The translations under genes were made by a program, and so were the position numbers. Shown in pieces: positions 1 through 64,000 of a DNA stretch of 64,000 bases; positions within the stretch are counted from its first letter, which is position 1, and each line of letters opens with the position of its first letter. The stretch lies in assembly GCF_013315695.1 (NCBI RefSeq), contig NZ_CP054353.1, one strand, 5' to 3'. Below the pieces are notes generated by a model. That model was not told the DNA's origin and did not search any database. It saw only the letters and a program-made list of their open reading frames with translations. Source of the DNA: Escherichia coli (GTDB lineage Bacteria > Pseudomonadota > Gammaproteobacteria > Enterobacterales > Enterobacteriaceae).

Positions 1-187
1 AGATAATTGTTCTGGCTCCACCACTCTTTCCTTGTTGGAGGGGTAAACGTTTTTTGATGACACCGCTACCTAAATCAGCCTCCCATATGCCCTGCATCAC
101 TTCTTCAGCGGCAGCCATGAGAACTTTATCGTGAATACCAAGTTTTTTCGTGCTTTGGCTGAATCGTCTTGCCTTATACACACCCAT
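1..187 (-). CDS. Partial CDS (N-terminal ~62 codons, continues past left window edge): RelE/ParE-superfamily (HigB-2/Gp49-like) toxin candidate
   Basis: Manual minus-strand translation from ATG at 185-187: MGVYKARRFSQSTKKLGIHDKVLMAAAEEVMQGIWEADLGSGVIKKRLPLQQGKSGGARTII... The G-x-G...GKSGG-R-I motif is typical of this toxin family. Absent from ORF track because it runs off the edge. Confidence 0.4.
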   Translation of the reverse strand, partial: MGVYKARRFSQSTKKLGIHDKVLMAAAEEVMQGIWEADLGSGVIKKRLPLQQGKSGGARTII

Positions 188-412
188 ACATCCATCCTTG
201 TGGTAATGTTTACTATAGTAACCATTACGCTTATTTCAAGTAATTGCGATCAAAACTTTAATTTGGTGTGAAAAAGTGAGAGTTGCCTCGAGTACGATAC
301 ATTTTTCTCGATTTATGCGTCAGGGGATTTTGTGCGTAAGGGTAGGACATCGGGAAGGGTAGCAGAGGCAGATCGAAGAACAATATCCTTGTTAGATCTG
401 CCTTTAAATTAA

Positions 413-1738
413 TTAAACCCGGCTACCCCACAAATCGTACTCATCGGCGTGCTCGACTTTCACACGCAGGATATCACCCGGCTTAACGTTGGTTTCACCA
501 TTGAGATAAACCGCGCCGTCGATTTCCGGTGCATCTGCCATGCTGCGACCAATCGCACCTTCTTCGTCCACTTCGTCGATAATCACCAGAATTTCACGGC
601 CCACTTTCTCTTGCAGGCGCTCGGCGGAAATCTGCTGCTGCAACTGCATGAAACGGTTCCAGCGTTCTTCTTTCACTTCTTCCGGAACCTGGTCAGGCAG
701 GGCATTGGCGTCTGCACCTTCAACCGGGCTGTATTTAAAGCAGCCAACGCGATCCAGACGTGCTTCTTTCAGGAAGTCGAGTAGCATCTGGAAATCTTCT
801 TCCGTCTCGCCAGGGAAGCCGACAATAAAGGTTGAGCGTAGGGTCAGTTCCGGGCAGATTTCGCGCCACTGTTTGATGCGCGCCAGTTGGCGATCTACAG
901 AACCCGGACGCTTCATCAGTTTGAGAATGCGCGGGCTGGCGTGCTGCAACGGAATGTCCAGATACGGCAGGATTTTGCCTTCTGCCATCAGTGGGATGAC
1001 GTCGTCCACATGCGGATAAGGGTAAACGTAGTGCAGACGTGTCCAGATCCCCAGTTTCGATAACTGTTCGCACAGGCTGACCATGCTGGTTTTTACGGGC
1101 TCGCCGTTGTGGAAGCCAGTACGATGTTTAACATCGACGCCATACGCGGAAGTATCCTGCGAGATCACCAGAATCTCTTTAACGCCCGCATCAACCAGAC
1201 GTTTCGCTTCACTTAACACTTCGCCAATCGGACGGCTCACCAGGTCGCCGCGCATAGACGGAATAATGCAGAAGGTGCAGCGGTGATTACAGCCTTCAGA
1301 AATTTTCAGATAGGCATAATGACGCGGTGTCAGTTTCACACCTTGTTCTGGCACCAGGCTCAGGAATGGGTTGTGTTTCGGTTTTGGCACGTAGTGATGA
1401 ACGTGCTCCAGAACCTGCTCATAGCTATGAGGCCCGGTGATTTCCAGCACTTTCGGGTGGACTTCGCGGATCTGATCTTCTTTTGCCCCCAGACAACCGG
1501 TCACAATTACCTTGCCGTTTTCATTCAACGCTTCACCAATGGCTTCCAGTGATTCTTGTACCGCGCTGTCAATAAAGCCGCAGGTGTTGACGATCACCAT
1601 GTCCGCATCGTCATAGCTCGGTACCACGTCATAACCTTCAGTGCGTAGTTCGGTGAGAATACGCTCTGAATCGACAAGGTTTTTCGGACAGCCAAGGGAA
1701 ACAAAGCCGATTTTCGGCTGGGGAGTTACTTTGCTCAT
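413..1738 (-). CDS. rimO: Ribosomal protein S12 methylthiotransferase RimO (radical SAM MTTase)
   Basis: 441-aa ORF with N-terminal MTTase domain, radical-SAM CNHRCTFC motif and C-terminal TRAM-like region; full-length match to recalled E. coli RimO. Confidence 0.93.
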
Positions 1739-1950
1739 AGCTTAAAAAATATTCAGTTACAGGAAAGGTCAGGGCAGGGATTCTACAGAGTTCTGGATAA
1801 AATTTGTATCGCAATCTCATTCGCTGACGGAGGCGAAGGAAATGTAAATTTTGTTAATTCGGCGTGAAGAATTGATCCTGGACAGCATTTTGCTCAAAAA
1901 ATAGCCATACTATTTAATTGCAACAAGGCTGGAAAGAGGAGGATCGAAGT

Positions 1951-2334
1951 ATGTTCGTTGACAGACAGCGAATCGACCTGCTGAACCGGTTGATCGACGC
2001 ACGCGTTGACCTCGCCGCATACGTGCAACTGAGGAAGGCAAAAGGATACATGTCCGTCAGCGAAAGCAATCATCTACGAGATAACTTTTTTAAACTGAAT
2101 CGCGAACTGCACGATAAATCGCTGCGGTTGAATCTTCATCTGGATCAGGAAGAGTGGAGTGCTCTTCATCATGCTGAAGAAGCATTAGCGACAGCCGCAG
2201 TATGTTTGATGAGTGGGCACCATGATTGCCCGACTGTTATTACAGTCAACGCCGATAAGCTTGAAAATTGTCTGATGAGCTTAACGCTGAGTATCCAGAG
2301 CCTGCAGAAGCACGCCATGCTTGAGAAGGCCTGA
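1951..2334 (+). CDS. bssR: Biofilm regulator BssR
   Basis: 127-aa protein from internal ATG (MFVDRQRIDLLNRL...) inside the 138-aa ORF; matches recalled E. coli BssR (YliH) and its position next to rimO. Confidence 0.85.
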   Translation: MFVDRQRIDLLNRLIDARVDLAAYVQLRKAKGYMSVSESNHLRDNFFKLNRELHDKSLRLNLHLDQEEWSALHHAEEALATAAVCLMSGHHDCPTVITVNADKLENCLMSLTLSIQSLQKHAMLEKA

Positions 2335-2338
2335 AAAC

Positions 2339-2375
2339 TAAGGGGGAGAAAGCGTCTCCCCCTTCATGTTTAAGT
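2339..2375 (+). terminator. Candidate intrinsic terminator downstream of bssR
   Basis: GC hairpin aagggggaga-aagcg-tctccccctt followed by a T-rich stretch. Confidence 0.45.
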
Positions 2376-2444
2376 TTTTGTAAAAATGAATTTGTTATCT
2401 CCTCCACTGACTACGCTTTAAGCCAGAGTCAATCCGGAGGCGTT

Positions 2445-3560
2445 ATGCATCGACAATCCTTTTTCCTTGTGCCCCTTATTTGTCTTTCTTCCGCTCTCTG
2501 GGCGGCTCCTGCAACGGTAAATGTCGAAGTACTGCAAGACAAACTCGACCATCCCTGGGCGCTGGCCTTTTTACCCGACAATCACGGTATGTTAATCACT
2601 CTGCGCGGCGGCGAGTTGCGTCACTGGCAAGCAGGAAAAGGATTATCTGCGCCGCTTTCCGGAGTGCCGGAAGTTTGGGCGCACGGGCAGGGTGGCCTGC
2701 TGGATGTGGTTTTAGCGCCTGATTTTGCTCAGTCTCGCCGCATCTGGTTAAGTTATTCCGAAGTTGGCGATGATGGCAAAGCCGGAACTGCTGTGGGTTA
2801 TGGCCGCTTAAGTGATGATCTCTCAAAGGTGACCGACTTCCGCACCGTCTTTCGCCAGATGCCAAAACTGTCTACCGGCAACCATTTTGGCGGGCGGCTG
2901 GTATTCGACGGTAAAGGTTATCTTTTTATTGCTCTGGGCGAAAACAATCAGCGCCCGACGGCGCAGGATCTGGATAAATTACAGGGCAAACTGGTGCGTC
3001 TGACCGACCAGGGCGAAATCCCGGATGATAATCCTTTTATAAAGGAATCCGGTGCACGCGCCGAGATCTGGTCTTATGGCATTCGTAATCCGCAAGGAAT
3101 GGCGATGAATCCGTGGAGTAATGCACTATGGCTGAATGAACATGGCCCGCGCGGTGGCGATGAAATTAATATCCCGCAAAAAGGCAAAAACTACGGCTGG
3201 CCGCTGGCAACCTGGGGAATCAACTATTCGGGCTTTAAAATACCGGAAGCGAAAGGGGAGATCGTCGCCGGGACCGAGCAACCTGTTTTTTACTGGAAAG
3301 ATTCGCCCGCCGTGAGCGGCATGGCCTTCTATAACAGCGATAAATTCCCCCAGTGGCAGCAAAAATTATTTATTGGCGCGCTGAAAGATAAAGATGTCAT
3401 TGTGATGAGCGTCAACGGCGACAAAGTGACAGAAGATGGCCGTATTTTAACGGACAGAGGGCAGCGAATTCGTGATGTTCGCACTGGACCCGACGGTTAT
3501 TTATACGTTCTCACCGACGAGTCCAGTGGGGAATTACTTAAAGTTAGCCCACGCAATTAG
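2445..3560 (+). CDS. yliI: Soluble aldose sugar dehydrogenase (PQQ-dependent), YliI
   Basis: 371-aa ORF with signal peptide; length and synteny match E. coli YliI. Confidence 0.9.
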
Positions 3561-4183
3561 CTAACGGGAATCATCACCACTTTGCGCACTGCGGGGCGTT
3601 CAGTGAGTTGCTGATACCAGCGTTGCAGATTTGGACGCGGTGTCCAGGTCAGGCCAACGTTAAACAAATTGTAGATGAACGGTGCGATAGCGATATCGCC
3701 CACACCAAACTCGTCGCCGGAGAACCATTTTACTTTTGCCAGTTCCGCATCGAGCAGGGCAAACAGGGCGTCGCACTCTTTACAACTGGCATCAATGGCG
3801 GCCTGATCGCGCTCTTCCGGTGGTGTTCTGACTAATCCCATCAGGATCCCGCGATGGGCATTACTGAGCGTCTGGTTTGCCCAGTCCATCCATTTTTCTG
3901 CTTCCGCACGACGTGCCGGTGAGTCGATCCACAGGCGTTTTTGCCCGTACTGTGCCGCCAGATAGCGGACAATGGCGTTTGATTCCCAAAGAATGAGATC
4001 ACTTTCGTCGTCACGCAACAACGGCACCAGCCCGTTAGGGTTCATCGCCAGAAAATCAGCATCGTGATTTATCCCAAACTCACGGCCCGCGAGAATTTGC
4101 TCATAAGGTAGTTCCAGTTCTTCGAGCGTCAGCAATACTTTTTTTACGTTGGTTGAATTATTCCGACCCCACAGCGTAATCAT
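3557..4183 (-). CDS. gstB: Glutathione S-transferase GstB
   Basis: 208-aa product starting [16 protein letters not shown]; GST fold; synteny with yliI and dacC. Confidence 0.88.
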
Positions 4184-4429
4184 ACTCACCCCTTTTCCGA
4201 CAGGCAGCCACAGGCTGAACAGGACTCCGATGGTGAAGTAAAGTTAACTTTTAAGCAACAGCTGGCAAAAAAATGACACCAGAAGCAGCGAAGCGGCAGG
4301 ATATTGCATAAACTTTAAAAACTTTACCAACTTACGGTTTCTTTAAGTTTGTGTGTGCGTTATTAATCACCGAACTTATCATACGGCGATATAACGTATT
4401 TTTTTTGAATGGATACTCGGGTGGCATTT

Positions 4430-5632
4430 ATGACGCAATACTCCTCTCTCCTTCGTGGTCTTGCAGCGGGTTCTGCATTTTTATTCCTTTTTGCCCCAAC
4501 GGCATTCGCGGCGGAACAAACCGTTGAAGCGCCGAGCGTGGATGCGCGTGCATGGATTTTAATGGATTACGCCAGCGGTAAAGTGCTGGCAGAAGGCAAC
4601 GCGGATGAGAAACTGGATCCCGCGAGCCTGACTAAAATCATGACCAGCTATGTGGTTGGGCAGGCGCTTAAGGCCGATAAGATTAAACTCACCGATATGG
4701 TGACGGTCGGTAAAGATGCCTGGGCGACGGGAAATCCGGCACTGCGTGGTTCATCGGTAATGTTCCTCAAACCGGGCGATCAGGTTTCGGTGGCAGACTT
4801 GAACAAAGGTGTGATTATCCAGTCCGGTAATGACGCCTGTATTGCGCTGGCCGATTACGTTGCCGGGAGCCAGGAGTCATTTATTGGTTTGATGAATGGT
4901 TATGCCAAAAAACTGGGTCTGACCAACACTACCTTCCAGACGGTGCACGGTCTGGATGCGCCGGGGCAGTTCAGTACCGCGCGCGATATGGCATTGCTGG
5001 GTAAAGCATTAATCCACGATGTGCCGGAAGAGTACGCCATTCATAAAGAGAAAGAGTTCACCTTCAACAAAATTCGTCAGCCTAACCGTAACCGTCTGCT
5101 GTGGAGCAGCAATCTGAATGTTGATGGCATGAAGACAGGAACCACTGCAGGCGCGGGATATAATCTGGTTGCTTCGGCTACCCAGGGTGATATGCGTTTA
5201 ATCTCCGTAGTGCTGGGGGCGAAAACTGACCGTATCCGTTTTAATGAGTCTGAGAAATTATTGACCTGGGGTTTCCGCTTCTTTGAAACCGTGACGCCAA
5301 TTAAACCTGATGCCACCTTTGTGACTCAGCGCGTCTGGTTTGGTGATAAGAGCGAAGTGAATCTCGGGGCAGGTGAAGCGGGCTCAGTGACCATACCGCG
5401 TGGGCAGCTGAAAAACCTGAAAGCGAGTTATACGTTAACGGAACCGCAGCTTACCGCACCGCTGAAAAAAGGTCAGGTTGTCGGGACCATTGATTTCCAG
5501 CTTAACGGTAAATCCATTGAGCAGCGTCCGCTGATCGTGATGGAAAATGTGGAAGAGGGCGGATTCTTTGGTCGGATGTGGGATTTCGTGATGATGAAAT
5601 TCCATCAGTGGTTCGGCAGCTGGTTCTCTTAA
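4430..5632 (+). CDS. dacC: D-alanyl-D-alanine carboxypeptidase PBP6
   Basis: 400-aa product from internal ATG ([11 protein letters not shown]...); signal peptide and SxxK active-site motif (SLTK). Confidence 0.92.
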
Positions 5633-5678
5633 TCTTCTGATAACCGGATGGCGCGAAACGTCATCCGGTTATACTTCA

Positions 5679-6437
5679 TTAATACATCAACTTAATACGC
5701 TGCGTCTGCGCGTACTTCACATACTCATCTTCCGGGCAACAATCGCTCACCATAATATCAAAGCGTTTCAGGTCACCCATGCGCGCCGGACGCACCTTGC
5801 CAAATTTACTGTGGTCGACAACCAGCACATGCTTTTGCGCCATCGACATGGCCCAGTGTTTTACCGGCAACTCTTCAAGATTAAAACAGGTAGCGCCTTT
5901 ACTGACATGCACGCCCGCCGCAGAATAAAAAGCGATATCCGGGCAAAAATTATTCAGCGTTTGCTGAAAATCGATGGGTTTGAAAATGGCGTTGCTGGCG
6001 TGAAATTCACCACCACACAGAAACGCGCGGCAATGAGGTTTCTCTTTCAGCGCCAGAAAGGTATTTAGCGAATAACAAACGGCGGTAAAAGGGATTTCAT
6101 TATCAATCGCTTCAATAATCCACGGTGTGGTGGTGCCACAGTCAAAAAAGAGGGTCTGATCGGGTTCTACCAGAGTCGCAGCCAGTTTTGCCGCCCGGCG
6201 TTTTTCTTCCACCAGGCGGGATTTTTGATCGCTTAACAGGTAATGGCTGGCGCTGCGCGGTTCCAGAACAATATAGCCGCCGAGCAAAACGACGGGCGCA
6301 CTGTGGTTGTTCAGATCGCGACGAATCGTCATCTCCGAAACCCCAAGCAGGGCGGCGGCGTCTTTAAGATGTAACTTATCGCTGCGTTTTAATTCTTGCA
6401 GCAGCTGCCCGATACGCTCTTCGCGACGTGTTTCCAT
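5679..6437 (-). CDS. deoR: Deoxyribose operon repressor DeoR
   Basis: 252-aa ORF with N-terminal HTH and DeoR-type sugar-binding C-terminus. Confidence 0.92.
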   Translation of the reverse strand: METRREERIGQLLQELKRSDKLHLKDAAALLGVSEMTIRRDLNNHSAPVVLLGGYIVLEPRSASHYLLSDQKSRLVEEKRRAAKLAATLVEPDQTLFFDCGTTTPWIIEAIDNEIPFTAVCYSLNTFLALKEKPHCRAFLCGGEFHASNAIFKPIDFQQTLNNFCPDIAFYSAAGVHVSKGATCFNLEELPVKHWAMSMAQKHVLVVDHSKFGKVRPARMGDLKRFDIMVSDCCPEDEYVKYAQTQRIKLMY

Positions 6438-6494
6438 AATCCCTCTGAATAGTTATTGAAGCGAGCCGCTCAATACTACACTTTTTAGCAGAGA

Positions 6495-7091
6495 TCAGTC
6501 ACGCACCCAGCCTTTGCGGATCGGTAATGCAAAACAGAAGCGATACCACGATTGCAGACGTTGATAGAGTTTATGCCCCATCGCTTGCCAGATAATCTGG
6601 GCGCTAAGGCAGCCAATCATACCTGCCAGCAATCCACCGAGCATATCCAGCGGCCAGTGGACGCCAAGATAAACGCGCGACCAGGCAATGACGACGGCCA
6701 GCACCATTAAAAGTGAGCCGGACCACAGGCGATGCCAGCATAAAAATGCCAGTGCAAAGGTGAAAATCACCGTACCGTGATCGCTCGGGAATGAGTCATC
6801 CGCCGCATGATGCAGGAAGTTATAGCCGATATTTTCGACAAAGGGTCGGTCGTGCGGAAAAAGATGTCCCATCGTCCAGGACACCAACAGGCTGACCGCC
6901 AGCGCGATAGCGATTTTTATCACCAGTTGCCGTTGTGCTGTAAGCCCCCACAACCAAAGTACCGCGGCCAGCAACGGCACCACGGTAATCAAGTCTTTAG
7001 CAATAAAAATCGCCAACGAGATCATCCACGGCGCAGAGTCTGGCGTCGCGTTAATAAGAGAGAATAGAGAGAGATTCAAATTTTCCAGCAT
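6495..7091 (-). CDS. ybjG: Undecaprenyl-pyrophosphate phosphatase (PAP2 family) YbjG
   Basis: 198-aa product from internal ATG (MLENLNLSLF...); PAP2 membrane phosphatase motifs; synteny. Confidence 0.88.
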   Translation of the reverse strand: MLENLNLSLFSLINATPDSAPWMISLAIFIAKDLITVVPLLAAVLWLWGLTAQRQLVIKIAIALAVSLLVSWTMGHLFPHDRPFVENIGYNFLHHAADDSFPSDHGTVIFTFALAFLCWHRLWSGSLLMVLAVVIAWSRVYLGVHWPLDMLGGLLAGMIGCLSAQIIWQAMGHKLYQRLQSWYRFCFALPIRKGWVRD

Positions 7092-7375
7092 AACTTCCCG
7101 ACGCAAAGTGATTAAAAGGGAGCCAATACAGGCAAGTCGTTGAGAATAAAGTGCAGGTTAAACTGGGTAAAGCGGCATCGTCTTATTTCCCTCAAGCGGC
7201 CTGTTTACGGTGGGTGATTGTAACGGGCATAGGTTAAATAAAACTTAAAGAAAGCGTAGCTATACTCGCAATAATGTAAGAATGTGCTTAACCGTGGTTT
7301 CAGCTACAAAATTTGCTTTCTCGTTAGCTGCGCTTTTATTAAACTTTGCGCGATTATTATTGGCGAAGAAATTGC

Positions 7376-8608
7376 ATGCAAAATAAATTAGCTTCCGGTG
7401 CCAGGCTTGGACGTCAGGCGTTACTTTTCCCTCTCTGTCTGGTGCTTTACGAATTTTCAACCTATATCGGCAACGATATGATTCAACCCGGTATGTTGGC
7501 CGTGGTGGAACAATATCAGGCGGGCATTGATTGGGTTCCTACTTCGATGACCGCGTATCTGGCGGGCGGGATGTTTTTACAATGGCTCCTGGGGCCGCTG
7601 TCGGATCGTATTGGTCGCCGTCCGGTGATGCTGGCGGGAGTGGTGTGGTTTATCGTCACCTGTCTGGCAATATTACTGGCGCAAAACATTGAACAATTCA
7701 CCCTGTTGCGCTTCTTGCAGGGCATAAGCCTCTGTTTCATTGGCGCTGTGGGATACGCCGCAATTCAGGAATCCTTCGAAGAGGCGGTTTGTATCAAGAT
7801 CACCGCGCTGATGGCGAACGTGGCGCTGATTGCTCCGCTACTTGGTCCGCTGGTGGGCGCGGCGTGGATCCATGTGCTGCCCTGGGAGGGGATGTTTGTC
7901 TTGTTTGCCGCATTGGCAGCGATCTCCTTTTTCGGTCTGCAACGAGCCATGCCTGAAACCGCCACGCGTATAGGCGAGAAACTGTCGCTGAAAGAACTCG
8001 GTCGTGACTATAAGCTGGTGCTGAAGAACGGTCGCTTTGTGGCGGGGGCGCTGGCGCTGGGATTCGTTAGCCTGCCATTGCTGGCGTGGATCGCCCAGTC
8101 GCCGATTATCATCATTACCGGCGAGCAGTTGAGCAGCTATGAATATGGTTTGCTGCAAGTGCCTATTTTCGGGGCGTTAATTGCGGGTAACTTGCTGTTA
8201 GCGCGTCTGACCTCGCGCCGCACCGTACGTTCGCTGATTATTATGGGCGGCTGGCCGATTATGATTGGTCTGTTGGTCGCTGCTGCGGCAACGGTTATCT
8301 CATCGCATGCGTATTTATGGATGACCGCCGGGTTAAGTCTTTATGCTTTCGGTATTGGTCTGGCGAATGCGGGACTGGTGCGATTAACCCTGTTTGCCAG
8401 CGATATGAGTAAAGGTACGGTTTCTGCGGCGATGGGGATGTTGCAAATGCTGATCTTTACCGTCGGTATTGAAATCAGCAAACATGCCTGGCTGAACGGG
8501 GGCAACGGACTGTTTAATCTCTTCAACCTTGTCAACGGCATTTTGTGGCTGTTGCTGATGGTTATCTTTTTAAAAGATAAACAGATGGGAAATTCGCACG
8601 AAGGGTAA
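7376..8608 (+). CDS. mdfA: Multidrug efflux MFS transporter MdfA (Cmr)
   Basis: 410-aa product from internal ATG ([14 protein letters not shown]...); 12-TMS MFS protein. Confidence 0.92.
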
Positions 8609-8640
8609 AAAAATGCCTGATTGCTTTGTGCGATCAGGCA
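8607..8640 (-). terminator. Bidirectional intrinsic terminator between mdfA and ybjH
   Basis: Hairpin gcctgat...atcaggc flanked by an A7 run on the top strand, giving a T7 tail on the minus-strand transcript. Confidence 0.5.
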
Positions 8641-8648
8641 TTCTCAAA

Positions 8649-8933
8649 TTAATGGTGATGGTCGTCAATCTGGTGTTCGATAACCATCCCTTCACCTACG
8701 CTGGCAAGATGGCGAACATAAGGATGCGGGCGGTAAGCCGGAGCTGGCGCAGGAGCCACATAGACGGTTTGCGGCACAGTCGCGACGCTGACCGCTTGTG
8801 GAACGCTGACTGAATCAGGAACCACAACCACTTTGTATCCACTCGGCACATCGACGGTGACACTTTGCGCCATCGCCACACCAGTAAAGCCCATTAAAAG
8901 CGCGCCCAACAGTAGACAATTTTTCATAATCAT
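8649..8933 (-). CDS. ybjH: Small secreted protein YbjH
   Basis: 94-aa ORF with signal peptide; position matches K-12 ybjH. Confidence 0.8.
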   Translation of the reverse strand: MIMKNCLLLGALLMGFTGVAMAQSVTVDVPSGYKVVVVPDSVSVPQAVSVATVPQTVYVAPAPAPAYRPHPYVRHLASVGEGMVIEHQIDDHHH

Positions 8934-9018
8934 TTCGCCTGAAATAATGCAGCGGGTTAATTTCCGCGAATTATGCAGCCTTCATTCAGGCATTGTGTTG
9001 CCGGGCGTGCTGCCGTTT

Positions 9019-9834
9019 TTATTGGTTAAATGGCGCTTCGTGTTTAAGAACTTTATCGATCACATCCAGTACGCCTTCACGGTTATTGGAGCCTGCCCGG
9101 TATTTTGCCGCTGCGACGACCGCGCTGCCGGCATTTTCCATTGCAAAACTAAAGCCTGCCTGACGCAGCATCTCAATATCGTTACCGCCATCGCCAAAGA
9201 CCACCACTTCGCTGTCGTCTATTCCCCATAATTTCTGCAGTTGGCGAAGGCCATTGGCTTTATGTACGCCGGGGATAATCAGATCGATGCTGCCGTTGCC
9301 GGTGTGGACCGGCACCATAATATCGCCGATGGCCTCATGTAATGCTTTTTGCACTTGTGGGATCAGTTCGTCAGAGAGATTAAGGCCAAATTTAAAGAAG
9401 ATATCTTCTAAGTTGTCAAAGTTATCGACGTATTCCAGACGGTGATAATACATTTCCGCCACCGTTTTCATGGCATCGTCATATTTTTTGAGGGTATAGG
9501 CGCTATTTTTTCCGCAGGCAATAATTTCCACTTCCGGGCGCGTCAGCAAATGTTCCACGACAGTAGCAAACGCATCCTTCGACAGCTCGCCATTAAAAAC
9601 ATCTTTGCCTTCGCTCACTACCCAGCCGCCGTTTTCAGCCACAAAGGCAATTTCATTAGCAATTTCAGGGAAGAAAGAGATCAACTGATAATATTGATTC
9701 CCGCTGGCGACCACAAAGCGAATGCCTTGTGCTTTCATTTGCTGATACTGAGCCATAAACCGCTCACGGTTATAGGTTTTTTGATCGCTTAAGAAAGTAC
9801 CATCCATGTCTACCGCAATTAATTTAATGCTCAT
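9019..9834 (-). CDS. ybjI: HAD-family FMN/sugar phosphatase YbjI
   Basis: 271-aa product starting [13 protein letters not shown] (HAD DxDGT motif); start overlaps the ybjJ stop. Confidence 0.9.
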   Translation of the reverse strand: MSIKLIAVDMDGTFLSDQKTYNRERFMAQYQQMKAQGIRFVVASGNQYYQLISFFPEIANEIAFVAENGGWVVSEGKDVFNGELSKDAFATVVEHLLTRPEVEIIACGKNSAYTLKKYDDAMKTVAEMYYHRLEYVDNFDNLEDIFFKFGLNLSDELIPQVQKALHEAIGDIMVPVHTGNGSIDLIIPGVHKANGLRQLQKLWGIDDSEVVVFGDGGNDIEMLRQAGFSFAMENAGSAVVAAAKYRAGSNNREGVLDVIDKVLKHEAPFNQ

Positions 9835-11042
9835 CAACTATTCTCCATCGCCGTCTGCGTTTTGGTATCGGGTTTGGCGACGGCTTTCGCGACAATAGCC
9901 GCGAGAATAACCAGCGCCAGTACAACCAGCATTGCACTACGTAATCCATAATGTTCGCCGAGATAGCCCAGCAGCGGCGGCCCGACGAGGAAAGCCAGAT
10001 AACCGGTCGTTGCTACCACACTGACGCGGGTTGGTGCATCGGGGCCGGTATCGCTGGCGGCAGAAATGGTCAGCGGGAAGCCCAGCGAGGCACCTAGTCC
10101 CCAAAGTACAACAGACACTCCTGCGACCCAGGCGCTATCGACAAAAATAATCAGCCCAATACCCAACGCCCCCATTAGTGCACTGGCCCGAACCACGGCA
10201 ACGCGACTGTAACGGTCGATGAACCAACCGCCGGTGAGGCGTCCAACGGTCATCCCCAGGGTAAAACCGGCATAAATCAGCGAGCCGGAAGTAGGACTAA
10301 AACCGTGACCGTCAACCATTAATAAGGGTAACCAGTCGTTGGCAGAACCTTCGGCAAAGGCCATCGCCAGCACCACAACACCAATCAACAGCAACTGGAT
10401 ATCGCGATAAAAAGGTACGCCTTTTTCGCCATGCTGGGTGCCATCGGCAGCATTTTTGCCCGTACCGTCAGGGATTGCCTGAATGGCGATATAAATAGGT
10501 GCGATGCCTACCAGCGCCGCCAATAAAATATGCACCGTTGCCGGAACGCCAAAGGCCGTCAGTGCCATCCCGACACCAGCGCCTGCCAGCGTGCCCAGGC
10601 TATAAAAACCGTGCATCATCGGCAAAACCGTTTTATTCATTTCTCGCTCAACGGCGGCACCTTCAACGTTTATCGCCACTTCCGCAGAACCAAAACTTGC
10701 CCCAAAGACGCCGAGACCAACCGCGAAGAGCAGGGGCGATGTCAGCCAGAGTGCCAGACTTAGTATCATCATCCCGATCAATGCGCAGGACATCGTGACC
10801 AGGATGACATTACGCGTCCCAAAGCGTTTCACTAACCACGCCGAGCAGAGAATACCGCTCATTGAACCGATCGACAGACCAAAGAGAACACCGCCCATTT
10901 CAGCGATCGAGACAGAAAGAATGTCGCGGATAGCAGGTGTACGGGTTGCCCAGGACGCCATTAACAGGCCCGGCAAAAAGAAGAACATAAACAGCGCCCA
11001 GGTTCGGCGTTTCAATGCATTACGTGAAGAATTTAGGGTCAT
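9834..11042 (-). CDS. ybjJ: MFS transporter YbjJ
   Basis: 402-aa hydrophobic multi-TMS ORF; synteny. Confidence 0.88.
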
Positions 11043-11125
11043 AGATCACGTCAAAATAAGAAGAGGGAAGACAACATTAGCAAGGTTGTGTACATTTGTA
11101 CACAATTGCAGAGAGAGGAAATGAC

Positions 11126-11662
11126 ATGCGTCGCGCTAACGATCCGCAACGGCGAGAAAAAATTATCCAGGCCACGCTGGAGGCGGTGAAACTTTATGGA
11201 ATACATGCTGTTACGCACCGCAAAATTGCTACCCTTGCCGGGGTACCGTTGGGGTCGATGACCTACTATTTTTCAGGAATTGATGAGTTGTTGCTGGAGG
11301 CGTTCAGCAGTTTTACTGAGATCATGTCCCGGCAATATCAGGCATTTTTTAGCGATGTTAGTGATGCTCAAGGCGCATGCCAGGCTATCACCGATATGAT
11401 CTACAGCTCACAGGTGGCAACGCCGGATAATATGGAGCTGATGTACCAGCTCTACGCGCTGGCTAGTCGAAAACCGCTATTAAAAACGGTAATGCAAAAC
11501 TGGATGCAACGCAGTCAGCAAACGCTCGAACAATGGTTTGAACCCGGAACCGCCCGCGCGCTTGATGCGTTTATTGAGGGGATGACGCTGCATTTTGTCA
11601 CCGACCGTAAGCCGCTATCGCGCGAGGAGATTTTGAGGATGGTTGAGAGGGTTGCAGGGTAG
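11126..11662 (+). CDS. rcdA: TetR-family transcriptional regulator RcdA (YbjK)
   Basis: 178-aa product from internal ATG ([21 protein letters not shown]...); TetR-type N-terminal HTH. Confidence 0.88.
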
Positions 11663-11681
11663 TAGATAAATTTTAGGCAAC

Positions 11682-11760
11682 AAAAAACCCACCAACCTTG
11701 AACCGAAATGGCGGGGTTGATGGGCTCCACAAAATGGGGACATCAAAGAAAAGCAGTGGC
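11682..11760 (-). ncRNA. rybB: Sigma-E-dependent small RNA RybB
   Basis: Reverse complement reads gccactgcttttctttgatgtccccattttgtggagcccatcaaccccgccatttcggttcaaggttggtgggtttttt, matching recalled RybB including the terminator hairpin and T6 tail; located between rcdA and ybjL as in K-12. Confidence 0.85.
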
Positions 11761-11800
11761 ACTAATTAAGACTGATGCCCTGCGGAAAAGTTCTGCGGTT
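11761..11800 (-). promoter_or_regulatory. Candidate sigma-E promoter of rybB
   Basis: GAACTTT-like -35 element and TC-containing -10 region directly upstream of the RybB 5' end on the minus strand; rybB is known to be sigma-E dependent. Confidence 0.4.
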
Positions 11801-11836
11801 GTGCAAAAAAATTTCATTTTCAGGGCAACTTCAGTT

Positions 11837-13522
11837 TTATCCTAATCCTGGCCATACCATGACGATGATTGTCCCTGCCAGCGTCAGCAGGACGTTGGCG
11901 ATTGCGTAAGTGCCCGCATAGCCCAGCGCCGGGATATTACTGCGAGCTGTATCACTGATGATCTCCATTGCCGGCGCGCAGGTGCGTGCGCCCATCATTG
12001 CGCCGAACAACAGTGCGCGGTTCATTCGCAATACATAAGCGCCGAACAAGAAGCAGATAACCACTGGCACCAGACTGACAATCAATCCGGCAATCAACAT
12101 TTGACCGCCAATCGCGCCCAGGCCGTTATTAATACCGCTACCGGCGCTCAGACCAACGCCTGCCATAAACACCATCAAGCCGAACTCTTTCACCATGCTT
12201 AATGCACCTTGCGGAATGTAACCGAAGGTCGGGTGGTTAGCACGCATAAAGCCCAGCATAATTCCGGCGAATAACAACCCGGCAGCGTTCCCCATGCCGA
12301 AACTGAATGTGCTGAACTGGAAGGTGATCATCCCGATCATCAGCCCAATAACAAAGAAGGCGCAGAATGCCAGCAAGTCAGTGACCTGGCTGTGAATCGA
12401 GATAAAGCCGATGCGATCGGCGATGGTTTTTACGCGACGGGCATCGCCGCTGACTTGTAAAACGTCACCTTTGTTAAGCACGACGTTGTCATCAATCGGC
12501 ATCTCAATCTGGCTACGAATGACGCGGTTAAGGAAGCAACCGTGATCGGTCAACTTCAGTTGTGCGAGACGTTTGCCTACAGCGTTATGGTTTTTAACGA
12601 CCACTTCTTCAGTGACGATACGCATGTCGAGAAGGTCACGATCGAAAACTTCTTTGCCATTACGGAAACTGGGATCGAGTCGGGCGTGGGCGTCGGGATA
12701 GCCTACCAACGCTATTTCATCGCCCATTTGTAGTACGGCATCACCGTCTGGATTTGCCAGAATCCCGTTACGCCGAATACGTTCAATGTAACAGCCAGTT
12801 TGTCGATAAATACCCAGTTCACGCAGATTTTTGCCGTCGGTCCAGGCTACCAGCTCCGGGCCGACGCGGTAGGCGCGGATCACCGGCAAATAAACCTTAC
12901 GGTTGGCATCTGTGTCCAGGCCACGTTCGCGGGCGATTTGCTGGGCGCTGGTCTGTAAGTCCTGATGCTGCAATTTCGGCAAGTAACGCGCACCAACAAT
13001 CAAACTCACCAGACCGATTAAATAGGTTAAGGCATATCCGAGGCTCAGATTATCCAGCGCCAGTGAGAGCTGCCTGCTTTCCATACCGGAATGACGCAGT
13101 GTATCGCCAGCACCGACCAAAACCGGTGTTGACGTCATAGAGCCTGCTAACATACCGGCCGTCAGGCCAATATCCCAGCCAAACAGCTTACCTAACCCTA
13201 AGGCGATGACCAGCGCACTGCCAACCATCACCAGTGCTAACATTAGGTAATTTTTCCCATCGCGAAAAAAAATGGAAAAAAAGTTCGGTCCGGCTTCGAC
13301 CCCGACGCAGAAAATAAACAGCATAAAGCCAAGATTAAGCGCGTCGGTGTTAATGCTGAAATGTTGTTGGCCTAATAACAGCGATACGACTAAAACGCCA
13401 ATGGAATTACCCAGTTGGATCGAACCAAGTCGTAATTTCCCGAGACATAGCCCAAGCGCGAGGACCACAAATAATAACAGAATGTAATTCCCATTTAACA
13501 ATTCGGCGACGTTTATATTCAC
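11837..13522 (-). CDS. ybjL: Putative transporter YbjL (AAE family, two TrkA-C domains)
   Basis: 561-aa ORF with hydrophobic N- and C-terminal halves flanking a soluble central region; synteny. Confidence 0.9.
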
Positions 13523-13791
13523 GGAGGCTAACTTCTTGTTTACTAGTAAGCTGTTGAAAGAAATGGTAATTTACGATAATGTTTTTTACCAGAATTCAGG
13601 GCGCAGATTCATTCAGCGCACCTAAACGATAGTAAAGTAACAATATATTTTACTAGTGTAATCACATTAGGTATCAACGGCTATATGAATTGCGTTGGCC
13701 TATATTAGCATGGAATGCGAAGCGGCTTTATCTTACTGAACGCCACACTGGCGAAAAATGTGTTCGATAGACGCAGTGTCAGGAGGAACGA

Positions 13792-14169
13792 GTGAAACAT
13801 AAACAACGTTGGGCGGGGGCAATCTGCTGTTTTGTCCTCTTCATTGTGGTGTGCCTTTTTCTGGCGACGCACATGAAAGGCGCTTTTCGGGCTGCCGGGC
13901 ATCCTGAAATCGGCTTGCTGTTTTTCATTCTTCCTGGAGCAGTTGCCAGCTTCTTTTCACAGCGTAGAGAAGTCCTGAAACCTCTGTTTGGCGCAATGCT
14001 GGCGGCACCCTGTTCAATGCTTATTATGCGGCTGTTTTTTTCACCGACGCGCTCATTCTGGCAAGAGCTGGCATGGTTATTAAGTGCGGTGTTCTGGTGT
14101 GCGCTGGGGGCACTGTGTTTCTTATTTATCAGTAGTTTGTTTAAACCACAGCACAGAAAAAATCAATAA
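13792..14169 (+). CDS. ybjM: Inner membrane protein YbjM
   Basis: 125-aa hydrophobic ORF; synteny. Confidence 0.82.
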   Translation: MKHKQRWAGAICCFVLFIVVCLFLATHMKGAFRAAGHPEIGLLFFILPGAVASFFSQRREVLKPLFGAMLAAPCSMLIMRLFFSPTRSFWQELAWLLSAVFWCALGALCFLFISSLFKPQHRKNQ

Positions 14170-14198
14170 AGCCCTCAACGCGAGGGCTTGTCAGACGA

Positions 14199-14456
14199 TC
14201 AGGCGTCCAGATTCTCTTTCACCCATGCAGCAAAATCGGTATAGCCGCCGATATGTTGCTGATCGACAAAAATCTGCGGCACGGTTTCTACGGGTTTACC
14301 TGCCTTTTGTTGTAGATCTTCTTTAGTGATCCCTTCCGCACGAATATCAACATACTGATACTGAAAATCATCGCGTTCATTGCTCAATTTCTCAGCCAGA
14401 TCTTTTGCACGCACACAGTAAGGGCAACCCGGACGACCAAAAATAACGGTTTGCAT
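14199..14456 (-). CDS. grxA: Glutaredoxin 1
   Basis: 85-aa product (MQTVIFGRPGCPYCVRAKDL...) with CPYC active site. Confidence 0.93.
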   Translation of the reverse strand: MQTVIFGRPGCPYCVRAKDLAEKLSNERDDFQYQYVDIRAEGITKEDLQQKAGKPVETVPQIFVDQQHIGGYTDFAAWVKENLDA

Positions 14457-14615
14457 TATTTCTCTCCTCATAGATTTATGCCTGTAATGATCACGCTAAA
14501 ATGTATTCGCTGAAAGTAGGTTTAACCTGTTGCATTAATTGCTAAAAGCTATAACTGTTAAACACAATACAGTGAAAAGTTTTAGACTGAAGGCTCACTT
14601 TGCAGAGGGAAGCGT

Positions 14616-14903
14616 ATGCGCGCGATCGGTAAATTGCCTAAAAGCGTGTTGATACTGGAATTTATCGGAATGATGGTGCTGGCGGTGGCGCTGCTGTCGG
14701 TAAGCGGCTCCCTGTCGCTGCCTGAGCCATTTTCTCGGCCAGAAGTGCAGATTCTGATGATTTTTCTCGGTGTTTTGCTCATGCTTCCCGCTGCGGTGGT
14801 GGTTATTCTTCAGGTGGCAAAACGTCTTGCCCCACAGCTGATGAACCGTCCACCGCAATATTCACGTTCAGAAAGAGAAAAAGATAATGACGCCAACCAT
14901 TGA
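14616..14903 (+). CDS. ybjC: Small membrane protein YbjC
   Basis: 95-aa ORF immediately upstream of and overlapping nfsA, as in K-12. Confidence 0.82.
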   Translation: MRAIGKLPKSVLILEFIGMMVLAVALLSVSGSLSLPEPFSRPEVQILMIFLGVLLMLPAAVVVILQVAKRLAPQLMNRPPQYSRSEREKDNDANH

Positions 14904-15609
14904 ACTTATTTGTGGCCATCGCTCCATTCGCCATTTCACTGATGAACCCATTTCCGAAGCGCAGCGTGAGGCGATTATTAACAGCGCCCGTGCGACGTCC
15001 AGTTCCAGTTTTTTGCAGTGCAGTAGCATTATTCGCATTACCGACAAAGCGTTACGTGATGAACTGGTGACGCTGACCGGCGGGCAAAAACACGTAGCGC
15101 AAGCGGCGGAGTTCTGGGTGTTCTGTGCCGACTTTAACCGCCATTTACAGATCTGTCCGGATGCTCAGCTCGGCCTGGCGGAACAACTGTTGCTCGGTGT
15201 CGTTGATACGGCAATGATGGCGCAGAATGCGTTAACCGCAGCGGAATCGCTGGGATTGGGCGGGGTATATATCGGCGGCCTGCGCAATAATATTGAAGCG
15301 GTGACGAAACTGCTGAAATTACCGCAGCATGTTCTGCCGCTGTTTGGGCTGTGCCTTGGCTGGCCTGCGGATAATCCGGATCTCAAGCCGCGTTTACCGG
15401 CCTCCATTTTGGTGCATGAAAACAGCTATCAACCGCTGGATAAAGACGCACTGGCGCAGTATGACGAACAATTAGCGGAATATTACCTCACCCGTGGCAG
15501 CAATAATCGCCGGGATACCTGGAGCGATCATATCCGCCGAACAATCATTAAAGAAAGCCGCCCATTTATTCTGGATTATTTGCACAAACAGGGTTGGGCG
15601 ACGCGCTAA
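14887..15609 (+). CDS. nfsA: Oxygen-insensitive NADPH nitroreductase NfsA
   Basis: 240-aa ORF starting MTPTIELICGHRSIRHFTDEPI; nitroreductase family. Confidence 0.93.
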   Translation: MTPTIELICGHRSIRHFTDEPISEAQREAIINSARATSSSSFLQCSSIIRITDKALRDELVTLTGGQKHVAQAAEFWVFCADFNRHLQICPDAQLGLAEQLLLGVVDTAMMAQNALTAAESLGLGGVYIGGLRNNIEAVTKLLKLPQHVLPLFGLCLGWPADNPDLKPRLPASILVHENSYQPLDKDALAQYDEQLAEYYLTRGSNNRRDTWSDHIRRTIIKESRPFILDYLHKQGWATR

Positions 15610-15669
15610 AACCGCCACGTCGATGTATGATACGCGGGCTTTTGACCAGGTCTGACAGAGAGGTGCAGG

Positions 15670-16572
15670 GTGAAAATTGCCATATTGTCCCGGGATGGAA
15701 CGCTCTATTCGTGTAAGCGGCTGCGTGAAGCCGCTATACAGCGCGGTCACCTGGTTGAAATTCTTGATCCGCTTTCTTGCTACATGAACATAAATCCTGC
15801 GGCGTCTTCTATTCACTACAAAGGCCGCAAGTTACCCCATTTTGATGCTGTGATCCCGCGTATTGGTACCGCCATTACCTTTTATGGGACGGCGGCACTG
15901 CGCCAGTTCGAGATGCTGGGGAGCTATCCGCTCAATGAGTCGGTCGCCATTGCCCGGGCGCGTGACAAATTGCGTTCGATGCAACTGCTGGCGCGTCAGG
16001 GCATCGACCTGCCTGTCACGGGCATTGCGCATTCGCCGGATGATACCAGCGATTTAATCGACATGGTCGGTGGTGCGCCGCTGGTGGTCAAGTTGGTTGA
16101 AGGCACGCAGGGAATTGGCGTCGTGCTGGCGGAGACGCGTCAGGCGGCGGAAAGCGTGATTGACGCTTTCCGCGGTCTGAACGCGCATATTCTGGTGCAG
16201 GAATATATCAAAGAGGCGCAAGGGTGCGATATCCGCTGTCTGGTTGTTGGCGATGAAGTGGTCGCTGCGATTGAACGGCGGGCGAAAGAGGGCGATTTTC
16301 GTTCCAATTTGCATCGTGGCGGCGTGGCAAGCGTCGCCAGAATCACACCACAGGAGCGTGAAATCGCGATAAAAGCCGCGCGAACGATGGCGCTGGACGT
16401 TGCTGGTGTGGATATTCTGCGTGCTAATCGCGGGCCGTTGGTGATGGAAGTGAATGCGTCGCCAGGGCTGGAAGGAATAGAAAAAACCACCGGTATCGAC
16501 ATCGCGGGTAAAATGATCCGCTGGATCGAACGCCACGCTACGACAGAATATTGCCTGAAAACGGGTGGCTAG
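15670..16572 (+). CDS. rimK: Ribosomal protein S6 glutamate ligase RimK (ATP-grasp)
   Basis: 300-aa ORF starting [22 protein letters not shown]; ATP-grasp fold. Confidence 0.93.
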
Positions 16573-16659
16573 TCGCAATCACATTACTGATCATGGTTTT
16601 GCCTGCGCTTTTTGCGTAAGCTGTGCCGGTCTTTTTATCGAAAGAGGTTGTACAAAATT

Positions 16660-17136
16660 ATGACATCGCTGGTCGTTCCTGGTCTGGATACGCTGCGTCA
16701 ATGGCTCGATGACCTGGGGATGAGTTTTTTTGAATGTGATAACTGTCAGGCTCTGCATCTGCCCCATATGCAGAATTTCGACGGTGTCTTTGATGCCAAA
16801 ATCGATCTGATCGATAACACGATCCTGTTTTCTGCCATGGCGGAAGTTCGACCTTCAGCCGTGTTACCGCTGGCGGCGGATTTATCTGCCATCAATGCCA
16901 GTTCGCTGACCGTGAAAGCATTTCTTGATATGCAGGATGATAATCTGCCAAAGCTGGTGGTTTGCCAGTCTTTATCCGTTATGCAGGGCGTAACCTATGA
17001 GCAGTTTGCATGGTTCGTGCGTCAGAGCGAAGAGCAGATTTCGATGGTCATTCTTGAAGCTAATGCCCATCAACTGCTGTTACCGACTGACGATGAAGGG
17101 CAAAACAACGTTACCGAAAACTATTTCCTCCACTGA
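16660..17136 (+). CDS. ybjN: YbjN (putative sensory transduction regulator family)
   Basis: 158-aa product from internal ATG (MTSLVVPGLDTLRQW...); synteny with rimK and potF. Confidence 0.88.
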   Translation: MTSLVVPGLDTLRQWLDDLGMSFFECDNCQALHLPHMQNFDGVFDAKIDLIDNTILFSAMAEVRPSAVLPLAADLSAINASSLTVKAFLDMQDDNLPKLVVCQSLSVMQGVTYEQFAWFVRQSEEQISMVILEANAHQLLLPTDDEGQNNVTENYFLH

Positions 17137-17486
17137 TAACTCCTTTCGAGCACGCAGTCGCTGCCGCAGTGACTGCGTGCTGCAAAATTATCTGCTGTTT
17201 TTAACCTTTTCTTAAAGATTGTTTCACTTCTCTTGTGTCGATTTGGCTTTATCACATAGAGCAAATACGCATAAAAATTTGTTAAATACCGTTTTTTAAT
17301 CCGAGCTATAGTCTCAAACCCTGGCTAAAGTTATTCTTGCGATGCTTTTATATAGCGAGCAGTGCTGGCCGGGAGAGAGTTCTCTTTTCTTACACCGCGC
17401 CGATAAAAAATATGCACGTTTATTGCATATCTTTCAGTGTGACAACTTTTGTTCGTTTGTTAACGAACTTTCAGAAGGAAAGAGAT

Positions 17487-18599
17487 ATGACCGCCTTAAA
17501 TAAAAAATGGCTATCGGGTCTGGTTGCGGGTGCTCTGATGGCCGTCTCTGTCGGCACGCTCGCGGCTGAACAAAAAACACTCCACATTTATAACTGGTCT
17601 GATTATATCGCCCCGGACACGGTGGCCAATTTTGAAAAAGAAACCGGTATTAAAGTCGTCTACGATGTTTTCGACTCTAACGAAGTACTGGAAGGCAAAT
17701 TAATGGCGGGTAGCACCGGCTTTGACCTGGTGGTGCCGTCAGCAAGCTTTCTTGAACGCCAGTTGACTGCGGGAGTTTTCCAGCCGCTGGACAAAAGCAA
17801 ATTGCCGGAGTGGAAGAATCTCGACCCGGAGCTGCTGAAGCTGGTCGCCAAACACGATCCCGACAATAAATTTGCTATGCCCTATATGTGGGCGACGACC
17901 GGGATTGGCTATAACGTCGATAAAGTCAAAGCGGTGCTGGGCGAAAACGCGCCCGTCGATAGCTGGGACTTGATCCTCAAACCTGAAAATCTGGAAAAAC
18001 TGAAAAGCTGCGGTGTCTCTTTCCTCGATGCACCGGAAGAAGTGTTTGCTACCGTGCTGAATTATCTCGGCAAAGATCCCAACAGCACTAAAGCAGATGA
18101 TTACACCGGACCGGCAACCGATCTGCTGTTAAAGCTGCGCCCGAACATTCGTTATTTCCATTCATCTCAATACATTAACGACCTGGCAAACGGCGATATC
18201 TGCGTCGCTATTGGCTGGGCGGGCGATGTCTGGCAGGCGTCAAACCGCGCGAAGGAAGCGAAGAATGGCGTTAATGTCTCGTTCTCGATTCCGAAAGAAG
18301 GGGCGATGGCGTTCTTTGATGTCTTCGCCATGCCTGCGGATGCCAAAAATAAAGACGAAGCCTATCAGTTCCTGAATTACCTGCTGCGCCCGGATGTGGT
18401 GGCGCATATTTCCGACCATGTGTTCTATGCCAACGCGAACAAAGAAGCTACGCCGCTGGTAAGCGCGGAAGTGCGTGATAATCCAGGGATTTATCCTCCG
18501 GCGGACGTTCGTGCGAAGTTGTTCACTCTGAAAGTGCAGGATCCAAAAATAGACCGTGTGCGCACCCGCGCGTGGACCAAAGTGAAGAGCGGAAAATAA
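17487..18599 (+). CDS. potF: Putrescine ABC transporter periplasmic binding protein PotF
   Basis: 370-aa product from ATG at 17487 (MTALNKKWLSGLVAGALMAVS...), preceded by an SD-like gaaggaaag; the 5' extension in the ORF track is likely untranslated. Confidence 0.92.
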   Translation: MTALNKKWLSGLVAGALMAVSVGTLAAEQKTLHIYNWSDYIAPDTVANFEKETGIKVVYDVFDSNEVLEGKLMAGSTGFDLVVPSASFLERQLTAGVFQPLDKSKLPEWKNLDPELLKLVAKHDPDNKFAMPYMWATTGIGYNVDKVKAVLGENAPVDSWDLILKPENLEKLKSCGVSFLDAPEEVFATVLNYLGKDPNSTKADDYTGPATDLLLKLRPNIRYFHSSQYINDLANGDICVAIGWAGDVWQASNRAKEAKNGVNVSFSIPKEGAMAFFDVFAMPADAKNKDEAYQFLNYLLRPDVVAHISDHVFYANANKEATPLVSAEVRDNPGIYPPADVRAKLFTLKVQDPKIDRVRTRAWTKVKSGK

Positions 18600-18693
18600 T
18601 CCGCAGTCGTAGATGCCGGACGGGCGCACCACACCCGCCGGCAATTCGCACCATTATGGTGCGCTTGCACACATTCAATGCCGGAGAGCAGCC

Positions 18694-19827
18694 GTGAATG
18701 ACGCTATCCCTCGCCCGCAGGCGAAAACCCGTAAGGCGCTGACGCCGCTATTAGAAATCCGCAACCTGACCAAATCCTACGATGGTCAACATGCGGTGGA
18801 TGATGTCAGTCTGACCATCTATAAAGGCGAAATATTCGCGCTGCTGGGCGCATCCGGCTGTGGCAAGTCCACGCTGCTGCGTATGCTGGCAGGTTTTGAA
18901 CAACCTTCTGCCGGGCAGATAATGCTCGATGGCGTCGATTTGTCACAGGTGCCGCCTTACCTGCGCCCCATCAATATGATGTTTCAGTCTTATGCGCTGT
19001 TTCCGCATATGACCGTGGAACAGAACATCGCTTTTGGCCTGAAACAGGACAAACTACCGAAAGCGGAAATTGCCAGCCGGGTCAATGAGATGCTTGGGCT
19101 GGTGCATATGCAGGAGTTCGCCAAACGCAAACCGCATCAGCTTTCCGGTGGTCAGCGACAGCGTGTGGCACTGGCCCGAAGCCTTGCCAAGCGCCCGAAA
19201 CTATTACTGCTCGATGAGCCTATGGGCGCGCTGGATAAAAAGCTGCGTGACAGGATGCAGCTTGAAGTGGTGGATATTCTGGAGCGTGTCGGTGTGACTT
19301 GTGTGATGGTCACCCACGATCAGGAAGAGGCGATGACCATGGCGGGGCGCATCGCCATTATGAATCGTGGGAAATTTGTCCAGATTGGCGAACCGGAAGA
19401 GATCTATGAGCATCCGACCACCCGCTATAGCGCTGAATTTATCGGTTCGGTTAATGTCTTTGAAGGTGTACTCAAAGAGCGTCAGGAAGATGGTCTGGTG
19501 CTTTATTCGCCGGGACTGGTGCACCCACTGAAAGTCGATGCAGATGCTTCAGTGGTTGATAACGTGCCGGTACACGTAGCGCTACGTCCGGAAAAAATCA
19601 TGCTTTGCGAAGAGCCACCCGCCAATGGTTGTAACTTCGCGGTGGGGGAGGTGATACACATTGCCTATCTCGGCGATCTTTCGGTGTATCACGTTCGTCT
19701 GAAAAGTGGGCAAATGATTAGCGCCCAGCTACAAAACGCCCATCGTCATCGTAAAGGGTTACCGACCTGGGGCGACGAAGTGCGTTTGTGCTGGGAAGTG
19801 GACAGCTGTGTGGTGCTGACGGTTTAA
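18694..19827 (+). CDS. potG: Putrescine ABC transporter ATPase PotG
   Basis: 377-aa product from GTG at 18694 (V/MNDAIPRPQAKTRK...); Walker A GASGCGKST and ABC signature LSGGQRQR. Confidence 0.9.
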   Translation: MNDAIPRPQAKTRKALTPLLEIRNLTKSYDGQHAVDDVSLTIYKGEIFALLGASGCGKSTLLRMLAGFEQPSAGQIMLDGVDLSQVPPYLRPINMMFQSYALFPHMTVEQNIAFGLKQDKLPKAEIASRVNEMLGLVHMQEFAKRKPHQLSGGQRQRVALARSLAKRPKLLLLDEPMGALDKKLRDRMQLEVVDILERVGVTCVMVTHDQEEAMTMAGRIAIMNRGKFVQIGEPEEIYEHPTTRYSAEFIGSVNVFEGVLKERQEDGLVLYSPGLVHPLKVDADASVVDNVPVHVALRPEKIMLCEEPPANGCNFAVGEVIHIAYLGDLSVYHVRLKSGQMISAQLQNAHRHRKGLPTWGDEVRLCWEVDSCVVLTV

Positions 19828-19836
19828 GGAGCAAAG

Positions 19837-20790
19837 ATGAGTACACTTGAACCTGCTGCCCAGTCGAAACCGCCGGGCGGATTTAAGCTGTGGTTGTCGC
19901 AGCTGCAAATGAAGCATGGGCGCAAACTGGTGATTGCGCTGCCGTATATCTGGCTAATCCTGCTGTTTCTGCTGCCATTTCTGATTGTCTTTAAAATAAG
20001 CCTGGCGGAGATGGCGCGCGCTATTCCACCTTATACCGAACTGATGGAGTGGGCTGACGGGCAACTTTCCATCACTCTTAATCTCGGTAATTTTCTGCAA
20101 CTGACTGACGATCCGCTCTATTTCGATGCTTATCTCCAGTCGTTACAGGTGGCGGCGATTTCGACTATTTGCTGTTTACTGATCGGCTATCCGCTGGCGT
20201 GGGCGGTGGCGCACAGTAAGCCTTCGACCCGTAATATCTTATTACTACTGGTGATCCTGCCGTCGTGGACCTCGTTTCTGATTCGTGTCTACGCCTGGAT
20301 GGGAATATTAAAAAACAACGGTGTGCTGAATAATTTTCTGCTGTGGCTGGGGGTTATCGATCAACCGCTGACCATTCTACATACCAATCTGGCCGTTTAT
20401 ATCGGCATTGTTTACGCCTACGTGCCGTTTATGGTACTGCCGATTTATACCGCGTTGATTCGAATTGATTATTCACTGGTGGAAGCAGCACTGGATCTCG
20501 GTGCACGACCACTGAAAACGTTCTTTACTGTGATCGTGCCGCTGACTAAAGGTGGGATTATTGCCGGATCGATGCTGGTGTTTATCCCGGCTGTGGGCGA
20601 GTTTGTGATCCCTGAACTGCTCGGTGGCCCGGACAGCATCATGATCGGGCGCGTGCTGTGGCAGGAGTTCTTTAACAACCGCGACTGGCCGGTGGCCTCA
20701 GCGGTAGCGATCATCATGTTGCTGCTGCTAATTGTGCCGATAATGTGGTTCCACAAGCATCAGCAAAAAAGCGTGGGAGAACACGGATGA
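19837..20790 (+). CDS. potH: Putrescine ABC transporter permease PotH
   Basis: 317-aa multi-TMS ORF; synteny. Confidence 0.92.
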   Translation: MSTLEPAAQSKPPGGFKLWLSQLQMKHGRKLVIALPYIWLILLFLLPFLIVFKISLAEMARAIPPYTELMEWADGQLSITLNLGNFLQLTDDPLYFDAYLQSLQVAAISTICCLLIGYPLAWAVAHSKPSTRNILLLLVILPSWTSFLIRVYAWMGILKNNGVLNNFLLWLGVIDQPLTILHTNLAVYIGIVYAYVPFMVLPIYTALIRIDYSLVEAALDLGARPLKTFFTVIVPLTKGGIIAGSMLVFIPAVGEFVIPELLGGPDSIMIGRVLWQEFFNNRDWPVASAVAIIMLLLLIVPIMWFHKHQQKSVGEHG

Positions 20791-21632
20791 ATAATTTACC
20801 GGTAGTTCGTTCGCCCTGGCGGATTGTGATTTTGCTGCTGGGCTTCACCTTTCTCTACGCGCCAATGCTGATGCTGGTGATCTATTCATTCAACAGCTCG
20901 AAGCTGGTGACGGTGTGGGCCGGCTGGTCAACGCGCTGGTATGGCGAATTATTGCGCGATGACGCGATGATGAGTGCGGTTGGTTTAAGCCTGACAATTG
21001 CGGCCTGTGCGGCGACGGCGGCGGCGATCCTCGGGACTATTGCGGCGGTGGTGCTGGTGCGCTTTGGCAGGTTTCGCGGATCAAATGGCTTTGCCTTTAT
21101 GATCACCGCGCCGCTGGTGATGCCAGATGTCATCACGGGCTTGTCGCTGTTGTTGTTATTCGTCGCGCTTGCTCATGCCATTGGCTGGCCTGCGGACCGC
21201 GGTATGCTCACCATCTGGCTGGCGCATGTCACTTTCTGTACGGCTTATGTGGCGGTCGTTATTTCTTCAAGATTGCGGGAGCTGGACCGTTCCATTGAAG
21301 AAGCCGCGATGGATCTTGGTGCGACGCCACTGAAAGTGTTTTTCGTCATTACGCTACCGATGATCATGCCCGCGATCATTTCTGGCTGGTTACTGGCTTT
21401 TACTTTGTCGCTTGATGATCTGGTGATCGCCAGCTTTGTTTCCGGGCCGGGAGCCACCACGTTACCGATGCTGGTCTTTTCTAGCGTGCGGATGGGGGTG
21501 AATCCGGAAATCAACGCCCTGGCAACATTGATCCTCGGTGCGGTCGGAATTGTCGGATTTATCGCCTGGTATCTGATGGCGCGCGCAGATAAACAGCGGA
21601 TACGCGATATCCAGCGTGCAAGACGTGGCTGA
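20787..21632 (+). CDS. potI: Putrescine ABC transporter permease PotI
   Basis: 281-aa product from internal ATG (MNNLPVVRSPWRI...) overlapping the potH stop. Confidence 0.92.
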   Translation: MNNLPVVRSPWRIVILLLGFTFLYAPMLMLVIYSFNSSKLVTVWAGWSTRWYGELLRDDAMMSAVGLSLTIAACAATAAAILGTIAAVVLVRFGRFRGSNGFAFMITAPLVMPDVITGLSLLLLFVALAHAIGWPADRGMLTIWLAHVTFCTAYVAVVISSRLRELDRSIEEAAMDLGATPLKVFFVITLPMIMPAIISGWLLAFTLSLDDLVIASFVSGPGATTLPMLVFSSVRMGVNPEINALATLILGAVGIVGFIAWYLMARADKQRIRDIQRARRG

Positions 21633-21691
21633 AGACACTAAAATTTGCCAACCTGGCTACATAATGCCGCGCATGTCGCGGCATTGTTTTC

Positions 21692-22180
21692 ATGGAAGAC
21701 GAAACGTTGGGATTTTTTAAGAAAACATCTTCATCTCATGCTCGCCTGAATGTGCCTGCGCTGGTGCAGGTAGCGGCGCTCGCCATTATTATGATCCGTG
21801 GCCTCGACGTGCTGATGATTTTCAATACGCTGGGCGTGCGCGGTATTGGCGAGTTCATTCATCGCAGCGTACAAACCTGGAGTTTAACGCTGGTCTTTTT
21901 AAGCAGTCTGGTGCTGGTTTTCATTGAGATCTGGTGTGCGTTTTCACTGGTGAAAGGGCGTCGCTGGGCGCGCTGGCTGTATCTGTTGACACAAATCACG
22001 GCCGCAAGTTACTTGTGGGCGGCTTCGCTGGGGTATGGTTATCCGGAGCTGTTCAGCATTCCCGGTGAATCAAAACGTGAAATCTTCCATAGCCTGATGC
22101 TGCAGAAGCTGCCGGATATGCTCATCCTGATGCTGCTGTTCGTTCCCTCGACCAGTCGGCGGTTCTTCCAGTTGCAATAA
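21692..22180 (+). CDS. ybjO: Inner membrane protein YbjO
   Basis: 162-aa hydrophobic ORF; synteny. Confidence 0.82.
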   Translation: MEDETLGFFKKTSSSHARLNVPALVQVAALAIIMIRGLDVLMIFNTLGVRGIGEFIHRSVQTWSLTLVFLSSLVLVFIEIWCAFSLVKGRRWARWLYLLTQITAASYLWAASLGYGYPELFSIPGESKREIFHSLMLQKLPDMLILMLLFVPSTSRRFFQLQ

Positions 22181-22220
22181 TGTGTATAATCGTCGCCCCT
22201 GATGATGTGAAGGTCAATGT

Positions 22221-23348
22221 ATGCAGTGCGCACTTTACGACGCGGGTCGCTGTCGTTCCTGTCAGTGGATAACGCAGCCGATTCCAGAGCAACTCTCCGC
22301 TAAAACCGCCGATCTTAAGAATCTGCTCGCCGACTTTCCGGTTGAGGAATGGTGCGCGCCGGTGTCAGGCCCGGAACAAGGGTTTCGTAATAAAGCCAAA
22401 ATGGTGGTGAGTGGTAGCGTTGAAAAACCACTGCTCGGTATGCTGCATCGAGACGGCACACCGGAAGACCTTTGTGACTGCCCGCTTTATCCTGCCTCAT
22501 TTGCGCCCGTTTTTGCGGCGCTAAAACCGTTTATCGCCCGAGCGGGGTTAACGCCCTACAACGTGGCGCGTAAGCGTGGCGAACTGAAATACATTCTGCT
22601 GACTGAAAGCCAGAGCGATGGCGGCATGATGCTGCGCTTTGTACTGCGTTCTGATACCAAGCTGGCGCAACTGCGTAAGGCGCTGCCGTGGTTACAGGAA
22701 CAACTACCGCAGCTGAAAGTTATTACCGTCAATATTCAGCCGGTACATATGGCGATTATGGAAGGGGAGACGGAGATCTACCTGACTGAACAACAGGCGC
22801 TGGCAGAGCGTTTTAATGACGTACCGCTGTGGATCCGTCCGCAAAGTTTCTTCCAGACTAATCCGGCGGTCGCCAGCCAGTTGTACGCCACCGCGCGCGA
22901 CTGGGTACGACAGCTGCCGGTTAAACATATGTGGGATCTGTTCTGCGGTGTGGGGGGCTTTGGTTTACACTGCGCGACGCCTGACATGCAGTTAACCGGG
23001 ATCGAAATTGCGCCAGAGGCCATTGCCTGTGCAAAGCAGTCAGCCGCTGAACTGGGCTTAACGCGTTTGCAATTTCAGGCGCTGGACTCCACTCAGTTTG
23101 CCACTGCCCAGGGGGAAGTGCCGGAGCTGGTGCTGGTTAACCCGCCGCGCCGCGGCATCGGTAAACCGCTGTGTGATTATCTCTCAACGATGGCACCGCG
23201 TTTTATTATCTACTCCAGCTGTAACGCCCAAACTATGGCGAAAGATATCCGCGAACTGCCTGGTTATCGCATCGAACGGGTACAGCTTTTTGATATGTTC
23301 CCGCACACCGCGCATTACGAAGTGCTGACACTGCTGGTTAAGCAATAA
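22221..23348 (+). CDS. rlmC: 23S rRNA (uracil747-C5)-methyltransferase RlmC (RumB)
   Basis: 375-aa ORF; N-terminal Cys cluster ([14 protein letters not shown]) and SAM-MTase fold. Confidence 0.92.
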
Positions 23349-23370
23349 AAAAGCCGCAGGTGCGGCTTCA
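23349..23370. terminator. Candidate bidirectional terminator hairpin between rlmC and artJ
   Basis: aaaaaagccgca-ggt-gcggctt; the minus-strand transcript ends in a T6 run. Confidence 0.45.
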
Positions 23371-23398
23371 GATTGCTGATCAGGTGCGCTTTGTTCAT

Positions 23399-23499
23399 GC
23401 CGGATGCGGCGTGAACGCCTTATCCGGCCTACAAAATCATGCTAAATCAATACATTGCAGAGTTGATGTGGGCCGGATAAGCGCAGCGCATCAGGCAAT
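23399..23499. repeat. REP/BIME element pair
   Basis: gccggatgcggcgtgaacgccttatccggcctac and inverted partner ggccggataagcgcagcgcatcaggc; canonical E. coli REP motifs. Confidence 0.6.
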
Positions 23500-23522
23500 C
23501 TTACTTTTGTCATCAGTCTCAA

Positions 23523-24254
23523 TTACTGCGGGAACCACTGGTCATTGATTTTCTGATATGTACCGTCAGCTTTAATTGCTGCCAGCGCATTATTCAGTTT
23601 TTCCAGCAGAGCTTTGTTATCCGGACGTACAGCGATACCCAGGCCGGTGCCGAAGTATTGCGGATCGGTCACTTTTTCAGTCGCAACGCCCAGTTGCGGG
23701 TTGGTTTTCAGCCATTCATTAACCACCGCTGTGTCACCAAATACCCCATCAATACGGCCATTTTTCAGATCGATAAAGGCATTCTGATAACTGTCATAGG
23801 AGACAGTTTTCACTTCCGGGTGCTGATCCTGAATATATTTCTGGTGCGTGGTGCCGTTTTCCATCCCAATACGTTTGCCTTTCAGATCGGCAAACGTTTT
23901 GTAGGTATCTTTTTTGGCAATCACGACGGCTGAGTTTTCGTAGTAGGGCGTGGTAAACGATACCTGTTTGCTACGCTCCGGCGTGATATCCATTCCGGAG
24001 ATTACGGCGTCATATTTTCTGAATTTCAGTGACGGGATCAGGCTGTCGAACGCGTGATTAGTAAAAGTACATTCTGCCTGCATTTGTTTGCACAAGGCTT
24101 TTGCCAGGTCGATATCAAAGCCGACAATCTCATTATTAGCACCTATAGATTCAAAGGGTGGATAGGTGGCTGAAACGCCAAAATTGATTTTCTCTGCGGC
24201 AGAAGCACCGAAAGTAAAAGAAGCAAGTAAAGCGGCAAGAACTAACTTTTTCAT
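23523..24254 (-). CDS. artJ: Arginine ABC transporter periplasmic binding protein ArtJ
   Basis: 243-aa product from internal ATG (MKKLVLAALLASFTFGASA...); paralog of artI in the same cluster. Confidence 0.92.
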   Translation of the reverse strand: MKKLVLAALLASFTFGASAAEKINFGVSATYPPFESIGANNEIVGFDIDLAKALCKQMQAECTFTNHAFDSLIPSLKFRKYDAVISGMDITPERSKQVSFTTPYYENSAVVIAKKDTYKTFADLKGKRIGMENGTTHQKYIQDQHPEVKTVSYDSYQNAFIDLKNGRIDGVFGDTAVVNEWLKTNPQLGVATEKVTDPQYFGTGLGIAVRPDNKALLEKLNNALAAIKADGTYQKINDQWFPQ

Positions 24255-24323
24255 GATGGAACTCCCGTCTGTCAATCTTATGATTTTTGGCCGTGTCTGC
24301 GGCATGGGATAACAATGCCATCA

Positions 24324-24360
24324 AGTGAATTTATATGCAATAAATATGATTAAATAATTT
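24324..24360 (-). promoter_or_regulatory. Candidate ArgR operator (ARG boxes) in artJ promoter region
   Basis: AT-rich near-palindromic TGAATttatATgCAAT-like motifs upstream of artJ; artJ is a known ArgR regulon member. Confidence 0.35.
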
Positions 24361-24369
24361 AAATGAAAT

Positions 24370-24404
24370 AAAAAAAGACGGACAGCTTAGTGAGTTGTCC
24401 GTCT
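24370..24404 (-). terminator. Intrinsic terminator of the artPIQM operon
   Basis: Minus-strand hairpin gacggacaa...ctgtccgtc followed by a T7 run, between artM and the artJ promoter. Confidence 0.6.
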
Positions 24405-24427
24405 TCATTATAAGAATTTATGCACTA

Positions 24428-24466
24428 TGTAGGCCGGATAAGGCGTCCACGCCGCATCCGGCATCA
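24428..24466. repeat. REP element
   Basis: gtaggccggataaggcgtccacgccgcatccggcatcag. Confidence 0.55.
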
Positions 24467-24479
24467 GCACGCAGCCAAA

Positions 24480-25148
24480 TTAATTCCTTCGCTCAAACGC
24501 CAGTGCTTTACGCTCGATCAGACGCATCATCAGCGTCAGCAGACCGTTAACAATCAGGTAAATAATCCCTGCCGCACCGAACACCATGACATCGTAGGTG
24601 CGTCCGTACAACAACTGGCTGTATCCCATCACTTCCATCAGCGTAATGGTGTAAGCCAGAGAAGTACTTTTGAACACCAGCACCACTTCGTTGGAATAAG
24701 AAGAGAGCGAGCGTTTAAACGCGTACGGCAGCAGGATCGCCAGCGTATCTTTTTTGCTCATTCCCAGGGCGCTACAGGACTGCCATTGACCTTCCGGGAT
24801 CGCGCGAATCGCACCGTAAAACAGCTGCGTGGTGTACGCCGCACTGTTCAGCGACAACGCAATCAGCGCACATAACCACGGTTCTGACAACAAATGCCAC
24901 AGTGCCGGATACTCCTGCAACGTTGGGAACTGGCCCGGTCCGTAATAAATCAGGAAGATCTGCACCAGCAGCGGCGTACCGGTAAACAGCGTGATATAAC
25001 CCCGCACCAGCCACACCAGCACCGGCGTTTTCAGCGTCAGGATGATGGTAAAAATCAACGCCAGAATCAGTGCCACAATCAGCGAGGCAACGGTTAGCGT
25101 CAGGCTGGTGTGCAGCCCTTTCATCAGTTCGGGTAAATACTCAAACAT
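24480..25148 (-). CDS. artM: Arginine ABC transporter permease ArtM
   Basis: 222-aa multi-TMS ORF; synteny. Confidence 0.92.
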   Translation of the reverse strand: MFEYLPELMKGLHTSLTLTVASLIVALILALIFTIILTLKTPVLVWLVRGYITLFTGTPLLVQIFLIYYGPGQFPTLQEYPALWHLLSEPWLCALIALSLNSAAYTTQLFYGAIRAIPEGQWQSCSALGMSKKDTLAILLPYAFKRSLSSYSNEVVLVFKSTSLAYTITLMEVMGYSQLLYGRTYDVMVFGAAGIIYLIVNGLLTLMMRLIERKALAFERRN

Positions 25149-25864
25149 TAGCTGGGCCTCCGCTCAAAACGTGTCGCGCGCAGGTCAATGCGTTTGAGAA
25201 TGTACTGACTGAGCAGGGTGATCCCCAGATAAATCGCCGCCGCCACAATGTACCAGGTAAATGGTTCCTGGGTACGGGTAGCGATGCTTTTGGTTTGTAG
25301 CATTAAATCATTCACGCTTATCAAACTGACCAGCGCGGTATCTTTCAGCAGCACCAGCCACTGGTTACCGAGACCAGGCAGCGCATGACGCCACATCTGC
25401 GGCATCACCAGACGGAAAAAGATAGCCGATTTTGACAGCCCCAGCGCCTGACCAGATTCCCACTGACCCACCGGCACCGCTTTCAACGCGCCGCGCAGCG
25501 TTTGCGAGGCATAGGCGGCATACAGCAGTGACAGAGCGATGACACCACAAAGGAACGGGCTAACGTCGAAGTTCTCAATGTCCATCTGCACCGGGATCTG
25601 CACGAACCCAAGATTGATAGTGAAGCCATCCGAAAGCGTCAGCAGCAACTGCGAGGAGCCAAAATAGATAAACAGCACCACCAGAATTTCTGGCAGGCCG
25701 CGCAGAACCGTCACCAACGCTGAACCTGCCCACGCGACGGGACGCCATTTTGCAGACTCCCATACCGCAAAGAACATCGCCAGCGCCAGCCCGACAATCA
25801 ATGCACAAACGGCAAGGCCGACGGTCATCCCGGCGGCGCTTGCTAAAGGAAAAAATTCATTCAT
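25148..25864 (-). CDS. artQ: Arginine ABC transporter permease ArtQ
   Basis: 238-aa multi-TMS ORF; synteny. Confidence 0.92.
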
Positions 25865-25870
25865 CAGGAA

Positions 25871-26602
25871 TTACTTCTGGAACCATTTGTTGTAGATGGT
25901 TTCGTAAGTGCCATCTTTCTTCACTTTTTCCAGCGCAGTGTTGAGTTTCTGCTGCAGTTCAGTGTTGCCCTGACGTACCGCGATGCCGAGACCAGTACCG
26001 AAGTAATCTTTATCGGTCACTTTGTCGCTCACTGCCGCCAGTTTCGGGTTGTCTTTCAGCCACTCGGTGACCACTGCGGTGTCACCGAATACGCTGTCGA
26101 TACGACCGTTTTGCAGATCCAGTTTTGCGTTCTGGTAGCTGTCATACGGAACGGTGGTGATTTCCGGGTGCTTATCCATAATGAACTTCTGGTGTGTCGT
26201 CCCGTTCTGAACGCCGACTTTTTTGCCTTTCAGCTGATCAACACTGGTGTATTTACCCTGCTGACCCACAAACAGGGCAGAGTTGTCATAGTAAGGGGTG
26301 GTAAACAGCACCTGCTTTTCACGTTCTGGGGTGATATCCATCCCGGCCATCACCGCTTCCACGCGACGGAATTTCAGGCTTGGGATCAGGCTGTCAAATG
26401 CCTGGTTGGAGAAAGTGCAGGTTGCATCAATCTCTTTACACAGCGCTTGTGCCAGGTCGACGTCAAAACCAACGATCTGGTTGTTTGCATCAATCGATTC
26501 AAACGGAGGATAGGAGGCTTCGGTAGCAAAACGAATAGTTTCGGCAGCTGTGGCGGAAAGACTAAAACCTGCAATTAACGCGGCAATCAGAACTTTTTTC
26601 AT
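25871..26602 (-). CDS. artI: Arginine ABC transporter periplasmic binding protein ArtI
   Basis: 243-aa ORF with signal peptide; paralogous to ArtJ. Confidence 0.92.
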   Translation of the reverse strand: MKKVLIAALIAGFSLSATAAETIRFATEASYPPFESIDANNQIVGFDVDLAQALCKEIDATCTFSNQAFDSLIPSLKFRRVEAVMAGMDITPEREKQVLFTTPYYDNSALFVGQQGKYTSVDQLKGKKVGVQNGTTHQKFIMDKHPEITTVPYDSYQNAKLDLQNGRIDSVFGDTAVVTEWLKDNPKLAAVSDKVTDKDYFGTGLGIAVRQGNTELQQKLNTALEKVKKDGTYETIYNKWFQK

Positions 26603-26619
26603 TGTTGTTATCCCGAATA

Positions 26620-27348
26620 TTAGTGAGAGAGATAGTTTTTAAATGCTTCGGTTTGCGGCTCGGTAAAGCAGCTCGCGTCGCCTTGTTCTACGATATGACC
26701 GTTTTCCATATACACCACTCGGCTGGCGGTTTTACGCGCCACTTCAACTTCGTGGGTGACGATCACCTGGGTAATATTCGTTTCTGCCAGCTCACGAATG
26801 ATGCTGACGATTTGTGCCGTAATTTCCGGGTCCAGTGCGGCGGTCGGTTCATCGAACAGCAGTACCTGCGGTTCCATCATCAACGCACGGGCAATAGCAA
26901 CACGCTGCTGCTGACCACCAGAAAGATGCAGCGGGTAACGATCGCTATAAGGTTTGAGACGCAGACGTTCCAGCAGTTTTTCTGCACGGGCCAGCGCCTG
27001 ATCTTTGCTCAACCCCAGTACACGGCAGGGCGCTTCAATCAGGTTTTGCTGCACGGTCAGATGCGGCCACAGGTTGTATTGCTGAAACACCATGCCAACG
27101 TTACGACGCAAATCGCGAATCGCTTTGTCAGAGGGTGTTTTGGTGAAATCGAAATGGTTGCCTGCAATGTTGAGCGTACCGGAGCGCGGCATCTCAAGCA
27201 GATTGAGTACACGCAGCAGCGAGCTTTTACCCGCGCCGCTGGGGCCAAGTAACACCAGCGTTTCGCCCTGTGGGCAATCCAGCGTGATATCGAACAGCGC
27301 CTGATGCGCGCCGTAGAAGCAATTAATGCCGTTTAATTGAATACTCAT
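26620..27348 (-). CDS. artP: Arginine ABC transporter ATPase ArtP
   Basis: 242-aa product from internal ATG ([18 protein letters not shown]...); Walker [10 protein letters not shown] and LSGGQQQRV signature. Confidence 0.92.
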
Positions 27349-27407
27349 TGACACTCGTATACTGGCAGTCTGATAGCTATTGAGGTCGAAGATAGTACCT
27401 TTGGCAG

Positions 27408-27467
27408 AATAATTATGCAATATTTCTGCTTTAAAAGTTAAAAGCAAAGCGCATTATTCAATAAACA
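27408..27467 (-). promoter_or_regulatory. Candidate ArgR operator region upstream of artP
   Basis: AT-rich ATTATGCAATATT and CATTATTCAATAAA motifs upstream of artP; the art operon is ArgR-regulated. Confidence 0.3.
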
Positions 27468-27565
27468 TAGCACAAAATAACGGGGGCGGTGGTCGGCGAG
27501 CATAAATGTCGGCATTCCTCACGAAATGCCGGACAATTTACGGGGTTTATTGGTTGATCAAGGCG

Positions 27566-28081
27566 TTAGCGATTCTCGATGGACTGACGGAGCGTACCCG
27601 CTGTGGCATGAACGCTACCGCCTAAGTAGCGCACATCGTCGATGACCCAACACTGGCCTTCCTGAATCATTAACACTTCATCCTGCCAGCCCTGGTCACC
27701 CTGTTTGAGATCCACGCGCAATGGAATGTTACGGGCATCACGATTAGGGATAGTCGATGCACTGGCAACGTGGGCGCTGTCTGGCAAGGTGGTTCGACTG
27801 GAGAACGGATCGCTGCTTAACAATTCACGATGACTGTTATCGCGGCTGGCATCGCTAAGTAGGGTTGCCAGTTTGTCACTCAAATAGGGGCGCAGGGCGG
27901 TAATGTCATTGCTGCGATGTTGAATGCGGTAGTCATAGAATTGTTGAGCCACGCTGTCAGGGCCACCCTGGACACAGGAACCGGTGCGGGGGCCGTTATC
28001 TTTATAAGCTGGCGTGACGGTGGTACAGGCACTCAGCAGCAGTGCACATGGAATAAGTAGAGATAGTGAACGGTAGCGCAT
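27566..28081 (-). CDS. ybjP: Lipoprotein YbjP
   Basis: 171-aa product with lipobox LLSAC; synteny. Confidence 0.88.
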   Translation of the reverse strand: MRYRSLSLLIPCALLLSACTTVTPAYKDNGPRTGSCVQGGPDSVAQQFYDYRIQHRSNDITALRPYLSDKLATLLSDASRDNSHRELLSSDPFSSRTTLPDSAHVASASTIPNRDARNIPLRVDLKQGDQGWQDEVLMIQEGQCWVIDDVRYLGGSVHATAGTLRQSIENR

Positions 28082-28087
28082 AATCAT

Positions 28088-30708
28088 TTCCTTATTAGCT
28101 TGCTGTCTGCGTCACACTACGACCAAACGTTATCAGATTATTTAATACATTGTTTTTAATACAATTCTGAAACAATCTGAACACCTGATTGGGTTTGAGT
28201 CCATTGCTGGCTACCCACTCAAGGTTGCTCGTAGCTGACTTACTTAAATTACCCAAACAATAGACAGTGTAAACCATTTGTGAGGTTGAGCGTGTTATAT
28301 GGCTGAAATGATCATTTAAGGTAAATATGATAGTTCTGAAATGGCGGGATAAATCCTCCTGTAGAGGTTAAGAGCATCTGCAAGAAGCCAGTTTCACATT
28401 TATAACGCGTGATAAATGAACGCGGTTATTGTCTAATCATTACAGAATTTTTCACATGCAATAAGAGATCCTGCAATTAAGATGATTGCTAAAATTACAT
28501 TGTATTTTTGAAAATGAGCGAAATTTGATAGTCCCAGCTTTGACTTTTGATAATATTATATATGCTACAGTTGTGGGTAAAGAATTTAAGCTAATGAGTT
28601 TGAGCGAAGAATAAATCAAACTGTATCAGTGTTTCGTTAATTAATATGAGTATAAATGCGTTGTGCTTTTATAATAATAAAGCACGAGGAGTTCAGTGGA
28701 ATATCTTTTCCCTTGGGTGATTTTTAATATGATAAACAATATATCTGATCAAGCATCATCATTTCCAGGCACACAACTGAATCAAAGTGATAATTTCCTC
28801 GATTCACTGAGGGAATTTTTCGCGATATTAAATTCCAGTCGTAAGGGTGAGTTGTCTACATGGGACACCATCTACTTGCATCTGATATTAGCAATAAATG
28901 CTGATAGTGATCTCATAAAAAATGATGAGTTGCTAGTGGAAAATATTCCATCAGCGAATTATCAATTTAATATATTTTTTAGTAATGCTTTCGAGATTGA
29001 TGTTAAAAAATATCTTGGCAAATCAGAAGATAACGAAGTTGAAATAAAAGTGGGTAATGAAAGAATTACCATTGGAATACGTAATGTATCGAATGGGAAA
29101 CTTGAAAGACAAAAATTTCTTTTCCCACTGGACTATGAGAATAAATTACAACATCAATTAGACAAGCATTTTACGATTGAATCGCATCCATTATTATACA
29201 GGCATACTATGGGTAGTAAGATTGCGAATGTGATTTTTGAAAAATTATACAGTCGTATTGACTTTAACAAAGAGCAATATATATCCTTTATAAAGGATGC
29301 GTTTATTCATTTTTATGATTATAGCAGGCGATATGCAATTAGTGAGAATATCGCAAAAGACGCTGTAACAAACAATATCGCATTGATGAGTACTTTTTAT
29401 GACAGTGAAAATACGTCAGGTGAGGTTTTAAATAATGATTTTACAGAAGAAGAATCATTTGAAACTGCGTTAAATATCGAGCATGCAATAGTGCTTGGAT
29501 TTGCTGATGATAATTTTGAAACAAAACCTGTTCATTATCAGGATTTATTAACACGATTTAGTGCCTTTCAAGATACCGTGTTTAATTTGTTTCCTGAAAT
29601 GCACTCTTCGCATTACAACGATATTTGTAGCGTAAGTGTGGATATGACAAAGGGAACGCAATGCATGATTCACTTGATGGTGAATGAAGAAGTTCTTATG
29701 TCGTTGCCTGTTCCAGTTGCCATGATGGTACGTGAAGATGCAACTAATTTAGTCAATCTTAAAACACTACTCAATGATGGTTGCTTTATTAAATATAGTC
29801 ATTTTAATGACGTGGCATTAATAAAGCAAAACATAAATAATCTCTATTTATCACACACTATTGTGAATGAAAGCATATTGAAAAAATGTTGTTTTGAAAA
29901 CGGCAGTTTAGGTGATGTTAAAATCACAAATAGCAATGTAATAAACAGTGTATTCAAAAATATTTCGTTTAGATCTGTTAAAATTAACAACGTAAATACT
30001 CATTCTTTAAAATTTATTAACTGCCATTTTTTCAATGTTGATATGATAAGAGTTAATTTCAGTAAATGTCTTTTTCATGACTGTAGTATGCATGGTGTCA
30101 AGATAAAACCATGGTTGCCAGTAAAATGGACAAAAGAATTAATAAATGATTATTTGTATGGCTGTTTACTATCTCTGTACTCTATCTGTGCAAGAGATAT
30201 ATATAATATGATCGCCGGTAATAACGTGAAGGTTGCTGCGGATGCTTTCCTTGAAATACTTTATTCTCTTAAAAATAAATATTGTATTAAACTATTAAGC
30301 GCTCAGGATCGGGCGTTTATATACGAATTTGCAAGAATGATCTTCGCTTATATTAATGACAAAAGCATTGAAATCTTATTACTTTCTTGTTTTGCGGCTG
30401 CTGACCAAAAAGCAATCCAGAGGTATATACCTCAGGCGCAAGATGGGGAAGACTTTAGGAATCATTTACAATATAAGTTGGCTCTTCCCACTCATTAATG
30501 TTGCCGGCACAACATAATAGGGCAGGTAAGCGGTGCTCCATAATGAAACCAATATCCGGTTACGAAACAGATAATTGTACAGGCTTATGTACCTGTTTTT
30601 GACACAATGAGATGATTTCCTAAACTGATCAAAACCTTCTTCCCAACATGGCATATCAGTCCGATAATGCTTTAGAGATCGAAGGCTTAACAAACAAGGA
30701 GAACGATC
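28088..30708. other. AT-rich inserted island between ybjP and ybjQ (absent from K-12 as recalled)
   Basis: Abrupt drop in GC content relative to flanking core genes; holds a single 600-aa ORF with no K-12 counterpart at this locus. Confidence 0.6.
28696..30498 (+). CDS. Pentapeptide-repeat protein, candidate EspX-like type III secretion effector
   Basis: 600-aa ORF from GTG at 28696 with SD gaggag 6 nt upstream. C-terminal third has tandem 5-residue repeats with a central F/L/M (SNVIN SVFKN ISFRS VKINN ... LKFIN CHFFN VDMIR VNFSK CLFHD). AT-rich codon usage. Confidence 0.6.
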   Translation: MEYLFPWVIFNMINNISDQASSFPGTQLNQSDNFLDSLREFFAILNSSRKGELSTWDTIYLHLILAINADSDLIKNDELLVENIPSANYQFNIFFSNAFEIDVKKYLGKSEDNEVEIKVGNERITIGIRNVSNGKLERQKFLFPLDYENKLQHQLDKHFTIESHPLLYRHTMGSKIANVIFEKLYSRIDFNKEQYISFIKDAFIHFYDYSRRYAISENIAKDAVTNNIALMSTFYDSENTSGEVLNNDFTEEESFETALNIEHAIVLGFADDNFETKPVHYQDLLTRFSAFQDTVFNLFPEMHSSHYNDICSVSVDMTKGTQCMIHLMVNEEVLMSLPVPVAMMVREDATNLVNLKTLLNDGCFIKYSHFNDVALIKQNINNLYLSHTIVNESILKKCCFENGSLGDVKITNSNVINSVFKNISFRSVKINNVNTHSLKFINCHFFNVDMIRVNFSKCLFHDCSMHGVKIKPWLPVKWTKELINDYLYGCLLSLYSICARDIYNMIAGNNVKVAADAFLEILYSLKNKYCIKLLSAQDRAFIYEFARMIFAYINDKSIEILLLSCFAAADQKAIQRYIPQAQDGEDFRNHLQYKLALPTH

Positions 30709-31032
30709 ATGCAATTTTCTACAAGCCCAACTCTGGAAGGCCAGACCATCGTCGAATATTGCGGTGTGGTGACCGGCGAAGCGATTTTAGGTGCCAATAT
30801 TTTCCGTGATTTCTTTGCCGGTATCCGCGATATCGTTGGCGGACGCTCCGGGGCTTATGAAAAAGAATTGCGTAAAGCGCGGGAGATCGCCTTTGAGGAG
30901 CTCGGCGATCAGGCCCGGGCGCTGGGGGCCGATGCCGTAGTCGGTATTGATATCGACTATGAAACGGTCGGGCAAAACGGCAGTATGCTGATGGTTAGCG
31001 TCAGCGGTACGGCGGTGAAAACGCGTCGATGA
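30709..31032 (+). CDS. ybjQ: YbjQ (UPF0145 family)
   Basis: 107-aa ORF starting [21 protein letters not shown]; synteny. Confidence 0.9.
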
Positions 31033-31859
31033 GAAGAGTCTTCTGGCTGGTCGCCGCCGCTCTGTTACTGGCAGGGTGTGCCGGCGAAAAGGGCATTGTC
31101 GAGAAAGAGGGATATCAGCTTGATACCCGACGCCAGGCGCAGGCGGCGTATCCGCGCATTAAAGTGCTGGTTATCCACTACACCGCAGATGATTTTGATA
31201 GCTCGCTGGCGACACTGACCGACAAGCAGGTCAGCTCGCATTATCTGGTCCCTGCGGTGCCACCGCGATACAACGGTAAACCGCGCATCTGGCAACTGGT
31301 GCCGGAACAGGAACTGGCCTGGCATGCGGGGATTAGCGCCTGGCGCGGGGCAACGCGCCTTAACGACACCTCTATTGGCATTGAGCTGGAAAACCGTGGC
31401 TGGCAGAAATCAGCCGGAGTGAAATATTTTGCCCCGTTTGAACCGGCACAGATTCAGGCGCTTATTCCACTGGCGAAAGATATTATTGCCCGTTATCACA
31501 TCAAGCCGGAAAACGTAGTGGCACATGCGGATATCGCCCCGCAGCGCAAAGACGATCCGGGGCCATTATTTCCCTGGCAGCAACTGGCGCAGCAGGGGAT
31601 TGGTGCCTGGCCGGATGCGCAGCGGGTGAACTTTTACCTTGCCGGGCGCGCGCCGCACACACCGGTAGATACCGCATCATTGCTGGAGCTTTTGGCGCGC
31701 TACGGTTATGACGTTAAACCTGATATGACACCGCGCGAGCAGCGGCGCGTGATTATGGCGTTCCAGATGCATTTCCGCCCGACGTTATACAACGGCGAAG
31801 CGGATGCAGAAACACAGGCAATTGCCGAAGCGTTGCTGGAGAAATACGGGCAGGATTAG
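31029..31859 (+). CDS. amiD: N-acetylmuramoyl-L-alanine amidase AmiD (lipoprotein)
   Basis: 276-aa ORF with lipobox LLAGCAG; amidase_2 domain. Confidence 0.92.
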
Positions 31860-32869
31860 CGCGGCAGTTTTCCGTGGTCGCGTAGCCAGGCGGCAGTTTT
31901 CTCGATACCTTCATCCAGGGTGATGACTGGCTGATAACCTAACTCTTCCTGCGCACGCGTAATATCCAGCGTAAAGTCAAAATTCAACTTGGAGACGCCG
32001 TAGTGGGTCAGCGGCGGCTCTTTTGCTGACTTGCGGCCTAAACGCTCCATGCTGCGGGCGATCATATCCAGCATCGGGTAAGGAACCGAACGAATACGAC
32101 AGTCAATATTCAACTCGTCGATCAGCTTCTGCACGATGCTGCGCAGTGTGCGATGCTCGCCGTTGGTGATGTTGTACACACGCCCGGAAGGTAGCTTATC
32201 GCAGGCTTCCTGGCTTGCCAGCCACATGGCGTGCACGGCATTTTCATAGTAGGTCATATCGACCAGCGCACTGCCGCCGTGCGGTAACAGAATGCTGCCG
32301 TAGTGGTGCATCATATGCGCCAGACGGGGGATAAAGACTTTATCGTGCGGTCCGAACAGACTTTGTGGGCGCAGAATAGTAAAGCGCGTTTGTGGATTTG
32401 CCTGCGAAAGCATATTGATCACTTCTTCGCTGGCTGCTTTGCTACGGGCAAACTCGTTAGCGAAGCGGTGAGGGCGAAAATCTTCTTTAATATCGCGATG
32501 GTGGTGATAATCGAAGTACAGGGAGGGGGAAGAGATATGAATAAAGTTACGCACACCCCAGGCGACAGCCCATTCACCCAGGCGGCGAGTGGCGCGAACG
32601 TTAGCCAGATCGAAAGCCTGTTGTGTCCCCCAGGGCGAGGTAAAGCTGGAGCAGTGCCACAGCGTATCAATGCCCGCGAGCATCACTTTAGCTTGTGATG
32701 AGACCAGCTCGGTCAGATCCGCCGGAACAAACTCTGCGCCCATTTTTTCCAGCAATTTACCCATTGCCTCGTTGCGACCGGTCGCTCGCACGCTGATGCC
32801 TTTCTGGCATAAAAACTCTACCGCGTTTCGACCTAAGCCGCTGGTGGCGCCGGTAACCAGTACCTTCAT
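31856..32869 (-). CDS. ybjS: NAD(P)-dependent epimerase/dehydratase family protein YbjS
   Basis: 337-aa product from internal ATG ([19 protein letters not shown]...); Rossmann GxxGxxG motif. Confidence 0.88.
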
Positions 32870-32967
32870 ATCAATCCACTGTTGTTGAGAAAATAACGTG
32901 CGCATTCTTCCGTGATTTCCTCCATGATGCAATGGGAAACATGAAAGAATAACGCAGGTTTTGTCGA

Positions 32968-34398
32968 TTAATCTGTGCTTTGTTCTGCCAGTCTGGCGAT
33001 TCGTTTTGCCATTCCGCGAAAAATAAACAGATGCGCGGGGATCATCAATAACCAGTAAAACAACCCTGGCATACCGTGCGGATGCCAGAATGCGCGAACA
33101 TCGATAGTACGATAGTCACCTTTATCTTCCAGGGTAAAACACAGTCGTCCCAGCCCCGGCGCTTTCATGCCAAATAACAGCGTAAGTTGTTTTTGCGGTT
33201 CAACGACAATCACTTTCCAGCTATCCACCGCATCTCCGGTCTGCAAATATTCACGCTCCGGGCGGCCTTTTGCCAGCTTATGACCGATCGCGCGGTCCAT
33301 CAGCGCCCGGGTCTGCCACAAAATATTACCAAAGAAATAACGCTCTCTACCGCCGATTTGATTCACCACCTGCCATAAAGCCGCAAGGCTGGCGGACGTT
33401 TTAACGGTAAACCCCGCCTGTTTGGCGAAATAACCGTACTCCGGTCGCCAGCGGGCAAAGGCCTGAGCGTCGTATCCCCAGTCGCTGGAGTTGACCAGCT
33501 TTTCTTCCTCTTTCAGGGTGCGACGTACCGCGTCATCGAAAGCAATCAGCCGTTGTGGGATGAGTGCACGTAACGCGGTGTCATCTGCCAGCAGATCGTG
33601 TTTCAGCCCCTGAATCAACGCTTTGGCGGTGGTGGGCGGTACGGAAGTAATCACATTGAGAAACCACACCGAAATCCAGCGGGTCGGAAAGGGGATGGGG
33701 ATCAACCAGCGGCGCTTACCGCTCACCGCCATAAAATGTTCAAACTGTTGCTGATAACTGAGTACTTCTGGCCCAGCGGCTTCGAAGATGCGATGTTCGC
33801 AGGCCGGATGATCTAACAGCGCCACCAGATAGTGCAGCAGGTTTTCCAGCGCAATGGGCGTGGTGCGTGAACGGACCCAGCGTGGCGGCGTTAACACGGG
33901 CAAGTTGTAAACCATATCGCGCATGACTTCGAACGCCGCTGAACCTGCACCAACGATTATTCCGGCACGCAATTCGGTCACCGGGACACCCGCTTCACGA
34001 AGAATATCCGCCGTAGCCTGACGGGCGCGCAGATGGTCCGACTGCTCATGTGGCGGGGCCTGCAACGAACTGAGAAAGATTAATTGCTTAACTGGGACTT
34101 CACGTAGCGCATCGCGGACGTTGAGGGCCACCTGGCGCTCCTGAGCGATAAAATCGCCGCCTTCGCCCATGCTGTGCACCAGAAAATAGACCGTATCGAT
34201 ATCCTGCAACAGGGCCGGAAGGTTATCCGGCCAGCTGAGATCGACTTTATGGCAACTGACATTTGCCAGTTGCAGCTTTGCAAGCCTGTCGACATGACGT
34301 GCCGCCGCCAGGATCTGATGCCCCTGCTGGCTGAGTGTTCGCACCAGATGCTGACCAATGTAGCCACTGGCACCGAGAACTAAAATGCGTTGCGGCAC
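32968..34398 (-). CDS. ybjT: NAD(P)-binding protein YbjT
   Basis: 476-aa product apparently from GTG ([19 protein letters not shown]...); the ORF-track 5' extension overlaps ltaE and is likely untranslated. Confidence 0.85.
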
Positions 34399-34408
34399 GT
34401 CTCCCTCC

Positions 34409-35410
34409 TTAACGCGCCAGGAATGCGCGCCAGTGGGCGGCGACTTCCGCCAGCTGAGCGCGCGAGACGTCAAGATGCGTCACCAGGCGGACAATCGGCG
34501 AGGCGTTAATCAGCACGTTTCTCGCTTTCATGTATTCGCCTAACGCGGCAGCATTTTCTTCCCCGACGCGAACAAACAGCATATTGGTGTCCTGACGCAT
34601 CACATCCGCGCCTGCTTCACGCAGCTGCTCCGCCATCCAGGCAGCGTTGTCGTGGTCTTCCTGCAAGCGCGCAACGTTATTTTTCAGGGCATATATTCCG
34701 GTGGCAGCCAGAATGCCGGACTGGCGCATCCCGCCACCTGTCATTTTCCGCCAGCGAATGGCACGTTTAATGTAATCACGATTACCGACGAGTAATGAAC
34801 CGACTGGCGTCCCAAGACCTTTCGACAGGCAAATGGTGAACGAATCACAATATTGTGTGATCTCTTTCAGTTCGCAGCCGTAAGCCACCACAGCATTAAA
34901 GATGCGCGCACCGTCCACATGCAGCGCCAGATTGCGCTCGCGGGTAAATTCCCATGCTTCTTTGAGGTATTCACGCGGCAGCACTTTGCCGTTGTGAGTG
35001 TTTTCCAGACTGAGTAATTTGGTGCGGGCGAAATGGATATCGTCGGGTTTGATTTTCATCGCCACTTTATCCAGCGGTAGCGTGCCGTCGGCAGCCGCGT
35101 CGATGGGTTGCGGTTGAATACTGCCCAGCACCGCCGCGCCACCGGCTTCAAACAGATAGTTATGCGCGGCCTGACCGACAATATACTCTTCGCCGCGTTC
35201 ACAGTGACTGAGCAGAGCGACCAGGTTGGCCTGAGTGCCGGTAGGCAGAAAAATGGCGGCTTCTTTACCGGAAAGCTCTGCTGCATAGTCCTGCAGAGCA
35301 TTAACGGTAGGGTCGTCTCCGTAAACGTCGTCCCCAACCGGGGCGGCCATCATCGCTTCGAGCATGGCGCGGCTCGGTCGGGTAACGGTATCACTGCGTA
35401 AATCAATCAT
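34409..35410 (-). CDS. ltaE: Low-specificity L-threonine aldolase
   Basis: 333-aa ORF starting [20 protein letters not shown]; PLP-dependent aldolase family. Confidence 0.92.
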
Positions 35411-35446
35411 GGCATGTCCTTATTATGACGGGAAATGCCACCCTTT

Positions 35447-37165
35447 TTACCTTAGCCAGTTCGTTTTCGCCAGTTCGATCACTTCATCACCGCGTCCGCT
35501 GATGATTGCGCGCAACATATACAAGCTGAAACCTTTGGCCTGTTCGAGTTTGATCTGCGGTGGAATGGCTAATTCTTCTTTGGCTACTACCACATCCACC
35601 AACACCGGACCGTCGATGGAAAAGGCGCGTTGCAGGGCTTCATCGACTTCAGAGGCTTTTTCCACGCGAATACCCGTAATTCCGCACGCTTCGGCAATGC
35701 GGGCAAAGTTGGTGTCGTGCAGCTCAGTACCGTCTGTCAGGTAGCCTCCGGCTTTCATCTCCATCGCCACAAAGCCCAGCACGCTGTTATTAAAGACGAT
35801 AATTTTCACTGGCAATTTCATCTGCATTACTGAGAGGAAATCGCCCATCAACATACTGAAACCGCCATCGCCGCACATGGCGACCACCTGACGTTCCGGC
35901 TCGGTTGCCTGCGCACCCAGCGCCTGCGGCATGGCGTTAGCCATCGAACCGTGGTTAAACGAACCTAACAGACGACGCTTGCCGTTCATTTTCAGATAAC
36001 GTGCCGCCCACACCGTTGGCGTACCAACGTCACAGGTAAAGATGGCGTCATCGGCGGCAAAATGACTAATTTGCTGCGCCAGATATTGCGGGTGAATGGC
36101 TTTCTCGCTCGGTTTAGCTAAATCATCCAGCCCTTTGCGGGCGTCGCGGTAATCTTCCAGCGCTTTATCCAGAAACTTGCGATCGGTTTTTTCTTCCACC
36201 AGTGGCAGCAATGCCCGCAGGGTTGATTTGATATCGCCGACCAGTGCCATATCTACCTTGCTATGCGCGCCGATGCTGGCTGGGTTGATATCAATCTGAA
36301 TAATTTTGGCATCGGTCGGGTAGAACGCGCGGTAGGGAAATTGCGTGCCGAGCAGCACTAACGTATCGGCATTCATCATGGTATGGAAACCTGACGAGAA
36401 GCCGATTAATCCCGTCATTCCGACATCATACGGATTATCGTATTCGACATGCTCTTTACCGCGCAGGGCATGAACAATAGGCGCTTTAATTTTCCCGGCA
36501 AACTCAACTAACTCTTTATGCGCCCCCGCGCAGCCGCTGCCACACATCAGGGCGATATTGCTGGAATAACGCAGCAGTTGCGCCAGTTTGCGTAACTCTT
36601 CTTCTTCCGGCGTCACGACTGGTTGTGGCGCATTATACCAGTGGGTAGTTGCCCCTTCTGGTGCAGGTTTTAACGCCACGTCGCCCGGTAACACGACAAC
36701 GGAAACGCCACGGTTTAGCACTGCTTTGCGCATAGCAATTGCCAGCACTTGTGGGATCTGCTCTGGGCTGGAAACCAGCTCGCAATAGTGACTACATTCG
36801 CGGAATAGCTCTTGTGGGTGGGTTTCCTGGAAATAGCCGCTGCCAATTTCGCTGGAGGGAATATGAGCGGCAATCGCCAGTACCGGAACGTGATTGCGGT
36901 GGCAATCGAACAGGCCGTTGATTAAGTGCAGGTTGCCGGGGCCGCACGATCCGGCACAGACCGCCAGTTCTCCGCTAAGTTGTGCTTCAGCGCCAGCGGC
37001 AAACGCCGCCACTTCTTCATGCCGGGTGGACATCCACTCGATGGTGCCCATGCGATTAAGACTGTCACTAAGACCGTTCAGAGAGTCGCCCGTGACTCCC
37101 CAGATGCGTTTCACTCCTGCCGATTCGAGTGTTTTGGCGATATAAGCTGCAACCGTTTGTTTCAT
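35447..37165 (-). CDS. poxB: Pyruvate oxidase (ubiquinone-dependent) PoxB
   Basis: 572-aa ORF; ThDP/FAD enzyme starting [32 protein letters not shown]. Confidence 0.93.
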
Positions 37166-37297
37166 GGTTCTCCATCTCCTGAATGTGATAACGGTAACAA
37201 GTTTAGTTCATCTGACGGAGGGGGAAGGGATGGGAGAAAAAGGAGGCACTAACGGTTAAATAGCCCGATGAAAGGAATATCATCGGGCATAAGGCGA

Positions 37298-38266
37298 TTA
37301 TGCGAGAACCAAATCCCCCTGCGGATGGCAGGAGCAGGCCAGTACGTAACCTTCAGCGATTTCGGCGTCGGTCAGCGTCATTGTGCTGCTCACCGTATAT
37401 TCACCGGAAACCACTTTCGTCTTACAGCAGCCGCAAACACCTGCGCGGCAGGCGGCGACAACCGGAACGTTATTGCTTTCCAGCGCCTCCAGTAGCGTGG
37501 TGCCAACCGGGGCGTAAAATTCTCGTGCCGGTTGCAGTTTGGTGAATTTCAGACCGCTGATCGCCGCTTCCGCTACTGGGGTGAAGAATTTCTCTTTAAA
37601 GAAACGCGTCACGCCGAGCGCTTTCACTTCCTGCTCTACCCAATCCATATATGGAGCAGGGCCACAGGTCATCACGGTACGTGAGGCTAAATCAGGGACA
37701 CCTGCCAGCAGTTCGCGAGTGAGACGACCAGCGATAAAGCCTTCGGTAACGTTATTTTCCGCCACCAGCGTTACCGGATAGTTACGCCACTCATCGGCGA
37801 AAATCACATCCTGCGGCGTACGCACGTTGTAGATCACCTGCACATCGGCCTGTGGACGGTTCTTCGCCAGCCAGCGACGCATCGACATAATCGGCGTAAC
37901 GCCGCAGCCTGCCGCCAGCAACAGGAATTTATCTTCTGCTTTATCGTCGCAGGTAAATTCCCCCATCGCGTCCGAAAGCCAGAGATAATCACCGCGTTTT
38001 ACATCGCGCGTCAGCCACTGGGAGCCGACACCGTCATCAATCCGCCGCACAGTCAGGGTGATGTATTCACTCACGCCTGGCGTGGAGGAAATGGTGTAAG
38101 CACGCAGCGTTTCCGCTGAGTTACGCACGCTGACCAGTGCATATTGCCCGGCGCGATATGGGTAGTAATCGTGGCAAATCAGGGAAATCGTCCACACATC
38201 CGGCGTTTCTTGCGTAATGTGATGAACCTGCATCCGCCACGGGCATTGATTCGTTGGCATCGTCAT
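37298..38266 (-). CDS. hcr: NADH oxidoreductase for hybrid-cluster protein (Hcr)
   Basis: About 322 aa; FNR-like FAD/NAD domain plus C-terminal 2Fe-2S ferredoxin Cys cluster (CRAGVCGCCK); directly downstream of hcp. Confidence 0.9.
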   Translation of the reverse strand: MTMPTNQCPWRMQVHHITQETPDVWTISLICHDYYPYRAGQYALVSVRNSAETLRAYTISSTPGVSEYITLTVRRIDDGVGSQWLTRDVKRGDYLWLSDAMGEFTCDDKAEDKFLLLAAGCGVTPIMSMRRWLAKNRPQADVQVIYNVRTPQDVIFADEWRNYPVTLVAENNVTEGFIAGRLTRELLAGVPDLASRTVMTCGPAPYMDWVEQEVKALGVTRFFKEKFFTPVAEAAISGLKFTKLQPAREFYAPVGTTLLEALESNNVPVVAACRAGVCGCCKTKVVSGEYTVSSTMTLTDAEIAEGYVLACSCHPQGDLVLA

Positions 38267-38277
38267 CGACAAACTCC

Positions 38278-39930
38278 TTACGCGCTCAACAGTTGCTTCA
38301 TGTCTTCTTCAACAGTGGTGATAGAACGCAGGCCGAATTTCTCGTTCAGCACCGCCAGCAGGTCTGGTGTCAGGAAACCAGGTGCAGTCGGGCCGGTGAC
38401 GATATTTTTCACACCCAGAGAAAGCAGCGTCAGCAGAATGACAATCGCTTTCTGTTCAAACCAGGAGAGCACCAGCGACAGCGGCAGATCGTTGACTCCG
38501 CAGCCCAGTTTCTCTGCCAGCGTTACCGCCAGAATAATTGCTGAGTAAGCATCGTTACACTGACCAGCATCTACCAGACGCGGCAGACCTTCGATATCGC
38601 CAAACTCAAGTTTATTAAAGCGATATTTACCGCAAGCGAGGGTCAGGATCAGGCAGTCATCCGGCACGCTGGTGGCGAAATCGGTGAAGTAGTGACGCTC
38701 GCCGCGTGCGCCGTCACAGCCGCCAAGCAGGAAGATATGACGCAGTTTTTCACGGCTCACCAGATCAATCAGCGTATCGGCTGCGCCAAGCAGTGTCTGG
38801 CGACCAAAGCCCACGGTGATCAGGTGCGGAATTTCGCTGTACGGGAAGCCCGCCATCTGTTGCGCCTGGGCAATGACCGCAGAGAAATCTTCGCCATCCA
38901 GATGACGCACACCCGGCCAGCCAACGATGCTGCGGGTCCAGATACGATCGTCATAAGCGCCTACGGTTGGGTCGATGATGCAGTTTGAGGTCATCACGAT
39001 GGGGCCAGGGAAACGAGCGAACTCCACTTGCTGATTCTGCCAGCCGCTGCCGTAGTTACCGACCAGATGCTTGAATTTACGCAGCTCCGGGTAACCATGC
39101 GCAGGCAGCATTTCGCCGTGGGTGTAGACATTAACGCCCGTGCCTTCTGTCTGTTCCAGCAGGTTGTAGAGATCTTTGAGATCGTGACCGGAAATCAGAA
39201 TGCATTTACCCGCCGTCGCTTTGACGTTGACCTGGGTTGGCGTCGGGTGACCGTATTTACTGGTTTCGCCTGCATCCAGAATGCTCATCACTTTGAAGTT
39301 CATCTGGCCGATTTCCATTGAACACTCAAGAAGCGCGTTCATATCGGCAGGCCAGGTCCCCAGCCACGCCATGATTTTATGGTACTGGGCATAAATATCA
39401 TTGTCGTATTGACCGAGAACGTGTGCGTGTTCCATATAGGCCGCCGCACCTTTCAGGCCATACAGGCACAGCAGACGCAGGCCGAGAATGTTTTCGCCAA
39501 TCGCCGCTTTATCTTTGTTAGGGGTAAATTCTGCTGCCTGACGTTGCAGCTCGCCGAGATCGTCGCTCACCAGTTGCAGGTCAGCCATCGGGTTATCGAC
39601 GCGGGCGTTGGCATCTACAGCCAGGCAGTGTGCTTTCAGCGCCTCGCGCAGGGCAATCGCTTCACGAGCGTAGCCGACAATACGCGGAGAATCGAAGTTA
39701 ACGTTGGTCAGGGTTGAGAAAAAGGCACGTGGCGCAAAGCTGTCTACATCGTGGTTGATGATGCCGTATTCACGCGCTTTTACCGCCCAGGCCGAAAGCC
39801 CTTGCAGCGCCGCGATGAGTAAATCCTGAAGGTCAGAGGTTTCCGCCGTTTTACCACACATCCCCTGCGCGTATGAGCAGCCGTTTCCTGCCGGAGTACG
39901 GATAGTTTGTTCACATTGCACACAAAACAT
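38278..39930 (-). CDS. hcp: Hybrid-cluster protein (hydroxylamine reductase) Hcp
   Basis: 550-aa product starting [20 protein letters not shown] with N-terminal Cys cluster. Confidence 0.93.
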
Positions 39931-40026
39931 GATCACACCTTTTAAAGTTATATTTAATATACATGTTTAAGGTTAAGACGCTTAACGCGGGGATAAAAGG
40001 GATTTTTCATGCAACTTTAAGGGAGA

Positions 40027-40040
40027 TTGATTTAGCGCAA
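40027..40040 (-). promoter_or_regulatory. Candidate FNR site in hcp-hcr promoter
   Basis: TTGAT-N4-GCAA near-consensus FNR box (ttgatttagcgcaa) upstream of hcp; hcp is known to be FNR-activated. Confidence 0.3.
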
Positions 40041-40073
40041 TTTTGGCGGCAGGGATCTACCGCCAGAGAGGTA

Positions 40074-40973
40074 TTACGCGGAAAAAAAGGCGATGAGGAT
40101 CGGCACTAACAGGCTGAGAATAAAACCGTGAACAATCGCCGCCGGGACCATATCCAGCCCGCCAGTACGTTGAAGAACGGGCAGGGTGAAATCCATCGAC
40201 GTCGCACCGCATAAGCCCAGTGCAGTAGAGCGGCTACGGCGAATCAGCCCAGGGATTAACATAATAGCAATCAGCTCACGGGCCAGATCATTAAAAAACG
40301 CCGCGCTCCCGATTACTGGACCAAAAGATTCGGTCAATAAAATACCGGAAAGAGAATACCAGCCGAAACCGGAGGCCATTGCCAGCGCGGTATTGATGGG
40401 AAGATCAAGAATAAAGGCGTTAATTAAACCACCAATTAATGAACTGGCAACCACCACCACGGCGACAATCATTCCCCGGCGATTAAGGACAATCTGCTTT
40501 AAGGTCATGCCATTATTGCGCAACTGAATACCGACGAGGAAAAGTAGCAGAATTAAGGTGTATTCACTGGCTTTGGTCGCGTGTTGTAAGAAAGCCAGTC
40601 CACTCAGACCAATGGCAAAACCAATCACTACTACGCCGCACAGTTTTAGCGACTCCAGTGCCATCGCAATACGCGACGGGAGTTTTTCTTGATGATGGTG
40701 GTTGCGCCATGGCAGGCCGCGCTCCAGCCACAACAACGCAATAATATTGCAGAGTAAAATAATGGTAATGCTGACGGAGGAATAATGCAGAATCGCCAAC
40801 AGGTTACTGGCGAGGTTATCGAGAAACGCCAGACTGATACCCATAAAAAAGAGAATGAGGTAAACCATCCAACTTAATAGCTGATTAATAACTCTTAATG
40901 CAGCTTTTTGGCGAAGCGGAATGAGGTAACCCACAATCAGGGGAACCAGAATGATTAACAGCCCAGAAAACAT
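40074..40973 (-). CDS. lysO: Lysine exporter LysO (YbjE)
   Basis: 299-aa product from internal ATG (MFSGLLIILVPLIVGYL...); multi-TMS; last K-12-collinear gene before the IS. Confidence 0.88.
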   Translation of the reverse strand: MFSGLLIILVPLIVGYLIPLRQKAALRVINQLLSWMVYLILFFMGISLAFLDNLASNLLAILHYSSVSITIILLCNIIALLWLERGLPWRNHHHQEKLPSRIAMALESLKLCGVVVIGFAIGLSGLAFLQHATKASEYTLILLLFLVGIQLRNNGMTLKQIVLNRRGMIVAVVVVASSLIGGLINAFILDLPINTALAMASGFGWYSLSGILLTESFGPVIGSAAFFNDLARELIAIMLIPGLIRRSRSTALGLCGATSMDFTLPVLQRTGGLDMVPAAIVHGFILSLLVPILIAFFSA

Positions 40974-41312
40974 GAAAACCCAGTCCTTGCAAAGATGAAG
41001 TCGAAATGCGCGATGACACACTACTGAAAGCGGAAGGACGAGTAAAGTTGCAATTAAAAGGAAATGTTATGCAAAAGGAGCAGTAGAGTATTCGTTTTCA
41101 TTTAAAGATGTTCTTGCGCTTTAATTACAAACCGCACCGGTGTTGGTGGCGTCAAAATCGCTGAAGCGTTCCCCGAAGGCCGGGGCAGCCCACATGGATG
41201 TGGGCTGAGGGCGCGTCTTACAAGGATAATGAGATGGACGCTCCAGATTTTACGGTATCAAAGTACCAGACTGGATCGTTGCAATACGTCCTGAAAAATT
41301 AGGGGCGTCCAC

Positions 41313-42338
41313 ATGAAAGTATCAACTCTTGGTATCGACCTGGCAAAGAACGTTTTTCAGCTTCATGGTGTCGATCATGAAGGCCATACTATTTTGCGTA
41401 AAAAGCTCACCCGGGCTAAGTTTGTTCAGTTTGTGATTCAACTGGAACCTTGTCTGATTGGCATGGAAGCCTGCTCATCCAGTCATTATTTTGCGCGATT
41501 ATTCACCCGCTATGGTCATGAGGTAAAACTCATACCTCCGCAGTATGTGAAGCCTTATGTGAAAACGAACAAGACGGATGCAGCAGATGCTGAAGCAATC
41601 TGCGAAGCGGTAACCCGTCCGAATATGCGTTTTGTTCAGATAAAAACCGAAGAGCAGCAGGCCGTTTTAGCGTTACACACTGAACGGGGAATACTTATCC
41701 GTGAGCGGATTGCCTGTGCCAATAGTTTAAGAGCCACACTTGCTGAGTTTGGTATTACGATTGCGGCCGGACAAAGCCATTTAACACGTGAGCTGCCAGC
41801 CATTCTGGAGGATGGCGAAAATGGTTTATCTCCCTTTGTCAGAACCAGCATCTACAGACAGTCTAAACATATCCGGGAACTTGAAGAACAAGTTAAACAG
41901 GTAGAAGAAGCTCTGGCCTCCTGGTATAGAACGCAGGAAGCCTGCCAGAGAATGGCCAAGATCCCGGGGGTTGGCATGCTAACGGCCACTTATGTGGTAG
42001 CAGCAGTGGGTAATGCCCGACAATTCAGTACCGCAAAGCAGTTCGCTTCATGGCTGGGGCTGACACCAAAGGAACATTCCAGCGGCGGGAAACAGCAACT
42101 GGGAGGGATCAGCAAACGTGGAGATGGATATTTCCGATACCTGCTGGTTCACGGCGCACGCGCACTTACCGCCTGGGTCAACCGAAACGGCGCGGTTGAG
42201 GAGAATTCCTGGCTTCAGGGACTCCTTGAGCGGAAGCACTACAATGTAGCTGTTGTCGCCATGGCGGCAAAAACAGCGAGGATCATGTGGTCAATGTTGT
42301 CACACAATACTGAATATCAACCTCGGCAGCTCGCCTGA
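41313..42338 (+). CDS. IS110-family transposase/recombinase (RuvC-like DEDD N-domain plus C-terminal Tnp domain)
   Basis: 341-aa ORF starting MKVSTLGIDLAKNVFQLHGVD with conserved acidic residues (GIDLAKN, GMEACSS); typical IS110/IS1111 recombinase length and architecture; agggg SD upstream. Confidence 0.85.
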   Translation: MKVSTLGIDLAKNVFQLHGVDHEGHTILRKKLTRAKFVQFVIQLEPCLIGMEACSSSHYFARLFTRYGHEVKLIPPQYVKPYVKTNKTDAADAEAICEAVTRPNMRFVQIKTEEQQAVLALHTERGILIRERIACANSLRATLAEFGITIAAGQSHLTRELPAILEDGENGLSPFVRTSIYRQSKHIRELEEQVKQVEEALASWYRTQEACQRMAKIPGVGMLTATYVVAAVGNARQFSTAKQFASWLGLTPKEHSSGGKQQLGGISKRGDGYFRYLLVHGARALTAWVNRNGAVEENSWLQGLLERKHYNVAVVAMAAKTARIMWSMLSHNTEYQPRQLA

Positions 42339-42384
42339 CACAAGGTCAGTCAATCTGACGAGGTGCTGAAAAAAAGTTAACGTC

Positions 42385-42565
42385 CTGGTAGGTGCAGGTG
42401 ACTTCAGAAGATGGCAAAACAGGTAAGACCGCAGGCAGGATACACCGAGAGGTAACAAGGGCAAGTTAGCCCGTAGAGGATGATTGGTACCTGCCTGGCG
42501 GATTTCATCATGGTTCGGGATAAAAATCCCATCAGAAACCGGATATATGGCTGCACCTACCCGTT
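42385..42565 (+). ncRNA. Candidate structured RNA in IS110 right flank (possible bridge/guide RNA); strand and ends unverified
   Basis: Perfect 10-bp inverted repeat gtaggtgcag (42388-42397) / ctgcacctac (42551-42560) enclosing a nested ccgcaggcagg (42429-42439) / cctgcctggcgg (42490-42501) pair and a ggga-taaaaa-tccc hairpin; no convincing coding potential. Confidence 0.2.
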
Positions 42566-42839
42566 TTATTACATAACTGAAGAAAGCATTGCATTCCGGG
42601 AGCGTCCATATATGTTACCTCGCGCCCGACCCGGTAGCCGTAAGGGATAAGCCGAGGGCACCGCGCAGCGGCGATTTTGTTCGCCAGAGCCCGGGGGTGC
42701 AGGGGGCGGCGGCGATTGGCCGCCCCCTGCGCGCTCCTTGCGCCAGTGATTATATGAAGCAATGCACATGACAGGAGCGCAACAGGATGAGAGACTGAAC
42801 TATTCTCGTTATTTTCGGACCTGATGACATTAATTAATT

Positions 42840-42923
42840 TTAAAATATCATCTTAAATACGCCAGTCACCACCAGTAGCCCAATCAGGAAAATAATCAAT
42901 ACAGCCCAGAGTATAATTTTCAT
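42840..42923 (-). CDS. yohP: Small membrane protein YohP (27 aa)
   Basis: Manual translation MKIILWAVLIIFLIGLLVVTGVFKMIF; below the ORF-track length cutoff; adjacent to mdtQ as in K-12. Confidence 0.8.
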   Translation of the reverse strand: MKIILWAVLIIFLIGLLVVTGVFKMIF

Positions 42924-43146
42924 TGGCGTTCCTTTATTTGTGAGTGCTGAATAAGTATAGGAAAAAACGAAGCCCTTTGCCGCTATTCATAAACGATTAA
43001 GATAAATCGGAAGATATCATTCGCTTAGTGTATATTTTTCTGGATATGTCGTTTTATTGCCACTGATGTATTGCCACGCGAAACTAAAAAATATATCGCA
43101 ACACACGGTAATCTCCGCGCACCTTTTCTTACCTGATTATTCCCCC

Positions 43147-44583
43147 ATGAATCGTGATTCTTTTTATCCAGCCATCGCCTGTTTTCCGCTGTTACTGATG
43201 CTAGCCGGGTGTGCGCCTATGCATGAAACCCGCCAGGCGTTAAGCCAGCAAACACCCGCGGCACAAGTTGACACCGCATTACCCACGGCGCTGAAAAATG
43301 GTTGGCCAGACAGCCAATGGTGGCTGGAGTATCACGATAATCAACTCACCTCATTAATTAATAACGCACTACAGAACGCACCGGATATGCAGGTGGCTGA
43401 ACAGCGCATTCAGCTGGCTGAAGCCCAGGCGAAGGCAGTTGCCACTCAGGATGGTCCACAGCTCGACTTTTCTGCGGATATGGAGCGGCAAAAAATGTCG
43501 GCAGAAGGGTTAATGGGGCCGTTTGCTTTGAACGATCCTGCCGCAGGTACGACCGGTCCGTGGTACACCAACGATACTTTTGGCTTAACGGCGGGCTGGC
43601 ATCTCGATATCTGGGGAAAGACTCGGGCGGAGGTTACTGCTCGCCTCGGTACGGTTAAAGCACGGGCGGCGGAACGCGAGCAAACCCGCCAATTGCTGGC
43701 TGGCAGCGTAGCCCGCCTGTACTGGGAGTGGCAAACCCAGGCGGCGTTAAACACGGTCTTACAGCAAATCGAAAAAGAGCAGAACACCATTATCGCCACC
43801 GATCGCCAGCTATATCAGAACGGGATTACTTCTGCAGTTGAAGGTGTGGAAACCGATATTAATGCCAGCAAAACCCGGCAGCAGCTCAACGATGTCGCGG
43901 GGAAAATGAAAATTATTGAGGCACGGTTAAGTGCGCTCACCAACCACCAGACAAAGTCATTGAAGCTTAAACCGGTCGCGTTGCCGAAAGTGGCAAGTCA
44001 GCTTCCTGATGAACTCGGGTACTCCTTACTGGCCCGGCGGGCAGATTTGCAGGCGGCGCACTGGTACGTTGAGTCATCGTTAAGCACTATTGATGCGGCA
44101 AAAGCGGCATTTTATCCTGACATCAACCTGATGGCCTTTCTGCAACAGGATGCGTTGCACTTAAGCGATCTGTTCCGTCATTCCGCGCAGCAAATGGGCG
44201 TTACGGCAGGCCTGACGCTACCCATTTTCGATAGTGGTCGTCTTAACGCCAATCTCGATATCGCAAAAGCCGAAAGCAACTTGTCTATCGCCAGCTACAA
44301 CAAAGCGGTGGTTGAAGCGGTAAATGACGTGGCGCGGGCGGCCAGCCAGGTTCAGACACTGGCGGAGAAAAACCAGCATCAGGCGCAAATTGAGCACGAT
44401 GCCTTGCGTGTGGTAGGTCTTGCGCAGGCGCGCTTTAACGCGGGCATCATTGCTGGTTCCCGCGTCAGCGAAGCCAGAATCCCCGCGCTGCGTGAGCGGG
44501 CCAATGGCCTGTTATTGCAAGGGCAGTGGCTGGATGCCTCCATTCAACTCACCGGTGCGCTGGGCGGGGGTTACAAACGCTGA
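43147..44583 (+). CDS. mdtQ: Outer-membrane efflux lipoprotein (NodT/OMF family) MdtQ (YohG), apparently intact
   Basis: 478-aa product from internal ATG (MNRDSFYPAIACFPLLLMLAGCAP..., lipobox LAGC); uninterrupted reading frame, unlike the K-12 pseudogene. Confidence 0.85.
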   Translation: MNRDSFYPAIACFPLLLMLAGCAPMHETRQALSQQTPAAQVDTALPTALKNGWPDSQWWLEYHDNQLTSLINNALQNAPDMQVAEQRIQLAEAQAKAVATQDGPQLDFSADMERQKMSAEGLMGPFALNDPAAGTTGPWYTNDTFGLTAGWHLDIWGKTRAEVTARLGTVKARAAEREQTRQLLAGSVARLYWEWQTQAALNTVLQQIEKEQNTIIATDRQLYQNGITSAVEGVETDINASKTRQQLNDVAGKMKIIEARLSALTNHQTKSLKLKPVALPKVASQLPDELGYSLLARRADLQAAHWYVESSLSTIDAAKAAFYPDINLMAFLQQDALHLSDLFRHSAQQMGVTAGLTLPIFDSGRLNANLDIAKAESNLSIASYNKAVVEAVNDVARAASQVQTLAEKNQHQAQIEHDALRVVGLAQARFNAGIIAGSRVSEARIPALRERANGLLLQGQWLDASIQLTGALGGGYKR

Positions 44584-44635
44584 TGATATGCGCCTTCTAT
44601 ACTTAACATTTATTCAGCGTTAAGTGGAGAACTCG

Positions 44636-45397
44636 ATGGCACAGGTCGCGATAATTACCGCCTCCGATTCGGGGATCGGCAAAGAGTGCGCGTTATTACT
44701 GGCGCAGCAGGGGTTTGATATTGGCATTACCTGGCACTCAGATGAAGAAGGGGCAAAAGATACCGCGCGTGAGGTAGTTAGCCACGGCGTACGTGCGGAG
44801 ATCGTGCAACTGGATCTCGGCAATCTACCAGAAGGGGCACTGGCGCTGGAGAAACTTATTCATCGGCTGGGGCGTATTGATGTGCTGGTGAATAATGCGG
44901 GCGCAATGACCAAAGCGCCGTTTCTTGATATGGCTTTCGATGAGTGGCGCAAGATTTTTACCGTTGATGTCGATGGTGCATTTTTATGCTCGCAAATTGC
45001 TGCCCGCCAGATGGTGAAGCAAGGGCAGGGCGGTCGCATCATCAACATTACATCGGTACATGAACATACGCCGCTGCCGGATGCCAGCGCCTACACAGCC
45101 GCTAAACATGCGCTCGGCGGGTTAACCAAAGCAATGGCGTTGGAGTTGGTCAGGCATAAAATTTTGGTGAACGCAGTCGCACCTGGGGCGATCGCCACGC
45201 CAATGAACGGCATGGATGACGGCGATGTGAAGCCCGACGCGGAGCCTTCGATTCCCTTGCGACGTTTTGGCACAACGCATGAGATTGCCAGTCTGGTGGT
45301 ATGGCTTTGTTCGGAGGGCGCAAATTACACCACCGGGCGGTCGTTGATAGTGGATGGCGGCTTTATGTTGGCGAATCCGCAGTTCAACCCAGAATAG
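44636..45397 (+). CDS. yohF: Short-chain dehydrogenase/reductase YohF
   Basis: 253-aa product from internal ATG (MAQVAIITASDSGIGKECA...); SDR fold with TGxxxGIG and YxxxK. Confidence 0.9.
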   Translation: MAQVAIITASDSGIGKECALLLAQQGFDIGITWHSDEEGAKDTAREVVSHGVRAEIVQLDLGNLPEGALALEKLIHRLGRIDVLVNNAGAMTKAPFLDMAFDEWRKIFTVDVDGAFLCSQIAARQMVKQGQGGRIINITSVHEHTPLPDASAYTAAKHALGGLTKAMALELVRHKILVNAVAPGAIATPMNGMDDGDVKPDAEPSIPLRRFGTTHEIASLVVWLCSEGANYTTGRSLIVDGGFMLANPQFNPE

Positions 45398-45427
45398 CGC
45401 AGTGAGGTGCGTGGTTATTTCATTGGG

Positions 45428-45506
45428 TTAGGCCAGATAAGACACGCCAGCGTCGCATCAGGCATGGTGCACCGGATGTCGGATGCGGCGCGAACACCTT
45501 ATCCAG
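45428..45506. repeat. REP-like palindromic element
   Basis: gccagataagacacgcc...gcatcaggc...cggatgcggcgcgaacaccttatcc motifs between yohF and yohD. Confidence 0.45.
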
Positions 45507-45516
45507 GGCAATAGTT

Positions 45517-46095
45517 TTACGCCTGATGATCCGGCTTTTTCTTCCCGCGCCGTTTCAGCCACCAGCGCACGCCTACCACCAGAACCACGACCAGAATCAA
45601 CCAGACCCAGTGCTTCAAATGCTGGTCGAGATTGTGCAACCACGGCGCAATCACCTGCCCACCAGCGTAACCGATAGTGGTAAAAATCAGCGACCAGGCA
45701 AATGCGCCGAGAATATTCAGCGGCAGAAAGATTTTCGGCGGCAGCTGGCTGGCACCAATCAGCGTCGGGCCAATGACCCGAAAGCCATACATAAAACGCG
45801 TACCAATGACAAACAGATACGGATGGCGTTGGATAAGTTTCTGCGCCCGCTCAATTTTATCCTGATGTTTCGAGAAACGGCGTAACAGCTTGCCGCCAAA
45901 CCGCCGCCCGCACAGATAAAGCACCTGGTCGCCAATCATGCCGCCAAGCGCCACAGAAAGTACCACCAGCGGGAACTTTAATAGCCCCTGATGTGCCGCA
46001 ACGCCTCCCAGCAAAGTCACGGTTTCACCTTCCGCCAGGCTACCGATCACCAGCGCGGCATAACCATATTGTGAGATGAGTGTATTGAGATCCAT
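45517..46095 (-). CDS. yohD: DedA-family inner membrane protein YohD
   Basis: 192-aa product from internal ATG (MDLNTLISQYGYAALVIGSL...). Confidence 0.9.
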   Translation of the reverse strand: MDLNTLISQYGYAALVIGSLAEGETVTLLGGVAAHQGLLKFPLVVLSVALGGMIGDQVLYLCGRRFGGKLLRRFSKHQDKIERAQKLIQRHPYLFVIGTRFMYGFRVIGPTLIGASQLPPKIFLPLNILGAFAWSLIFTTIGYAGGQVIAPWLHNLDQHLKHWVWLILVVVLVVGVRWWLKRRGKKKPDHQA

Positions 46096-46264
46096 AGGAC
46101 AGTCTGTCTCCCTTTGCTTGCCTGTAAGCATACACCCTGTGAATCATTCACGCTGAAAAAGGACGTACATCAGACGGTGCAAATTACATGAGCGAACAAA
46201 AAATAATCACAAGCTGACTTATACTTGAACTGTCAGGTTCATGAACTCACAACAAGGGGGCGGT

Positions 46265-46852
46265 ATGAGCCATGTCTGGGGACTGTTTTCCCATCCCGAT
46301 CGTGAAATGCAGGTGATTAATCGCGAAAACGAAACGATTTCTCACCATTACACCCACCACGTTTTGCTGATGGCGGCGATTCCGGTGATTTGCGCCTTCA
46401 TTGGCACTACACAGATTGGCTGGAATTTTGGCGATGGCACTATCCTGAAGTTATCCTGGTTTACCGGACTGGCGCTGGCTGTCTTGTTTTACGGCGTTAT
46501 GCTGGCTGGGGTTGCGGTGATGGGGCGGGTCATCTGGTGGATGGCGCGTAATTATCCGCAGCGTCCGTCACTTGCGCACTGCATGGTCTTCGCGGGCTAC
46601 GTTGCAACTCCGCTGTTTTTAAGCGGTCTGGTGGCGCTTTACCCGCTGGTCTGGTTGTGTGCGCTGGTCGGCACGGTGGCGCTGTTTTACACCGGCTACC
46701 TGCTGTATCTCGGTATTCCGAGCTTCCTGAATATCAACAAAGAGGAAGGACTTAGCTTCTCCAGTTCGACACTGGCGATAGGCGTGCTGGTGCTGGAAGT
46801 GCTGCTCGCCCTTACCGTTATACTATGGGGCTACGGTTATCGTTTGTTCTAG
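46265..46852 (+). CDS. yohC: Yip1-family inner membrane protein YohC
   Basis: 195-aa product from internal ATG (MSHVWGLFSHPDREMQ...). Confidence 0.88.
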   Translation: MSHVWGLFSHPDREMQVINRENETISHHYTHHVLLMAAIPVICAFIGTTQIGWNFGDGTILKLSWFTGLALAVLFYGVMLAGVAVMGRVIWWMARNYPQRPSLAHCMVFAGYVATPLFLSGLVALYPLVWLCALVGTVALFYTGYLLYLGIPSFLNINKEEGLSFSSSTLAIGVLVLEVLLALTVILWGYGYRLF

Positions 46853-47025
46853 AAAGTTCTTTTGCGCTGCATTGCTGGCGTAAATGTCAGCAATGCAGCA
46901 TTTCCTCACGATTCTTCTTTGACGATCGCACTTTTTGCTCGTTATGATGGCGTCGCTAGCCTCAGTAAATCCTTACTCCGGCGGTGCGCAACCCGTGCGC
47001 GTGAACCACTATCTGAATGCTCATC

Positions 47026-47958
47026 ATGCCGAAATTTCGAGTTTCTTTATTTAGCCTGGCCCTGATGCTGGCTGTGCCTTTTGCACCGCAGGCCGTTGCG
47101 AAAACGGCAGCCGCTACCACCGCGTCACAACCGGAAATTGCCTCCGGTAGCGCGATGATTGTTGATCTGAATACCAACAAAGTGATCTATTCGAACCACC
47201 CGGATCTGGTGCGTCCGATTGCGTCTATCAGCAAATTAATGACCGCGATGGTTGTGCTGGATGCACGACTGCCGCTGGATGAAAAACTAAAAGTGGATAT
47301 CAGCCAGACGCCGGAGATGAAAGGGGTCTATTCGCGCGTACGACTGAACAGCGAAATCAGCCGTAAAGATATGCTGTTGCTGGCGCTGATGTCTTCAGAA
47401 AACCGCGCGGCGGCAAGCCTTGCGCACCATTATCCCGGTGGTTACAAAGCCTTTATTAAGGCGATGAACGCGAAAGCGAAATCGCTCGGAATGAACAACA
47501 CGCGCTTTGTTGAACCAACCGGATTGTCGGTGCATAACGTTTCAACCGCCCGTGACTTAACCAAACTGCTCATTGCCAGCAAACAATATCCGCTGATCGG
47601 GCAGTTAAGTACCACCCGGGAAGATATGGCAACCTTCTCTAACCCGACGTATACGCTGCCGTTCCGCAATACTAACCATCTGGTGTATCGCGATAACTGG
47701 AATATTCAGTTAACTAAAACCGGCTTTACCAATGCGGCGGGCCATTGTCTGGTGATGCGTACGGTTATCAATAATAAACCGGTGGCGCTGGTAGTGATGG
47801 ACGCGTTTGGCAAATATACCCATTTTGCCGATGCCAGCCGCCTGCGTACCTGGATTGAGACCGGTAAAGTGATGCCTGTTCCGGCAGCAGCGTTGAGCTA
47901 TAAAAAACAAAAAGCCGCCCAGATGGCGGCGGCGGGGCAGACGGCACAGAACGATTAA
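47026..47958 (+). CDS. pbpG: D-alanyl-D-alanine endopeptidase PBP7
   Basis: 310-aa product from internal ATG ([17 protein letters not shown]...) with signal peptide and SxxK motif (SISK). Confidence 0.92.
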
Positions 47959-47996
47959 ATGAATGACGGATGGCGATACTCTGCCATCCGTAATTT

Positions 47997-49712
47997 TTAC
48001 TCCACTTCCTGCCAGTTTTTCCGCTTACTGGTTTTACCGATCCCCGGATTCATACTGTTGGTCGGATCGTTCTCGCGATAGAACTTCTGCAACGTCTCCG
48101 GTGCTTTATACAAATGACCGACGTTATGCTCGGCAGGGTATTGCGCGCCGCGCTGCTGCAGCAGTTCCAGCATCTGTTCTTTCAACGCATGCACATCCAC
48201 GCCTTTTTTCACGATGTAATCCTGATGGAAGACATAGCACATAAAATGGCCGTAATAGAGCTTGTGCACCAGCTGGCTGTCGATCTCCGGCGGTAAATGC
48301 TCATACCATTCGGTGTCGTTACGCCGCAGAGCGATATCCAGCGCCAGAATGTCTTCGACTTCATCGGAATGCACAGCCTGATAACGAATTGCTGCGCCCG
48401 CAGCGGCGAAACGGTGTAAAAACGCTTTGCTGCCTTCCTCCGGCGTACAGACAAAGAAATCGCCCTCGGCCTGTTTGAAATAATCCACCAGCCACGATTT
48501 GGCTTCACCGACGCCATCGCCCGCCATTTTTAACAGCAGATGATGCTCGTATTTATCGCGCCAGTTTTTCATGCGTGGCGGTAAATGGCTGGGGAACAGG
48601 TGACCGAATTTTTGCATTGCACGGTCGGTAAAATGCGGACGGAAGAATTTCACTTTCTCCAGCATCGCATCGGTGCGTCCCTTGAGATTAAAGAAGAACG
48701 GCATCTTGTCGGTGCCTAACTTATCAATCATCAGGAAGGTGTCTTTGCCGTATTTTTCCGCAATATCGTAGATATCCCGGTGCATATATTCCCCGGCAAC
48801 CGGCAAATTTTCGAAATTAGCCAGAATATGACGGCGGATTTCGGTCAGCACTTCCGGCTGGTTGGTGCCGATATAAAACACCTGCTGATTTTTTTCCGCT
48901 TCGAAGGTATCAAGACGTACCGCAAAGACGGCCAGCTTACCTGCGCAACCAGAAGATTCAAATAACCGATCCGGATCAGCGTTATAACGTGCGGGCGTGT
49001 CGGCTTCAATATCACGAACGCGGTGGACATAGTCATAATCGTGGGCGTGACGACCATCGTGGCGCACATCGTCATCTTTGATGCGATCGTCATCCAGCTT
49101 GCTAAGGATCTGCTCCGGCGTTTCGCCCAGATCAATCCCCAGATGGTTAACCAGCGTCAGCTTGCCATCTTCATTTATACGCGCGAATAACGACATTTCG
49201 GTATACGCCGGGCCACGTTGCACCAGCGAACCACCAGAGTTATTACAGATACCGCCGATGACCGATGCGCCTATACACGATGATCCAATCACCGAGTGCG
49301 GTTCGCGTCCCAGCGGTTTGAGGGCTTTTTCCAGTGAATAGAGCGTGGTGCCCGGATAGGCCAGCACCTGTTCGCCCTTGCCGAGAACGTGTAGCTTGTC
49401 GAGACGCAGGGTGCTGATGATCACGATATCGCGATCATAGTCGTTACCGTTTGGCGTAGATCCTTCGGTCAGACCTGTATTGGCGGCCTGCATGAGAATA
49501 ATTTTGTCGGCGGTGACGCAGGCTTTCAGCACCCGCCACAATTCCAGTAGTGAGCCAGGGAAAACGACAGCCAGCGCGTCGCCCTGACCAGAACGGAAGC
49601 CCTTGCGATAGCGGGCCGTTTTTGCGGGATCGGTGAGCAGGTGTGAATGACCGACCAGACGGGCAAGTTCATTCAAAAAGGCTTTATTATCAGTTGTTGT
49701 CATGGAAGACAT
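47997..49712 (-). CDS. dld: FAD-dependent D-lactate dehydrogenase (quinone) Dld
   Basis: 571-aa product from internal ATG (MSSMTTTDNKAFLNELARL...). Confidence 0.93.
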   Translation of the reverse strand: MSSMTTTDNKAFLNELARLVGHSHLLTDPAKTARYRKGFRSGQGDALAVVFPGSLLELWRVLKACVTADKIILMQAANTGLTEGSTPNGNDYDRDIVIISTLRLDKLHVLGKGEQVLAYPGTTLYSLEKALKPLGREPHSVIGSSCIGASVIGGICNNSGGSLVQRGPAYTEMSLFARINEDGKLTLVNHLGIDLGETPEQILSKLDDDRIKDDDVRHDGRHAHDYDYVHRVRDIEADTPARYNADPDRLFESSGCAGKLAVFAVRLDTFEAEKNQQVFYIGTNQPEVLTEIRRHILANFENLPVAGEYMHRDIYDIAEKYGKDTFLMIDKLGTDKMPFFFNLKGRTDAMLEKVKFFRPHFTDRAMQKFGHLFPSHLPPRMKNWRDKYEHHLLLKMAGDGVGEAKSWLVDYFKQAEGDFFVCTPEEGSKAFLHRFAAAGAAIRYQAVHSDEVEDILALDIALRRNDTEWYEHLPPEIDSQLVHKLYYGHFMCYVFHQDYIVKKGVDVHALKEQMLELLQQRGAQYPAEHNVGHLYKAPETLQKFYRENDPTNSMNPGIGKTSKRKNWQEVE

Positions 49713-49907
49713 TTTCCACTCCTTGTGGTGGCGAAAAAATATCACAAACTAGAATAGCGCCTTGTATGACAATTCAGCGAGTGAATATTTTGAAAATTCA
49801 GACAATAAACTGAGCATTCTTTTTCTCTCTCTATCATGCTTATGGCAAACTACGGTTTTTGCACCATTTTCGCTGCCTCGTCGGGCAACAGAGGAAGAAA
49901 AATCCAT

Positions 49908-52205
49908 ATGAAATGGCTATGTTCAGTAGGAATCGCGGTGAGTCTGGCCCTGCAGCCAGCACTGGCGGATGATTTATTCGGCAACCATCCATTAACGCCC
50001 GAAGCGCGGGATGCGTTCGTCACCGAACTGCTTAAGAAAATGACAGTTGATGAGAAAATTGGTCAGCTGCGTTTAATCAGCGTCGGCCCGGATAATCCGA
50101 AAGAGGCGATCCGCGAGATGATCAAAGACGGGCAGGTTGGGGCGATTTTCAACACCGTAACCCGTCAGGATATCCGCGCCATGCAGGATCAGGTGATGGA
50201 ATTAAGCCGCCTGAAAATTCCTCTTTTCTTTGCTTACGACGTGCTGCACGGTCAGCGCACGGTGTTCCCGATTAGCCTCGGTCTGGCCTCGTCTTTTAAC
50301 CTCGATGCGGTGAAAACAGTCGGGCGTGTCTCTGCTTATGAAGCGGCAGATGATGGCCTGAATATGACCTGGGCACCGATGGTCGATGTTTCGCGCGATC
50401 CGCGCTGGGGACGTGCTTCCGAAGGTTTTGGCGAAGATACGTATCTCACCTCAATAATGGGTAAAACCATGGTGCAAGCGATGCAGGGTAAAAGTCCGGC
50501 AGATCGCTACTCGGTGATGACCAGCGTCAAACACTTTGCCGCTTACGGCGCGGTAGAAGGCGGTAAAGAGTACAACACCGTCGATATGAGTCCGCAGCGC
50601 CTGTTTAATGATTATATGCCGCCGTACAAAGCGGGGCTGGACGCAGGCAGCGGCGCGGTGATGGTGGCGCTGAACTCGCTGAACGGCACGCCAGCCACCT
50701 CCGACTCCTGGCTGCTGAAAGATGTTCTGCGCGACCAGTGGGGCTTTAAAGGCATCACCGTTTCCGATCACGGCGCAATCAAAGAGCTGATTAAACATGG
50801 CACAGCGGCAGACCCGGAAGATGCGGTGCGCGTGGCGCTGAAATCCGGCATCAACATGAGTATGAGCGACGAGTATTACTCGAAGTATCTGCCTGGGTTG
50901 ATCAAATCCGGCAAAGTGACGATGGAAGAGCTGGATGACGCTGCCCGTCATGTACTGAACGTTAAATATGATATGGGGTTGTTTAACGACCCGTACAGCC
51001 ATCTCGGTCCGAAAGAGTCTGACCCGGTGGATACCAATGCCGAAAGCCGCCTGCACCGCAAAGAAGCGCGTGAAGTGGCACGCGAAAGCCTGGTGTTGCT
51101 GAAAAACCGTCTCGAAACGTTACCGCTGAAAAAATCAGCCACCATTGCGGTGGTTGGGCCATTGGCGGACAGCAAACGTGACGTGATGGGCAGCTGGTCC
51201 GCAGCCGGTGTTGCCGATCAATCTGTTACTGTGCTAACAGGGATTAAAAACGCCGTCGGTGAAAACGGTAAAGTGCTGTACGCCAAAGGGGCGAACGTCA
51301 CCAGTGACAAAGGCATTATCGATTTCCTGAATCAGTATGAAGAGGCGGTCAAAGTCGACCCGCGCTCGCCGCAAGAGATGATTGATGAAGCGGTGCAAAC
51401 CGCGAAGCAATCTGATGTGGTGGTGGCTGTGGTCGGTGAAGCTCAGGGGATGGCGCACGAGGCCTCCAGCCGTACCGATATCACTATTCCGCAAAGCCAA
51501 CGTGACTTGATTGCGGCGCTGAAAGCCACCGGTAAACCACTGGTGCTGGTGCTGATGAACGGACGTCCGCTGGCGCTGGTGAAAGAAGATCAGCAGGCTG
51601 ATGCGATTCTGGAAACCTGGTTTGCGGGGACTGAAGGCGGTAATGCAATTGCCGATGTATTGTTTGGCGATTATAACCCGTCCGGCAAGCTGCCGATGTC
51701 CTTCCCGCGTTCTGTCGGGCAGATCCCGGTGTACTACAGCCATCTGAATACCGGTCGCCCGTATAATGCCGACAAGCCGAACAAATACACTTCGCGTTAT
51801 TTTGATGAAGCTAACGGGGCGCTTTATCCGTTCGGCTATGGTCTGAGCTATACCACTTTCACCGTCTCTGATGTGAAACTTTCTGCGCCGACCATGAAGC
51901 GTGACGGCAAAGTGACCGCCAGCGTGCAGGTGACGAACACCGGTAAGCGCGAAGGGGTGACGGTAGTTCAGATGTACCTGCAGGATGTGACGGCTTCCAT
52001 GAGTCGCCCGGTAAAACAGCTGAAAGGCTTTGAGAAAATCACCCTGAAACCGGGCGAAACCCAGACTGTCAGCTTCCCGATTGATATCGAGGCGCTGAAG
52101 TTCTGGAATCAACAGATGAAATATGACGCCGAGCCTGGCAAGTTCAATGTCTTTATCGGCACTGATTCCGCACGCGTTAAGAAAGGCGAGTTTGAGTTGC
52201 TGTAA
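49908..52205 (+). CDS. bglX: Periplasmic beta-glucosidase BglX (GH3)
   Basis: 765-aa product from ATG at 49908 (MKWLCSVGIAVSLALQPALA...) with signal peptide; GH3 family. Confidence 0.93.
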   Translation: MKWLCSVGIAVSLALQPALADDLFGNHPLTPEARDAFVTELLKKMTVDEKIGQLRLISVGPDNPKEAIREMIKDGQVGAIFNTVTRQDIRAMQDQVMELSRLKIPLFFAYDVLHGQRTVFPISLGLASSFNLDAVKTVGRVSAYEAADDGLNMTWAPMVDVSRDPRWGRASEGFGEDTYLTSIMGKTMVQAMQGKSPADRYSVMTSVKHFAAYGAVEGGKEYNTVDMSPQRLFNDYMPPYKAGLDAGSGAVMVALNSLNGTPATSDSWLLKDVLRDQWGFKGITVSDHGAIKELIKHGTAADPEDAVRVALKSGINMSMSDEYYSKYLPGLIKSGKVTMEELDDAARHVLNVKYDMGLFNDPYSHLGPKESDPVDTNAESRLHRKEAREVARESLVLLKNRLETLPLKKSATIAVVGPLADSKRDVMGSWSAAGVADQSVTVLTGIKNAVGENGKVLYAKGANVTSDKGIIDFLNQYEEAVKVDPRSPQEMIDEAVQTAKQSDVVVAVVGEAQGMAHEASSRTDITIPQSQRDLIAALKATGKPLVLVLMNGRPLALVKEDQQADAILETWFAGTEGGNAIADVLFGDYNPSGKLPMSFPRSVGQIPVYYSHLNTGRPYNADKPNKYTSRYFDEANGALYPFGYGLSYTTFTVSDVKLSAPTMKRDGKVTASVQVTNTGKREGVTVVQMYLQDVTASMSRPVKQLKGFEKITLKPGETQTVSFPIDIEALKFWNQQMKYDAEPGKFNVFIGTDSARVKKGEFELL

Positions 52206-52214
52206 TGCTTTAGC

Positions 52215-52240
52215 AAGGGCGCGACGTTTGCGCCCTTTGC
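52215..52240 (+). terminator. Candidate terminator hairpin downstream of bglX
   Basis: aagggcgcg-acgtt-tgcgcccttt hairpin; weak T-tract. Confidence 0.4.
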
Positions 52241-52279
52241 CTGATGTTCATATCTTAACTTGCTGAATTTTCGCCCTTT

Positions 52280-52314
52280 GTAGGCCGGATAAGGCGCTCG
52301 CGCCGCATCCGGCA
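52280..52314. repeat. REP element
   Basis: gtaggccggataaggcgctcgcgccgcatccggcag. Confidence 0.55.
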
Positions 52315-52456
52315 GGAAACGCCGGACCGAATATGCCTCTTAAGTATTTATCTGATTCTGTAACTGAATCCGTCCGCTCAGGCTAACCCTGTCATTATCA
52401 ACTATGCTTTTCTCTTAATTCGCTGAAAACAACAGTAAAAGAATGAGGAAAGCATC

Positions 52457-53374
52457 ATGCCACTCTCAAAGGTCTGGGCAGGTTCACTGGTTTTGTTGGC
52501 AGCCGTGAGCCTGCCGCTGCACGCGGCTTCCCCAGTTAAAGTCGGTTCAAAAATCGATACCGAAGGCGCGCTGCTCGGCAATATCATTTTGCAGGTGCTG
52601 GAAAGCCACGGCGTACCAACGGTCAATAAAGTGCAACTTGGAACGACTCCTGTGGTGCGCGGGGCGATTACTTCCGGTGAACTGGATATCTATCCGGAAT
52701 ATACCGGCAATGGCGCGTTTTTCTTTAAAGATGAAAACGATGCGGCATGGAAAAATGCCGGGCAGGGCTACGAGAAAGTCAAAAAGCTCGATGCAGAGCA
52801 AAACAAGTTAATCTGGCTGACGCCCGCACCTGCGAATAACACCTGGACCATCGCCGTGCGTCAGGATGTGGCAGAGAAAAATAAACTCACTTCGCTTGCT
52901 GACCTGAGTCGTTACCTGAAAGAGGGCGGCACCTTCAAACTGGCTGCCTCAGCAGAGTTTATCGAACGCGCCGATGCGTTACCCGCGTTTGAAAAAGCCT
53001 ATGGCTTTAAGCTCGGTCAGGATCAGTTGCTGTCACTGGCTGGTGGCGATACGGCAGTGACGATCAAAGCCGCTGCTCAGCAAACCTCTGGCGTTAATGC
53101 CGCAATGGCTTACGGTACCGACGGTCCGGTCGCGGCGCTGGGGCTGCAAACCTTAAGCGATCCGCAAGGCGTGCAACCTATCTACGCACCTGCACCAGTG
53201 GTGCGTGAATCGGTGTTGAAGGAGTATCCGCAAATGGCACAGTGGCTACAGCCAGTCTTCGCCAGCCTCGATGCAAAAACATTGCAGCAACTGAATGCCA
53301 GCATTGCTGTGGAAGGACTGGATGCCAAAAAAGTGGCTGCCGACTACCTGAAACAAAAAGGGTGGACGAAGTAA
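52457..53374 (+). CDS. osmF: Glycine betaine/osmoprotectant ABC transporter substrate-binding protein OsmF (YehZ)
   Basis: 305-aa ORF with signal peptide; first gene of the yehZYXW operon. Confidence 0.9.
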   Translation: MPLSKVWAGSLVLLAAVSLPLHAASPVKVGSKIDTEGALLGNIILQVLESHGVPTVNKVQLGTTPVVRGAITSGELDIYPEYTGNGAFFFKDENDAAWKNAGQGYEKVKKLDAEQNKLIWLTPAPANNTWTIAVRQDVAEKNKLTSLADLSRYLKEGGTFKLAASAEFIERADALPAFEKAYGFKLGQDQLLSLAGGDTAVTIKAAAQQTSGVNAAMAYGTDGPVAALGLQTLSDPQGVQPIYAPAPVVRESVLKEYPQMAQWLQPVFASLDAKTLQQLNASIAVEGLDAKKVAADYLKQKGWTK

Positions 53375-53380
53375 TTTCCC

Positions 53381-54538
53381 GTGACTTATCTACGTATTAA
53401 TCCTGTTCTGGCGCTGTTGCTGTTGCTGACGGCAATCGCAGCGGCGCTGCCGTTTATCAGTTACGCGCCTAATCGTTTAGTTTCGGGTGAGGGGCGTCAT
53501 CTCTGGCAGCTGTGGCCGCAAACGATCTGGATGCTGGTGGGCGTTGGTTGCGCCTGGATGACAGCCTGTTTTATTCCCGCTAAAAAAGGCAGCATTTTTG
53601 CACTCATTCTGGCGCAATTCGTCTTCGTATTGCTGGTGTGGGGAGCAGGAAAGGCGGCGACACAACTGGCACAAAATGGCAGTGCGCTGGCGCGTACCAG
53701 CCTCGGCAGTGGTTTCTGGCTGGCTGCGGCGCTGGCATTGCTGGCCTGTAGCGATGCCATCCGCCGAATCTCCACGCATCCGCTGTGGCGCTGGTTGTTG
53801 CATATGCAGATTGCCATTATTCCGCTGTGGTTGCTGTACTCCGGCACGCTTAACGATCTCTCGCTAATGAAAGAATACGCCAACCGTCAGGATGTGTTTG
53901 ACGACGCGCTGGCACAACATCTGACGTTGCTGTTTGGTGCGGTGCTGCCTGCGTTAGTGATTGGTGTGCCGTTGGGCGTCTGGTGCTACTTTTCCACTGC
54001 GCGGCAGGGGGCGATTTTTTCGCTACTCAATGTCATTCAGACCGTGCCTTCGGTGGCGCTCTTTGGCCTGTTGATTGCGCCGCTTGCCGCGCTGGTTACG
54101 GCCTTTCCGTGGCTGGGTAAGCTCGGCATAGCAGGAACCGGAATGACACCCGCACTGATTGCGCTGGTGCTCTATGCCTTGCTGCCGCTGGTGCGCGGCG
54201 TGGTAGTCGGCTTGAACCAGATCCCGCGCGATGTGCTGGAGAGCGCCAGAGCGATGGGCATGAGCGGGGCGCAGCGATTCCTGCATGTTCAGTTACCGCT
54301 GGCGTTACCGGTATTTCTGCGTAGCCTGCGGGTGGTGATGGTGCAAACCGTCGGCATGGCGGTGATTGCGGCGTTAATCGGCGCAGGCGGTTTTGGTGCG
54401 CTGGTTTTCCAGGGGCTGCTAAGCAGTGCCATTGATTTAGTGTTGCTGGGGGTGATCCCGGTAATTGTTCTGGCGGTGCTGATCGATGCGCTGTTCGATT
54501 TGCTTATCGCACTGCTGAAGGTGAAACGTAATGATTGA
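53381..54538 (+). CDS. yehY: ABC transporter permease YehY
   Basis: 385-aa multi-TMS ORF; synteny. Confidence 0.9.
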
Positions 54539-55457
54539 ATTTAGCCATGTCAGCAAACTGTTCGGCGCACAAAAAGCCGTTAACGATCTCAATCTCAATT
54601 TTCAGGAAGGGAGTTTTTCGGTGCTGATTGGCACTTCTGGCTCCGGCAAATCCACCACCCTGAAAATGATTAACCGCCTGGTGGAGCATGACAGCGGCGT
54701 GATCCGCTTTGCCGGAGAAGAAATTCGCTCGCTGCGAGTACTGGAGTTGCGCCGCCGGATGGGCTATGCCATTCAATCTATTGGCCTGTTTCCCCACTGG
54801 AGCGTGGCGCAAAATATTGCCACCGTGCCGCAATTACAAAAATGGTCACGGGCGCGGATCGACGATCGTATCGACGAATTAATGGCGCTACTGGGGCTGG
54901 AGCCAAATTTGCGTGAGCGTTATCCGCATCAGCTTTCCGGTGGTCAGCAGCAACGTGTGGGAGTGGCGCGCGCACTGGCTGCCGATCCGCAAGTCTTACT
55001 GATGGATGAACCTTTTGGCGCGCTGGACCCGGTAACGCGCGGCGCGTTGCAACAAGAGATGACGCGCATACACCGTTTGCTGGGGCGTACCATTGTGCTG
55101 GTCACTCATGATATTGATGAGGCGCTACGGCTGGCAGAACATCTGGTATTGATGGATCACGGTGAAGTGGTGCAGCAGGGCAATCCGCTGACGATGCTGA
55201 CTCGTCCGGCGAATGATTTTGTTCGCCAGTTTTTTGGACGTAGTGAACTGGGTGTGCGCCTGCTTTCGTTACGTAGTGTGGCGGATTACGTGCGTCGCGA
55301 AGAACGTGCAGAAGGTGAGGCACTGGCAGAAGAGATGACGCTACGCGATGCGCTCTCCCTGTTTGTCGCGCGGGGATGCGAGGTGCTGCCGGTGATGAAC
55401 ACGCAGGGCCAGCCTTGCGGCACGCTGCATTTTCAGGATCTGCTGGTGGAGGCGTAA
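54531..55457 (+). CDS. yehX: ABC transporter ATPase YehX (with C-terminal CBS-like region)
   Basis: 308-aa ORF with Walker [10 protein letters not shown] and LSGGQQQRV signature. Confidence 0.9.
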
Positions 55458-55461
55458 ACGT

Positions 55462-56193
55462 ATGAAGATGTTGCGCGATCCGCTGTTCTGGCTCATTGCT
55501 CTGTTTGTGGCACTGATTTTCTGGCTGCCTTACAGCCAGCCGCTGTTTGCTGCCTTGTTCCCACAACTGCCACGCCCCGTTTATCAGCAAGAGAGTTTTG
55601 CAGCTCTGGCACTGGCTCATTTCTGGCTGGTGGGAATTTCGAGTTTGTTTGCGGTGATCATTGGTACTGGTGCCGGAATTGCTGTCACTCGCCCTTGGGG
55701 CGCGGAATTTCGTCCACTGGTGGAAACTATTGCCGCCGTTGGACAGACTTTTCCGCCCGTTGCAGTGCTGGCGATTGCCGTTCCGGTGATCGGCTTTGGC
55801 CTGCAACCGGCGATTATCGCCTTGATCCTTTACGGTGTGCTACCCGTCCTGCAGGCGACACTTGCCGGGCTGGGATCGATTGATGCCAGCGTGACCGAAG
55901 TTGCCAAAGGCATGGGAATGAGTCGTGGTCAGCGACTGCGTAAGGTCGAGCTACCGCTGGCGGCTCCGGTGATTCTGGCGGGCGTGCGAACTTCGGTGAT
56001 TATCAACATTGGTACGGCGACGATCGCCTCAACGGTAGGGGCCAGCACGCTGGGTACGCCCATCATCATCGGGCTTAGCGGATTTAATACCGCGTATGTG
56101 ATCCAGGGGGCGTTACTGGTGGCACTGGCGGCGATCATCGCAGACCGCCTGTTTGAAAGGCTGGTGCAGGCGTTCAGCCAGCACGCAAAATAA
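55462..56193 (+). CDS. yehW: ABC transporter permease YehW
   Basis: 243-aa multi-TMS ORF; synteny. Confidence 0.9.
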
Positions 56194-56281
56194 AGGTATA
56201 ACCTGCGAGCATGACGCCACCAATTCCGCCTAACGCCATAAACAGGAACAGGGCGATGACTCCAATTTTAGCTATGCGCAT
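56174..56281 (-). CDS. yohO: Small membrane protein YohO (35 aa)
   Basis: Manual translation [35 protein letters not shown]; below ORF-track cutoff; overlaps the yehW 3' end on the opposite strand. Confidence 0.7.
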
Positions 56282-56340
56282 AATGCACTCCTTATGTTAA
56301 CGAAAGGATTGTACAGTAAAGCGCATTTGTTAACGAATCA

Positions 56341-57030
56341 TTAAATGCCGAGTGGGAAAATATCATGGCCTTGTTCCTGCCAACTGGTGAGTTGCTGCTG
56401 TTGGGCGGAGGTTCGATTTTCACCGCACCACACCAGCAATGTACGGCCTTCGAACAGTTCAGGGCGTAGTTGATTGAGCGAGTGGGCGAGGACATCAATG
56501 CGCCATCCTTGTTGACTGGCAATCCAGCCCTCCAGCCACAGACGGGTGGTATCCTGAATATTCCAGCCAACCACCAGCGCATCTTTACCCTGTTTTTTAC
56601 GTGCCGAAGCCAGACAAATGGCAATGTAGTTGATCAGTACGCCGTCGAGGATCGCCAGCAGCGCCTGGAGAGTCGGTTGTTGGCACTGAAGCCGTCGGCG
56701 CAGTGGAATGAACAGATGTGTGGTGAGTGTCTGGGCGGGGTAATCCTGACCGCGCTCTTTGATCCACGTTCGCAGGCTATGCAGATTGCCGCTTTGCAGG
56801 TAAGTCAGTAATGTTTCTTGCTGATCGCGCCAGCCGTTCTGCACATCAACATTTTCATTACTGAGCAGCATTTTTACTTTGCTGACCTGCACGCCATTGT
56901 CGATCCAGCGTTTGATCTCGCGGATCCGGTCAATATCGGCATCGTTGAACAGCCGATGACCGCCGTCTGTCCGTTGCGGTTTCAGCAATCCGTAACGCCT
57001 CTGCCACGCGCGTAACGTGACAGGGATTAA
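56341..57030 (-). pseudogene. mlrA: mlrA (yehV), MerR-family curli regulator, 5'-truncated by prophage integration
   Basis: Reading frame matches MlrA from about residue 15 (..[30 protein letters not shown]...) to the stop at 56341. Upstream of about 57030 the sequence no longer encodes the MlrA N-terminus (expected ..GEVALLCD) and an integrase gene follows. Confidence 0.8.
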
Positions 57031-57062
57031 GGGTAAACTAACTGATTTTACAAGTTTTTATT

Positions 57063-58349
57063 TTACCCCACTTTCTTATGGGGCATACATGGGACACTTT
57101 CAGATAGTCTTTTGTTAAGGAGTTCTATCTGTTCGTGATTGTTGTCTTTCATCCATGCTCCGTAAACATTGAATACCATTTGTGCGTTTGTGTGGCCCAT
57201 CTGGCTTGCGATAAAACTAGGATTAGCTCCAGCGGCAAGTGACCAGCATGCATAAGTATGCCTGGATTGGTACGATTTTCTGTGTCTCAGACCTGCGTGT
57301 TTTAAGATACTTGTCCATGACTCCCTGATGGAGTCAACCTTATAGTGCGGTCCGGAAAACTGCCGCTGTTTTATTACCTGAGGACTAAAAACAAAAGTGC
57401 ATTTATGCACAGTACTTCTCCCATATTCCCTCTGCTTTACCTCTACAGAATGTTGCTTTCCAAGCATGGTCATTTCCGCCTGACTTTTAAGAGCATCAAT
57501 AGCTGGTTGAACCAGATGAATTGTCCTTCCGGTGCCAGCATCGGTTTTTGGTGGAGTGAATTCGCCAAGTTTTGTATAATTCCTACGGATGGTTATAGTC
57601 CTTGCTTTAAGATCTATATCTTCCCATGCCAGCGATACCAGCTCCCCGTGACGAATACCCGTGTATACAGCGAGAATCCACAGGTTTTTTGTTTGTTGAT
57701 GACGGCAAGCCTCAATAAAACGAATAAATTCGTCACGGGTGAGAGGATCTGGTTTTACCTTGGACTTTTTTAAGGGAGCCAGACCGTTAAATGGGTTTCC
57801 TGAGGTATAACCATTATCTGTTGCAAATTGAAACATTCCAGCTATGGTTGTCATATAGTAGTTTACCGTGACCACTGAGCGCCCTTTTATGGAAGAAGTC
57901 TTTCCATTAGAAAGTTTTTGGTAACCGGTCAACAAATCTCTCCTTACGAAAAGTAAATCCTCTTTTGTTATGGATGAAACCAGTTTTTTTTCACCTAACA
58001 TTGGTAACATGTTTTTAATTACTGACTGGTAACGGTTAAGTGCATTCGCACAAATCTCAATTTTCTTAAGGTCCAACCATTTTTCCGAAAGTGCCTTAAC
58101 GGTTATCTCTCTTTTTCCCAGACCAAAGTGTTTCAGGTTAGGGGAATTAGGGAACTGCGCGGAGTAGTCGAAACTCCCCATTCTGATTGCAAAACAAACG
58201 GAAGTGCGAAGTTCACCAGCGATCTTCCGGTTTTTGGCTGTGTCAGGAACACCGAGGTTTTCTCTGACACGTTTGCCATTATAGTGAAACCATATACGGA
58301 GTGATCCTCCATGGTTTTCAACGCCTGTCGGGTATGATGCGTTACTCAT
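57063..58349 (-). CDS. int: Phage tyrosine integrase
   Basis: 428-aa ORF with C-terminal tyrosine-recombinase catalytic region (..RHTYACWSLAAGANPSFIASQMGHTNAQMVFNVYGAWM..); 3' end about 30 bp from the att junction. Confidence 0.9.
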   Translation of the reverse strand: MSNASYPTGVENHGGSLRIWFHYNGKRVRENLGVPDTAKNRKIAGELRTSVCFAIRMGSFDYSAQFPNSPNLKHFGLGKREITVKALSEKWLDLKKIEICANALNRYQSVIKNMLPMLGEKKLVSSITKEDLLFVRRDLLTGYQKLSNGKTSSIKGRSVVTVNYYMTTIAGMFQFATDNGYTSGNPFNGLAPLKKSKVKPDPLTRDEFIRFIEACRHQQTKNLWILAVYTGIRHGELVSLAWEDIDLKARTITIRRNYTKLGEFTPPKTDAGTGRTIHLVQPAIDALKSQAEMTMLGKQHSVEVKQREYGRSTVHKCTFVFSPQVIKQRQFSGPHYKVDSIRESWTSILKHAGLRHRKSYQSRHTYACWSLAAGANPSFIASQMGHTNAQMVFNVYGAWMKDNNHEQIELLNKRLSESVPCMPHKKVG

Positions 58350-58382
58350 TAAACCTCCCAGACGTCCAGGAGCATTAACAGG

Positions 58383-58637
58383 TTAACCGGAACTTGCATT
58401 TTTGGCACCTGGTTGTTTCTGGTTTTCGATCCATCGCATAATTTCTTCGATGTTGTACAGGCATTCACTGTAGTGCCTCGGATCACCTTCTACAGCGTAA
58501 TGGCGGTATTCTTTTCCCTGCATCCATGACTTTCTTCTTGCCCGCTCAATGGTGCCAGGCTTTAGCCCTGTTGATGCAATGAGGACTCTCTCCGTACACC
58601 ATTTGCTGGGGGTTATCTGATAGATGATTGTCTGCAT
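58383..58637 (-). CDS. xis: Excisionase-like DNA-binding protein
   Basis: 84-aa ORF immediately upstream of int on the same strand; basic winged-helix-like segment (LKPGTIERARRKSW). Confidence 0.65.
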   Translation of the reverse strand: MQTIIYQITPSKWCTERVLIASTGLKPGTIERARRKSWMQGKEYRHYAVEGDPRHYSECLYNIEEIMRWIENQKQPGAKNASSG

Positions 58638-58655
58638 GCCAACCTCATAAAATTT

Positions 58656-58790
58656 TCATCCACGGCAGTGGCACCACACGTCAAACATTCGCTTCACAAC
58701 TTCACGACAGTAGAAGCCGTCAACATCTCGCGTCAGGTCATAGCGATTGCCGTAACGCTGGTGGACCCATCGTTCAAATGCTTTATTCAT
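58656..58790 (-). CDS. Small Cys-containing protein (44 aa), hypothetical
   Basis: Manual translation MNKAFERWVHQRYGNRYDLTRDVDGFYCREVVKRMFDVWCHCRG; fits the tight gene packing between xis and the next ORF; below ORF-track cutoff. Confidence 0.3.
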   Translation of the reverse strand: MNKAFERWVHQRYGNRYDLTRDVDGFYCREVVKRMFDVWCHCRG

Positions 58791-58793
58791 TCT

Positions 58794-59072
58794 TTACTTC
58801 CTTTTTATGGCTCGTAATTTTTTCAGGTGCTTTTCCTGCTCAGTGTCCGCGAGAATTTTGCGGTACTCCTGGTGGTCAATATGTTCGAACAGGCAGTTTA
58901 ACTCACCAATGCGTACCCGCCCGGATCGTCCGTCCATCCGTCGAAAGAACACTGAGTGCTCAGTGATGCGAGTAATCACCACGGGGTATCCGGCTCTGTC
59001 CGTGTATATCTGACCGCGTTGAATCAAAGCGAACATGTGGTTATCCCCATCGACAAATCGAGAACACAACAA
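58794..59072 (-). CDS. Phage hypothetical protein
   Basis: 92-aa ORF in the co-directional early operon. Confidence 0.45.
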   Translation of the reverse strand: MLCSRFVDGDNHMFALIQRGQIYTDRAGYPVVITRITEHSVFFRRMDGRSGRVRIGELNCLFEHIDHQEYRKILADTEQEKHLKKLRAIKRK

Positions 59073-59120
59073 ACGCTGCTGCGAATACCACCCCCAGAGT
59101 TACGATTGCATCAGGCCAGC

Positions 59121-59639
59121 TCATTGATTCACCTCCTGCCTGTCGTCCGGCATTCGCTCACTACAGCTTATCCAACCATCCGGAGTTACCGGAGAGCTGG
59201 TTGACGCTTCCGGGATTTTCCGAAAATTATTGGTTGACGAATCTTTATTTTCCCGAAAGTTTCCGGACTGAAGCATGGCTTCGCGGCAATCGTTCCAGCC
59301 TGTAGCGTATGCAGCCGCTTTGCTGCTGCCTTCAACTGGCGCATCCTGCCAATACATTTCTTCCGGCACTACCGGCGCTGGAGGGGCGGCGTAAATGCCC
59401 TCTATCACTAAATGTTTGCGCTCAAAATCATCTGGCTCTCGATGATATACGTAACTCCAATCACCAAGGTTATCATTGCGCCTGCAACGGAAACCTATCG
59501 GCTCTGCTTCCAGCGATGCCAGAGCAATTCGTGCCAGTTCTTCCGCTTCTTCTGCTGGCAGTACAACGTTGCTACCCGGTCCGTATGTTTCGCGCCACTG
59601 CTTGATTGTCAGCAGTCGCTCTTTGGTAATAGTGATCAT
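59121..59639 (-). CDS. Phage hypothetical protein
   Basis: 172-aa ORF; its start overlaps the stop of the upstream gene by 4 nt. Confidence 0.5.
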   Translation of the reverse strand: MITITKERLLTIKQWRETYGPGSNVVLPAEEAEELARIALASLEAEPIGFRCRRNDNLGDWSYVYHREPDDFERKHLVIEGIYAAPPAPVVPEEMYWQDAPVEGSSKAAAYATGWNDCREAMLQSGNFRENKDSSTNNFRKIPEASTSSPVTPDGWISCSERMPDDRQEVNQ

Positions 59640-60151
59640 GCCGCGTTTCCTTCTTTCTTATTAACAATTACACCGTCATATATTTCATTAAGGTGCCCTC
59701 TCAACTCCATGCGCCTTAATGCAGATAACATGTAATCGCATTCAACCTGCTTATTCCCGGTAAATGGCTTATCGTCAGGATTACCCCAACAGCAATTACC
59801 CCTGGGCCATCCATGTACTTTCCGTACTCTTCCGTTAACAACGTGAAGTAATCCCCAGCCGGGAGGTAAATCCTCAACTGAAATAATTTCCGGCTCACTA
59901 ATAAAGAATCGCCAGTCGCCCATGCCAAGTGAGGGATTTTTACGGAAACGCTTTTTTCTATCTGCCAACAAGTCAGCACGAGAACACTTCGCCTCTATCA
60001 GGCATGATGCTGAATTTCTGAATCCCATAGCATCTGGCTGTTCTCCGGTACTGGTTACAGCAACAAAGCGGTCATGAAAGCAAACCTTGAACCCGTTGCG
60101 CTTAAGGAACTTGTACGCAATCTGACAGAGTTCGTGGTGTGTTAACGCCAT
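59636..60151 (-). CDS. Phage protein with PD-(D/E)XK nuclease-like motif
   Basis: 171-aa ORF containing ..GEQPDAMGF..(11 aa)..IEAKCS.., a PD-x(n)-E-x-K pattern; assignment is by motif only. Confidence 0.4.
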   Translation of the reverse strand: MALTHHELCQIAYKFLKRNGFKVCFHDRFVAVTSTGEQPDAMGFRNSASCLIEAKCSRADLLADRKKRFRKNPSLGMGDWRFFISEPEIISVEDLPPGWGLLHVVNGRVRKVHGWPRGNCCWGNPDDKPFTGNKQVECDYMLSALRRMELRGHLNEIYDGVIVNKKEGNAA

Positions 60152-60152
60152 A

Positions 60153-60752
60153 TCACTCTCCTTTGATGCGAATGTCAGCGACGCGTAATGCGTGTTCTAG
60201 GTCAATCAGGTAAAGCCAACTGCCATTTTCTTTAGGTATCATGACTTGTCGCTCATCTGCATTTATGGGGTGTCCATATCGAAGGTCGTAGCGAGTCGGT
60301 AATTGAACTTCCCGCGCTTCCAGTTCAGCAATACGCTTGCACCCATCAGAGATAACTCCCTCATAATACTCGCGCTGCTCGTTGAGTTTTGATTTTGTCT
60401 CCTCAAGCTCAACGCGCAGCTTCCCTACCGTTAGCGCAATATCCTCGTTCTCCTGGTCGCGGCGTTTGATGTATTGCTGGTTTCTTTCCTGTTCATCCAG
60501 CAGTGCCAGCACGGTAGCCGGGTTAGCCTCTGCTATGAATTCAGCGTTTGCATAAGCCTGAGCATCTGTTTCAACCAGGCAGTTAACGTGACATTCTGCA
60601 ATTACGCCACCGGGTTCTCCTTTCCATTTTTGACAAACAAAAACTCCTGTTAAATTGCCGTGTTGGTTAACAGATGTATGCCCTACGATGTAGCTTCCTT
60701 TAGTTGCTTTCTCTGCCTTTTCACGCAGTACCTGATAGTTAATGTTGCTCAC
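60153..60752 (-). CDS. Phage hypothetical protein with coiled-coil region
   Basis: 199-aa ORF; start overlaps the upstream stop; central charged heptad-like region (LRVELEETKSKLNEQREYYE). Confidence 0.5.
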   Translation of the reverse strand: MSNINYQVLREKAEKATKGSYIVGHTSVNQHGNLTGVFVCQKWKGEPGGVIAECHVNCLVETDAQAYANAEFIAEANPATVLALLDEQERNQQYIKRRDQENEDIALTVGKLRVELEETKSKLNEQREYYEGVISDGCKRIAELEAREVQLPTRYDLRYGHPINADERQVMIPKENGSWLYLIDLEHALRVADIRIKGE

Positions 60753-60988
60753 TGGTTGCCTCCTTTACGGATCTGCGCTGCGATGCACGAAAAAAAAGAC
60801 TTTCGCGTATGACTGTTAAGAGCTGGCGCGAACGCCGCGTTAAGAACGGCGGCATCACAGCCGTCATCGATATAGAGCGCAATTTTTTTCTCCAGGCGTG
60901 CTTTGGCTTCCTGCAACTGCATATCCCGGCACGCACGCGGGATATACTCAGCAATTTGAGCGATAGATTTTTCGTTCTGTTTAAACAT
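60749..60988 (-). CDS. Phage hypothetical protein
   Basis: 79-aa ORF chosen over the overlapping 120-aa alternative (60739..61101) because it keeps the 4-8 nt start/stop overlap chain of the operon. Confidence 0.4.
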   Translation of the reverse strand: MFKQNEKSIAQIAEYIPRACRDMQLQEAKARLEKKIALYIDDGCDAAVLNAAFAPALNSHTRKSFFSCIAAQIRKGGNQ

Positions 60989-61184
60989 GCTTCACCTCGA
61001 TAGGCTTGATGGTATCGATCAGCAGTCGGCGGCGAGTATTTTCTGCAAAGTGGCGGCGTCCGGTTTCTTTGTGGTAAAACTCGTTTTTTCCGACGACCCA
61101 CATCCGCTTTGTCTGGTGCAGTTTTTTTACCTGCGGACCGTCTCGGGTGATAACAATTCCTGTATGAGTTTTTATCACGCTCAT
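60981..61184 (-). CDS. Phage hypothetical protein
   Basis: 67-aa basic ORF within the overlap chain. Confidence 0.4.
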   Translation of the reverse strand: MSVIKTHTGIVITRDGPQVKKLHQTKRMWVVGKNEFYHKETGRRHFAENTRRRLLIDTIKPIEVKHV

Positions 61185-61543
61185 TTTTTATTCTTCGGTG
61201 CTTTCGGCATTACTGCCCAGTGAGTGATATTGACGTTTTCAAGGTCCCCGACCTGAAATGTCCACAGCCATTCTCCGGTTTCTTTTTGTCCCCAGGTGTA
61301 CCAGAGAGAACGCCAGCCAATTAGCCAGCCTTCTCCGTTAGCATCAAATAACAGAACACTTTCATTTGCTGGTGGCAGTTCAGCTGACACTGGTATTATT
61401 TTGTTTTCCAGTGCCGCACATTTAGCTTCAAGCGCGTCGAATTTACGTAACAGGTACTCAGCATTTGTTTCATTCACTTTCAGATCTCGCGGTACACATT
61501 TCCCGCGAAGAAACCCTTCCATTTCGAAAACATTCATGCGCAT
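61181..61543 (-). CDS. Phage protein, DUF551-like
   Basis: 120-aa ORF with Trp-rich C-terminal segment (GWLIGWRSLWYTWGQKETGEWLW) resembling DUF551 phage proteins as recalled. Confidence 0.45.
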   Translation of the reverse strand: MRMNVFEMEGFLRGKCVPRDLKVNETNAEYLLRKFDALEAKCAALENKIIPVSAELPPANESVLLFDANGEGWLIGWRSLWYTWGQKETGEWLWTFQVGDLENVNITHWAVMPKAPKNKK

Positions 61544-62139
61544 TTGCGTAACTCCGATAAATCGTTAAAACGTTCCATAAACATCCCGTAGGCATGACCC
61601 GGTGCCAGTGGAATCACGTTGAACATCTCTGTTGCCGGGATGCCTTCCAGTACTGGCCAGAAAGAGCCATCATCAAGCCCGAGATCGCGGCGTTCGGTTG
61701 CCAGCATGATGAGATCGGCATATTTCACAGGCGTGCGCATAACCGGGGGTAACCCGTATTTCTCACGGATTACGGCGTCTATTTTTTCTTCCATCCGTTT
61801 ATAGTCAGGAAGAAGGCGTTTCAGTGGAGCGGGAATATCCTGGCAATACGCTTCTGTTGCATCATGCATTAACGCTTCAAAAGCAAATTCCTGCGGCACC
61901 AGCTGGCTGCAAAGCACCGCATGCTGGGCGACACTGTAGAAGTGTGAAAGATGTCCTGCAAAGCGACAGATATTTGAAAGGGAAACCGCGATATCGTTAA
62001 TCACGATGTCGTCTTTATTTATCTTGTCATAATAAAAATGCTTCCCGGAAAAAGTTTTAATAAATGACATTTCGTTCTCCACTTTATATGCGCTGCACCG
62101 CTCTGAATTTTGATTGCAGCAATCCAGCCCATTTGACAT
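61534..62139 (-). CDS. HD-domain phosphohydrolase (YfbR-like 5'-deoxynucleotidase family)
   Basis: 201-aa ORF with H...HD metal-binding signature (..AGHLSHFYSVAQHAVL...LMHDATEAY..). Confidence 0.55.
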   Translation of the reverse strand: MSNGLDCCNQNSERCSAYKVENEMSFIKTFSGKHFYYDKINKDDIVINDIAVSLSNICRFAGHLSHFYSVAQHAVLCSQLVPQEFAFEALMHDATEAYCQDIPAPLKRLLPDYKRMEEKIDAVIREKYGLPPVMRTPVKYADLIMLATERRDLGLDDGSFWPVLEGIPATEMFNVIPLAPGHAYGMFMERFNDLSELRKCA

Positions 62140-62160
62140 GGGATGATTGCTGCAATTTTT

Positions 62161-63078
62161 TTAAGTTGTTGGATTTTGGCTTTTATCTTCTTTGTAAGAA
62201 AGAAGGTCACACATCAAATTAACTACCTTGCTGAATTGGAAAAGGTCAGCGCCAGTCTGATGACGCCACTGGAATGCTTTATCATCTTCATCATTAAATG
62301 TCTGAGATTGAGTATTGATGCGCGAAAAATGGAAATTTTCGGTAAGAATGAAGGTCACACCGCAACCGGATAACTCCATTTTATCAGCAGTGAAACTACT
62401 ACTAAGGCTATCGGCCAGTTCGCTTTGAATTGACTCATGCTCAGCTGAGTAGCGAATAATTTCCTTTTGATCTGCGTAGCGTGATAGCTGAATATAATTT
62501 CCGACAGTGAATCCTTCAAATGCATTGGCTGCACCATTGATGTAGTTATTCAGGCGTGTAGTCAGTCCATTCTTGATATCACTGATGTTGATTGTTTCTG
62601 TTTTCACTGAACCGACAACCTTAATCAGCATTGCGCATACCATACCGGCTATTATTTTATTGGTTGTGTTGATTACCAATAATTTCTCATCAGTGCTGTA
62701 CAATGCAAGAATCAGAGTAGACTTAACAAATGCCTGTTTGCATAGATCTACTCGTACGTTATCAATAATGGCCAGTCGTTCGGCACGCTTTAATTTATTC
62801 CCGGACATATTTTCGGTTGTTTGGATTCGAGAATTAGCTTCTTTCATGACGACATGTCGGGGAATTATTTTCTGATCATGACGGATTACCATTGCGTACC
62901 CACCAGATATCGGAGTTACCAGTTCACCAGTGACAGGATTCTCTACAAAAGAGGACCGTGAAAATTCTGTTTCCCCGATTTCAGAATAAGGGAGTTCGAG
63001 AAGATGACCTTCAATAGCCTGTATACTAGGTAATGTTGCTCGGTACACAATTGCGTTACGAAATTTTGGTAATTTCAT
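62161..63078 (-). CDS. RdgC-like recombination-associated protein
   Basis: About 305 aa from ATG at 63078 (MKLPKFRNAIVYRATLP...) with aggaaa SD; N-terminal pattern and length resemble bacterial RdgC (MLWFKNLMVYRL...). The ORF-track 5' extension to 63279 is likely untranslated. Confidence 0.5.
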   Translation of the reverse strand: MKLPKFRNAIVYRATLPSIQAIEGHLLELPYSEIGETEFSRSSFVENPVTGELVTPISGGYAMVIRHDQKIIPRHVVMKEANSRIQTTENMSGNKLKRAERLAIIDNVRVDLCKQAFVKSTLILALYSTDEKLLVINTTNKIIAGMVCAMLIKVVGSVKTETINISDIKNGLTTRLNNYINGAANAFEGFTVGNYIQLSRYADQKEIIRYSAEHESIQSELADSLSSSFTADKMELSGCGVTFILTENFHFSRINTQSQTFNDEDDKAFQWRHQTGADLFQFSKVVNLMCDLLSYKEDKSQNPTT

Positions 63079-63765
63079 TCTATTTTCCTCTGCACAATGT
63101 ATTAGTTTCTCCACAAAACAGAGAAGAACACCTGCGGTGGCAGCCGCCCGGATGGATTGGGTTATGAGCCCGTCGTCCGGTGATGCTCTTCTCTGTTTTG
63201 TAAAAAGAGCGGTACCAGCCGGAAGCAAGTGTACAAACTGGTACCGCCAAAGCAGTGGCTGTTGTGGTGGGGTTGTCACTCAGGCGTATGGTCAACCTGA
63301 CAACCCGGTGTCCTCAACGGGGAAAGAGTAACCCCGCCATACTTACCGCCGCGCCATTTCGCGGATTACCACAACGCTGAGAGCACTTAGCCAGTTACGG
63401 CACCACACTTTGTCGCGGTTCCATAAATGCCCTCATCGTTGCACCCTGGTCTCTTCCCAGGCGTCAAACCGAATCGCCACGCTGGTTAGGCGTCTTATCA
63501 GCATCCTCATTGACTTGCACATTCCGGCTATCTGGTTTGTTTGCCCGAGCAAGGAGTGGATTGTCCCCTTTAACGTCCCCAGACCGCTAACGACGCATGT
63601 GCCATACGCCGTGTTACAACCAAATTTTGTTAGTACCTTGTTTGTAGGTCTGGAGAGAAAGATAAAATGAAGTTGCGCATTATGCAAGTGTTTTATTGCG
63701 AGATAAGCAATTTGGTGGGTAATGAAAAGCCACCTTCTGGTGGCTAATTGATGTTGAGGTAGGGG

Positions 63766-64000
63766 GTTAATTGTGTCGCTTAAGGGTCTGTGACTGACTG
63801 ATTAAGACCTTTCCAAAGACCATAAACCGGTGTTCGTTTTCGCTGGTAATTCCCCATTCGCGGTAAATCTGATTATCAGAAATTACCAGCAGTTTATCAG
63901 GTATCATTTGCAGTCGTTTGACGTAAATTTTATCATCAAAACCAAATACATATATACCATCCCCATCAAACTGATTGATACTGATATCAACGAAGATGAG
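63766..64000 (-). CDS. Partial CDS (C-terminal 78 codons; start lies beyond right window edge): S24 LexA/CI-like peptidase domain, candidate phage repressor
   Basis: Manual translation ..LIFVDISINQFDGDGIYVFGFDDKIYVKRLQMIPDKLLVISDNQIYREWGITSENEHRFMVFGKVLISQSQTLKRHN*, resembling the C-terminal autocleavage domain of CI/LexA-type repressors. Confidence 0.4.

What the first reader, a model, noticed from the sequence alone, without database searches (positions are those of the whole stretch)
43147..44583. mdtQ (yohG) reads as an intact outer-membrane efflux lipoprotein gene
Seen: a continuous 478-codon frame with lipobox and NodT-family features. Established (recalled): in K-12 this gene is an interrupted pseudogene. 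Inference: this strain may retain a functional OMF partner for an efflux system.
Basis: partly seen in the sequence, partly recalled or inferred. Interest (0 to 1): 0.3.

Follow-up and report, generated by a model that had tools for sequence, protein, structure and literature searches.

The report
Intact mdtQ outer-membrane channel gene
This is the normal full-length mdtQ gene for a TolC-like outer-membrane efflux channel; nearly all E. coli have it intact, and only the K-12 laboratory lineage carries a one-base deletion, so the finding is correct but ordinary.

Summary
Window 43147-44583 (+) is an uninterrupted 478-codon gene. It has a lipobox (L19-A20-G21-C22), two OEP repeats, and an end-to-end match to the NCBIfam MdtQ equivalog (1016 bits, cutoff 650).

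The K-12 lesion is a single-base deletion in an A5 run (window 43294-43298, codons 50-51). Among 5,426 complete E. coli genomes, the K-12 A4 form occurs in 355, and every carrier I looked at is a K-12 laboratory strain. The intact A5 form is an exact match in 4,586 genomes. Nine of nine sampled non-K-12 genomes have the full 478-codon frame, with dN/dS of 0.05-0.10.

Full-length orthologs lie at the same position in Salmonella and Citrobacter. A 2025 review already states that mdtQ is conserved in the E. coli core genome despite the K-12 pseudogene label. So this is not a special retention by this strain.

The function and pump partner remain unknown. No adaptor or pump gene is adjacent. The nearest relatives sit in FUSC-type and MFS-type pump operons.

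Three side observations:
- This allele carries a rare G143D substitution, found in 5 of 5,426 genomes.
- A conserved block resembling a marbox lies upstream of the gene.
- The gene sits next to one junction of a published ~1.5-Mb inversion, and both junctions carry an IS110-family element.

The parts
43147..44583 (+). mdtQ (yohG) coding sequence, 478 codons plus TGA; outer-membrane-factor (NodT/OMF) lipoprotein
   Evidence: ORF and translation. NF008524 at 1016.5 bits, full length. Pfam OEP in two stretches. RefSeq annotation of identical DNA. AF2 model with pLDDT 84.9 matches VceC, CusC, OprN, OprM and TolC.
43147..43212 (+). Lipoprotein signal peptide, codons 1-22. The lipobox L19-A20-G21-C22 is at 43201-43212. 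The +2 residue is Ala, so there is no inner-membrane retention signal.
   Evidence: Read from the sequence; regex [LVI][ASTVI][GAS]C hit at residues 19-22; Cys22 invariant in 72 homologs. Sorting to the outer membrane follows from the established +2 rule and is an inference.
43294..43298 (+). A5 run (K50 and the first two bases of N51). This is the site of the K-12 lesion, where K-12 has A4.
   Evidence: Global alignment to NC_000913 b2139 shows one gap column here plus 42 substitutions. The exact A4 62-mer is in 355 genomes and the exact A5 63-mer in 4,586. All 60 listed A4 carriers are K-12 laboratory strains.
43573..43575 (+). Codon 143, GAT (Asp), where other E. coli have GGT or GGA (Gly). 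A rare clone-specific missense, G143D.
   Evidence: The exact 61-mer is in only 5 of 5,426 genomes. The single difference is G to A at 43574. Gly is present in all orthologs and close homologs compared except one, and in 29 of 72 sequences in the wider family. The residue lies in predicted strand 139-153.
43065..43091 (+). Conserved upstream block GATGTATTGCCACGCGAAACTAAAAAA. Its core, TGCCAC-N6-CTAAA (43072-43088), resembles a marbox and reads towards mdtQ.
   Evidence: Invariant across E. coli, Salmonella and Citrobacter in an otherwise diverged intergenic region. The pattern occurs once in the window against 0.02 expected. It is present upstream of every mdtQ ortholog fetched, including a 59%-identical homolog with a different spacer, and in the K-12 marC-marR intergenic region.
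43109..43114 (+). Possible -10 hexamer TAATCT (TACTCT in Salmonella), 20 nt downstream of the marbox-like core
   Evidence: Conserved columns in alignment A1. Not reported by the consensus promoter scan. Inference only.
42840..42923 (-). yohP, a small membrane protein gene divergent from mdtQ
   Evidence: RefSeq annotation of AF3 mapped onto the window. K-12 has the same arrangement.
44636..45397 (+). yohF, an SDR oxidoreductase gene 52 nt downstream of mdtQ; possibly co-transcribed
   Evidence: Annotation. No terminator-like site between the two genes. yohF is absent from this position in Citrobacter, so the link is not obligatory.
41228..42611 (+). IS110-family element of about 1.38 kb (transposase CDS 41313-42338), inserted in the TRIP1 repeat about 230 bp beyond yohP
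   Evidence: ORF. RefSeq product 'IS110 family RNA-guided transposase'. Boundaries from BLAST against K-12.
41132..41227 (.). Left flank of the IS: TRIP1a-type repeat, from the lysO side
   Evidence: 96% identical to the K-12 lysO-aqpZ intergenic region and 90.7% to the K-12 yohP-dusC intergenic region.
42612..42790 (.). Right flank of the IS: TRIP1c-type repeat, from the yohP side
   Evidence: 99.2% identical to the K-12 yohP-dusC region and 93.3% to the K-12 lysO-aqpZ region.

Best explanation
This is the ordinary wild-type mdtQ (yohG) gene. It encodes an outer-membrane-factor lipoprotein of the NodT/TolC superfamily.

Shown here:
- The frame is whole.
- The K-12 pseudogene differs by one deleted A in an A5 run, and that lesion is confined to the K-12 laboratory lineage.
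- Intact mdtQ is the norm in E. coli and is under purifying selection.
- The gene is conserved at the same chromosomal position in Salmonella and Citrobacter.

Inferred from family knowledge:
- The precursor is exported, lipidated at Cys22 and cleaved by signal peptidase II.
- Because residue +2 is Ala, the Lol pathway sends it to the outer membrane.
- Three protomers form a 12-stranded beta-barrel plus a long alpha-helical periplasmic tunnel.
- That tunnel docks onto the periplasmic adaptor of an inner-membrane pump and serves as its exit duct.

Like tolC, the gene stands alone, so its partner or partners are encoded elsewhere. Its nearest non-orthologous relatives sit in operons with FUSC-type pumps or MFS pumps plus AaeA/EmrA-type adaptors, and its closest solved structure is VceC. 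The most likely partners are therefore pumps of those types rather than RND pumps. That step is inference only.
For: Identity:
- NF008524 MdtQ equivalog at 1016.5 bits over 1-478/478; TIGR01845 NodT above its cutoff.
- Pfam OEP in two stretches.
- Sequence matches to VceC (6.8e-38), OprM, SilC, CmeC and CusC.
- AF2 model with pLDDT 84.9 and pTM 0.80. Its four strands and long helices match VceC (TM 0.87), CusC, OprN, OprM and TolC.

K-12 lesion:
- One gap column at the A5 run.
- The A4 form is an exact match in 355 of 5,403 genomes. All 60 listed carriers are K-12 derivatives, as are the other carriers sampled.
- The A5 form is an exact match in 4,586 genomes.

Intactness and selection:
- 9 of 9 sampled non-K-12 genomes have 478 codons.
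- dN/dS of the window allele against the others is 0.05-0.10.

Not a sequencing artefact:
- Identical mdtQ DNA is in AF3 and MSB1_4I, and three more genomes are 99.9% identical.

Depth of conservation:
- Orthologs of 478-479 aa at 80-82% identity in Salmonella and Citrobacter, and 94% in E. albertii.
- Same synteny, dusC-(yohP)-mdtQ-(yohF)-yohD-yohC-pbpG-dld-bglX.

Literature:
[quoted passage not shown] It is encoded alone and its function is not elucidated (PMC11762307).

Partner type:
- A 42%-identical homolog sits in a Ytca-adaptor-FUSC-OMF operon.
- A 41%-identical homolog follows a FUSC gene.
- A 39%-identical homolog lies between an MFS gene and an EmrA-like adaptor gene.
Against: Nothing argues against the identity of the gene. 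Several points weigh against assuming it is functional in this strain:
- This allele carries G143D, found in 5 of 5,426 genomes, at a Gly that is invariant in MdtQ orthologs. It lies in a predicted barrel strand, in the register of hydrophobic residues (W139, T141, F145, L147, A149, W151, L153), which is probably the lipid-facing side.
- There is no Shine-Dalgarno-like sequence before the ATG (ATTATTCCCCCATG), and the consensus scan reported no sigma-70 promoter in the 223-bp upstream region.
- No adaptor or pump is adjacent in any genus examined, so the partner is unproven.
- Occasional natural losses occur. One example is an IS1-associated N-terminal deletion in STEC379. In addition, 28 genomes have matches covering less than 80% of the query. 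The gene is therefore dispensable at least sometimes.
Confidence: 0.93

Rival explanations
1. The gene is intact as a frame but impaired or silent in this clone. G143D would damage barrel insertion or stability, or the gene would be cryptic with negligible expression. The strain would then gain no working channel despite the open frame.
For: G143D is restricted to 5 of 5,426 genomes and changes a Gly that is invariant in orthologs. The residue lies in predicted strand 139-153, in the hydrophobic register. There is no Shine-Dalgarno-like sequence and no scan-level promoter. The review states that the mdtQ promoter is not experimentally confirmed and the function is unknown.
Against: In the wider family, position 143 tolerates S, T, N, A and Y; Gly is present in only 29 of 72 sequences. 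The five carriers are clinical isolates and their mdtQ shows no further lesion. Species-wide dN/dS of 0.05-0.10 shows that the protein is used. Salmonella yohG transcripts are detected and induced: log2 fold change 1.6 in hypochlorite (PMC9065344) and 5.28 in a ciprofloxacin-selected mutant (PMC5381912).
Confidence: 0.12
2. The open frame is an assembly or sequencing artefact: a homopolymer miscall at the A run restores the frame.
For: The K-12 lesion lies in a homopolymer, a typical site of long-read indel errors.
Against: A5 is an exact match in 4,586 genomes. Identical mdtQ DNA is in two independent assemblies, and three more are 99.9% identical. Every non-K-12 genome sampled has A5.
Confidence: 0.01
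3. Intact mdtQ is an unusual retention specific to this strain or phylogroup, and most E. coli share the K-12 lesion.
For: None beyond the K-12 reference annotation.
Against: Only 355 of 5,403 genomes have the A4 form, and the carriers seen are K-12 laboratory strains. Nine of nine sampled non-K-12 genomes from diverse hosts are intact. Orthologs are intact in three other species or genera. The literature says the same.
Confidence: 0.01

Closest known systems
MdtQ/YohG of non-K-12 E. coli (NCBIfam NF008524; for example O157:H7 UniProt Q8X659, cited in PMC11762307)
   Same: Same gene. It is 478 aa, 97-100% identical in DNA across 5,390 or more genomes, has the same neighbours (yohP upstream, yohF downstream), and matches the family model end to end.
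   Different: The window allele carries D143, T159 and H417. H417 is the ancestral residue, shared with E. albertii, Salmonella and Citrobacter. T159 is at a variable position. D143 is rare, in 5 of 5,426 genomes. Upstream of yohP, the locus is joined to lysO rather than dusC because of a lineage-specific inversion.
K-12 mdtQ pseudogene (b2139; formerly split as yohG and yohH)
   Same: Orthologous locus. After the missing A is restored, it differs from the window allele at 36 synonymous and 6 non-synonymous codons. The upstream region is the same.
   Different: K-12 has A4 instead of A5 at codons 50-51, which gives a stop at codon 70. The window does not have this lesion.
MdtP (mdtNOP operon), the other NodT-family paralog in E. 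coli
   Same: Same family and architecture. The window protein scores 353 bits on the MdtP model.
   Different: That score is below the MdtP cutoff of 597, so this is not an MdtP. mdtP is encoded together with its adaptor MdtN and pump MdtO, whereas mdtQ stands alone.
VceC of Vibrio cholerae (PDB 1yc9), outer-membrane factor of the VceAB MFS-type pump
   Same: It is the best solved-structure match both by sequence (6.8e-38) and by fold (TM 0.87).
   Different: Identity is only about 25%. vceC is encoded with its pump, whereas mdtQ is an orphan.
TolC, the general E. coli exit duct
   Same: Same fold class (TM about 0.76). Like mdtQ, it is a stand-alone OMF gene that would have to serve pumps encoded elsewhere.
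   Different: Identity is about 13%. TolC is not a lipoprotein, whereas MdtQ has a lipobox. TolC function is well established and MdtQ function is not.

Membership tests
MdtQ (NCBIfam NF008524 equivalog) | Full-length match above the curated cutoff (650 bits) | tested here: met
   1016.5 bits over 1-478 of 478.
MdtQ (NCBIfam NF008524 equivalog) | Orthologous chromosomal position (yohP/dusC side upstream; yohF-yohD-yohC-pbpG downstream) | tested here: met
   Same neighbours as in K-12, other E. coli, Salmonella and Citrobacter. Only the region beyond yohP is rearranged.
Outer membrane factor, NodT subfamily (TIGR01845; Pfam OEP PF02321) | Two tandem OEP repeats | tested here: met
   PF02321 at 9.3e-29 in 2 stretches. 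TIGR01845 at 272.7 bits against a cutoff of 210.
Outer membrane factor, NodT subfamily (TIGR01845; Pfam OEP PF02321) | N-terminal lipoprotein signal with a lipobox cysteine | tested here: met
   LAGC at residues 19-22. The Cys is invariant in 72 homologs. Actual acylation is not testable with these tools.
Outer membrane factor, NodT subfamily (TIGR01845; Pfam OEP PF02321) | TolC-like protomer fold: 4 beta strands plus long coiled helices | tested here: met
   AF2 model with pLDDT 84.9 has strands 105-116, 139-153, 325-336 and 348-357, and helices of up to 73 residues. Foldseek against VceC, CusC, OprN, OprM and TolC gives probability 1.00 and TM 0.75-0.89.
Outer membrane factor, NodT subfamily (TIGR01845; Pfam OEP PF02321) | Trimer that docks with a periplasmic adaptor and an inner-membrane pump | not testable with these tools
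   No adaptor or pump gene is adjacent. Relatives at 39-42% identity sit in FUSC or MFS pump operons.
K-12-type mdtQ pseudogene | A4 frameshift at codons 50-51 | tested here: not met
   The window has A5 at 43294-43298.
MarA/SoxS/Rob(/RamA) regulon promoter (marbox, class II) | Match to the published consensus gcannwwntgnnaaa with at most 2 mismatches (criterion of PMC12052159) | tested here: not met
   By hand count, the conserved block CCACGCGAAACTAAA has 5 of 10 specified positions mismatched in that register. The best site anywhere in the upstream region has 3 mismatches (consensus).
MarA/SoxS/Rob(/RamA) regulon promoter (marbox, class II) | Two recognition elements, CAC(G/T) and AAA, 7 bp apart (PMC8811837), in forward orientation overlapping the -35 position | tested here: met
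   CACG-CGAAACT-AAA at 43075-43088 reads towards mdtQ. It is 20 nt upstream of the conserved TAATCT. The elements are kept and the spacer varies in a 59%-identical homolog. The same TGCCAC-N6-CTAAA pattern is in the K-12 marRAB control region.
MarA/SoxS/Rob(/RamA) regulon promoter (marbox, class II) | Binding or activation by the regulator | tested here: inconclusive
   mdtQ/yohG is absent from MarA ChIP-seq in ETEC (PMC5684230), from the Salmonella MarA/SoxS/Rob/RamA mapping, and from the 2025 marbox screen. The authors of PMC5684230 note that sites preferring SoxS or Rob are missed. Salmonella yohG is induced by hypochlorite and in a ciprofloxacin-selected mutant.

The most novel reading that the evidence does not exclude
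mdtQ would be a stress-inducible orphan exit duct. It would be driven by a conserved class II promoter of the MarA/SoxS/Rob type (TGCCAC-N6-CTAAA, window 43072-43088). It would serve non-RND pumps that have no cognate outer-membrane factor, namely FUSC-type or MFS-type pumps with AaeA/EmrA-like adaptors. This role would have stayed hidden because nearly all efflux genetics has been done in K-12, where the gene is frameshifted.
Probability: 0.15. Interest if true: 0.45.

Novelty: already known. Interest (0 to 1): 0.1.

Why it matters
As stated, the finding matters little. An intact mdtQ is what almost every E. coli has, and the literature already says so. The practical lesson is a caution about reference bias: K-12 is the outlier, so K-12-based efflux genetics cannot report on MdtQ. 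What remains open is the biology of MdtQ: its partner pump, its substrates and its regulation. The conserved marbox-like element and the FUSC/MFS affiliation of its relatives give concrete hypotheses that can be tested cheaply in any non-K-12 strain.

Tried and rejected
- Sequencing artefact. Rejected.
- Strain-specific retention. Rejected.
- Partner pump from gene neighbourhood. No adaptor or pump is next to mdtQ in E. coli, Salmonella or Citrobacter. Only relatives at 39-42% identity sit in pump operons, so this gives a pump type, not a specific partner.
- Consensus promoter and terminator scan. It found no sigma-70 site in the mdtQ upstream region, and the terminator-like hits do not exceed shuffles.
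- The conserved upstream block was compared by eye, from recalled consensus sequences and without a tool test, with sites for sigma-E, sigma-28, sigma-54, CRP, FNR, OmpR, CpxR, PhoP, EvgA and BaeR. None was convincing.
- Strict marbox consensus. Not met.
- Published MarA/SoxS/Rob/RamA binding maps. None mentions mdtQ or yohG.
- The older regulon papers (Barbosa & Levy 2000; Pomposiello 2001) are not held in the library.
- Rfam scan of the whole window. It found only RybB and the Peptidase-S11 motif, and nothing at mdtQ.
- The longer TTG-started ORF at 43057. Rejected as the start because the family model and cross-genus conservation begin at the ATG at 43147.
Full report
**Observation**

Window 43147-44583 (+) is a continuous reading frame of 478 codons ending in TGA. 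The N-terminus, MNRDSFYPAIACFPLLLMLAGC|AP, has a hydrophobic core and a lipobox, L19-A20-G21-C22. Cys22 is invariant in an alignment of 72 homologs.

Pfam finds two OEP repeats. NCBIfam places the protein end to end on the MdtQ equivalog model (1016.5 bits, cutoff 650) and above the cutoff of the NodT subfamily model. The MdtP, CusC-type and TolC-type models score below their cutoffs.

An AlphaFold2 model built on those 72 sequences has pLDDT 84.9 and pTM 0.80. It shows four beta strands and very long helices. It superposes on VceC, CusC, OprN, SilC, OprM and TolC with probability 1.00. VceC is also the best sequence match among solved structures.

**The K-12 lesion**

NC_000913 annotates b2139 as a pseudogene. 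A global alignment of the two genes shows 42 substitutions and exactly one gap: K-12 lacks one A of the run at window 43294-43298 (CTG AAA AAT GGT becomes CTG AAA ATG GTT). This shifts the frame after Lys50 and gives a stop at codon 70. After restoring that base, K-12 differs from the window at 36 synonymous and 6 non-synonymous codons. The frameshift is therefore the only disabling change, and it is recent.

**How common each state is**

Short queries centred on the run separate the two states among 5,426 complete E. coli genomes.
- The exact K-12 A4 62-mer is in 355 genomes.
- The exact A5 63-mer is in 4,586 genomes.
- Almost all the rest differ only by flanking SNPs. In every such row shown, the aligned length is that of the A5 state.
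- All 60 A4 carriers listed are K-12 derivatives: MG1655, C600, J53, DH5alpha, DH1, RR1, NCM3722, AG100 and others. So are the other A4 carriers seen.

I also fetched ten genomes taken at even steps down the similarity ranking. Nine have an intact 478-codon mdtQ. The tenth, strain 11202, is flagged 'frameshifted' and is base-for-base identical to K-12.

One further genome, STEC379, has lost the 5' part of the gene next to an IS1. Only 28 genomes that match have less than 80% coverage. Sporadic independent losses therefore exist but are rare.

Pairwise dN/dS between the window allele and the others is 0.05-0.10, with a mean over all pairs of 0.085. This indicates purifying selection.

**Not an artefact**

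The window's mdtQ is 100% identical to that of two independent assemblies, AF3 (NZ_OZ547117.1) and MSB1_4I (LR898874.1). Three others are 99.9% identical.

**Evolutionary depth**

Full-length orthologs of 478-479 aa occur in E. albertii (94%), Salmonella enterica (81-82%) and Citrobacter (80-81%). The synteny is the same: dusC-(yohP)-mdtQ-(yohF)-yohD-yohC-pbpG-dld-bglX. Intact mdtQ is thus ancestral.

**What is already known**

A 2025 review of TolC states the following (PMC11762307):
- E. coli has four outer-membrane factors: TolC, CusC, MdtP and MdtQ.
- mdtQ is encoded independently of any pump.
- Its function and promoter are not established.

The finding is therefore correct but already known, and the contrast with K-12 says something about K-12, not about this strain.

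**Mechanism**

From family knowledge, the precursor is lipidated at Cys22 and cleaved. Because the +2 residue is Ala, it is sent to the outer membrane. It trimerises into a beta-barrel plus an alpha-helical tunnel that docks onto a periplasmic adaptor.

The partner cannot be read from the locus. No adaptor or pump gene is adjacent in E. coli, Salmonella or Citrobacter. yohF lies 52 nt downstream with no terminator-like site between the genes, but it is absent from that position in Citrobacter.

I searched 1.84 billion cluster representatives and then looked up the genomic context of the nearest non-orthologous relatives.
- A 42%-identical homolog is the last gene of a Ytca-adaptor-FUSC-OMF operon.
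- A 41%-identical homolog follows a FUSC gene.
- A 39%-identical homolog lies between an MFS gene and an EmrA-like adaptor gene.

Together with VceC as the closest structure, this suggests that MdtQ works with FUSC-type or MFS-type tripartite pumps rather than RND pumps. This is inference. Candidate E. coli pumps without a cognate OMF gene, such as AaeAB and YdhJK, are named from my own knowledge and were not tested.

**Caveat specific to this allele**

Compared with ten other E. coli alleles, the window protein has three private residues.
- H417 is the ancestral residue, shared with E. albertii, Salmonella and Citrobacter.
- T159 is at a variable position.
- D143 (GGT to GAT at 43574) replaces a Gly that is invariant in all MdtQ orthologs and present in all but one of the close homologs compared.

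The 61-mer carrying D143 is in only 5 of 5,426 genomes, all from human sources and closely related. Residue 143 lies in predicted strand 139-153. It shares a register with W139, T141, F145, L147, A149, W151 and L153, which is probably the lipid-facing side. In the wider family, however, the position is Gly in only 29 of 72 sequences and tolerates S, T, N, A and Y. The effect is therefore uncertain. 'Intact' should not be read as 'proven functional' for this clone.

**Upstream region**

The 223-bp yohP-mdtQ spacer is essentially identical to that of K-12. Across genera it is diverged except for one block, window 43065-43091 (GATGTATTGCCACGCGAAACTAAAAAA), and a TAATCT/TACTCT motif at 43109-43114.

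The core pattern, TGCCAC-N6-CTAAA, has these properties:
- It occurs once in the 64-kb window, against 0.02 expected by chance.
- It is found upstream of every mdtQ ortholog fetched.
- In a 59%-identical homolog the six spacer bases differ but both flanking elements, and the distance to the ATG, are kept.
- The same pattern is in the K-12 marC-marR control region, at the place where I recall the marRAB marbox to be.
- It fits the CAC(G/T)-7X-AAA core described for MarA and RamA sites, in the forward orientation used at class II promoters such as micF (PMC8811837).

Several points weigh against a marbox:
- The block has 5 mismatches to the 15-nt consensus used in a 2025 screen, which allowed 2 (hand count).
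- mdtQ is absent from MarA ChIP-seq in ETEC, from the Salmonella MarA/SoxS/Rob/RamA maps, and from the supplements of that screen.

Weak support comes from Salmonella. There, yohG is induced by hypochlorite and in a ciprofloxacin-selected mutant.

I regard the block as a real cis-element of unknown regulator. A MarA/SoxS/Rob-type site is the leading hypothesis but is unproven.

**Surroundings beyond yohP**

In the window, lysO follows yohP instead of dusC, and an IS110-family element (41228-42611) lies between them. This is one junction of a large inversion. It is shared by 97 complete genomes, including IAI39 and SMS-3-5. It has been published as a TRIP1a/TRIP1c repeat-mediated inversion of about 1.3 Mb (PMC10888264).

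Three results bear on its origin:
- The IS sits exactly where the flanking repeat switches from TRIP1a-type to TRIP1c-type.
- The reciprocal junction, dusC-IS-aqpZ, exists in 85 genomes and also carries a roughly 1.38-kb IS110-family copy at the same point.
- The two junction segments are 98.6% identical over 1,660 bp.

Recombination between the two inverted IS copies is therefore at least as good an explanation as recombination between the 272-bp, 94%-identical repeats. The mdtQ promoter region itself is not touched by the rearrangement.

**Verdict**

The finding is already known and of low interest. The leads with some potential are the marbox-like element, the FUSC/MFS affiliation and the G143D allele.

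Noticed in passing
window 43573-43575 (codon 143 of mdtQ): Rare missense G143D (GGT to GAT). The exact 61-mer is in only 5 of 5,426 complete E. coli genomes. Gly is invariant in MdtQ orthologs. The residue lies in a predicted barrel strand, in the hydrophobic (probably lipid-facing) register.
   Followed up: partly
window 43065-43091 and 43109-43114: A block upstream of mdtQ is conserved across genera. Its core, TGCCAC-N6-CTAAA, occurs once in the window (0.02 expected), is shared with the K-12 marRAB control region, and is kept with a different spacer in a 59%-identical homolog. It may be a class II marbox with TAATCT as the -10 hexamer. It fails the strict published consensus, and mdtQ is absent from the published binding maps.
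   Followed up: partly
window 41132-42790; reciprocal junction in L024 (NZ_OZ547117.1 1689020-1693004): The published TRIP1a/1c inversion (about 1.5 Mb in AF3) has an IS110-family element at both junctions: lysO-IS-yohP in 97 genomes and dusC-IS-aqpZ in 85. The IS sits exactly at the point where the flanks switch from TRIP1a-type to TRIP1c-type. IS-IS recombination may be the real cause. The TRIP1 paper does not discuss the IS.
   Followed up: partly
window 41648-42260: The window differs from isolate AF3 at six positions, all inside the IS110-family element, while mdtQ itself is 100% identical. The window therefore comes from a very close relative, or the two IS copies have exchanged sequence.
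   Followed up: no
window 43135-43149: There is no Shine-Dalgarno-like sequence before the mdtQ ATG (ATTATTCCCCCATG; CCTCCATG and TCTCCATG in Salmonella and Citrobacter). This suggests weak or unusual translation initiation.
   Followed up: no
L013 (NZ_CP091024.1, STEC379) 2248-3573: An independent natural loss of mdtQ. An IS1A copy abuts a 5'-truncated mdtQ, annotated as 'TolC family protein, missing N-terminus'.
   Followed up: no
window 46941-47021 (+): Rfam Peptidase-S11 RNA motif (72.8 bits) upstream of pbpG. [quoted passage not shown] A confirmed mar-regulon target therefore lies four genes downstream of mdtQ.
   Followed up: no
window 11679-11757 (-): RybB sRNA (Rfam RF00110, 104 bits), as expected for this chromosomal region.
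   Followed up: no
literature (PMC11762307, its ref. 48): The review cites drug-susceptibility phenotypes for mdtQ null mutants. From memory, that study used a K-12 strain, in which mdtQ is already frameshifted at codon 51. If so, the phenotype needs another explanation, such as polarity on yohF, or noise.
   Followed up: no

Follow-up and report, generated by a model that had tools for sequence, protein, structure and literature searches.

The window analysed here, a 64,000-nt stretch of Escherichia coli DNA (GCF_013315695.1, contig NZ_CP054353.1), very probably contains the left end (attL side) of a stx-negative lambdoid prophage that splits mlrA (yehV), with loss or reduction of curli activation as the expected outcome. 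A prophage in mlrA is a real and ordinary event that is already known and well documented. We observe the same attL junction in 457 of 5,426 complete E. coli genomes (~8%), and attB is intact in 4,944 of the 5,426. The features of the junction and of the prophage segment are as follows.

56341..57024, minus strand: mlrA′ 3′ fragment, codons 17-243 plus stop, from translation and BLAST to K-12 mlrA
57005..57024, minus strand: attL core, 20 bp, CCTGTCACGTTACGCGCGTG in mlrA sense, mlrA nt 49-68, codons 17-23
57025..57062, strand not assigned: phage arm (int-adjacent, P′-like), 38 bp between the core and the int stop codon
57063..58349, minus strand: int, intact 428-aa tyrosine integrase of the VT1-Sakai/yehV type
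57075..57100, minus strand: candidate arm-type Int-binding repeats, AAAGTGTCCCATGTATGCCCCATAAG, overlapping the last int codons; putative function
58383..58637, minus strand: xis, 84-aa excisionase (PHROG 539, E=1.5e-37)
58656..61543, minus strand: early-left accessory genes, namely a small ORF (phrog_3871), DUF4222, DUF551, phrog_9263, Ea22-like, two small ORFs and phrog_583, from the ORF list, PHROG and PGAP names in the near-clonal genome MSB1_4I
61534..62070, minus strand: yfdR-like 5′-deoxynucleotidase gene (PHROG 318 at 4.8e-111; PGAP)
62161..63078, minus strand: gene for an RdgC-like recombination-associated protein (PHROG 724 at 5e-76; PGAP)
63767..64000, minus strand: 3′ part of a cI-like (XRE family) repressor gene ending at the window edge, from PGAP in MSB1_4I and synteny

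Translation of the minus-strand frame from 56341 yields MlrA residues back to P17-V-T-L-R-A-W. The first-pass annotation had recognized this 3′ part of mlrA and its abrupt end, which it placed at about codon 15; since ungapped identity to K-12 mlrA stops at 57024/57025, the break lies at codon 16/17, a trivial correction. Gapped BLAST against K-12 carries the homology to window position 57030 (mlrA nt 43). This structural break is deterministic in nature, not statistical. A complete N-terminal MerR HTH (MerR_1 domain, residues 4-72 of full-length MlrA), an own start and an own promoter are not found in mlrA′: residues 1-16 of the HTH are missing together with the promoter, ribosome-binding site and start codon, and the fragment matches NCBIfam NF011617 at profile positions 17-243 only, at 511 bits against an equivalog cut-off of 417. 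The frame is closed by a stop codon 12 codons before codon 17, no ATG, GTG or TTG intervenes before P17, and within mlrA′ the first such codon does not come before codon 29. A phage-supplied replacement 5′ end for mlrA was rejected on the grounds of this upstream stop and the lack of a start after it. An in-frame int-mlrA′ fusion was also rejected, as the int frame closes with TAA and mlrA′ is read in another frame.

The core CCTGTCACGTTACGCGCGTG occurs once in the window, is common to attB of K-12, attL of the window and attR of MSB1_4I, and is identical to both misc_recomb att sites of VT1-Sakai (AP000400.1). The adjoining arm, 57025-57062, matches the opening bases of the Stx2a_1447 provirus record exactly and is nearly identical in VT1-Sakai. 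The AAAGTGTCCCATGTATGCCCCATAAG motif recurs in direct orientation in the other arm, beside attR of MSB1_4I, where ATGCCCCATA is found twice. We also carried out the left-junction PCR in silico with primers F and B of Shaikh and Tarr, the primers and product sizes being those listed in PMC3874044, and obtained the published size, an 824-bp product spanning 56711-57534. Primer A, whose site is in the 5′ part of mlrA, finds no match in the window in silico; primers A and B yield 340 bp on K-12.

The int stop codon (57063-57065) lies 32 bp past 57030 and 38 bp past the att core, and both int and xis are intact ORFs, in line with the earlier description of an integrase 3′ end about 30 bp beyond the break followed by an excisionase. 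Int is identical to VT1-Sakai Int at 420 of 428 residues (98%) and to Stx2a_1447 Int at 422 of 428, and Xis (xisR in PGAP) to VT1-Sakai Xis at 83 of 84 (99%); these identities and the shared core bear out the earlier claim of prophage integration at mlrA/yehV. Int contains the Pfam domains Arm-DNA-bind_2 (7-70) and Phage_integrase PF00589 (203-396) and matches PHROG 1 integrase at 5e-83. No NCBIfam family was above its cut-off for Int, and none matched Xis. A PDB sequence search with Int, used for motif positions, returned remote tyrosine recombinases only (Tn1549 Int, E=1e-7; lambda Int, E ~2e-3). In the alignment with Tn1549 Int, residues R233, K268, R363, H386 and Y396 fall on its catalytic motifs, and by this alignment Int appears to carry the R-K-H-R-H-Y catalytic residues of the tyrosine recombinases (lambda Int family), with Tyr360 in the place of the first His of HxxR. 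According to the literature, an integrase of this sequence type works in Sp15.

Beyond xis, ~5.4 kb of lambdoid early genes extend up to the cI-like repressor, bringing the prophage within the window to ~7 kb in total. The NCBIfam RdgC models match the product of 62161..63078 below their cut-offs. The cI-like gene is syntenic with the ‘repressor protein CI’ of Stx2a_1447, and its equivalent in MSB1_4I is a 693-nt XRE-family regulator followed by cro-like and cII-like genes (PGAP). A search of the whole window against Rfam at gathering thresholds gave zero matches in 56-64 kb; RybB and the Peptidase-S11 motif were the matches elsewhere.

Because the window covers only ~7 kb of the prophage, its completeness and stx status were judged from the sister genome MSB1_4I, an E. 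coli from a human rectal swab in Australia that is not labelled STEC. Identity between the window and MSB1_4I is 99.97-99.99% over 1-57998 and 57990-64000, and 100% over the phage part; int is full length in the window and broken by ISKpn26 in MSB1_4I. There the prophage is lambda-like and about 49-50.0 kb long, with attL at 3391250-69 and attR at 3341200-19. The first-pass annotation had proposed a search for attR and the other mlrA fragment, and both were found in MSB1_4I, beyond the window: attR has the duplicated core and a 22-codon mlrA 5′ stub adjoining btsS. It had also proposed annotating the full prophage for stx, lysis and morphogenesis genes. Between the att sites of MSB1_4I lie immunity, replication, Q, tRNA, lysis, terminase, head and tail genes, including a long-tail morphogenesis module; the lysis, head and tail genes are complete, and neither the annotation nor blastn and tblastn searches revealed any stx. 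Where the stxAB cassette would sit, between the phage tRNAs and nanS-p, it is cleanly missing: its flanks are joined with a 4-bp gap, and the tRNA-to-nanS-p interval measures 492 bp. The published right-junction primer E is absent from MSB1_4I, and therefore the right end of this prophage differs from that of the O157 Stx1 phage. Judged from this near-clonal genome, the prophage in the window appears to be complete, lambda-like and stx-negative, with an empty stx locus, and the earlier caution that toxin genes could not be told from the window was an appropriate one.

We propose that Int-mediated site-specific recombination between phage attP and the identical 20-bp core in mlrA would have split the gene, leaving the promoter and codons 1-22 at attR, where they would run into a phage TGA stop, and codons 17-243 at attL beside the int 3′ end, with no promoter, RBS or canonical start. 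Full-length MlrA cannot be made from such an arrangement, because the gene is split and the attL part lacks a promoter, RBS, start and its first 16 residues. As published work on the same site suggests, little or none of the MlrA-dependent csgD activation behind curli and cellulose should remain. That mlrA is a known integration site with a known curli consequence, as had been noted before, agrees with PMC3874044 and PMC5931665: a prophage in mlrA limits curli and biofilm, and mlrA in trans restores both (PMC3874044). The gene is occupied in 53 of 55 O157:H7 strains and in 4 of 19 non-O157 STEC, and mlrA in trans brought back curli and Congo-red binding in 2 of the 4 occupied non-O157 STEC (PMC3874044, PMC5931665). 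Supplying mlrA did not rescue two O145 strains that carry the insertion, and rpoS, motility and other factors bear on curli as well (PMC3874044).

As the core is duplicated exactly, excision by Int and Xis would rebuild wild-type mlrA; joining the two mlrA halves in silico gives a 243-aa MlrA with zero differences from K-12. Excision gives back native mlrA and curli, as PMC5931665 recounts citing Uhlich et al. 2016, and cured cells or excisants are rarely recovered in O157 (PMC5931665).

The prophage could instead be a decayed, cryptic one that neither excises nor makes particles, so that mlrA is permanently inactivated and not reversibly interrupted. We consider this unlikely. In MSB1_4I, whose sequence here is identical to the window, PGAP flags three early genes as incomplete or frameshifted, namely the DUF551 gene, an Ea22-like gene and a hypothetical one, and for this reason particle production is not assured; however, they are non-essential early accessory genes. 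The ISKpn26 insertion in int of MSB1_4I suggests that the lineage tolerates, or selects for, immobilization, but the window has full-length int and xis with 98-99% identity to their counterparts in Sp15/VT1-Sakai, which excises spontaneously and upon induction in the account that PMC5931665 gives citing Asadulghani et al. Both att cores are exact, and the MSB1_4I prophage has complete lysis, packaging, head and tail modules. An int-xis remnant with no prophage beyond the window is likewise unlikely, because near-clonal MSB1_4I has a full-length prophage with both att sites.

It is improbable that mlrA still functions here, through a 215-228-aa MlrA that is made from a non-canonical start by read-through from int and supports curli. 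PGAP does call a normal MlrA CDS, with no pseudogene flag, in 3 of the 3 genomes inspected, but the annotated starts are ATC or ATT, and the 511-bit match to the MlrA equivalog model comes from a fragment that lacks the beginning of the HTH. We found no predicted terminator-like site on the minus strand between int and mlrA′ in a promoter/terminator scan of 56200-59200, whose counts are close to those of shuffled controls and lend weak support at most to possible read-through. SOS induction raises distal mlrA RNA, truncated distal MlrA from run-off transcription is reported to have partial activity, and recombinant truncated forms had some Congo-red affinity; however, the truncated forms did not restore biofilm and csgD did not rise when the distal fragment was expressed (PMC5931665). 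Curli is deficient in strains that have the insertion, and full-length mlrA rescues them (PMC3874044).

Interruption of mlrA by the prophage, with curli activation lost or reduced, remains the reading that we prefer. We give little credence to two further proposals. Either the mlrA prophage may switch curli and biofilm reversibly ON and OFF (active lysogeny) in a non-O157, stx-negative human-gut lineage, with ISKpn26 in int of MSB1_4I locking curli OFF; or int read-through may yield an HTH-less MlrA that still engages the DgcM/PdeR c-di-GMP module, in which MlrA has a role. It is very improbable that the phage is Stx-converting, with stx1 or stx2 located past the window edge and downstream of Q, for although the same Int and att site occur in VT1-Sakai (stx1) and Stx2a_1447/WGPS2 (stx2a) and Stx phages give the 7 kb its best matches in the phage database, the rectal-swab isolate MSB1_4I, with its identical phage part and lack of the STEC label, has precisely the stxAB interval missing.

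The strain is thus probably poor at curli and csgD-dependent biofilm unless the prophage excises. The ‘occupied yehV’ familiar from O157:H7 also occurs in an isolate from the human gut, where the occupant is related to Stx phages but lacks the toxin. An Stx-phage-type integrase and att site do not equal toxin carriage, and gene-presence screens will miss inactivation of mlrA because automatic annotation gives the gene truncated by the phage an ordinary mlrA label. Neither of these cautions is conceptually new.

Among known relatives, VT1-Sakai/Sp15 (= CP-933V of EDL933), the Stx1 prophage in yehV/mlrA of O157:H7, has the same core, insertion point and layout xis-int-attL-mlrA′ and, like the MSB1_4I prophage, a DinI-like gene beside attR and lambda-like tail genes. 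It differs in carrying stx1AB and a lambda-type N/cI/O/P early region, whereas the MSB1_4I prophage has no stx and another immunity/replication region; its nucleotide similarity extends over only 44% of the window's phage part. The best overall phage match is to Stx2a_1447 and Stx2a_WGPS2 (Sawaravirus; O157:H7 Stx2a phages), covering 57% of the 7 kb at 95% identity and with the same integrase. Stx2a_1447 is syntenic with the MSB1_4I prophage from cI, cro and cII-like genes through antirepressor, O-like, Dam, LexA-like, RusA and KilA genes to Q. Downstream, both have three phage tRNAs (annotated as Ile-Arg-Arg in Stx2a_1447 and Met-Arg-Arg in MSB1_4I), nanS-p and lysis genes, and in MSB1_4I 4 bp stand in place of the stx2AB cassette (L005 17315-18649). 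The accessory early genes partly differ from those of the two Stx2a phages, for example RdgC-like here against YfdQ. The Stx1 phage BP-4795 (35% coverage, 95.9% identity) and Escherichia phage PhiR5_1 (47% coverage, 98.3% identity) have the int-xis-early-left block, in the left arm only, in common with the window.

In active lysogeny, a prophage interrupts a host gene and its excision restores that gene, as with the Listeria comK prophage. An active-lysogeny switch further implies excision that is regulated, non-lytic and put to use by the host, and for the mlrA prophage such control is hypothetical. Like the comK prophage, it lies inside a regulatory gene, and its precise excision rebuilds an intact ORF in silico.

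Three frames of the same orientation were found on the minus strand of 56000-59200 in the sequence and ORF list.

Frames at the prophage end in mlrA
ends at 56341, minus strand, MlrA-like frame (ORF list and translation)
57063-58349, minus strand, 428-aa ORF, the integrase (Int; ORF list)
58383-58637, minus strand, 84-aa ORF, the excisionase (Xis; ORF list)

Minus-strand translation of 56341-57120 yields MlrA from P17 on, ending in FPLGI and the stop codon, and 5′ of P17 it runs into a stop codon with no ATG, GTG or TTG; the earliest in-frame canonical start of this remnant (mlrA′) in the ORF list is a TTG at 56988, codon 29. The first-pass annotation had intact MlrA sequence up to about codon 15, divergence at about 57030, an integrase gene 30 bp further on and then an excisionase. 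It was right to within 1-2 codons, since the BLAST match to the K-12 MG1655 mlrA region stops at 57030 (mlrA nt 43) and ungapped identity in a three-way alignment stops at 57024/57025. Full-length MlrA carries the domains MerR_1 (4-72), MlrA_helical (81-155) and MlrA_C (162-238); mlrA′ has lost the first 16 residues together with its start codon, ribosome-binding site and promoter. The small membrane protein gene yohO (35 aa; 56174-56281, minus strand) lies between mlrA′ and yehW, sharing sequence with the 3′ end of the oppositely oriented yehW.

In all three genomes inspected (MSB1_4I, O157:H7 BB24-1 and O22:H8 RM10809-3), PGAP calls the truncated gene an ordinary HTH-type transcriptional regulator MlrA of 228 or 233 aa, starting at ATC or ATT; it has a protein accession and is not flagged as a pseudogene. 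The normal name is given because mlrA′ still reaches 511 bits with NF011617, the equivalog model for MlrA, above the cut-off of 417.

Truncated mlrA as annotated (RefSeq/PGAP)
window 56341-57027, minus strand
911-1612 of L007, an mlrA′ locus in another annotated genome
911-1597 of L008, a further such locus

Alignment identified a 20-bp block, CCTGTCACGTTACGCGCGTG, common to attB of K-12, attL of the window (57005-57024, minus strand, its single copy there) and attR of the sister genome MSB1_4I. Both features annotated in VT1-Sakai (AP000400.1) as attachment site of Enterobacteria phage VT1-Sakai are identical to this block, and that record annotates yehV (mlrA) as divided by the insertion of prophage. 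Between the core and the stop codon of int lie 38 bp that match the beginning of the Stx2a_1447 provirus record exactly and VT1-Sakai almost exactly, and published F/B left-junction primers give a product of exactly 824 bp on the window in silico. Additionally, both att arms contain the direct repeat AAAGTGTCCCAT(G/A)(T/C)ATGCCCCATA, whose copies are candidate arm-type Int-binding sites.

Arm repeats
57075-57100 of the window, minus strand, overlapping the last int codons
21331-21366 of the MSB1_4I attR locus (L002), two copies starting 110 bp past the core

Int contains the Pfam domains Arm-DNA-bind_2 (7-70), SAM-like (83-131, weak) and Phage_integrase (203-396), matches the PHROG 1 integrase (5e-83), and is identical at 420/428 positions to Int of VT1-Sakai and at 422/428 to that of Stx2a_1447. 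Alignment with Tn1549 Int places the catalytic-motif residues at R233, K268, R363, H386 and Y396, with Tyr360 in the usual position of the first histidine. Xis is 83/84 identical to VT1-Sakai Xis (PHROG 539, 1.5e-37). In MSB1_4I, int is split by a 1.2-kb ISKpn26 (IS5-like; L001 21799-22991), at window ~57990-57998, that is absent from the window; the window prophage therefore retains an intact integrase and that of the sister is immobilised, its broken int being the derived state.

MSB1_4I (NZ_LR898874.1), from a human rectal swab in Australia, is colinear with the entire window at 99.989% (1-36274), 99.968% (36200-57998) and 99.983% (57990-64000), and is thus a near-clonal relative. Window 56200-64000 (7.8 kb) matches it at 100%, the ISKpn26 insertion in int excepted. 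Its element runs from attL (3391250-69) to attR (3341200-19), 50.0 kb with the IS and ~48.8 kb without, and the window holds the same genes, starting with int and finishing in the 3′ part of the cI-like gene (63767-64000). A 22-aa mlrA 5′ stub (ATG...GCG TGA) adjoins attR in MSB1_4I, beside btsS.

Gene order of the MSB1_4I prophage
int, xis, early accessory genes
yfdR-like 5′-deoxynucleotidase, RdgC-like gene
XRE/cI-like repressor, cro-like, YmfL (cII-like)
Rha antirepressors, O-like, PerC, Dam, LexA-like, RusA, KilA-N, DUF968, Q
tRNA-Met, tRNA-Arg, tRNA-Arg, nanS-p-type esterase
holin, lysozyme, Rz
terminase, portal, protease, decoration protein, major capsid protein
lambda-type tail genes (tube, G/T, tape measure, M, L, K, I, J), Lom, tail fibre
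DinI-like gene, then attR

The RdgC-like gene (62161-63078, minus strand; PHROG 724, 5e-76; below the NCBIfam RdgC cut-offs) takes the slot of a YfdQ-family gene in most related prophages, a mosaic replacement in the early-left region.

Elsewhere in the window, an IS110-family transposase (~41313-42338) lies at a junction (~41000-42612), also found in MSB1_4I, that joins lysO directly to yohP and mdtQ. In K-12, lysO lies with hcp, hcr and poxB at ~0.91 Mb and yohP/mdtQ at ~2.23 Mb, with dusC there; this one breakpoint fits an inversion of ~1.3 Mb, roughly symmetric about the terminus, of which it would be one end. The outer-membrane protein gene mdtQ (~43147-44583, plus strand) is intact as annotated in MSB1_4I and a pseudogene in K-12 MG1655. 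We also observed an Rfam Peptidase-S11 RNA motif (46941-47021, plus strand; 72.8 bits, gathering score 34.8) directly 5′ of the D-alanyl-D-alanine endopeptidase gene pbpG, and the RybB sRNA (11679-11757, minus strand; RF00110, 104 bits).

Among 5,426 complete E. coli genomes, a 200-bp probe centred on attL had full coverage in 457, at ≥99% identity in 67 of these, and the equivalent K-12 attB probe in 4,944. Since the two probes together leave only ~25 genomes unaccounted for, this single Int/att system accounts for almost every case in which mlrA is disrupted at this position. Given the PGAP labelling of mlrA′, its inactivation would escape gene-presence screens in up to 457 genomes. When 60 of these 457 were sampled systematically, O157:H7 predominated; the sample also includes O55:H7, O22:H8 and E110019, as well as isolates from pig, chicken and human without an STEC label. 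Only 11 genomes contain 80% or more of the 7.8 kb from 56200 to 64000; such mosaicism of the early region is expected of lambdoid phages.

Joining the left side of attR to the right side of attL in silico yields a 243-aa protein with no differences from K-12 MlrA, and excision would therefore be fully restorative for mlrA. Curli and Congo-red binding were regained with mlrA in trans in O103 and O113 strains (PMC3874044), and native mlrA is regenerated in a small cell fraction by spontaneous or SMX-TM-induced excision (PMC5931665). A passage of the latter citing Uhlich et al. 2016 describes strong curli after excision in strain PA20. This published record fits loss of mlrA by prophage insertion. 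SOS induction also causes run-off transcription of distal mlrA (log2 fold change ~3) with csgD not raised (PMC5931665); no terminator-like site is predicted in the int-mlrA′ interval of the window, which is compatible with run-off of this type into mlrA′.

Queries with stx1A/B of VT1-Sakai and stx2A/B of Stx2a_1447 gave no blastn or tblastn match in the window or the MSB1_4I prophage. In MSB1_4I, L001 39688-39979 aligns to the tRNAs and up to 54 bp 5′ of stx2A, and 39984-40216 to sequence beginning 42 bp 3′ of stx2B. Because the sequences on either side of the stx2 cassette adjoin each other there, the stx locus is empty in MSB1_4I, and presumably in the window genome. That the element is an Stx phage is not shown, and the best available evidence is against it. 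The MSB1_4I prophage, at L001 39941-40434 (beyond the window), shares the three phage tRNAs and the nanS-p flank with Stx2a_1447, but has 4 bp in place of the 1.33-kb stxAB interval.

Gene splitting by site-specific integration, restoration on excision and the phenotype are already published, and a near-identical locus is already in RefSeq. The earlier proposal of a prophage integrated in mlrA is borne out by the att core, Int/Xis, layout and in silico diagnostic PCR of the VT1-Sakai type, with attR seen in the sister genome only, and on these sequence features the element belongs with the established VT1-Sakai-type lambdoid prophages that occupy mlrA/yehV.

Follow-up and report, generated by a model that had tools for sequence, protein, structure and literature searches.

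The minus strand of the window (the whole 64,000-nucleotide stretch of Escherichia coli DNA that was analyzed) carries, in order, a DUF551-like ORF, a 27-codon ORF, a DUF4222 gene, a 44-codon ORF, an excisionase (xis) gene, an integrase gene, and the chromosomal gene mlrA (Table 1). The genes upstream of the 44-codon ORF in this operon are of the Ea22-like, DUF551, and DUF4222 types, and xis directly follows it on the same strand. The same operon in EDL933 starts from a λ-exonuclease-family gene. The original prediction drew attention to the 44-codon ORF as an ATG-initiated frame that fills the gap between two genes of an otherwise closely packed operon. This description is accurate, including the exact translation that was quoted, and we add only the strand, which had not been stated. 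The DUF4222 stop codon (TAA, 58796–58794) is followed by 3 nt (AGA) and then by the ATG of the ORF (58790–58788), and the stop codon of the ORF (TGA, 58658–58656) is separated by 18 nt from the xis ATG at 58637. The location of the AGGAAG sequence inside the end of the DUF4222 gene is consistent with translational coupling of the 44-codon ORF to its upstream neighbor. The start of the DUF4222 gene listed here is the ATG used by RefSeq, whereas the mechanical ORF list prolongs this gene to a TTG at 59072.

Table 1. Features of the prophage arm surrounding the 44-codon ORF (window coordinates).
Feature	Position	Strand	Description
Tyrosine integrase gene	57063..58349	minus	Final gene of the prophage arm; abuts mlrA
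Excisionase gene (xis)	58383..58637	minus	DUF1233 / xisR type; directly downstream of the 44-codon ORF
44-aa small protein gene	58656..58790	minus	MNKAFERWVHQRYGNRYDLTRDVDGFYCREVVKRMFDVWCHCRG; member of phrog_3871, identical to RefSeq WP_001030154.1
DUF4222 gene	58794..59036	minus	80 aa from the RefSeq ATG; directly upstream of the 44-codon ORF
Shine-Dalgarno sequence, AGGAAG	58797..58802	minus	6 nt ahead of the ATG of the 44-codon ORF, within the last DUF4222 codons
27-aa hydrophobic ORF	59041..59124	minus	MSWPDAIVTLGVVFAAAFVVFSICRWG; between the DUF551-like ORF and the DUF4222 gene
DUF551-like ORF	59121–59639	minus	

The prophage is integrated at the 5′ side of mlrA (yehV; window 56341–58349, minus strand), a site also used by CP-933V in EDL933, with no more than tens of bases between the integrase stop codon and the start region of mlrA. 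Several neighboring genes of the Ea22-like and DUF551-like types are flagged as pseudogenes by RefSeq, and thus this prophage arm is partly decayed. The same early operon also includes yfdR, coding for a 5′-deoxynucleotidase, and a YfdQ-family gene (window about 61534–63022, minus strand, equivalent to positions 2179–3667 of locus L001). For the K-12 element CPS-53, it has been reported that YfdR binds DnaA and that overexpression of the yfdQRST cluster inhibits the initiation of replication (PMC4776307).

By chance, 44 codons remain open with a probability of (61/64)^44, or ~0.12 per frame. The length of the ORF is therefore unremarkable, and the argument that it is a gene depends on comparative data. 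The original prediction proposed that the frame should be preserved in related prophages, and it is indeed open in 89 of the 89 loci first collected, which include 22 distinct DNA sequences and exhibit neither stops nor frameshifts. Among these 22 sequences, variation is concentrated in third codon positions, wherein 21, 16, and 40 of the 44 codons vary at the first, second, and third position, respectively. Pairwise dN/dS values (Nei-Gojobori) range from 0.03 to 0.29, and distant pairs have saturated synonymous sites. The shifted sense frames contain stops in every copy examined, and stops arise in some homologues in all three antisense frames. Furthermore, most homologues carry a GGAG, GGAGG, or GGAAG motif ahead of the ATG, also where the upstream gene is unrelated. 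These patterns of substitution identify the 44-codon frame as a genuine protein-coding gene under strong purifying selection.

The ORF had also been reported as unannotated, and this part of the original prediction does not hold. RefSeq already lists the identical protein under the name “hypothetical protein” (accession given in Table 1). In RefSeq NZ_CP014111, which is 100% identical over a 901-bp query spanning this stretch, the ORF carries that same accession, and the copy in EDL933 (prophage CP-933V, same mlrA site) is annotated as WP_000556583.1. Every one of the E. coli RefSeq matches listed that cover most of the ORF includes a “hypothetical protein” feature, and the exact 44-residue sequence is recorded on 726 contigs. 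The protein corresponds to ORF3 of BP-4795 and to STM0895.1n of Fels-1, and the ORF is left unannotated in the phage records for VT1-Sakai, phiP27, CF-SP1, and EKP1. The match to phrog_3871 (PHROGs v4, “unknown function”) runs from end to end, with residues 1 to 44 aligned to positions 1 to 44 of the 48-position profile (E = 3.2e-32, 111.6 bits). A search of the available literature by any identifier of the protein found no mention of it, and no named homologue was found. The ORF is a member of a catalogued but uncharacterized family of small phage proteins, and as such is ordinary viral dark matter. One cluster of proteins at 90% identity (P0107) mixes the 44-residue protein with 80-residue DUF4222 proteins that have no visible sequence similarity to it, and one of the latter serves as the cluster representative. 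This mixture looks like a clustering artifact, perhaps bridged by read-through or fusion calls such as the 108-residue product in locus L005.

The family comprises cytoplasmic mini-proteins of 44 to 48 residues encoded in delayed-early transcription units, and it is confined to phages and prophages of Enterobacterales. A first database search yielded 78 protein clusters at 90% identity, and a broadened profile yielded 135, all of which derive from Enterobacterales (Escherichia, Shigella, Salmonella, Klebsiella, Citrobacter, Enterobacter, Pantoea, Serratia, Xenorhabdus, Yersinia, and Franconibacter). The family is narrow: only 31 clusters at 50% identity were recovered when 1.84 billion representatives were searched exhaustively with an HMM. 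Within this range, the gene is common: it is carried by 898 of 5,426 complete E. coli genomes (~17%), with up to four copies each, and 488 related loci are present in IMG/VR. An 82%-identical, unannotated copy also occurs in Elizabethkingia phage EKP1 (OM284015; locus L176, 3001–3132), where it precedes a gene of the PrtN family (excisionase-like), an integrase gene, and dinI in an arrangement like that of E. coli phage CharmingMan. EKP1 is recorded with a Bacteroidota host, and the host assignment or the purity of that record looks doubtful.

Residues F5 and Y27 are invariant among 123 of 123 members, and Y17, M35, E6, D22, G25, and E30 are each retained in 116 to 121 of the 123. The core columns F5, E6, Y17, D22, G25, Y27, M35, and W39 are kept in 109 to 123 members, and the protein encoded in the window has all of them. 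The AlphaFold model of the 44-residue protein is confident (pLDDT 88.1) and consists of a helix at residues 3 to 13, a β-bridged hairpin loop that carries a near-invariant R-Y-D-L-x-R-D motif, and a second helix at residues 30 to 43. This predicted fold is built around the invariant or near-invariant aromatic and hydrophobic residues F5, Y17, L19, Y27, M35, F/Y36, and W39. Among solved structures in the PDB, none resembles this helix-hairpin-helix model, and no structural analogue of established function was found. A search of BFVD gave weak structural matches to portions of longer phage proteins.

The family occurs in 44-residue and 48-residue forms, and the window copy is of the shorter form, which lacks the C-terminal L-x-V-V tail of the longer one. 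In homologous loci, different xis modules are joined straight after the stop codon, which suggests that the 3′ end of the gene (window 58656–58670 and its homologues) is a recurrent recombination junction between early-gene modules and int-xis modules. A different type of rearrangement is found in E. coli 2014C-4587 (locus L175, 2407–2548), where a deletion removed most of the DUF4222 gene along with the first ~87 nt of the 44-codon gene, such that only its last 48 nt remain ahead of xisR. Resident prophages can thus lose the gene.

To describe the genomic settings of the family, we classified 175 loci by position, many of which are closely related or near-identical. The gene is located just before xis and/or int in 134 of these loci, as in Fels-1, CharmingMan, EDL933, EKP1, and Klebsiella P18-100, and BP-4795-type phages likewise carry it before xis. 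A DUF4222 gene lies immediately upstream in 104 of the 175. Another 22 loci place the gene in the nin region of the rightward early operon, after NinH or RusA, nine place it elsewhere, and 10 are too short to classify. For example, the gene follows NinH in phage PhiR5_2, adjoins rusA in EPEC E2348/69, sits between NinH and an MT-A70 methylase gene in P0095, and follows a helicase gene in P0092. In the siphoviruses K1M (a Citrobacter phage) and CF-SP1 (a Salmonella phage), the gene closes a small opposite-strand cluster located between the genes for the tape-measure and major-tail proteins; neither xis nor int is present within the ~2.5 kb of flanking sequence sampled, and the K1M copy is directly followed by a terminator-like hairpin and T-run. 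The xis genes found downstream of the family represent at least five unrelated sequence types. Given the nin and tail-cluster loci and these unrelated xis types, the association with xis is positional (the distal end of the leftward early operon) rather than an obligate partnership.

The equivalent position in phage λ is occupied by orf55 (lambdap35), which codes for a 55-residue protein. Located in the pL operon after the ea genes, it is the final member of the exo-xis region ahead of xis; its product is uncharacterized, expressed early, and non-essential. The two proteins have no sequence relationship (hhalign probability 0.2%), and their predicted structures also differ, wherein Orf55 is predicted to form three β-strands and one helix in a Gp2-like arrangement (PMC8614690), unlike the helix-hairpin-helix modeled for the 44-residue protein. 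By these comparisons, the gene is a positional analogue of λ orf55 and not a homologue. None of the small early genes of the exo-xis region (orf60a, orf61, orf63, orf73, and ea22, together with ea8.5 and orf55 in λ) is essential, and they modulate host physiology as well as the choice between lysis and lysogeny (PMC10834534, PMC8614690).

The best overall explanation for these observations, to which we assign roughly even confidence, is that the family constitutes a delayed-early accessory mini-protein that acts by binding a partner. The protein would have neither a catalytic nor a metal site and would work stoichiometrically by binding a conserved macromolecule of the host or the phage, a step to which we attach even confidence at most and perhaps slightly less. 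This binding would be timed soon after infection or induction, and it may tune phage development or host physiology, by analogy with what is thought for the small non-essential proteins of the exo-xis and nin regions. Partner binding is the default expectation for a non-enzymatic protein of 44 residues. Members from different genera are at least 68% identical even as synonymous sites saturate, which suggests that most of the protein surface is constrained and which fits a binding role.

We considered whether the protein might instead be the free-standing copy of a portable N-terminal module that in other proteins is joined to DUF551 or a Lar/Elf1-like zinc ribbon. Here it would act with a nearby protein of that type, for instance by supplying half of a split effector for restriction alleviation or some other anti-defense function. 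Published work also regards DUF551 as a portable domain of exo-xis proteins (PMC10834534). A longer relative, P0104, can be aligned with the family across 43 columns (44% identity, hhalign probability 97%) and carries a sub-threshold Lar/Elf1-like Zn ribbon after the shared domain, and another, P0106, joins the same N terminus to DUF551 (E = 5.7e-11). In K1M and in locus L099, the free-standing gene adjoins free-standing DUF551 genes, and DUF551-like genes are likewise present in the window operon. The weak BFVD matches noted above and a weak match to phrog_343 (135 residues) point in the same direction. These rare fusions suggest that the 44-residue protein may be a portable module. The comparison extends to the modular DUF551/Lar-type early proteins of lambdoid phages (YfdS, Ea22 variant 2), in that the same domain of ~45 residues is N-terminal in P0106 and P0104, whereas the window protein is the bare domain, without DUF551 or zinc ribbon, and fusions are rare.

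However, the fused forms come from a handful of short metagenomic contigs, whereas more than 120 clusters are free-standing and have no Pfam partner, and a DUF551 gene is found within 1.5 kb upstream in only 18 of the 175 loci. The ribbon of P0104 scores below the curated cut-offs (26.1 versus 39.6 bits and 21.1 versus 28.6 bits), and the window protein itself has no match to the Lar zinc-ribbon domain (TIGR03655 / PF14354). Extension of the family to other N termini was not obtained, the similarity to the N terminus of the 116-residue protein in L099 is not significant (probability 20%), and none of the PADLOC defense models matches the 44-residue protein (0 families at E ≤ 1). On balance, a module that acts together with a nearby DUF551 or zinc-ribbon protein is unlikely.

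The frequent location of the gene directly upstream of xis and/or int raises another alternative, in which the protein would be a recombination accessory that acts with Xis and/or Int on the directionality or timing of excision. This proposal draws further on P0099, a metagenomic protein of 111 residues in which the C-terminal two thirds of the domain is fused to a DUF1233 excisionase. P0099 is, however, a single sequence (one cluster representative) that lacks helix 1, and its fusion may be natural or may be an artifact of gene calling or stop loss. In addition, K1M and CF-SP1 carry the gene with neither xis nor int in the flanks sampled, and the copies in the nin region are far from both. 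The xis genes that follow are of unrelated types, and thus there is no covariation with a particular partner, while the C-terminal difference between the 44-residue and 48-residue forms looks like a junction of module recombination. The positional bias and the P0099 fusion leave room for an excision-linked role, but we consider a recombination accessory improbable.

The original prediction had noted a C-x11-C-x-C spacing as a hint of metal binding. This spacing is correct for the window copy (C28, C40, and C42), and a zinc-finger-like mini-protein could be envisioned in which H10 or H41 provides the fourth ligand. Precedents exist in the same region of λ, where the small cysteine-containing proteins Ea8.5 (a hybrid homeodomain/zinc-finger) and Orf73 (a TraR-like C4 zinc protein) bind zinc (PMC8614690). 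Those proteins have conserved four-ligand sites, whereas the 44-residue family lacks a conserved ligand column. The protein has no homology to Ea8.5 (hhalign probability 0.7%) and no Pfam match to DUF1317, DUF1382, or TraR.

When the 123 members were aligned over positions 5 to 42, no Cys or His column was found to be conserved throughout, and the suggestion of metal binding is therefore not borne out for the family. Cysteine is present at position 28 in 83 members (otherwise Ala in 29, Ser in four, Val in four, Thr in two, and Gly in one), at position 40 in 92 (otherwise Arg in 18, Gln in four, Ser in three, Tyr in three, and others), and at position 42 in 91 (otherwise Ala in 20, Leu in four, Arg in four, Val in two, and others). 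Each cysteine is thus kept in 67% to 75% of members, and all three occur together in 57, but the columns are lost to other residues in 40, 31, and 32 members, respectively, and 28 members have one cysteine or none. P0082, a naturally cysteine-poor member, carries Ala at both 28 and 42. The possible fourth ligands fare no better, with His found at position 10 in 11 members (Arg in 103) and at position 41 in only 62. Neither CxxC nor CxxH occurs as a knuckle in the 44-residue sequence, which also matches no zinc-binding entry in Pfam, NCBIfam, or the PDB.

The structural model also argues against a shared metal site. C28 is placed just before the second helix, and C40 and C42 are in the last turn of that helix, such that the two groups are at its opposite ends. 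Given the ~12 residues between them, helix geometry would set them roughly 18 Å apart. The substitutions observed fit roles in packing or at the surface: position 28, at the start of helix 2, tolerates mostly small residues (C/A/S/V/T/G) as expected for packing; position 42 fits the hydrophobic face of this helix (mainly C/A/L/V, occasionally R/F/K); and position 40 fits a surface-exposed site (C/R/Q/S/Y). We infer that the three cysteines are structural or incidental, and a metal-binding mini-protein is very unlikely. Because two thirds to three quarters of members keep each cysteine, a redox or metal role confined to a subfamily is conceivable.

Least probable of all, and extremely so, is the notion that the peptide is irrelevant and that its translation merely couples ribosomes into xis, or that a conserved DNA or RNA signal overlaps the frame; the spacers of 3 nt and 18 nt would fit translational coupling, but this reading is largely refuted by the dN/dS values, with strong purifying selection on the amino-acid sequence despite saturation of synonymous sites, and by conservation of the family where no xis follows, including the K1M copy ahead of its terminator-like hairpin. 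In addition, no Rfam family overlaps the ORF region and the RNA folding energy at the ORF is no better than that of shuffled sequences (z = 0.06), making an RNA-level explanation unnecessary, and no promoter-like site was found on the coding strand.

Little is understood of the exo-xis “dark matter” in which this gene resides in lambdoid prophages, among them Stx1-converting phages integrated at mlrA, and small early proteins of this region influence prophage induction and hence toxin release. The low dN/dS values (down to 0.03) and the presence of the gene in ~17% of complete E. coli genomes imply a role that is presumably selectable. A more ambitious and rather unlikely scenario is that an undescribed mini-fold targets a conserved Enterobacterales host factor early, or that it is a detachable recognition module of DUF551/Lar-type early proteins; either way, Stx1-type and other lambdoid prophages would be affected in their induction or lysogeny, or a host defense would be countered. 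The practical value of these findings is modest, and the length of 44 residues makes the protein suitable for quick NMR and interaction work.

A second small ORF in this operon, the 27-codon hydrophobic frame upstream of the DUF4222 gene, also has the features of a coding region. Its ATG overlaps the upstream stop codon (ATGA) and is preceded by GGAGGTG 5 nt upstream, which includes a GGAGG Shine-Dalgarno sequence, and the DUF4222 ATG lies 4 nt beyond its stop codon. Copies are conserved in 75 loci, among them divergent variants such as MNWPEAFTAVGVAIAVAFILYSLFRWG in EDL933, with conservative substitutions and a pN/pS of 0.39 to 0.50 in divergent pairs. Its mean hydropathy is 2.6 over residues 6 to 24. 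This ORF is absent from both RefSeq annotations examined (NZ_CP014111 and NZ_CP120944), and its exact sequence is not in a collection of 15 billion proteins; gene calls for the EDL933 variant are limited to a few GenBank records. The 27-codon ORF probably codes for a genuine single-pass membrane mini-protein, and as a gene that was truly missed, it is a stronger candidate than the 44-codon ORF.

Follow-up and report, generated by a model that had tools for sequence, protein, structure and literature searches.

DicF, among the first bacterial small RNAs to be described, is encoded in the Qin prophage of Escherichia coli K-12, in an early operon (dicBF) that lies beside the immunity repressor and in which dicA and dicC correspond to cI and cro. 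The region immediately upstream of dicF forms the upstream part of a 190-nt RNase III product (PMC10448788), which RNase E trims to the 53-nt DicF (PMC10448788; PMC5069750), and read-through expresses the downstream genes. Small RNAs with a comparable modular architecture (i.e., a structured 5′ module, a variable seed, and a terminator) include STnc100 (RF02076) and PasD, which are reported to have a common structure and different seeds (bioRxiv 10.64898/2026.05.13.724894). The lambdoid phage HK022, which has no N-type protein, carries putL and putR, antiterminator RNAs of ~70 nt with two stems that are located at both PL and PR, with putL just downstream of PL, and that need no protein factors (PMC9378689). 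In phage P1, the leader of the ban operon, which is expressed from an early promoter controlled by the repressor C1, is annotated with a “dicF-like region” and with tRNA-Asn, tRNA-Thr, and tRNA-Ile.

The window analyzed here (i.e., the whole 64-kb stretch of DNA; contig NZ_CP054353.1) contains part of an E. coli prophage of the lambdoid type, which is inserted next to mlrA and has the gene order int, xis, early genes, rdgC, a gap of ~690 bases, cI-like repressor gene, and cro-like gene. The gap (63079–63766) thus separates the prophage repressor gene from the first early gene; in phage λ, the equivalent position is occupied by N, the master antiterminator. On one side, the gap is bounded by an rdgC-like gene (62161–63078, minus strand), found in the ORF list and annotated in RefSeq as recombination-associated protein RdgC, which is the first protein gene of the early-left operon. 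On the other side, it is bounded by the 3′ part of a cI-like gene encoding an S24/LexA-type repressor (63767–64000, minus strand), which runs off the end of the window. In the 100% identical record NZ_LR898874.1, the repressor gene is a 693-bp XRE-family gene (WP_012599998.1), after which a cro-like gene and a YmfL gene follow on the opposite strand; because the repressor gene in this record ends one base beyond the gap, the gap was taken as 63079–63766, and the repressor stop codon is located at 63767–63769, rather than at 63766 as in the initial annotation. Of 5426 complete E. coli genomes, 4741 contain parts of the gap sequence and 642 contain almost all of it.

We consider it probable, with a likelihood of roughly two in three, that the early-left (PL-equivalent) operon has its control region and untranslated leader in the gap, where a chain of conserved, independently folding RNA modules replaces an N-type gene; the interval would thus be a dense non-coding RNA locus at the site where λ keeps its master antiterminator. 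In minus-strand order, the parts of the gap are the repressor terminator, the two operator dyads with the PL-like promoter that they overlap, an RNA designated X, a hairpin module, a DicF-type leader, a small-RNA slot, a hairpin with a 20-bp stem, and the rdgC ribosome-binding site. Three of these (X, the DicF-type leader, and the long hairpin) are RNA structures supported by covariation on the operon strand. The 582-nt minus-strand transcript presented a minimum free energy of −224.7 kcal/mol, as compared to −191.3 ± 7.7 kcal/mol for shuffled sequences (z = −4.37; 0 of 100 shuffles as stable). The plus-strand GC skew is negative (−0.19 to −0.22) across 63300–63600, and the minus-strand RNA is therefore richer in G than in C.

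The repressor gene is followed by an intrinsic terminator (63728–63745, minus strand; AGCCACC-AGAA-GGTGGCT and then TTTCATT), which was called by a terminator scan; at the homologous site, phage SfII has an annotated rho-independent terminator. Two operator-like dyads of the form TTGC-N7-GCAA were identified at 63673–63710 (minus strand; OL2, 63710–63696; OL1, 63687–63673). Between the cI and cro genes of this prophage, TTTATTGCGCGTTAAGCAA matches the operator segment TTTATTGCGAGATAAGCAA with 89% identity, and a second OR segment matches the operator segment AAATGAAGTTGCGCA with 87% identity. A putative PL-type promoter (63659–63687, minus strand) consists of a −35 element TTGCAT (63687–63682), a 17-nt spacer, and a −10 element TATCTT (63664–63659), with transcription predicted to start near 63651. 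Homologues of this promoter (TTGCGT-N17-TATCTT with TTGCG-N5-CGCAA dyads) are located 3–10 nt upstream of X in other loci (e.g., L213 and L227). Since a consensus promoter scan called no site in the gap, the promoter assignment rests on homology and on the operator repeats; the weakness of this promoter by consensus counts against the reading of the gap as an early-left leader. Operators and promoter together agree with the proposal of a regulatory site in the initial annotation.

X (core at 63442–63618, minus strand; ~177 nt) presented five helices and two candidate pseudoknots (UAUGGCACAU with AUGUGC, and a loop CACC with GGUG), and the copy in the window matches the covariance model built for it (R1) with 130 bits (E = 3.5e-38). 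In an alignment of 40 sequences, 97.5% of cells were paired, as compared to 29–42% with the partners slid; compensatory changes were found in 15 of 29 pairs, and the covariation score was reached by 0 of 500 shuffles. The fold is compact, with invariant unpaired segments, and its helices are rich in strand-specific G-U pairs. R1 confirmed 24 of the 27 genome matches to an 18-mer from X (E ≤ 3e-33); the three unconfirmed matches, in Azonexus and two MAGs, were treated as chance. X is found in lambdoid phages, Uetakeviruses, and P1. Among 135 X loci, 58 have a cI-like gene on the strand of X and no more than 700 nt upstream of it, 55 present X in a Uetakevirus cassette, between terminase and adaptor genes, that is unrelated to PL, and 22 present tRNA-Arg(UCU) 205–530 nt downstream of X. 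The orientation of X is always that of local transcription (i.e., of PL, tRNA-Arg, or the ban operon), and terminators or tRNAs always follow X on its strand; in some loci X starts 3–10 nt after an operator-dyad promoter. Because X is also found far from repressor genes, in Uetakeviruses and inside the P1 ban operon, its role is not specific to PL leaders.

Next to X is a hairpin module (63369–63441, minus strand), closed by a helix of CAACGAUGAGGGCA and UGCUCUCAGCGUUG that covaries between loci (e.g., CAGGUAAGAGCA/UGCUCUUUCCG and CUGAAAGAGCG/CGCUCUUUUUCAG). In other phages, this slot carries tRNA-like cargo, with canonical T-arms (e.g., GCGGTTCGATTCCGC), or is located directly before tRNA-Arg.

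The third module is a pseudoknotted leader of the DicF-precursor type (63258–63377, minus strand), with a closing helix (63377–63368 with 63268–63258), hairpins A (63364–63349) and C (63336–63318), helix B (GUAUGG, 63342–63337, with CCAUAC, 63291–63286), and helix D (63306–63298 with 63278–63270). This leader is 94.4% identical over 107 nt to the K-12 Qin sequence immediately upstream of dicF. The small-RNA slot that follows (63202–63257, minus strand) occupies the position of DicF and consists of a short single-stranded AGCCACUGCUU and an intrinsic terminator (63248–63202; GGCGGUACCAG, a 19-nt loop, CUGGUACCGC, and UCUUUUU) with a stem of 10–11 bp; this terminator, whose loop exceeds the limits of the terminator scan and which was therefore not called, was read from the sequence and is present in the minimum free energy fold. 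That the scan missed it likewise counts against the reading of the gap as an early-left leader. Two hairpins pointed out in the initial annotation are both present within 1–10 nt of the positions given there: gcggtaccag (63209–63218, plus coordinates) pairs with ctggtaccgc (63238–63247), with TCTTTTT next on the minus strand, and represents the terminator of the small-RNA slot, while ccgcg (63349–63353) pairs with cgcgg (63360–63364) and represents the first hairpin of the leader. The phage small RNA that had been suggested as one possible content of the gap can thus be specified as a small-RNA locus that has its homologue in the DicF precursor of Qin.

As in Qin, the slot directly follows the precursor leader, ends in an intrinsic terminator (with a 5′ arm that begins (U)UUGGCGGUA), and lies in an early operon beside the immunity repressor. 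However, the window has AGCCACUGCUU in place of the DicF seed UUUCUGGUGACG, which is single-stranded at the 5′ end and pairs with targets, and the 3′ arm and loop of the terminator differ. The DicF model (RF00039; gathering threshold, 48 bits) gave no match in the window at E ≤ 1 or E ≤ 10, while the same search found K-12 DicF with 76.7 bits. The sequences flanking the leader also differ, which counts against the reading preferred here: upstream, the window has X where Qin has ydfABC, and downstream it has the long hairpin and rdgC where Qin has an STnc100-like spacer and dicB. The STnc100 model (gathering threshold, 47 bits) likewise had no match in the window at E ≤ 10; the window has a DicF-type leader in place of the STnc100 5′ module and does not contain the GUGUGUAGUC seed. 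In SfII, the same terminator hairpin as in the window is preceded by the seed AUGCUGUGUGUAGUC, and the SfII locus aligns with STnc100 from end to end, with 39.5 bits, a score below gathering. PasD differs in location, as Pas small RNAs adjoin Q and lysis genes and not PL. A scan of viral contigs showed the constant leader followed by alternative small-RNA alleles, including canonical DicF, several other seeds, the allele of the window (found in 810 of 5426 E. coli genomes), and one without a small RNA. DicF is one allele of a modular system with a constant leader and terminator frame and exchangeable seeds (DicF, STnc100-type, GUGUGUAGUC, and the short allele of the window). Because the allele in the window has neither the DicF seed nor the GUGUGUAGUC seed, the small RNA that it yields may lack a target, and its hairpin could serve solely for attenuation. 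A role as an anti-GcvB sponge was also considered, as the window allele contains CACAACA, the AgvB motif (PMC4104026), and was set aside, as this string represents the 3′ strand of the leader closing helix (63268–63258), which K-12 keeps through wobble pairs and without CACAACA.

The same kinds of modules are found in the P1 ban leader, in the order homologous DicF-type leader, own small RNA and terminator, hairpin module, tRNAs, X, and ban. Every helix of the leader is kept in the P1 “dicF-like region” through compensatory changes, and the 17 nt preceding X (AUUUGGUUGUAACACGG) are common to the window and P1. In P1, however, X is the last module, directly before ban, protein genes are interspersed (tciABC, as well as upl and plp on the other strand), and no initiator-tRNA-like hairpin was observed. 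Lambdoid phages, P1, and Uetakeviruses draw on a common set of building blocks.

The long hairpin (63113–63201, minus strand) is formed by a 20-bp stem (63201–63182 with 63132–63113). Its inner arm ends in CGGGCUCAUAACCC (63172–63159), which is identical in 14 of 14 bases, including three consecutive G-C pairs closing the loop CUCAUAA, to the anticodon stem-loop of the initiator tRNA, tRNA-fMet, whose sequence was checked against annotated genes. Past these three pairs, the stem differs from that of the tRNA (CCCAAUCC versus CCCGAAGG), and the hairpin has no acceptor, D, or T arm; ARAGORN found no tRNA or tmRNA gene in 63000–64000, and the Rfam tRNA model had no match in the window even at E ≤ 10. 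In an alignment of 19 sequences, 95% of cells were paired, as compared to 38–49% when slid, with seven compensatory pairs. More than 120 viral contigs, among them 72 distinct cores, contain the tip motif, and a small-RNA terminator almost always immediately precedes it. The 21-nt core GACGGGCUCAUAACCCAAUCC is constant while the stem that carries it covaries, and also occurs on unrelated stems (L267 and L270), indicating that selection acts on the sequence of the loop itself. Messenger RNA operators that imitate tRNA arms exist (e.g., the thrS operator), and the long hairpin resembles these in being located in an mRNA leader ~80 nt before a start codon. It is followed by a conserved linker (63079–63112, minus strand) with GUGGAGAAAC and the rdgC ribosome-binding site GAGGA (63090–63086), which was read from the sequence; GTGGAGAAAC is kept after the long hairpin in all variants.

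The leader is most likely transcribed on induction, partly terminated, and processed into small RNAs as DicF is. Upon inactivation of the S24 repressor, transcription would start near 63651, and the G-rich, tightly folded leader would escape Rho. Part of the transcription would end at the terminator at 63248–63202, yielding an RNA of ~450 nt; RNase III may cut this RNA at the long helices closing each module, and RNase E may cut it as well, cleavages that have been demonstrated for the homologous 190-nt and 53-nt DicF species (PMC10448788; PMC5069750). Processing would free X, the leader, and the short-seed small RNA. Transcripts that read through would include the long hairpin, with its tip resembling tRNA-fMet, and would express the genes from rdgC to xis and int. 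The leader could thus have two roles, attenuating the early-left genes and supplying early small RNAs that act on the host.

X and the initiator-tRNA-loop hairpin are two widespread RNA elements that are supported by covariation and absent from Rfam, and they represent ready candidates for structural and functional study; an Rfam search at permissive thresholds with the window and ten related loci matched neither X nor the leader nor the long hairpin, and a literature text search with X core strings returned nothing relevant. Tentatively, and with somewhat less than even confidence in the two parts taken together, we propose that X is an undescribed class of structured phage RNA (~160–180 nt; five helices; two likely pseudoknots) confined to temperate Enterobacterales phages. 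Standing first in arrays that comprise small RNAs, tRNA-like hairpins, and tRNA-Arg, X would target host machinery (RNA polymerase, Rho, or a ribonuclease) and so ensure that the array is expressed or matured. The adjacent hairpin may likewise be a new element, one that would capture a tRNA-fMet-specific host factor (VapC, MetRS, or the 30S P site). A more specific alternative, which we consider unlikely, is that X is a cis-acting RNA similar to HK022 put that modifies polymerase or blocks Rho, letting a phage without N read through the small-RNA terminator, tRNAs, and ~0.5–1 kb of untranslated RNA into the early genes; if X did modify transcription in this manner, it would be only the second protein-independent phage antiterminator RNA known. 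The prophage indeed has no N-like gene at the λ position of N, X occupies the putL/nutL position, beginning within 10 nt of the promoter in several loci and always preceding terminators or tRNAs on its own strand, its fold is compact, with invariant unpaired segments and candidate pseudoknots, and put RNAs act without protein factors. However, X shows no convincing sequence or structure similarity to putL (the only match to the HK022 PL leader was a 9-nt coincidence, CAUGCGUCG, without alignable similarity), is larger, and is present as a single copy per phage, whereas HK022 has both putL and putR; R1 found no X in HK022 or in the PR region of L001, and no second copy in the 64-kb window or on its PR side. 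In P1, moreover, X is downstream of most RNA genes of the ban operon, and the 55 Uetakevirus loci bear no relation to PL. A nut-like boxA (GCTCTTTAACAA) follows X in some loci (L146, L168, and L211), so X is not a simple replacement for N-nut. The antitermination site proposed in the initial annotation was thus not found in any recognizable known form. A λ-type N/nut system was rejected as well, since the first PL gene is rdgC, the gap contains no credible ORF, and its only boxA-like string (CGCUCUUUUUACAA) is the terminator tail. A paper on antitermination in mEp phages concerns another phage group.

A further alternative is anti-defence: the leader would line up imitations of tRNA (the tip of the long hairpin, and the tRNA-like cargo and tRNA-Arg near X elsewhere) to serve as decoys or replacements against anticodon nucleases such as VapC, and a long hairpin acting as a decoy would amount to an RNA-only counter-defence. 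For the defence or anti-defence module suggested in the initial annotation, the resemblance of the tip to the initiator tRNA anticodon stem-loop is the sole hint. VapC of Shigella and Salmonella cuts initiator tRNA in the anticodon loop, the very part that the tip reproduces with its CAU loop and three G-C pairs; VapC-generated tRNA fragments have also been mentioned (PMC9879122). The constancy of the core on changing stems, and the placement of the array behind a putative repressor-controlled early promoter, also fit this explanation, but the long hairpin is not a tRNA by ARAGORN or the Rfam tRNA model, its stem departs from the tRNA beyond 14 nt, and other readers of the loop (MetRS, the 30S P site with IF3, or pairing to AUG regions) are equally possible, leaving the decoy explanation distinctly improbable. 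It is hardly probable at all that the conserved modules act as DNA, either as recombination junctions driving phage mosaicism or as sites of single-strand initiation or primosome assembly. Module boundaries do coincide with mosaic breakpoints, short junction sequences such as GTTGTGG and GGTGAATGCG recur, and X in P1 is directly upstream of the helicase gene ban; however, the many G-U pairs in the helices would be C-A mismatches on the opposite strand, the modules are always oriented with local transcription, and their neighbors are RNA genes (tRNAs, DicF, and STnc100-type small RNAs). It is also very improbable that one or several protein genes (e.g., N-type or ydfABC-type), intact in related prophages, have decayed in the gap. 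In favor of such decay, the homologous hairpin region of NZ_CP069500.1 carries a “frameshifted hypothetical protein” in the RefSeq annotation, small hypothetical proteins are annotated in phages (mEp460 gp36/gp37, SfII_35/SfII_36, cdtI gp40, and F1055_0036/F1055_0037), and the corresponding interval of Qin has ydfA, ydfB, and ydfC upstream of the leader. Against it, these annotated ORFs lie on opposite strands from record to record, homologues diverge through compensatory changes in base pairs and through indels whose lengths are no multiple of three, no open frame is maintained even though the sequence is 96–100% conserved in hundreds of genomes, and ydfABC, which has no similarity to X, was replaced rather than decayed.

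The gap is non-coding, as the initial annotation had held in finding there no ORF with a plausible ribosome-binding site in the orientation of the operon. The ORFs on the minus strand encode 84, 71, and 26 aa and begin with TTG, with the 84-aa ORF beginning upstream of the putative transcription start, and Pfam gave no match for the four longest gap ORFs on both strands. A retron msr-msd was also rejected; the Rfam scan proposed with the initial annotation was run and gave no retron (even at E ≤ 10), canonical DicF, or other match in the gap, the neighbors are rdgC and the repressor gene, and no reverse transcriptase is annotated in the prophage. A frameshifted conventional gene, which the initial annotation had named as the finding that would speak against a non-coding region, is called at the homologous spot in the single RefSeq record cited above, but covariation and the inconsistent strands argue for a spurious ORF family. 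Across thousands of E. coli genomes, and in dozens of phage records, annotations either leave this interval blank or fill it with spurious “hypothetical proteins”.

The non-coding gap between rdgC and the S24 repressor gene (63079–63766; the repressor stop codon is at 63767–63769) is real and is more than a simple gap: the locus is a variant of known DicF/STnc100-type prophage small RNA loci, together with two widespread RNA structures that lack a name in any database. The initial annotation had described an unusually long non-coding stretch with two hairpins; this is borne out by the minus-strand ORFs, which reach only 84, 71, and 26 codons and have TTG starts, and both hairpins are present, the first pairing 63209–63218 with 63238–63247 and the second 63349–63353 with 63360–63364. 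No Pfam match was found for the four longest ORFs of the gap (both strands considered). The minus-strand RNA (582 nt) gave a folding energy of −224.7 kcal/mol, as compared to −191.3 ± 7.7 for shuffles (z = −4.37); in 63100–63600, the G+C content is 53–57%, as compared to ~40% in the flanking genes, and the minus-strand RNA contains more G than C. The retron reading of the gap was rejected, and the defence-module reading was likewise not adopted.

The end of the window represents a lambdoid E. coli prophage with an insertion site adjoining mlrA; rdgC (62161–63078) is the last of the closely packed early genes that come after the tyrosine integrase gene (57063–58349, minus strand) and excisionase. 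The gap sequence is 100% identical to that in E. coli MSB1_4I (NZ_LR898874.1), where the next gene past the gap encodes an XRE-family S24 repressor (693 bp), beyond which the opposite strand carries cro-like, YmfL (cII-like), and Rha antirepressor genes, replication genes, and Q. This gene order (integrase and early genes, repressor, cro-like gene) therefore places the gap at the position of lambda's OL/PL, nutL, and N. The integrase (428 aa) is intact in the window and is split by an ISKpn26 insertion in the otherwise identical strain MSB1_4I (positions 4786–7271 of that locus); the window thus derives from another isolate with this prophage. The chromosomal part of the window contains osmF-yehYXW and mlrA as well as two ordinary core-genome features, the small RNA gene rybB (11679–11757, 104 bits) and a Peptidase-S11 cis-regulatory RNA (46941–47021, 72.8 bits). 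In the locus from phage mEp460, Rfam matches to isrK (5638–5714, 67 bits) and C4 antisense RNA (5739–5826, 83.6 bits) are located inside the same gene, annotated as an antirepressor/transcriptional regulator, suggesting a P1-type c4/ant immunity circuit in its lambdoid group; the counterpart of this region in the window prophage lies past the window end.

Parts of the gap were found by BLAST in 4741 of 5426 complete E. coli genomes, and nearly the whole gap in 642. Judging from the fixed break points of these matches (query 24–171/191, 191–297, 291–534, and the last 130 bases), the gap is a mosaic of conserved modules. A terminator scan identified the repressor gene's own terminator (63745–63728); downstream of it are two operator dyads, TTGC-N7-GCAA (63710–63696 and 63687–63673), with 87–89% identity to cI–cro intergenic segments of the same prophage, which overlap a putative PL-type promoter (TTGCAT-N17-TATCTT, 63687–63659). 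Because a consensus promoter scan did not call this site, we infer the promoter from its homology to those that other loci contain 3–10 nt upstream of X.

X, a conserved structured RNA of ~177 nt with five helices, is located at 63618–63442 (130 bits with its covariance model, R1). In alignments of X, variable hairpins separate invariant blocks, indel lengths are not multiples of three, and compensatory changes occur. In 40 of the 70 diverse representatives from a second viral scan (>120 loci), 97.5% of cells in the proposed structure were paired, as compared to 29–42% with partners slid; compensatory changes were found in 15 of 29 pairs, and the covariation score was not reached in any of 500 shuffles. 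X probably also has two pseudoknots, one between the invariant loop UAUGGCACAU and an invariant AUGUGC, and the other between loop CACC and GGUG, for which AACC/GGUU in the window compensates. No Rfam family matched X in eight loci. Query 291–534 matched 78 phage records of widely differing kinds, including lambdoid phages (cdtI, mEp460, and Stx2c phages), Uetakeviruses (phiV10, TL-2011b, SPN1S, and Tyrion), and P1, P7, and D6; with one genome per species, 24 copies were confirmed, all in Enterobacterales. X is located ≤700 nt downstream of a same-strand cI-like gene in 58 of 135 loci and in the Uetakevirus setting (on the opposite strand, flanked by terminase and adaptor genes and immediately upstream of tRNA-Arg) in 55; in P1, tRNA-Ile and ban are its neighbours. 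The transcribed strand was equivalent to the window minus strand in every case. Downstream of X, tRNA-Arg(UCU) occurs within ~530 nt in 22 of the 135 loci and a GUGUGUAGUC small RNA within 2 kb in 55.

X is followed by a hairpin module (63441–63369) whose closing helix is long and covaries; the equivalent slot of other phages contains tRNA-like cargo with canonical T-arms. Perfect tRNA T-arms (GCGGTTCGATTCCGC, CTGGTTCAATTCCAG) are common among these cargo hairpins (e.g., comparison loci L156, L247, L129, and L147, the last resembling a tRNA interrupted by a long insertion); the only calls made by ARAGORN were tRNA-Arg(UCU) and one tRNA-Met, and the T-arm cargo may represent degenerate or non-canonical tRNAs.

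The next module (63377–63258) is a DicF-type leader, which in the window precedes an element other than DicF and includes, as its hairpin A, the second hairpin of the initial annotation. Query 191–297 matches K-12 (94.4% identity) in the Qin prophage, where ydfC and dicB flank it; the match ends 26 nt upstream of dicF and forms the upstream portion of the 190-nt DicF species. This leader has a homologue in the "dicF-like region" of the P1 ban operon, with compensatory changes between window and P1 in every helix (CGGGG/CCCCG to CUGGG/CCCAG, GUUGUCA/UGACAAC to GUUGCCA/UGGCAAC, and GUAUGG/CCAUAC to GCAUGG/CCAUGC); by this comparative evidence, the leader is a structured RNA in its own right, with a pseudoknot between the last helix and the loop of the helix before. 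In the P1 locus, just upstream of ban (~2495–2440, minus strand), the stretch from X to the ribosome-binding site of ban includes AUUUUCUGGUGA, which matches the 5′ end and seed of DicF at all 12 nt; it may represent an RNase E site that is conserved, or be coincidental.

After the leader, the window contains AGCCACUGCUU-UGGCGGUACCAG-[19-nt loop]-CUGGUACCGC-UCUUUUU, a short single-stranded segment and an intrinsic terminator, the latter being the first hairpin of the initial annotation. The Rfam DicF model did not match this slot even at E ≤ 10. In viral contigs scanned with a leader motif, the leader stays constant and the cassette after it varies: the majority have canonical DicF, and the others have DicF with a different hairpin, one of at least three further seeds, the window allele, or, in one arrangement, no small RNA at all. 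SfII contains the window's terminator hairpin preceded by AUGCUGUGUGUAGUC, and its locus aligns end to end with STnc100 (39.5 bits; threshold, 47); the core of this seed, GUGUGUAGUC, is conserved, minor variants aside, across ~50 further loci whose hairpins vary. Since the slot combines this terminator hairpin with a DicF-type leader, the window allele is, by alignment, a chimera in which a DicF-type leader is joined to a terminator of STnc100/SfII type and the seed is shortened. This allele recurs in 810 of the 5426 genomes and is thus no one-off lesion.

Directly after the terminator is a long hairpin (63201–63113, minus strand) whose 20-bp stem encloses an inner arm tipped by GGG-CUCAUAA-CCC. 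Here, 14 nt (CGGGCUCAUAACCC, 63172–63159) are identical to the initiator tRNA anticodon stem-loop; the initiator tRNA sequence itself showed 100% identity to the annotated genes (four copies per genome). More than 120 viral contigs carry the core GACGGGCUCAUAACCCAAUCC, in 72 distinct versions; its usual place, with few exceptions, is just past a small-RNA terminator and 30–40 nt before the first protein gene. In the outer stem, 95% of cells were paired (38–49% when slid), with seven compensatory pairs. One RefSeq genome has a "frameshifted hypothetical protein" over this site and phage records have ORFs there on either strand; because of the covariation, we treated these calls as spurious. Two viral contigs (L267 and L270) carry the 21-nt core on two unrelated stems, suggesting that the loop functions as a portable unit.

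The modules, their order, conservation, and structures, the operators and terminators, and the homology to DicF and the P1 ban leader are established, and a mechanism can be proposed in which repressor loss would allow PL to fire near 63651, the structured G-rich leader would permit escape from Rho, and some transcripts would stop at 63202, yielding a ~450-nt RNA. RNase E, together with RNase III cutting at the long helices that close the modules, could then set free small stable RNAs, while read-through would express rdgC through int. The window allele, with its short seed, may no longer have the same targets, or any, and its main function may be as an attenuator. A role for X like that of the HK022 putL/putR antiterminator RNAs is attractive given its position, but X lacks similarity to put, is single-copy (R1 found one copy per phage, and none in HK022, Qin, SfII, or F1055), occurs in other genomic settings, and in some loci co-occurs with boxA. 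In loci L146, L168, and L211, a hairpin and an exact boxA (GCTCTTTAACAA), i.e., a nutL-like site, are found ~30–60 nt after X; therefore, X and Nus-dependent antitermination can coexist. For the long hairpin, identity to the tRNA-fMet loop is the sole hint of the suggested role as a decoy.

In the locus from Enterobacter phage Tyrion, an Rfam int-alpA match (450–514, minus strand; 44 bits, above the gathering score) was found near a DUF551 gene. The GUGUGUAGUC-core small RNA family is represented in the SfII locus (~2660–2600, minus strand), the only copy with a sub-threshold STnc100 match, and in the ~50 further loci (e.g., L132, L138, and L160); the seed, most often GCUGUGUGUAGUCUUGG, is followed by variable terminator hairpins, and the family occupies DicF's slot in many lambdoid phages.

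Follow-up and report, generated by a model that had tools for sequence, protein, structure and literature searches.

Which gene does the right edge of this Escherichia coli sequence cut through, and what does its product control? The window, by which we mean the whole stretch of 64,000 nucleotides that was analysed, ends inside a reading frame on the minus strand. The earlier note, made from the sequence itself, had placed the 3' part of a gene with an S24 (LexA/CI-like) peptidase domain at 63766-64000 on the strand of the early operon. It had left two readings: a prophage immunity repressor sitting unusually close to int, with a short early-left operon, or an SOS-responsive regulator of an accessory module. 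The gene fragment is real and only its boundary needs correction, by one base, as the stop codon begins at 63767 and not at 63766. Read as its reverse complement, window 63767-64000 encodes LIFVDISINQFDGDGIYVFGFDDKIYVKRLQMIPDKLLVISDNQIYREWGITSENEHRFMVFGKVLISQSQTLKRHN followed by a stop, i.e. 77 sense codons plus the stop codon, and the translation runs through GDGIYVFGFDDKIYVKRLQMIPDKLLVISDN to a terminal KRHN and a TAA. The frame is open up to the window edge, and stops abound in both other frames. Against Pfam Peptidase_S24 the 77-residue fragment gives an E-value of 2.4e-9 (37.4 bits, with a cut-off of 23.3; profile positions 54-115 of 116), which is far beyond chance. The strand is also as described before: the fragment shares the minus strand with int (57063-58349), xis and the genes between them.

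For the sequence past the window edge, E. coli MSB1_4I (NZ_LR898874.1, locus L001) was used as a proxy. Its sequence is 100% identical to window 56900-64000 (7.1 kb) save for an IS5-family insertion in its int. To the right of the insertion, window positions equal L001 positions plus 49999, and window 63767-64000 is identical to L001 13768-14001. The N-terminal two thirds of the protein, with the helix-turn-helix, the cleavage site and Ser144, lie outside the window and are inferred from this genome, identical over the adjacent 7.1 kb. The full reading frame in the proxy encodes 230 residues, of which the window holds residues 154-230 and the stop codon (63767-63769). In this extension, residues 3-64 form a helix-turn-helix of the XRE/Cro-CI type (Pfam HTH_26, HTH_31 and HTH_3 at about 1e-11), and the profile of the N-terminal part matches the DNA-binding domains of the 434 repressor (E = 4.9e-5) and SinR. 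Residues 104-218 match Peptidase_S24 with an E-value of 6e-19 (68.3 bits; profile positions 6-115 of 116). The earlier note had proposed to extend the window rightward for an N-terminal helix-turn-helix, and had held that its claim would fall if the full protein lacked that domain and the Ser/Lys dyad; the helix-turn-helix is present, and both Ser144 and Lys181 were found. A UmuD-type mutagenesis protein was considered and ruled out, given the 230-residue length with an N-terminal helix-turn-helix and the absence of a umuC-like neighbour.

Catalytic residues, probable cleavage site and fold

The codon for Lys181 (in VKRL) lies within the window at 63917-63919, and that for Ser144 (in GDSM) would be at 64028-64030, 28-30 nt past the edge, as read from MSB1_4I. 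The two residues align with Ser60 and Lys97 of UmuD in solved structures, including the K97A chain 8gmt_B. Among 27 homologues with identities of 68-97%, A99, G100, S144 and K181 are all invariant. An exhaustive search brought together 8,446 related clusters at 50% identity, and a diverse alignment was made of 79 homologues, which are 26-46% identical to the query except for eight closer family members among them. Across the 79 sequences K181 is retained in every one, S144 in 75 and G100 in 73. Position 99 is occupied by Ala in 57 sequences and by Cys and Met in nine each; Ala and Cys are the known residues at the equivalent position of LexA/CI and UmuD. The (near-)invariance of the dyad and of the Ala-Gly motif across the family implies selection for cleavage.

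The cleavage site itself had two candidates. The SASAG motif, which contains A99-G100, is invariant among close homologues. A profile alignment to lambda CI, of low probability, sets the lambda Ala-Gly opposite G106-G107 and not A99-G100. The positions of G106-G107 vary across the 79-sequence alignment, and A99-G100 is likely the bond that would be cut. From this Ala-Gly to the catalytic Ser there are 44 residues, compared with 34-37 in LexA and lambda CI.

The fold was modelled with AlphaFold. The model from the diverse alignment has a mean pLDDT of 81, with values of about 89-97 at residues 121-220 and low values at 96-113. It superseded a model made from only 27 close homologues, which had a pLDDT of 50 and left the C-terminal domain unmodelled. 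When the model was searched against the PDB with Foldseek, the best matches were the 186 repressor, the lambda repressor, LexA and UmuD' (probability 1.00). The target TM values for the C-terminal domains were 0.7-0.8, with 0.7-0.75 for the LexA C-terminal domain and 0.8 for UmuD'. A profile comparison with LexA and lambda CI sequences aligned Ser and Lys correctly at low probability, and a single-sequence search of the PDB sequences reached neither LexA nor lambda CI. The protein has the same catalytic domain and dyad as LexA and UmuD of MEROPS family S24, but LexA carries a winged-helix DNA-binding domain and UmuD carries none, whereas the present protein has an XRE-type helix-turn-helix, is phage-borne and is paired with cro.

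The cI slot, its putative control sites and its relatives

In MSB1_4I, a cro-like gene (86 residues, HTH_3) lies on the opposite strand, 97 bp from the repressor gene. It is followed by ymfL (Phage_CP76, CII family), two Rha genes, an O-like replication gene, PerC, Dam, a protein with a LexA DNA-binding domain, RusA, KilA-N, DUF968 and Q. The divergent cro-like gene that the earlier note had suggested looking for is thus in place, with a cII-like gene behind it. Eight further loci of the family, from Salmonella, Citrobacter, Lonsdalea, Kosakonia and metagenomes, were compared. Seven of them have a divergent helix-turn-helix gene across a 97-bp gap (in the eighth, the contig ends just upstream of the repressor gene), and the CII gene was seen in five of these seven. 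From the start codon of int (58349) to the stop codon of the repressor gene (63767) there are 5.4 kb. The earlier note had thought this distance unusually short. In phages with this cI or a close variant of it, int and cI are separated by 2.6 kb (SfII), 4.6 kb (Stx2a_WGPS2) or about 7 kb (mEp460), so 5.4 kb is typical of this phage group, which is without the N, cIII, gam, bet and exo block of lambda.

Operators had also been put forward as something to look for, and repeated operator-like sites occur on both sides of the repressor gene. Downstream of it, a pattern search found two sites of the form TTGC-N7-GCAA directly past the terminator and 23 bp apart, OL-b (TTGCGAGATAAGCAA, 63696-63710) and OL-a (TTGCGCATTATGCAA, 63673-63687, overlapping the putative PL). 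OL-b is 89% identical over 19 nt to a site in the intergenic region between cI and cro (repeat family D5), and OL-a was assigned to repeat family D12. The cI-cro gap has one exact copy of the pattern and another with a single mismatch, and between the two lies a perfect 15-bp palindrome, CGCAAAATATTTGCG. This middle OR element does not fit TTGC-N7-GCAA, and the operator model is incomplete on that account. In L001 there are six exact occurrences of the pattern against 1.3 expected, a number reached in 0 of 100 shuffles. In comparison with SfII, the outer tetranucleotides of every operator-like site are kept and the centres differ. In the Klebsiella phage Kp4874-4, with a repressor of 70.6% identity, three such sites separate cI from cro, and two more follow cI with a spacing of 22-23 bp.

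The terminator scan reported a hairpin at L001 13729-13746, which corresponds to window 63728-63745 (minus strand) and lies 22 nt after the repressor stop codon. Its stem, AGCCACC-AGAA-GGTGGCT, is followed by TTTTCATT, so that the whole terminator-like element spans 63723-63745. The annotation of phage SfII has a putative rho-independent terminator at the same position, and the stem is conserved between the two; the hairpin is likely the end of the cI transcript. On the same strand, a putative early-left promoter was read from the sequence at 63659-63687, with a -35 hexamer TTGCAT (63687-63682), a 17-nt spacer and a -10 hexamer TATCTT (63664-63659). It matches the consensus at 7 of 12 positions, which is below the threshold of the promoter scan, and the scan did not report it. 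Both hexamers are conserved in SfII, and the spacer varies.

The interval between PL and rdgC (63079-63655, minus strand) has roughly 560 nt with no annotated gene. The leader RNA folds unusually well (z = -5.3, equalled by none of 100 shuffles). One of its hairpins, at 63113-63201, has 25-nt arms, and upstream of rdgC there is a terminator-like hairpin, GCGGTACCAG paired with CTGGTACCGC and then TCTTTTT, at 63209-63247. No N-like gene is present, an Rfam scan of the region gave no match, and a search for an antitermination RNA like put of HK022 found no similarity to the HK022 region. The small open reading frames in the leader matched no functional family. A plus-strand frame at 63137-63328 matches phrog_3651 with an E-value of 4.9e-38, over the C-terminal half of the profile only, and an upstream extension of the rdgC frame (63105-63210, minus strand) matches phrog_33599 at 4e-14; both are families of unknown function. 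These matches suggest that the hairpin-rich element is a conserved element that has been inconsistently annotated as small genes in phage genomes.

The part of the exchangeable immunity module that lies in the window, with OL/PL, the terminator and cI, covers 63633-64000. Relatives that have the rdgC arm with other repressors match the window up to 63631-63632, where the match ends, and this puts the left boundary of the module at about 63632. In phages with the same cI and a different left arm, matching resumes near cI in two or three pieces and reaches the window edge. Prophages with the same rdgC/yfdR arm have other pairs of an S24 repressor and cro in the same slot. The swap of repressors at about 63632 is classical immunity-module mosaicism.

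The annotated cI proteins of PhiR40_1, PhiR55_1 and PhiR47_1 share 99.6% identity with the repressor, as does the repressor gene product of phiSTEC1575-Stx2k, whose annotation says no more than helix-turn-helix regulator. For the 'prophage repressor' of mEp460 the identity is 99.1%, for the CI of Stx2a phages WGPS2 and 1447 it is 97.4%, for the cI of the Shigella phage SfII 95.7%, for sb38 of ST64B 83.5% and for the cI of HK022 43%. Throughout the set from PhiR40_1 to SfII the identity spans all 230 residues, cI lies between the early-left arm and cro/ymfL, and the terminator and the operator-like sites are held in common. The left arm, which is yfdQ/yfdP in most of these phages and rdgC here, is different, as are the integration site and the cargo. 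The diversity of CI in Stx phages has been catalogued (PMC8951638). In the searchable literature we found no biochemical studies of this repressor or of those in the set, and a literature search on the inducibility of these particular phages gave nothing specific.

The ST64B repressor sb38 carries the same embedded LexA box that is described below, in a phage with another host and another cargo. Peroxide and nitric-oxide stress raise the lytic genes of ST64B and the transcripts that lie downstream of its CI, and with DNA-damaging stress there is strong expression of an ncRNA and of two genes beyond cI in the downstream direction (PMC7067206). This stress expression is compatible with SOS-linked control and does not specifically point to it. 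With CI of lambda, 434 and HK022 the present repressor shares the arrangement of helix-turn-helix, linker and S24 C-terminal domain, the Ser/Lys dyad, a motif of the Ala-Gly type, a divergent cro and multiple operators at OR and OL, which here are operator-like sequences. Unlike in the classical lambdoid repressors, the sites are 15-bp TTGC-N7-GCAA sequences, only two were seen at OL, and the interval from cI to PL has neither an N gene nor rexAB.

The insertion site of the prophage is the 5' end of mlrA (yehV; window 56341-57062). Most E. coli genomes cease to match near window 57030; the reading frame that precedes IPVTLRAWQRR comes from the phage and is closed by a stop. The mlrA/int junction is matched across in 457 of 5,426 complete genomes. 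Prophage insertion in mlrA impairs curli and biofilm formation (PMC3874044). Next to the junction, int (57063-58349; 428 residues) is intact in the window and is split by the IS5-family element ISKpn26 in MSB1_4I (L001 5865-8350), so that the window comes from a close relative of MSB1_4I and not from that assembly. Further on, the early-left genes for DUF551, a small hypothetical protein and an ead/Ea22-like protein (59121-60752; L001 9131-10753) are flagged by RefSeq, in the identical sequence, as partial or frameshifted, a sign of some decay, or of mosaic scars, in the non-essential left arm.

The proposed repressor switch and competing explanations

With the helix-turn-helix, cro, operator-like sites and the Ser/Lys dyad in place, the evidence bears out the first reading of the earlier note, in which the prophage immunity repressor goes with a short early-left operon. 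It is highly probable that the fragment at the right edge of the window makes up the last third of a CI-type immunity repressor gene, carried by a lambdoid prophage that is related to SfII, mEp460 and PhiR40_1 and inserted in the 5' end of mlrA. As a finding this is ordinary, and the gene is already annotated in public records. Its value is chiefly one of annotation: the right end of the window is the immunity region of an mlrA-inserted lambdoid prophage, and OL/PL and the cI terminator are thereby located within the window. In the switch that we propose, CI dimers would bind the OR sites, past the window, and the two OL sites within it. Binding would shut off PR, with cro, cII/ymfL, Rha, the replication genes and Q, as well as PL, with rdgC, yfdR and onward to xis and int. 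Upon DNA damage, RecA filaments would stimulate Ser144/Lys181 to cut the A99-G100 bond, and the separation of the DNA-binding domain from the dimerisation domain would lead to prophage induction.

How does this switch compare with other explanations of the same gene? The second reading of the earlier note, that the S24 protein is an SOS-responsive regulator of an accessory (moron or defence) module and not the main immunity repressor, had some ground, as S24 helix-turn-helix regulators govern accessory modules elsewhere and the window by itself has just the C-terminal domain. It was rejected, and we consider it extremely improbable. The gene fills the cI slot of a complete layout of cI, cro, cII, replication genes and Q, with a divergent cro and the cII-like ymfL; operator-like repeats lie on both sides of it, at the starts of both early operons; it is the annotated cI in isolated phages; and within 12 kb rightward there is no second cI candidate. 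An inert remnant of a decaying prophage, controlling nothing, could account for the several early-left genes that PGAP calls partial or frameshifted in the identical MSB1_4I prophage, and for the int split there by IS5. Yet in the window int is intact with 428 residues, the MSB1_4I proxy has intact genes for cI, cro, cII, replication and Q, and isolated phages with named propagation hosts carry the same protein at 98-99.6% identity. That the gene is inert is therefore very unlikely.

A further explanation accepts the immunity repressor and changes the way in which it is inactivated, which would then be mainly by a LexA-controlled antirepressor, Rha or KilA-N, as in the Gifsy prophages or coliphage 186. 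Gifsy-type repressors are not known to be cleavable through RecA. Unlike them, the present family has an S24 domain, a Ser/Lys dyad and an Ala-Gly motif that are invariant or nearly so. The prophage does encode two Rha-family proteins and one KilA-N protein. The intergenic region directly before the KilA-N gene contains a good LexA box, TACTGTATTTATGAACAGTG, and a further LexA box lies within cI itself. The KilA-N upstream box, however, is missing in SfII and PhiR40_1, two phages with the same cI. In Gifsy prophages, antirepressors under repression by LexA have been established (PMC3121763, as summarised in PMC7067206). On balance an antirepressor as the main route is unlikely here, and CI self-cleavage is the inactivation that we favour. 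The Rha and KilA-N genes together with the LexA boxes in the prophage mean that induction may not depend on self-cleavage alone.

Two observations were made in the region of the KilA-N gene. About 5.6 kb past the window, between the Dam methylase gene and RusA, a gene at L001 19565-19891 (plus strand) encodes a 108-residue protein made up of a complete LexA DNA-binding domain (PF01726, E = 2.9e-19), with no S24 domain. It is common in phages of the SfV, SfII, Stx2c and cdtI types, and its product is presumably a non-cleavable binder of SOS boxes. The LexA box upstream of KilA-N lies at L001 20329-20348 (plus strand), in a 163-bp gap before the KilA-N-domain gene (20446-21261), and may mark an antirepressor-like gene under LexA control. 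In the SfII and PhiR40_1 loci no site of at least 12 bits was found besides the box embedded in cI, and the gap between RusA and the next gene is about 20 bp.

A near-consensus LexA box within the repressor gene

When LexA boxes were scanned for, TACTGTTTTTACATACAGTA came up at L001 14232-14251; on the coding strand it reads TACTGTATGTAAAAACAGTA. In window coordinates the site would be at 64231-64250, about 230 nt past the right edge. It occupies codons 70-77 of cI, in what is otherwise a hypervariable linker, and matches the consensus at 17 of 20 positions. The box differs by a single base from the umuDC operator, with which the SfII version is identical. The arrangement CTGT-N8-(A/C)CAG is at exactly the same position of the gene in all 14 family loci examined, down to a protein identity of 68%; besides L001, it lies at L002 7210, L003 8210, L006 1710, L008 6408, L009 8640, L010 229 and L011-L017 1410. 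L010 is from Salmonella and has a repressor of 83% identity.

Is the box kept at the level of DNA or merely as a consequence of the protein sequence? Among 11 aligned diverged genes, 57 columns combine an invariant amino acid with a choice of four or more codons. A single codon is used in all 11 genes in only four of the 57 columns, and three of these four, T71 (ACT), V72 (GTA) and S76 (AGT), spell the box. Residue 75 varies in a way that has a bearing on the same question. It is N, Y, D or H in 116 of 120 cluster representatives, each of which can be spelled as NAC, and in the nine such genes that have been sequenced the codon is always NAC. Of the other four representatives, two have Thr and two Ser, and in the single sequenced example of either kind the codon produces the natural CCAG variant. 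These patterns are strong evidence that a LexA-type site within cI has been under selection as DNA.

The box was also scored with a rough weight matrix made from SOS boxes, the training boxes of which score 13-27.5 bits. The embedded box scores 22-26.6 bits in every family member. With the same matrix, nothing of at least 12 bits was found in three outgroup repressor loci or two other immunity types. The HK022 locus has only a 13.3-bit site, outside the repressor gene, so that a LexA box in the linker-coding region, present here, was not found at the repressor gene of HK022. Across the 64-kb window only a 13.2-bit site at 52680 was found.

Two actions of such an operator are conceivable: LexA may repress an internal promoter, which during SOS would give a 5'-truncated cI transcript or a fragment with the C-terminal domain only, or LexA may act as a roadblock that tunes the level of CI. 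A candidate internal sense promoter can be drawn with a -35 of TTTACC, 17 nt and a -10 of TACTGT, the left half-site serving as the -10; it is a weak match. After the box, no robust conserved restart or alternative-frame ORF was found, an in-frame GTG or ATG with a Shine-Dalgarno-like motif being present in 8 of 11 genes. Inspection of the sequences showed no conservation of an antisense promoter at the box. A connection to the phage gene for the LexA DNA-binding domain, as one specific to box-bearing cI, was considered and rejected: that gene occurs with many other cI types. It was not detected in the ST64B records, and it is absent from box-bearing Klebsiella phages. No account of a LexA box lying within a cI gene turned up in the searchable literature. 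We suggest, tentatively and at somewhat less than even confidence, that the selection-maintained LexA operator of cI may be a genuine and not yet described regulatory input, a second SOS input beside the self-cleavage of CI.

The repressor family is widespread in prophages of Escherichia, Shigella, Salmonella, Klebsiella and Citrobacter, including the Stx2a phages of O157:H7 and ST64B. If the embedded box is functional, a direct input from LexA would change the understanding of the induction thresholds of these phages and, with them, of toxin release.
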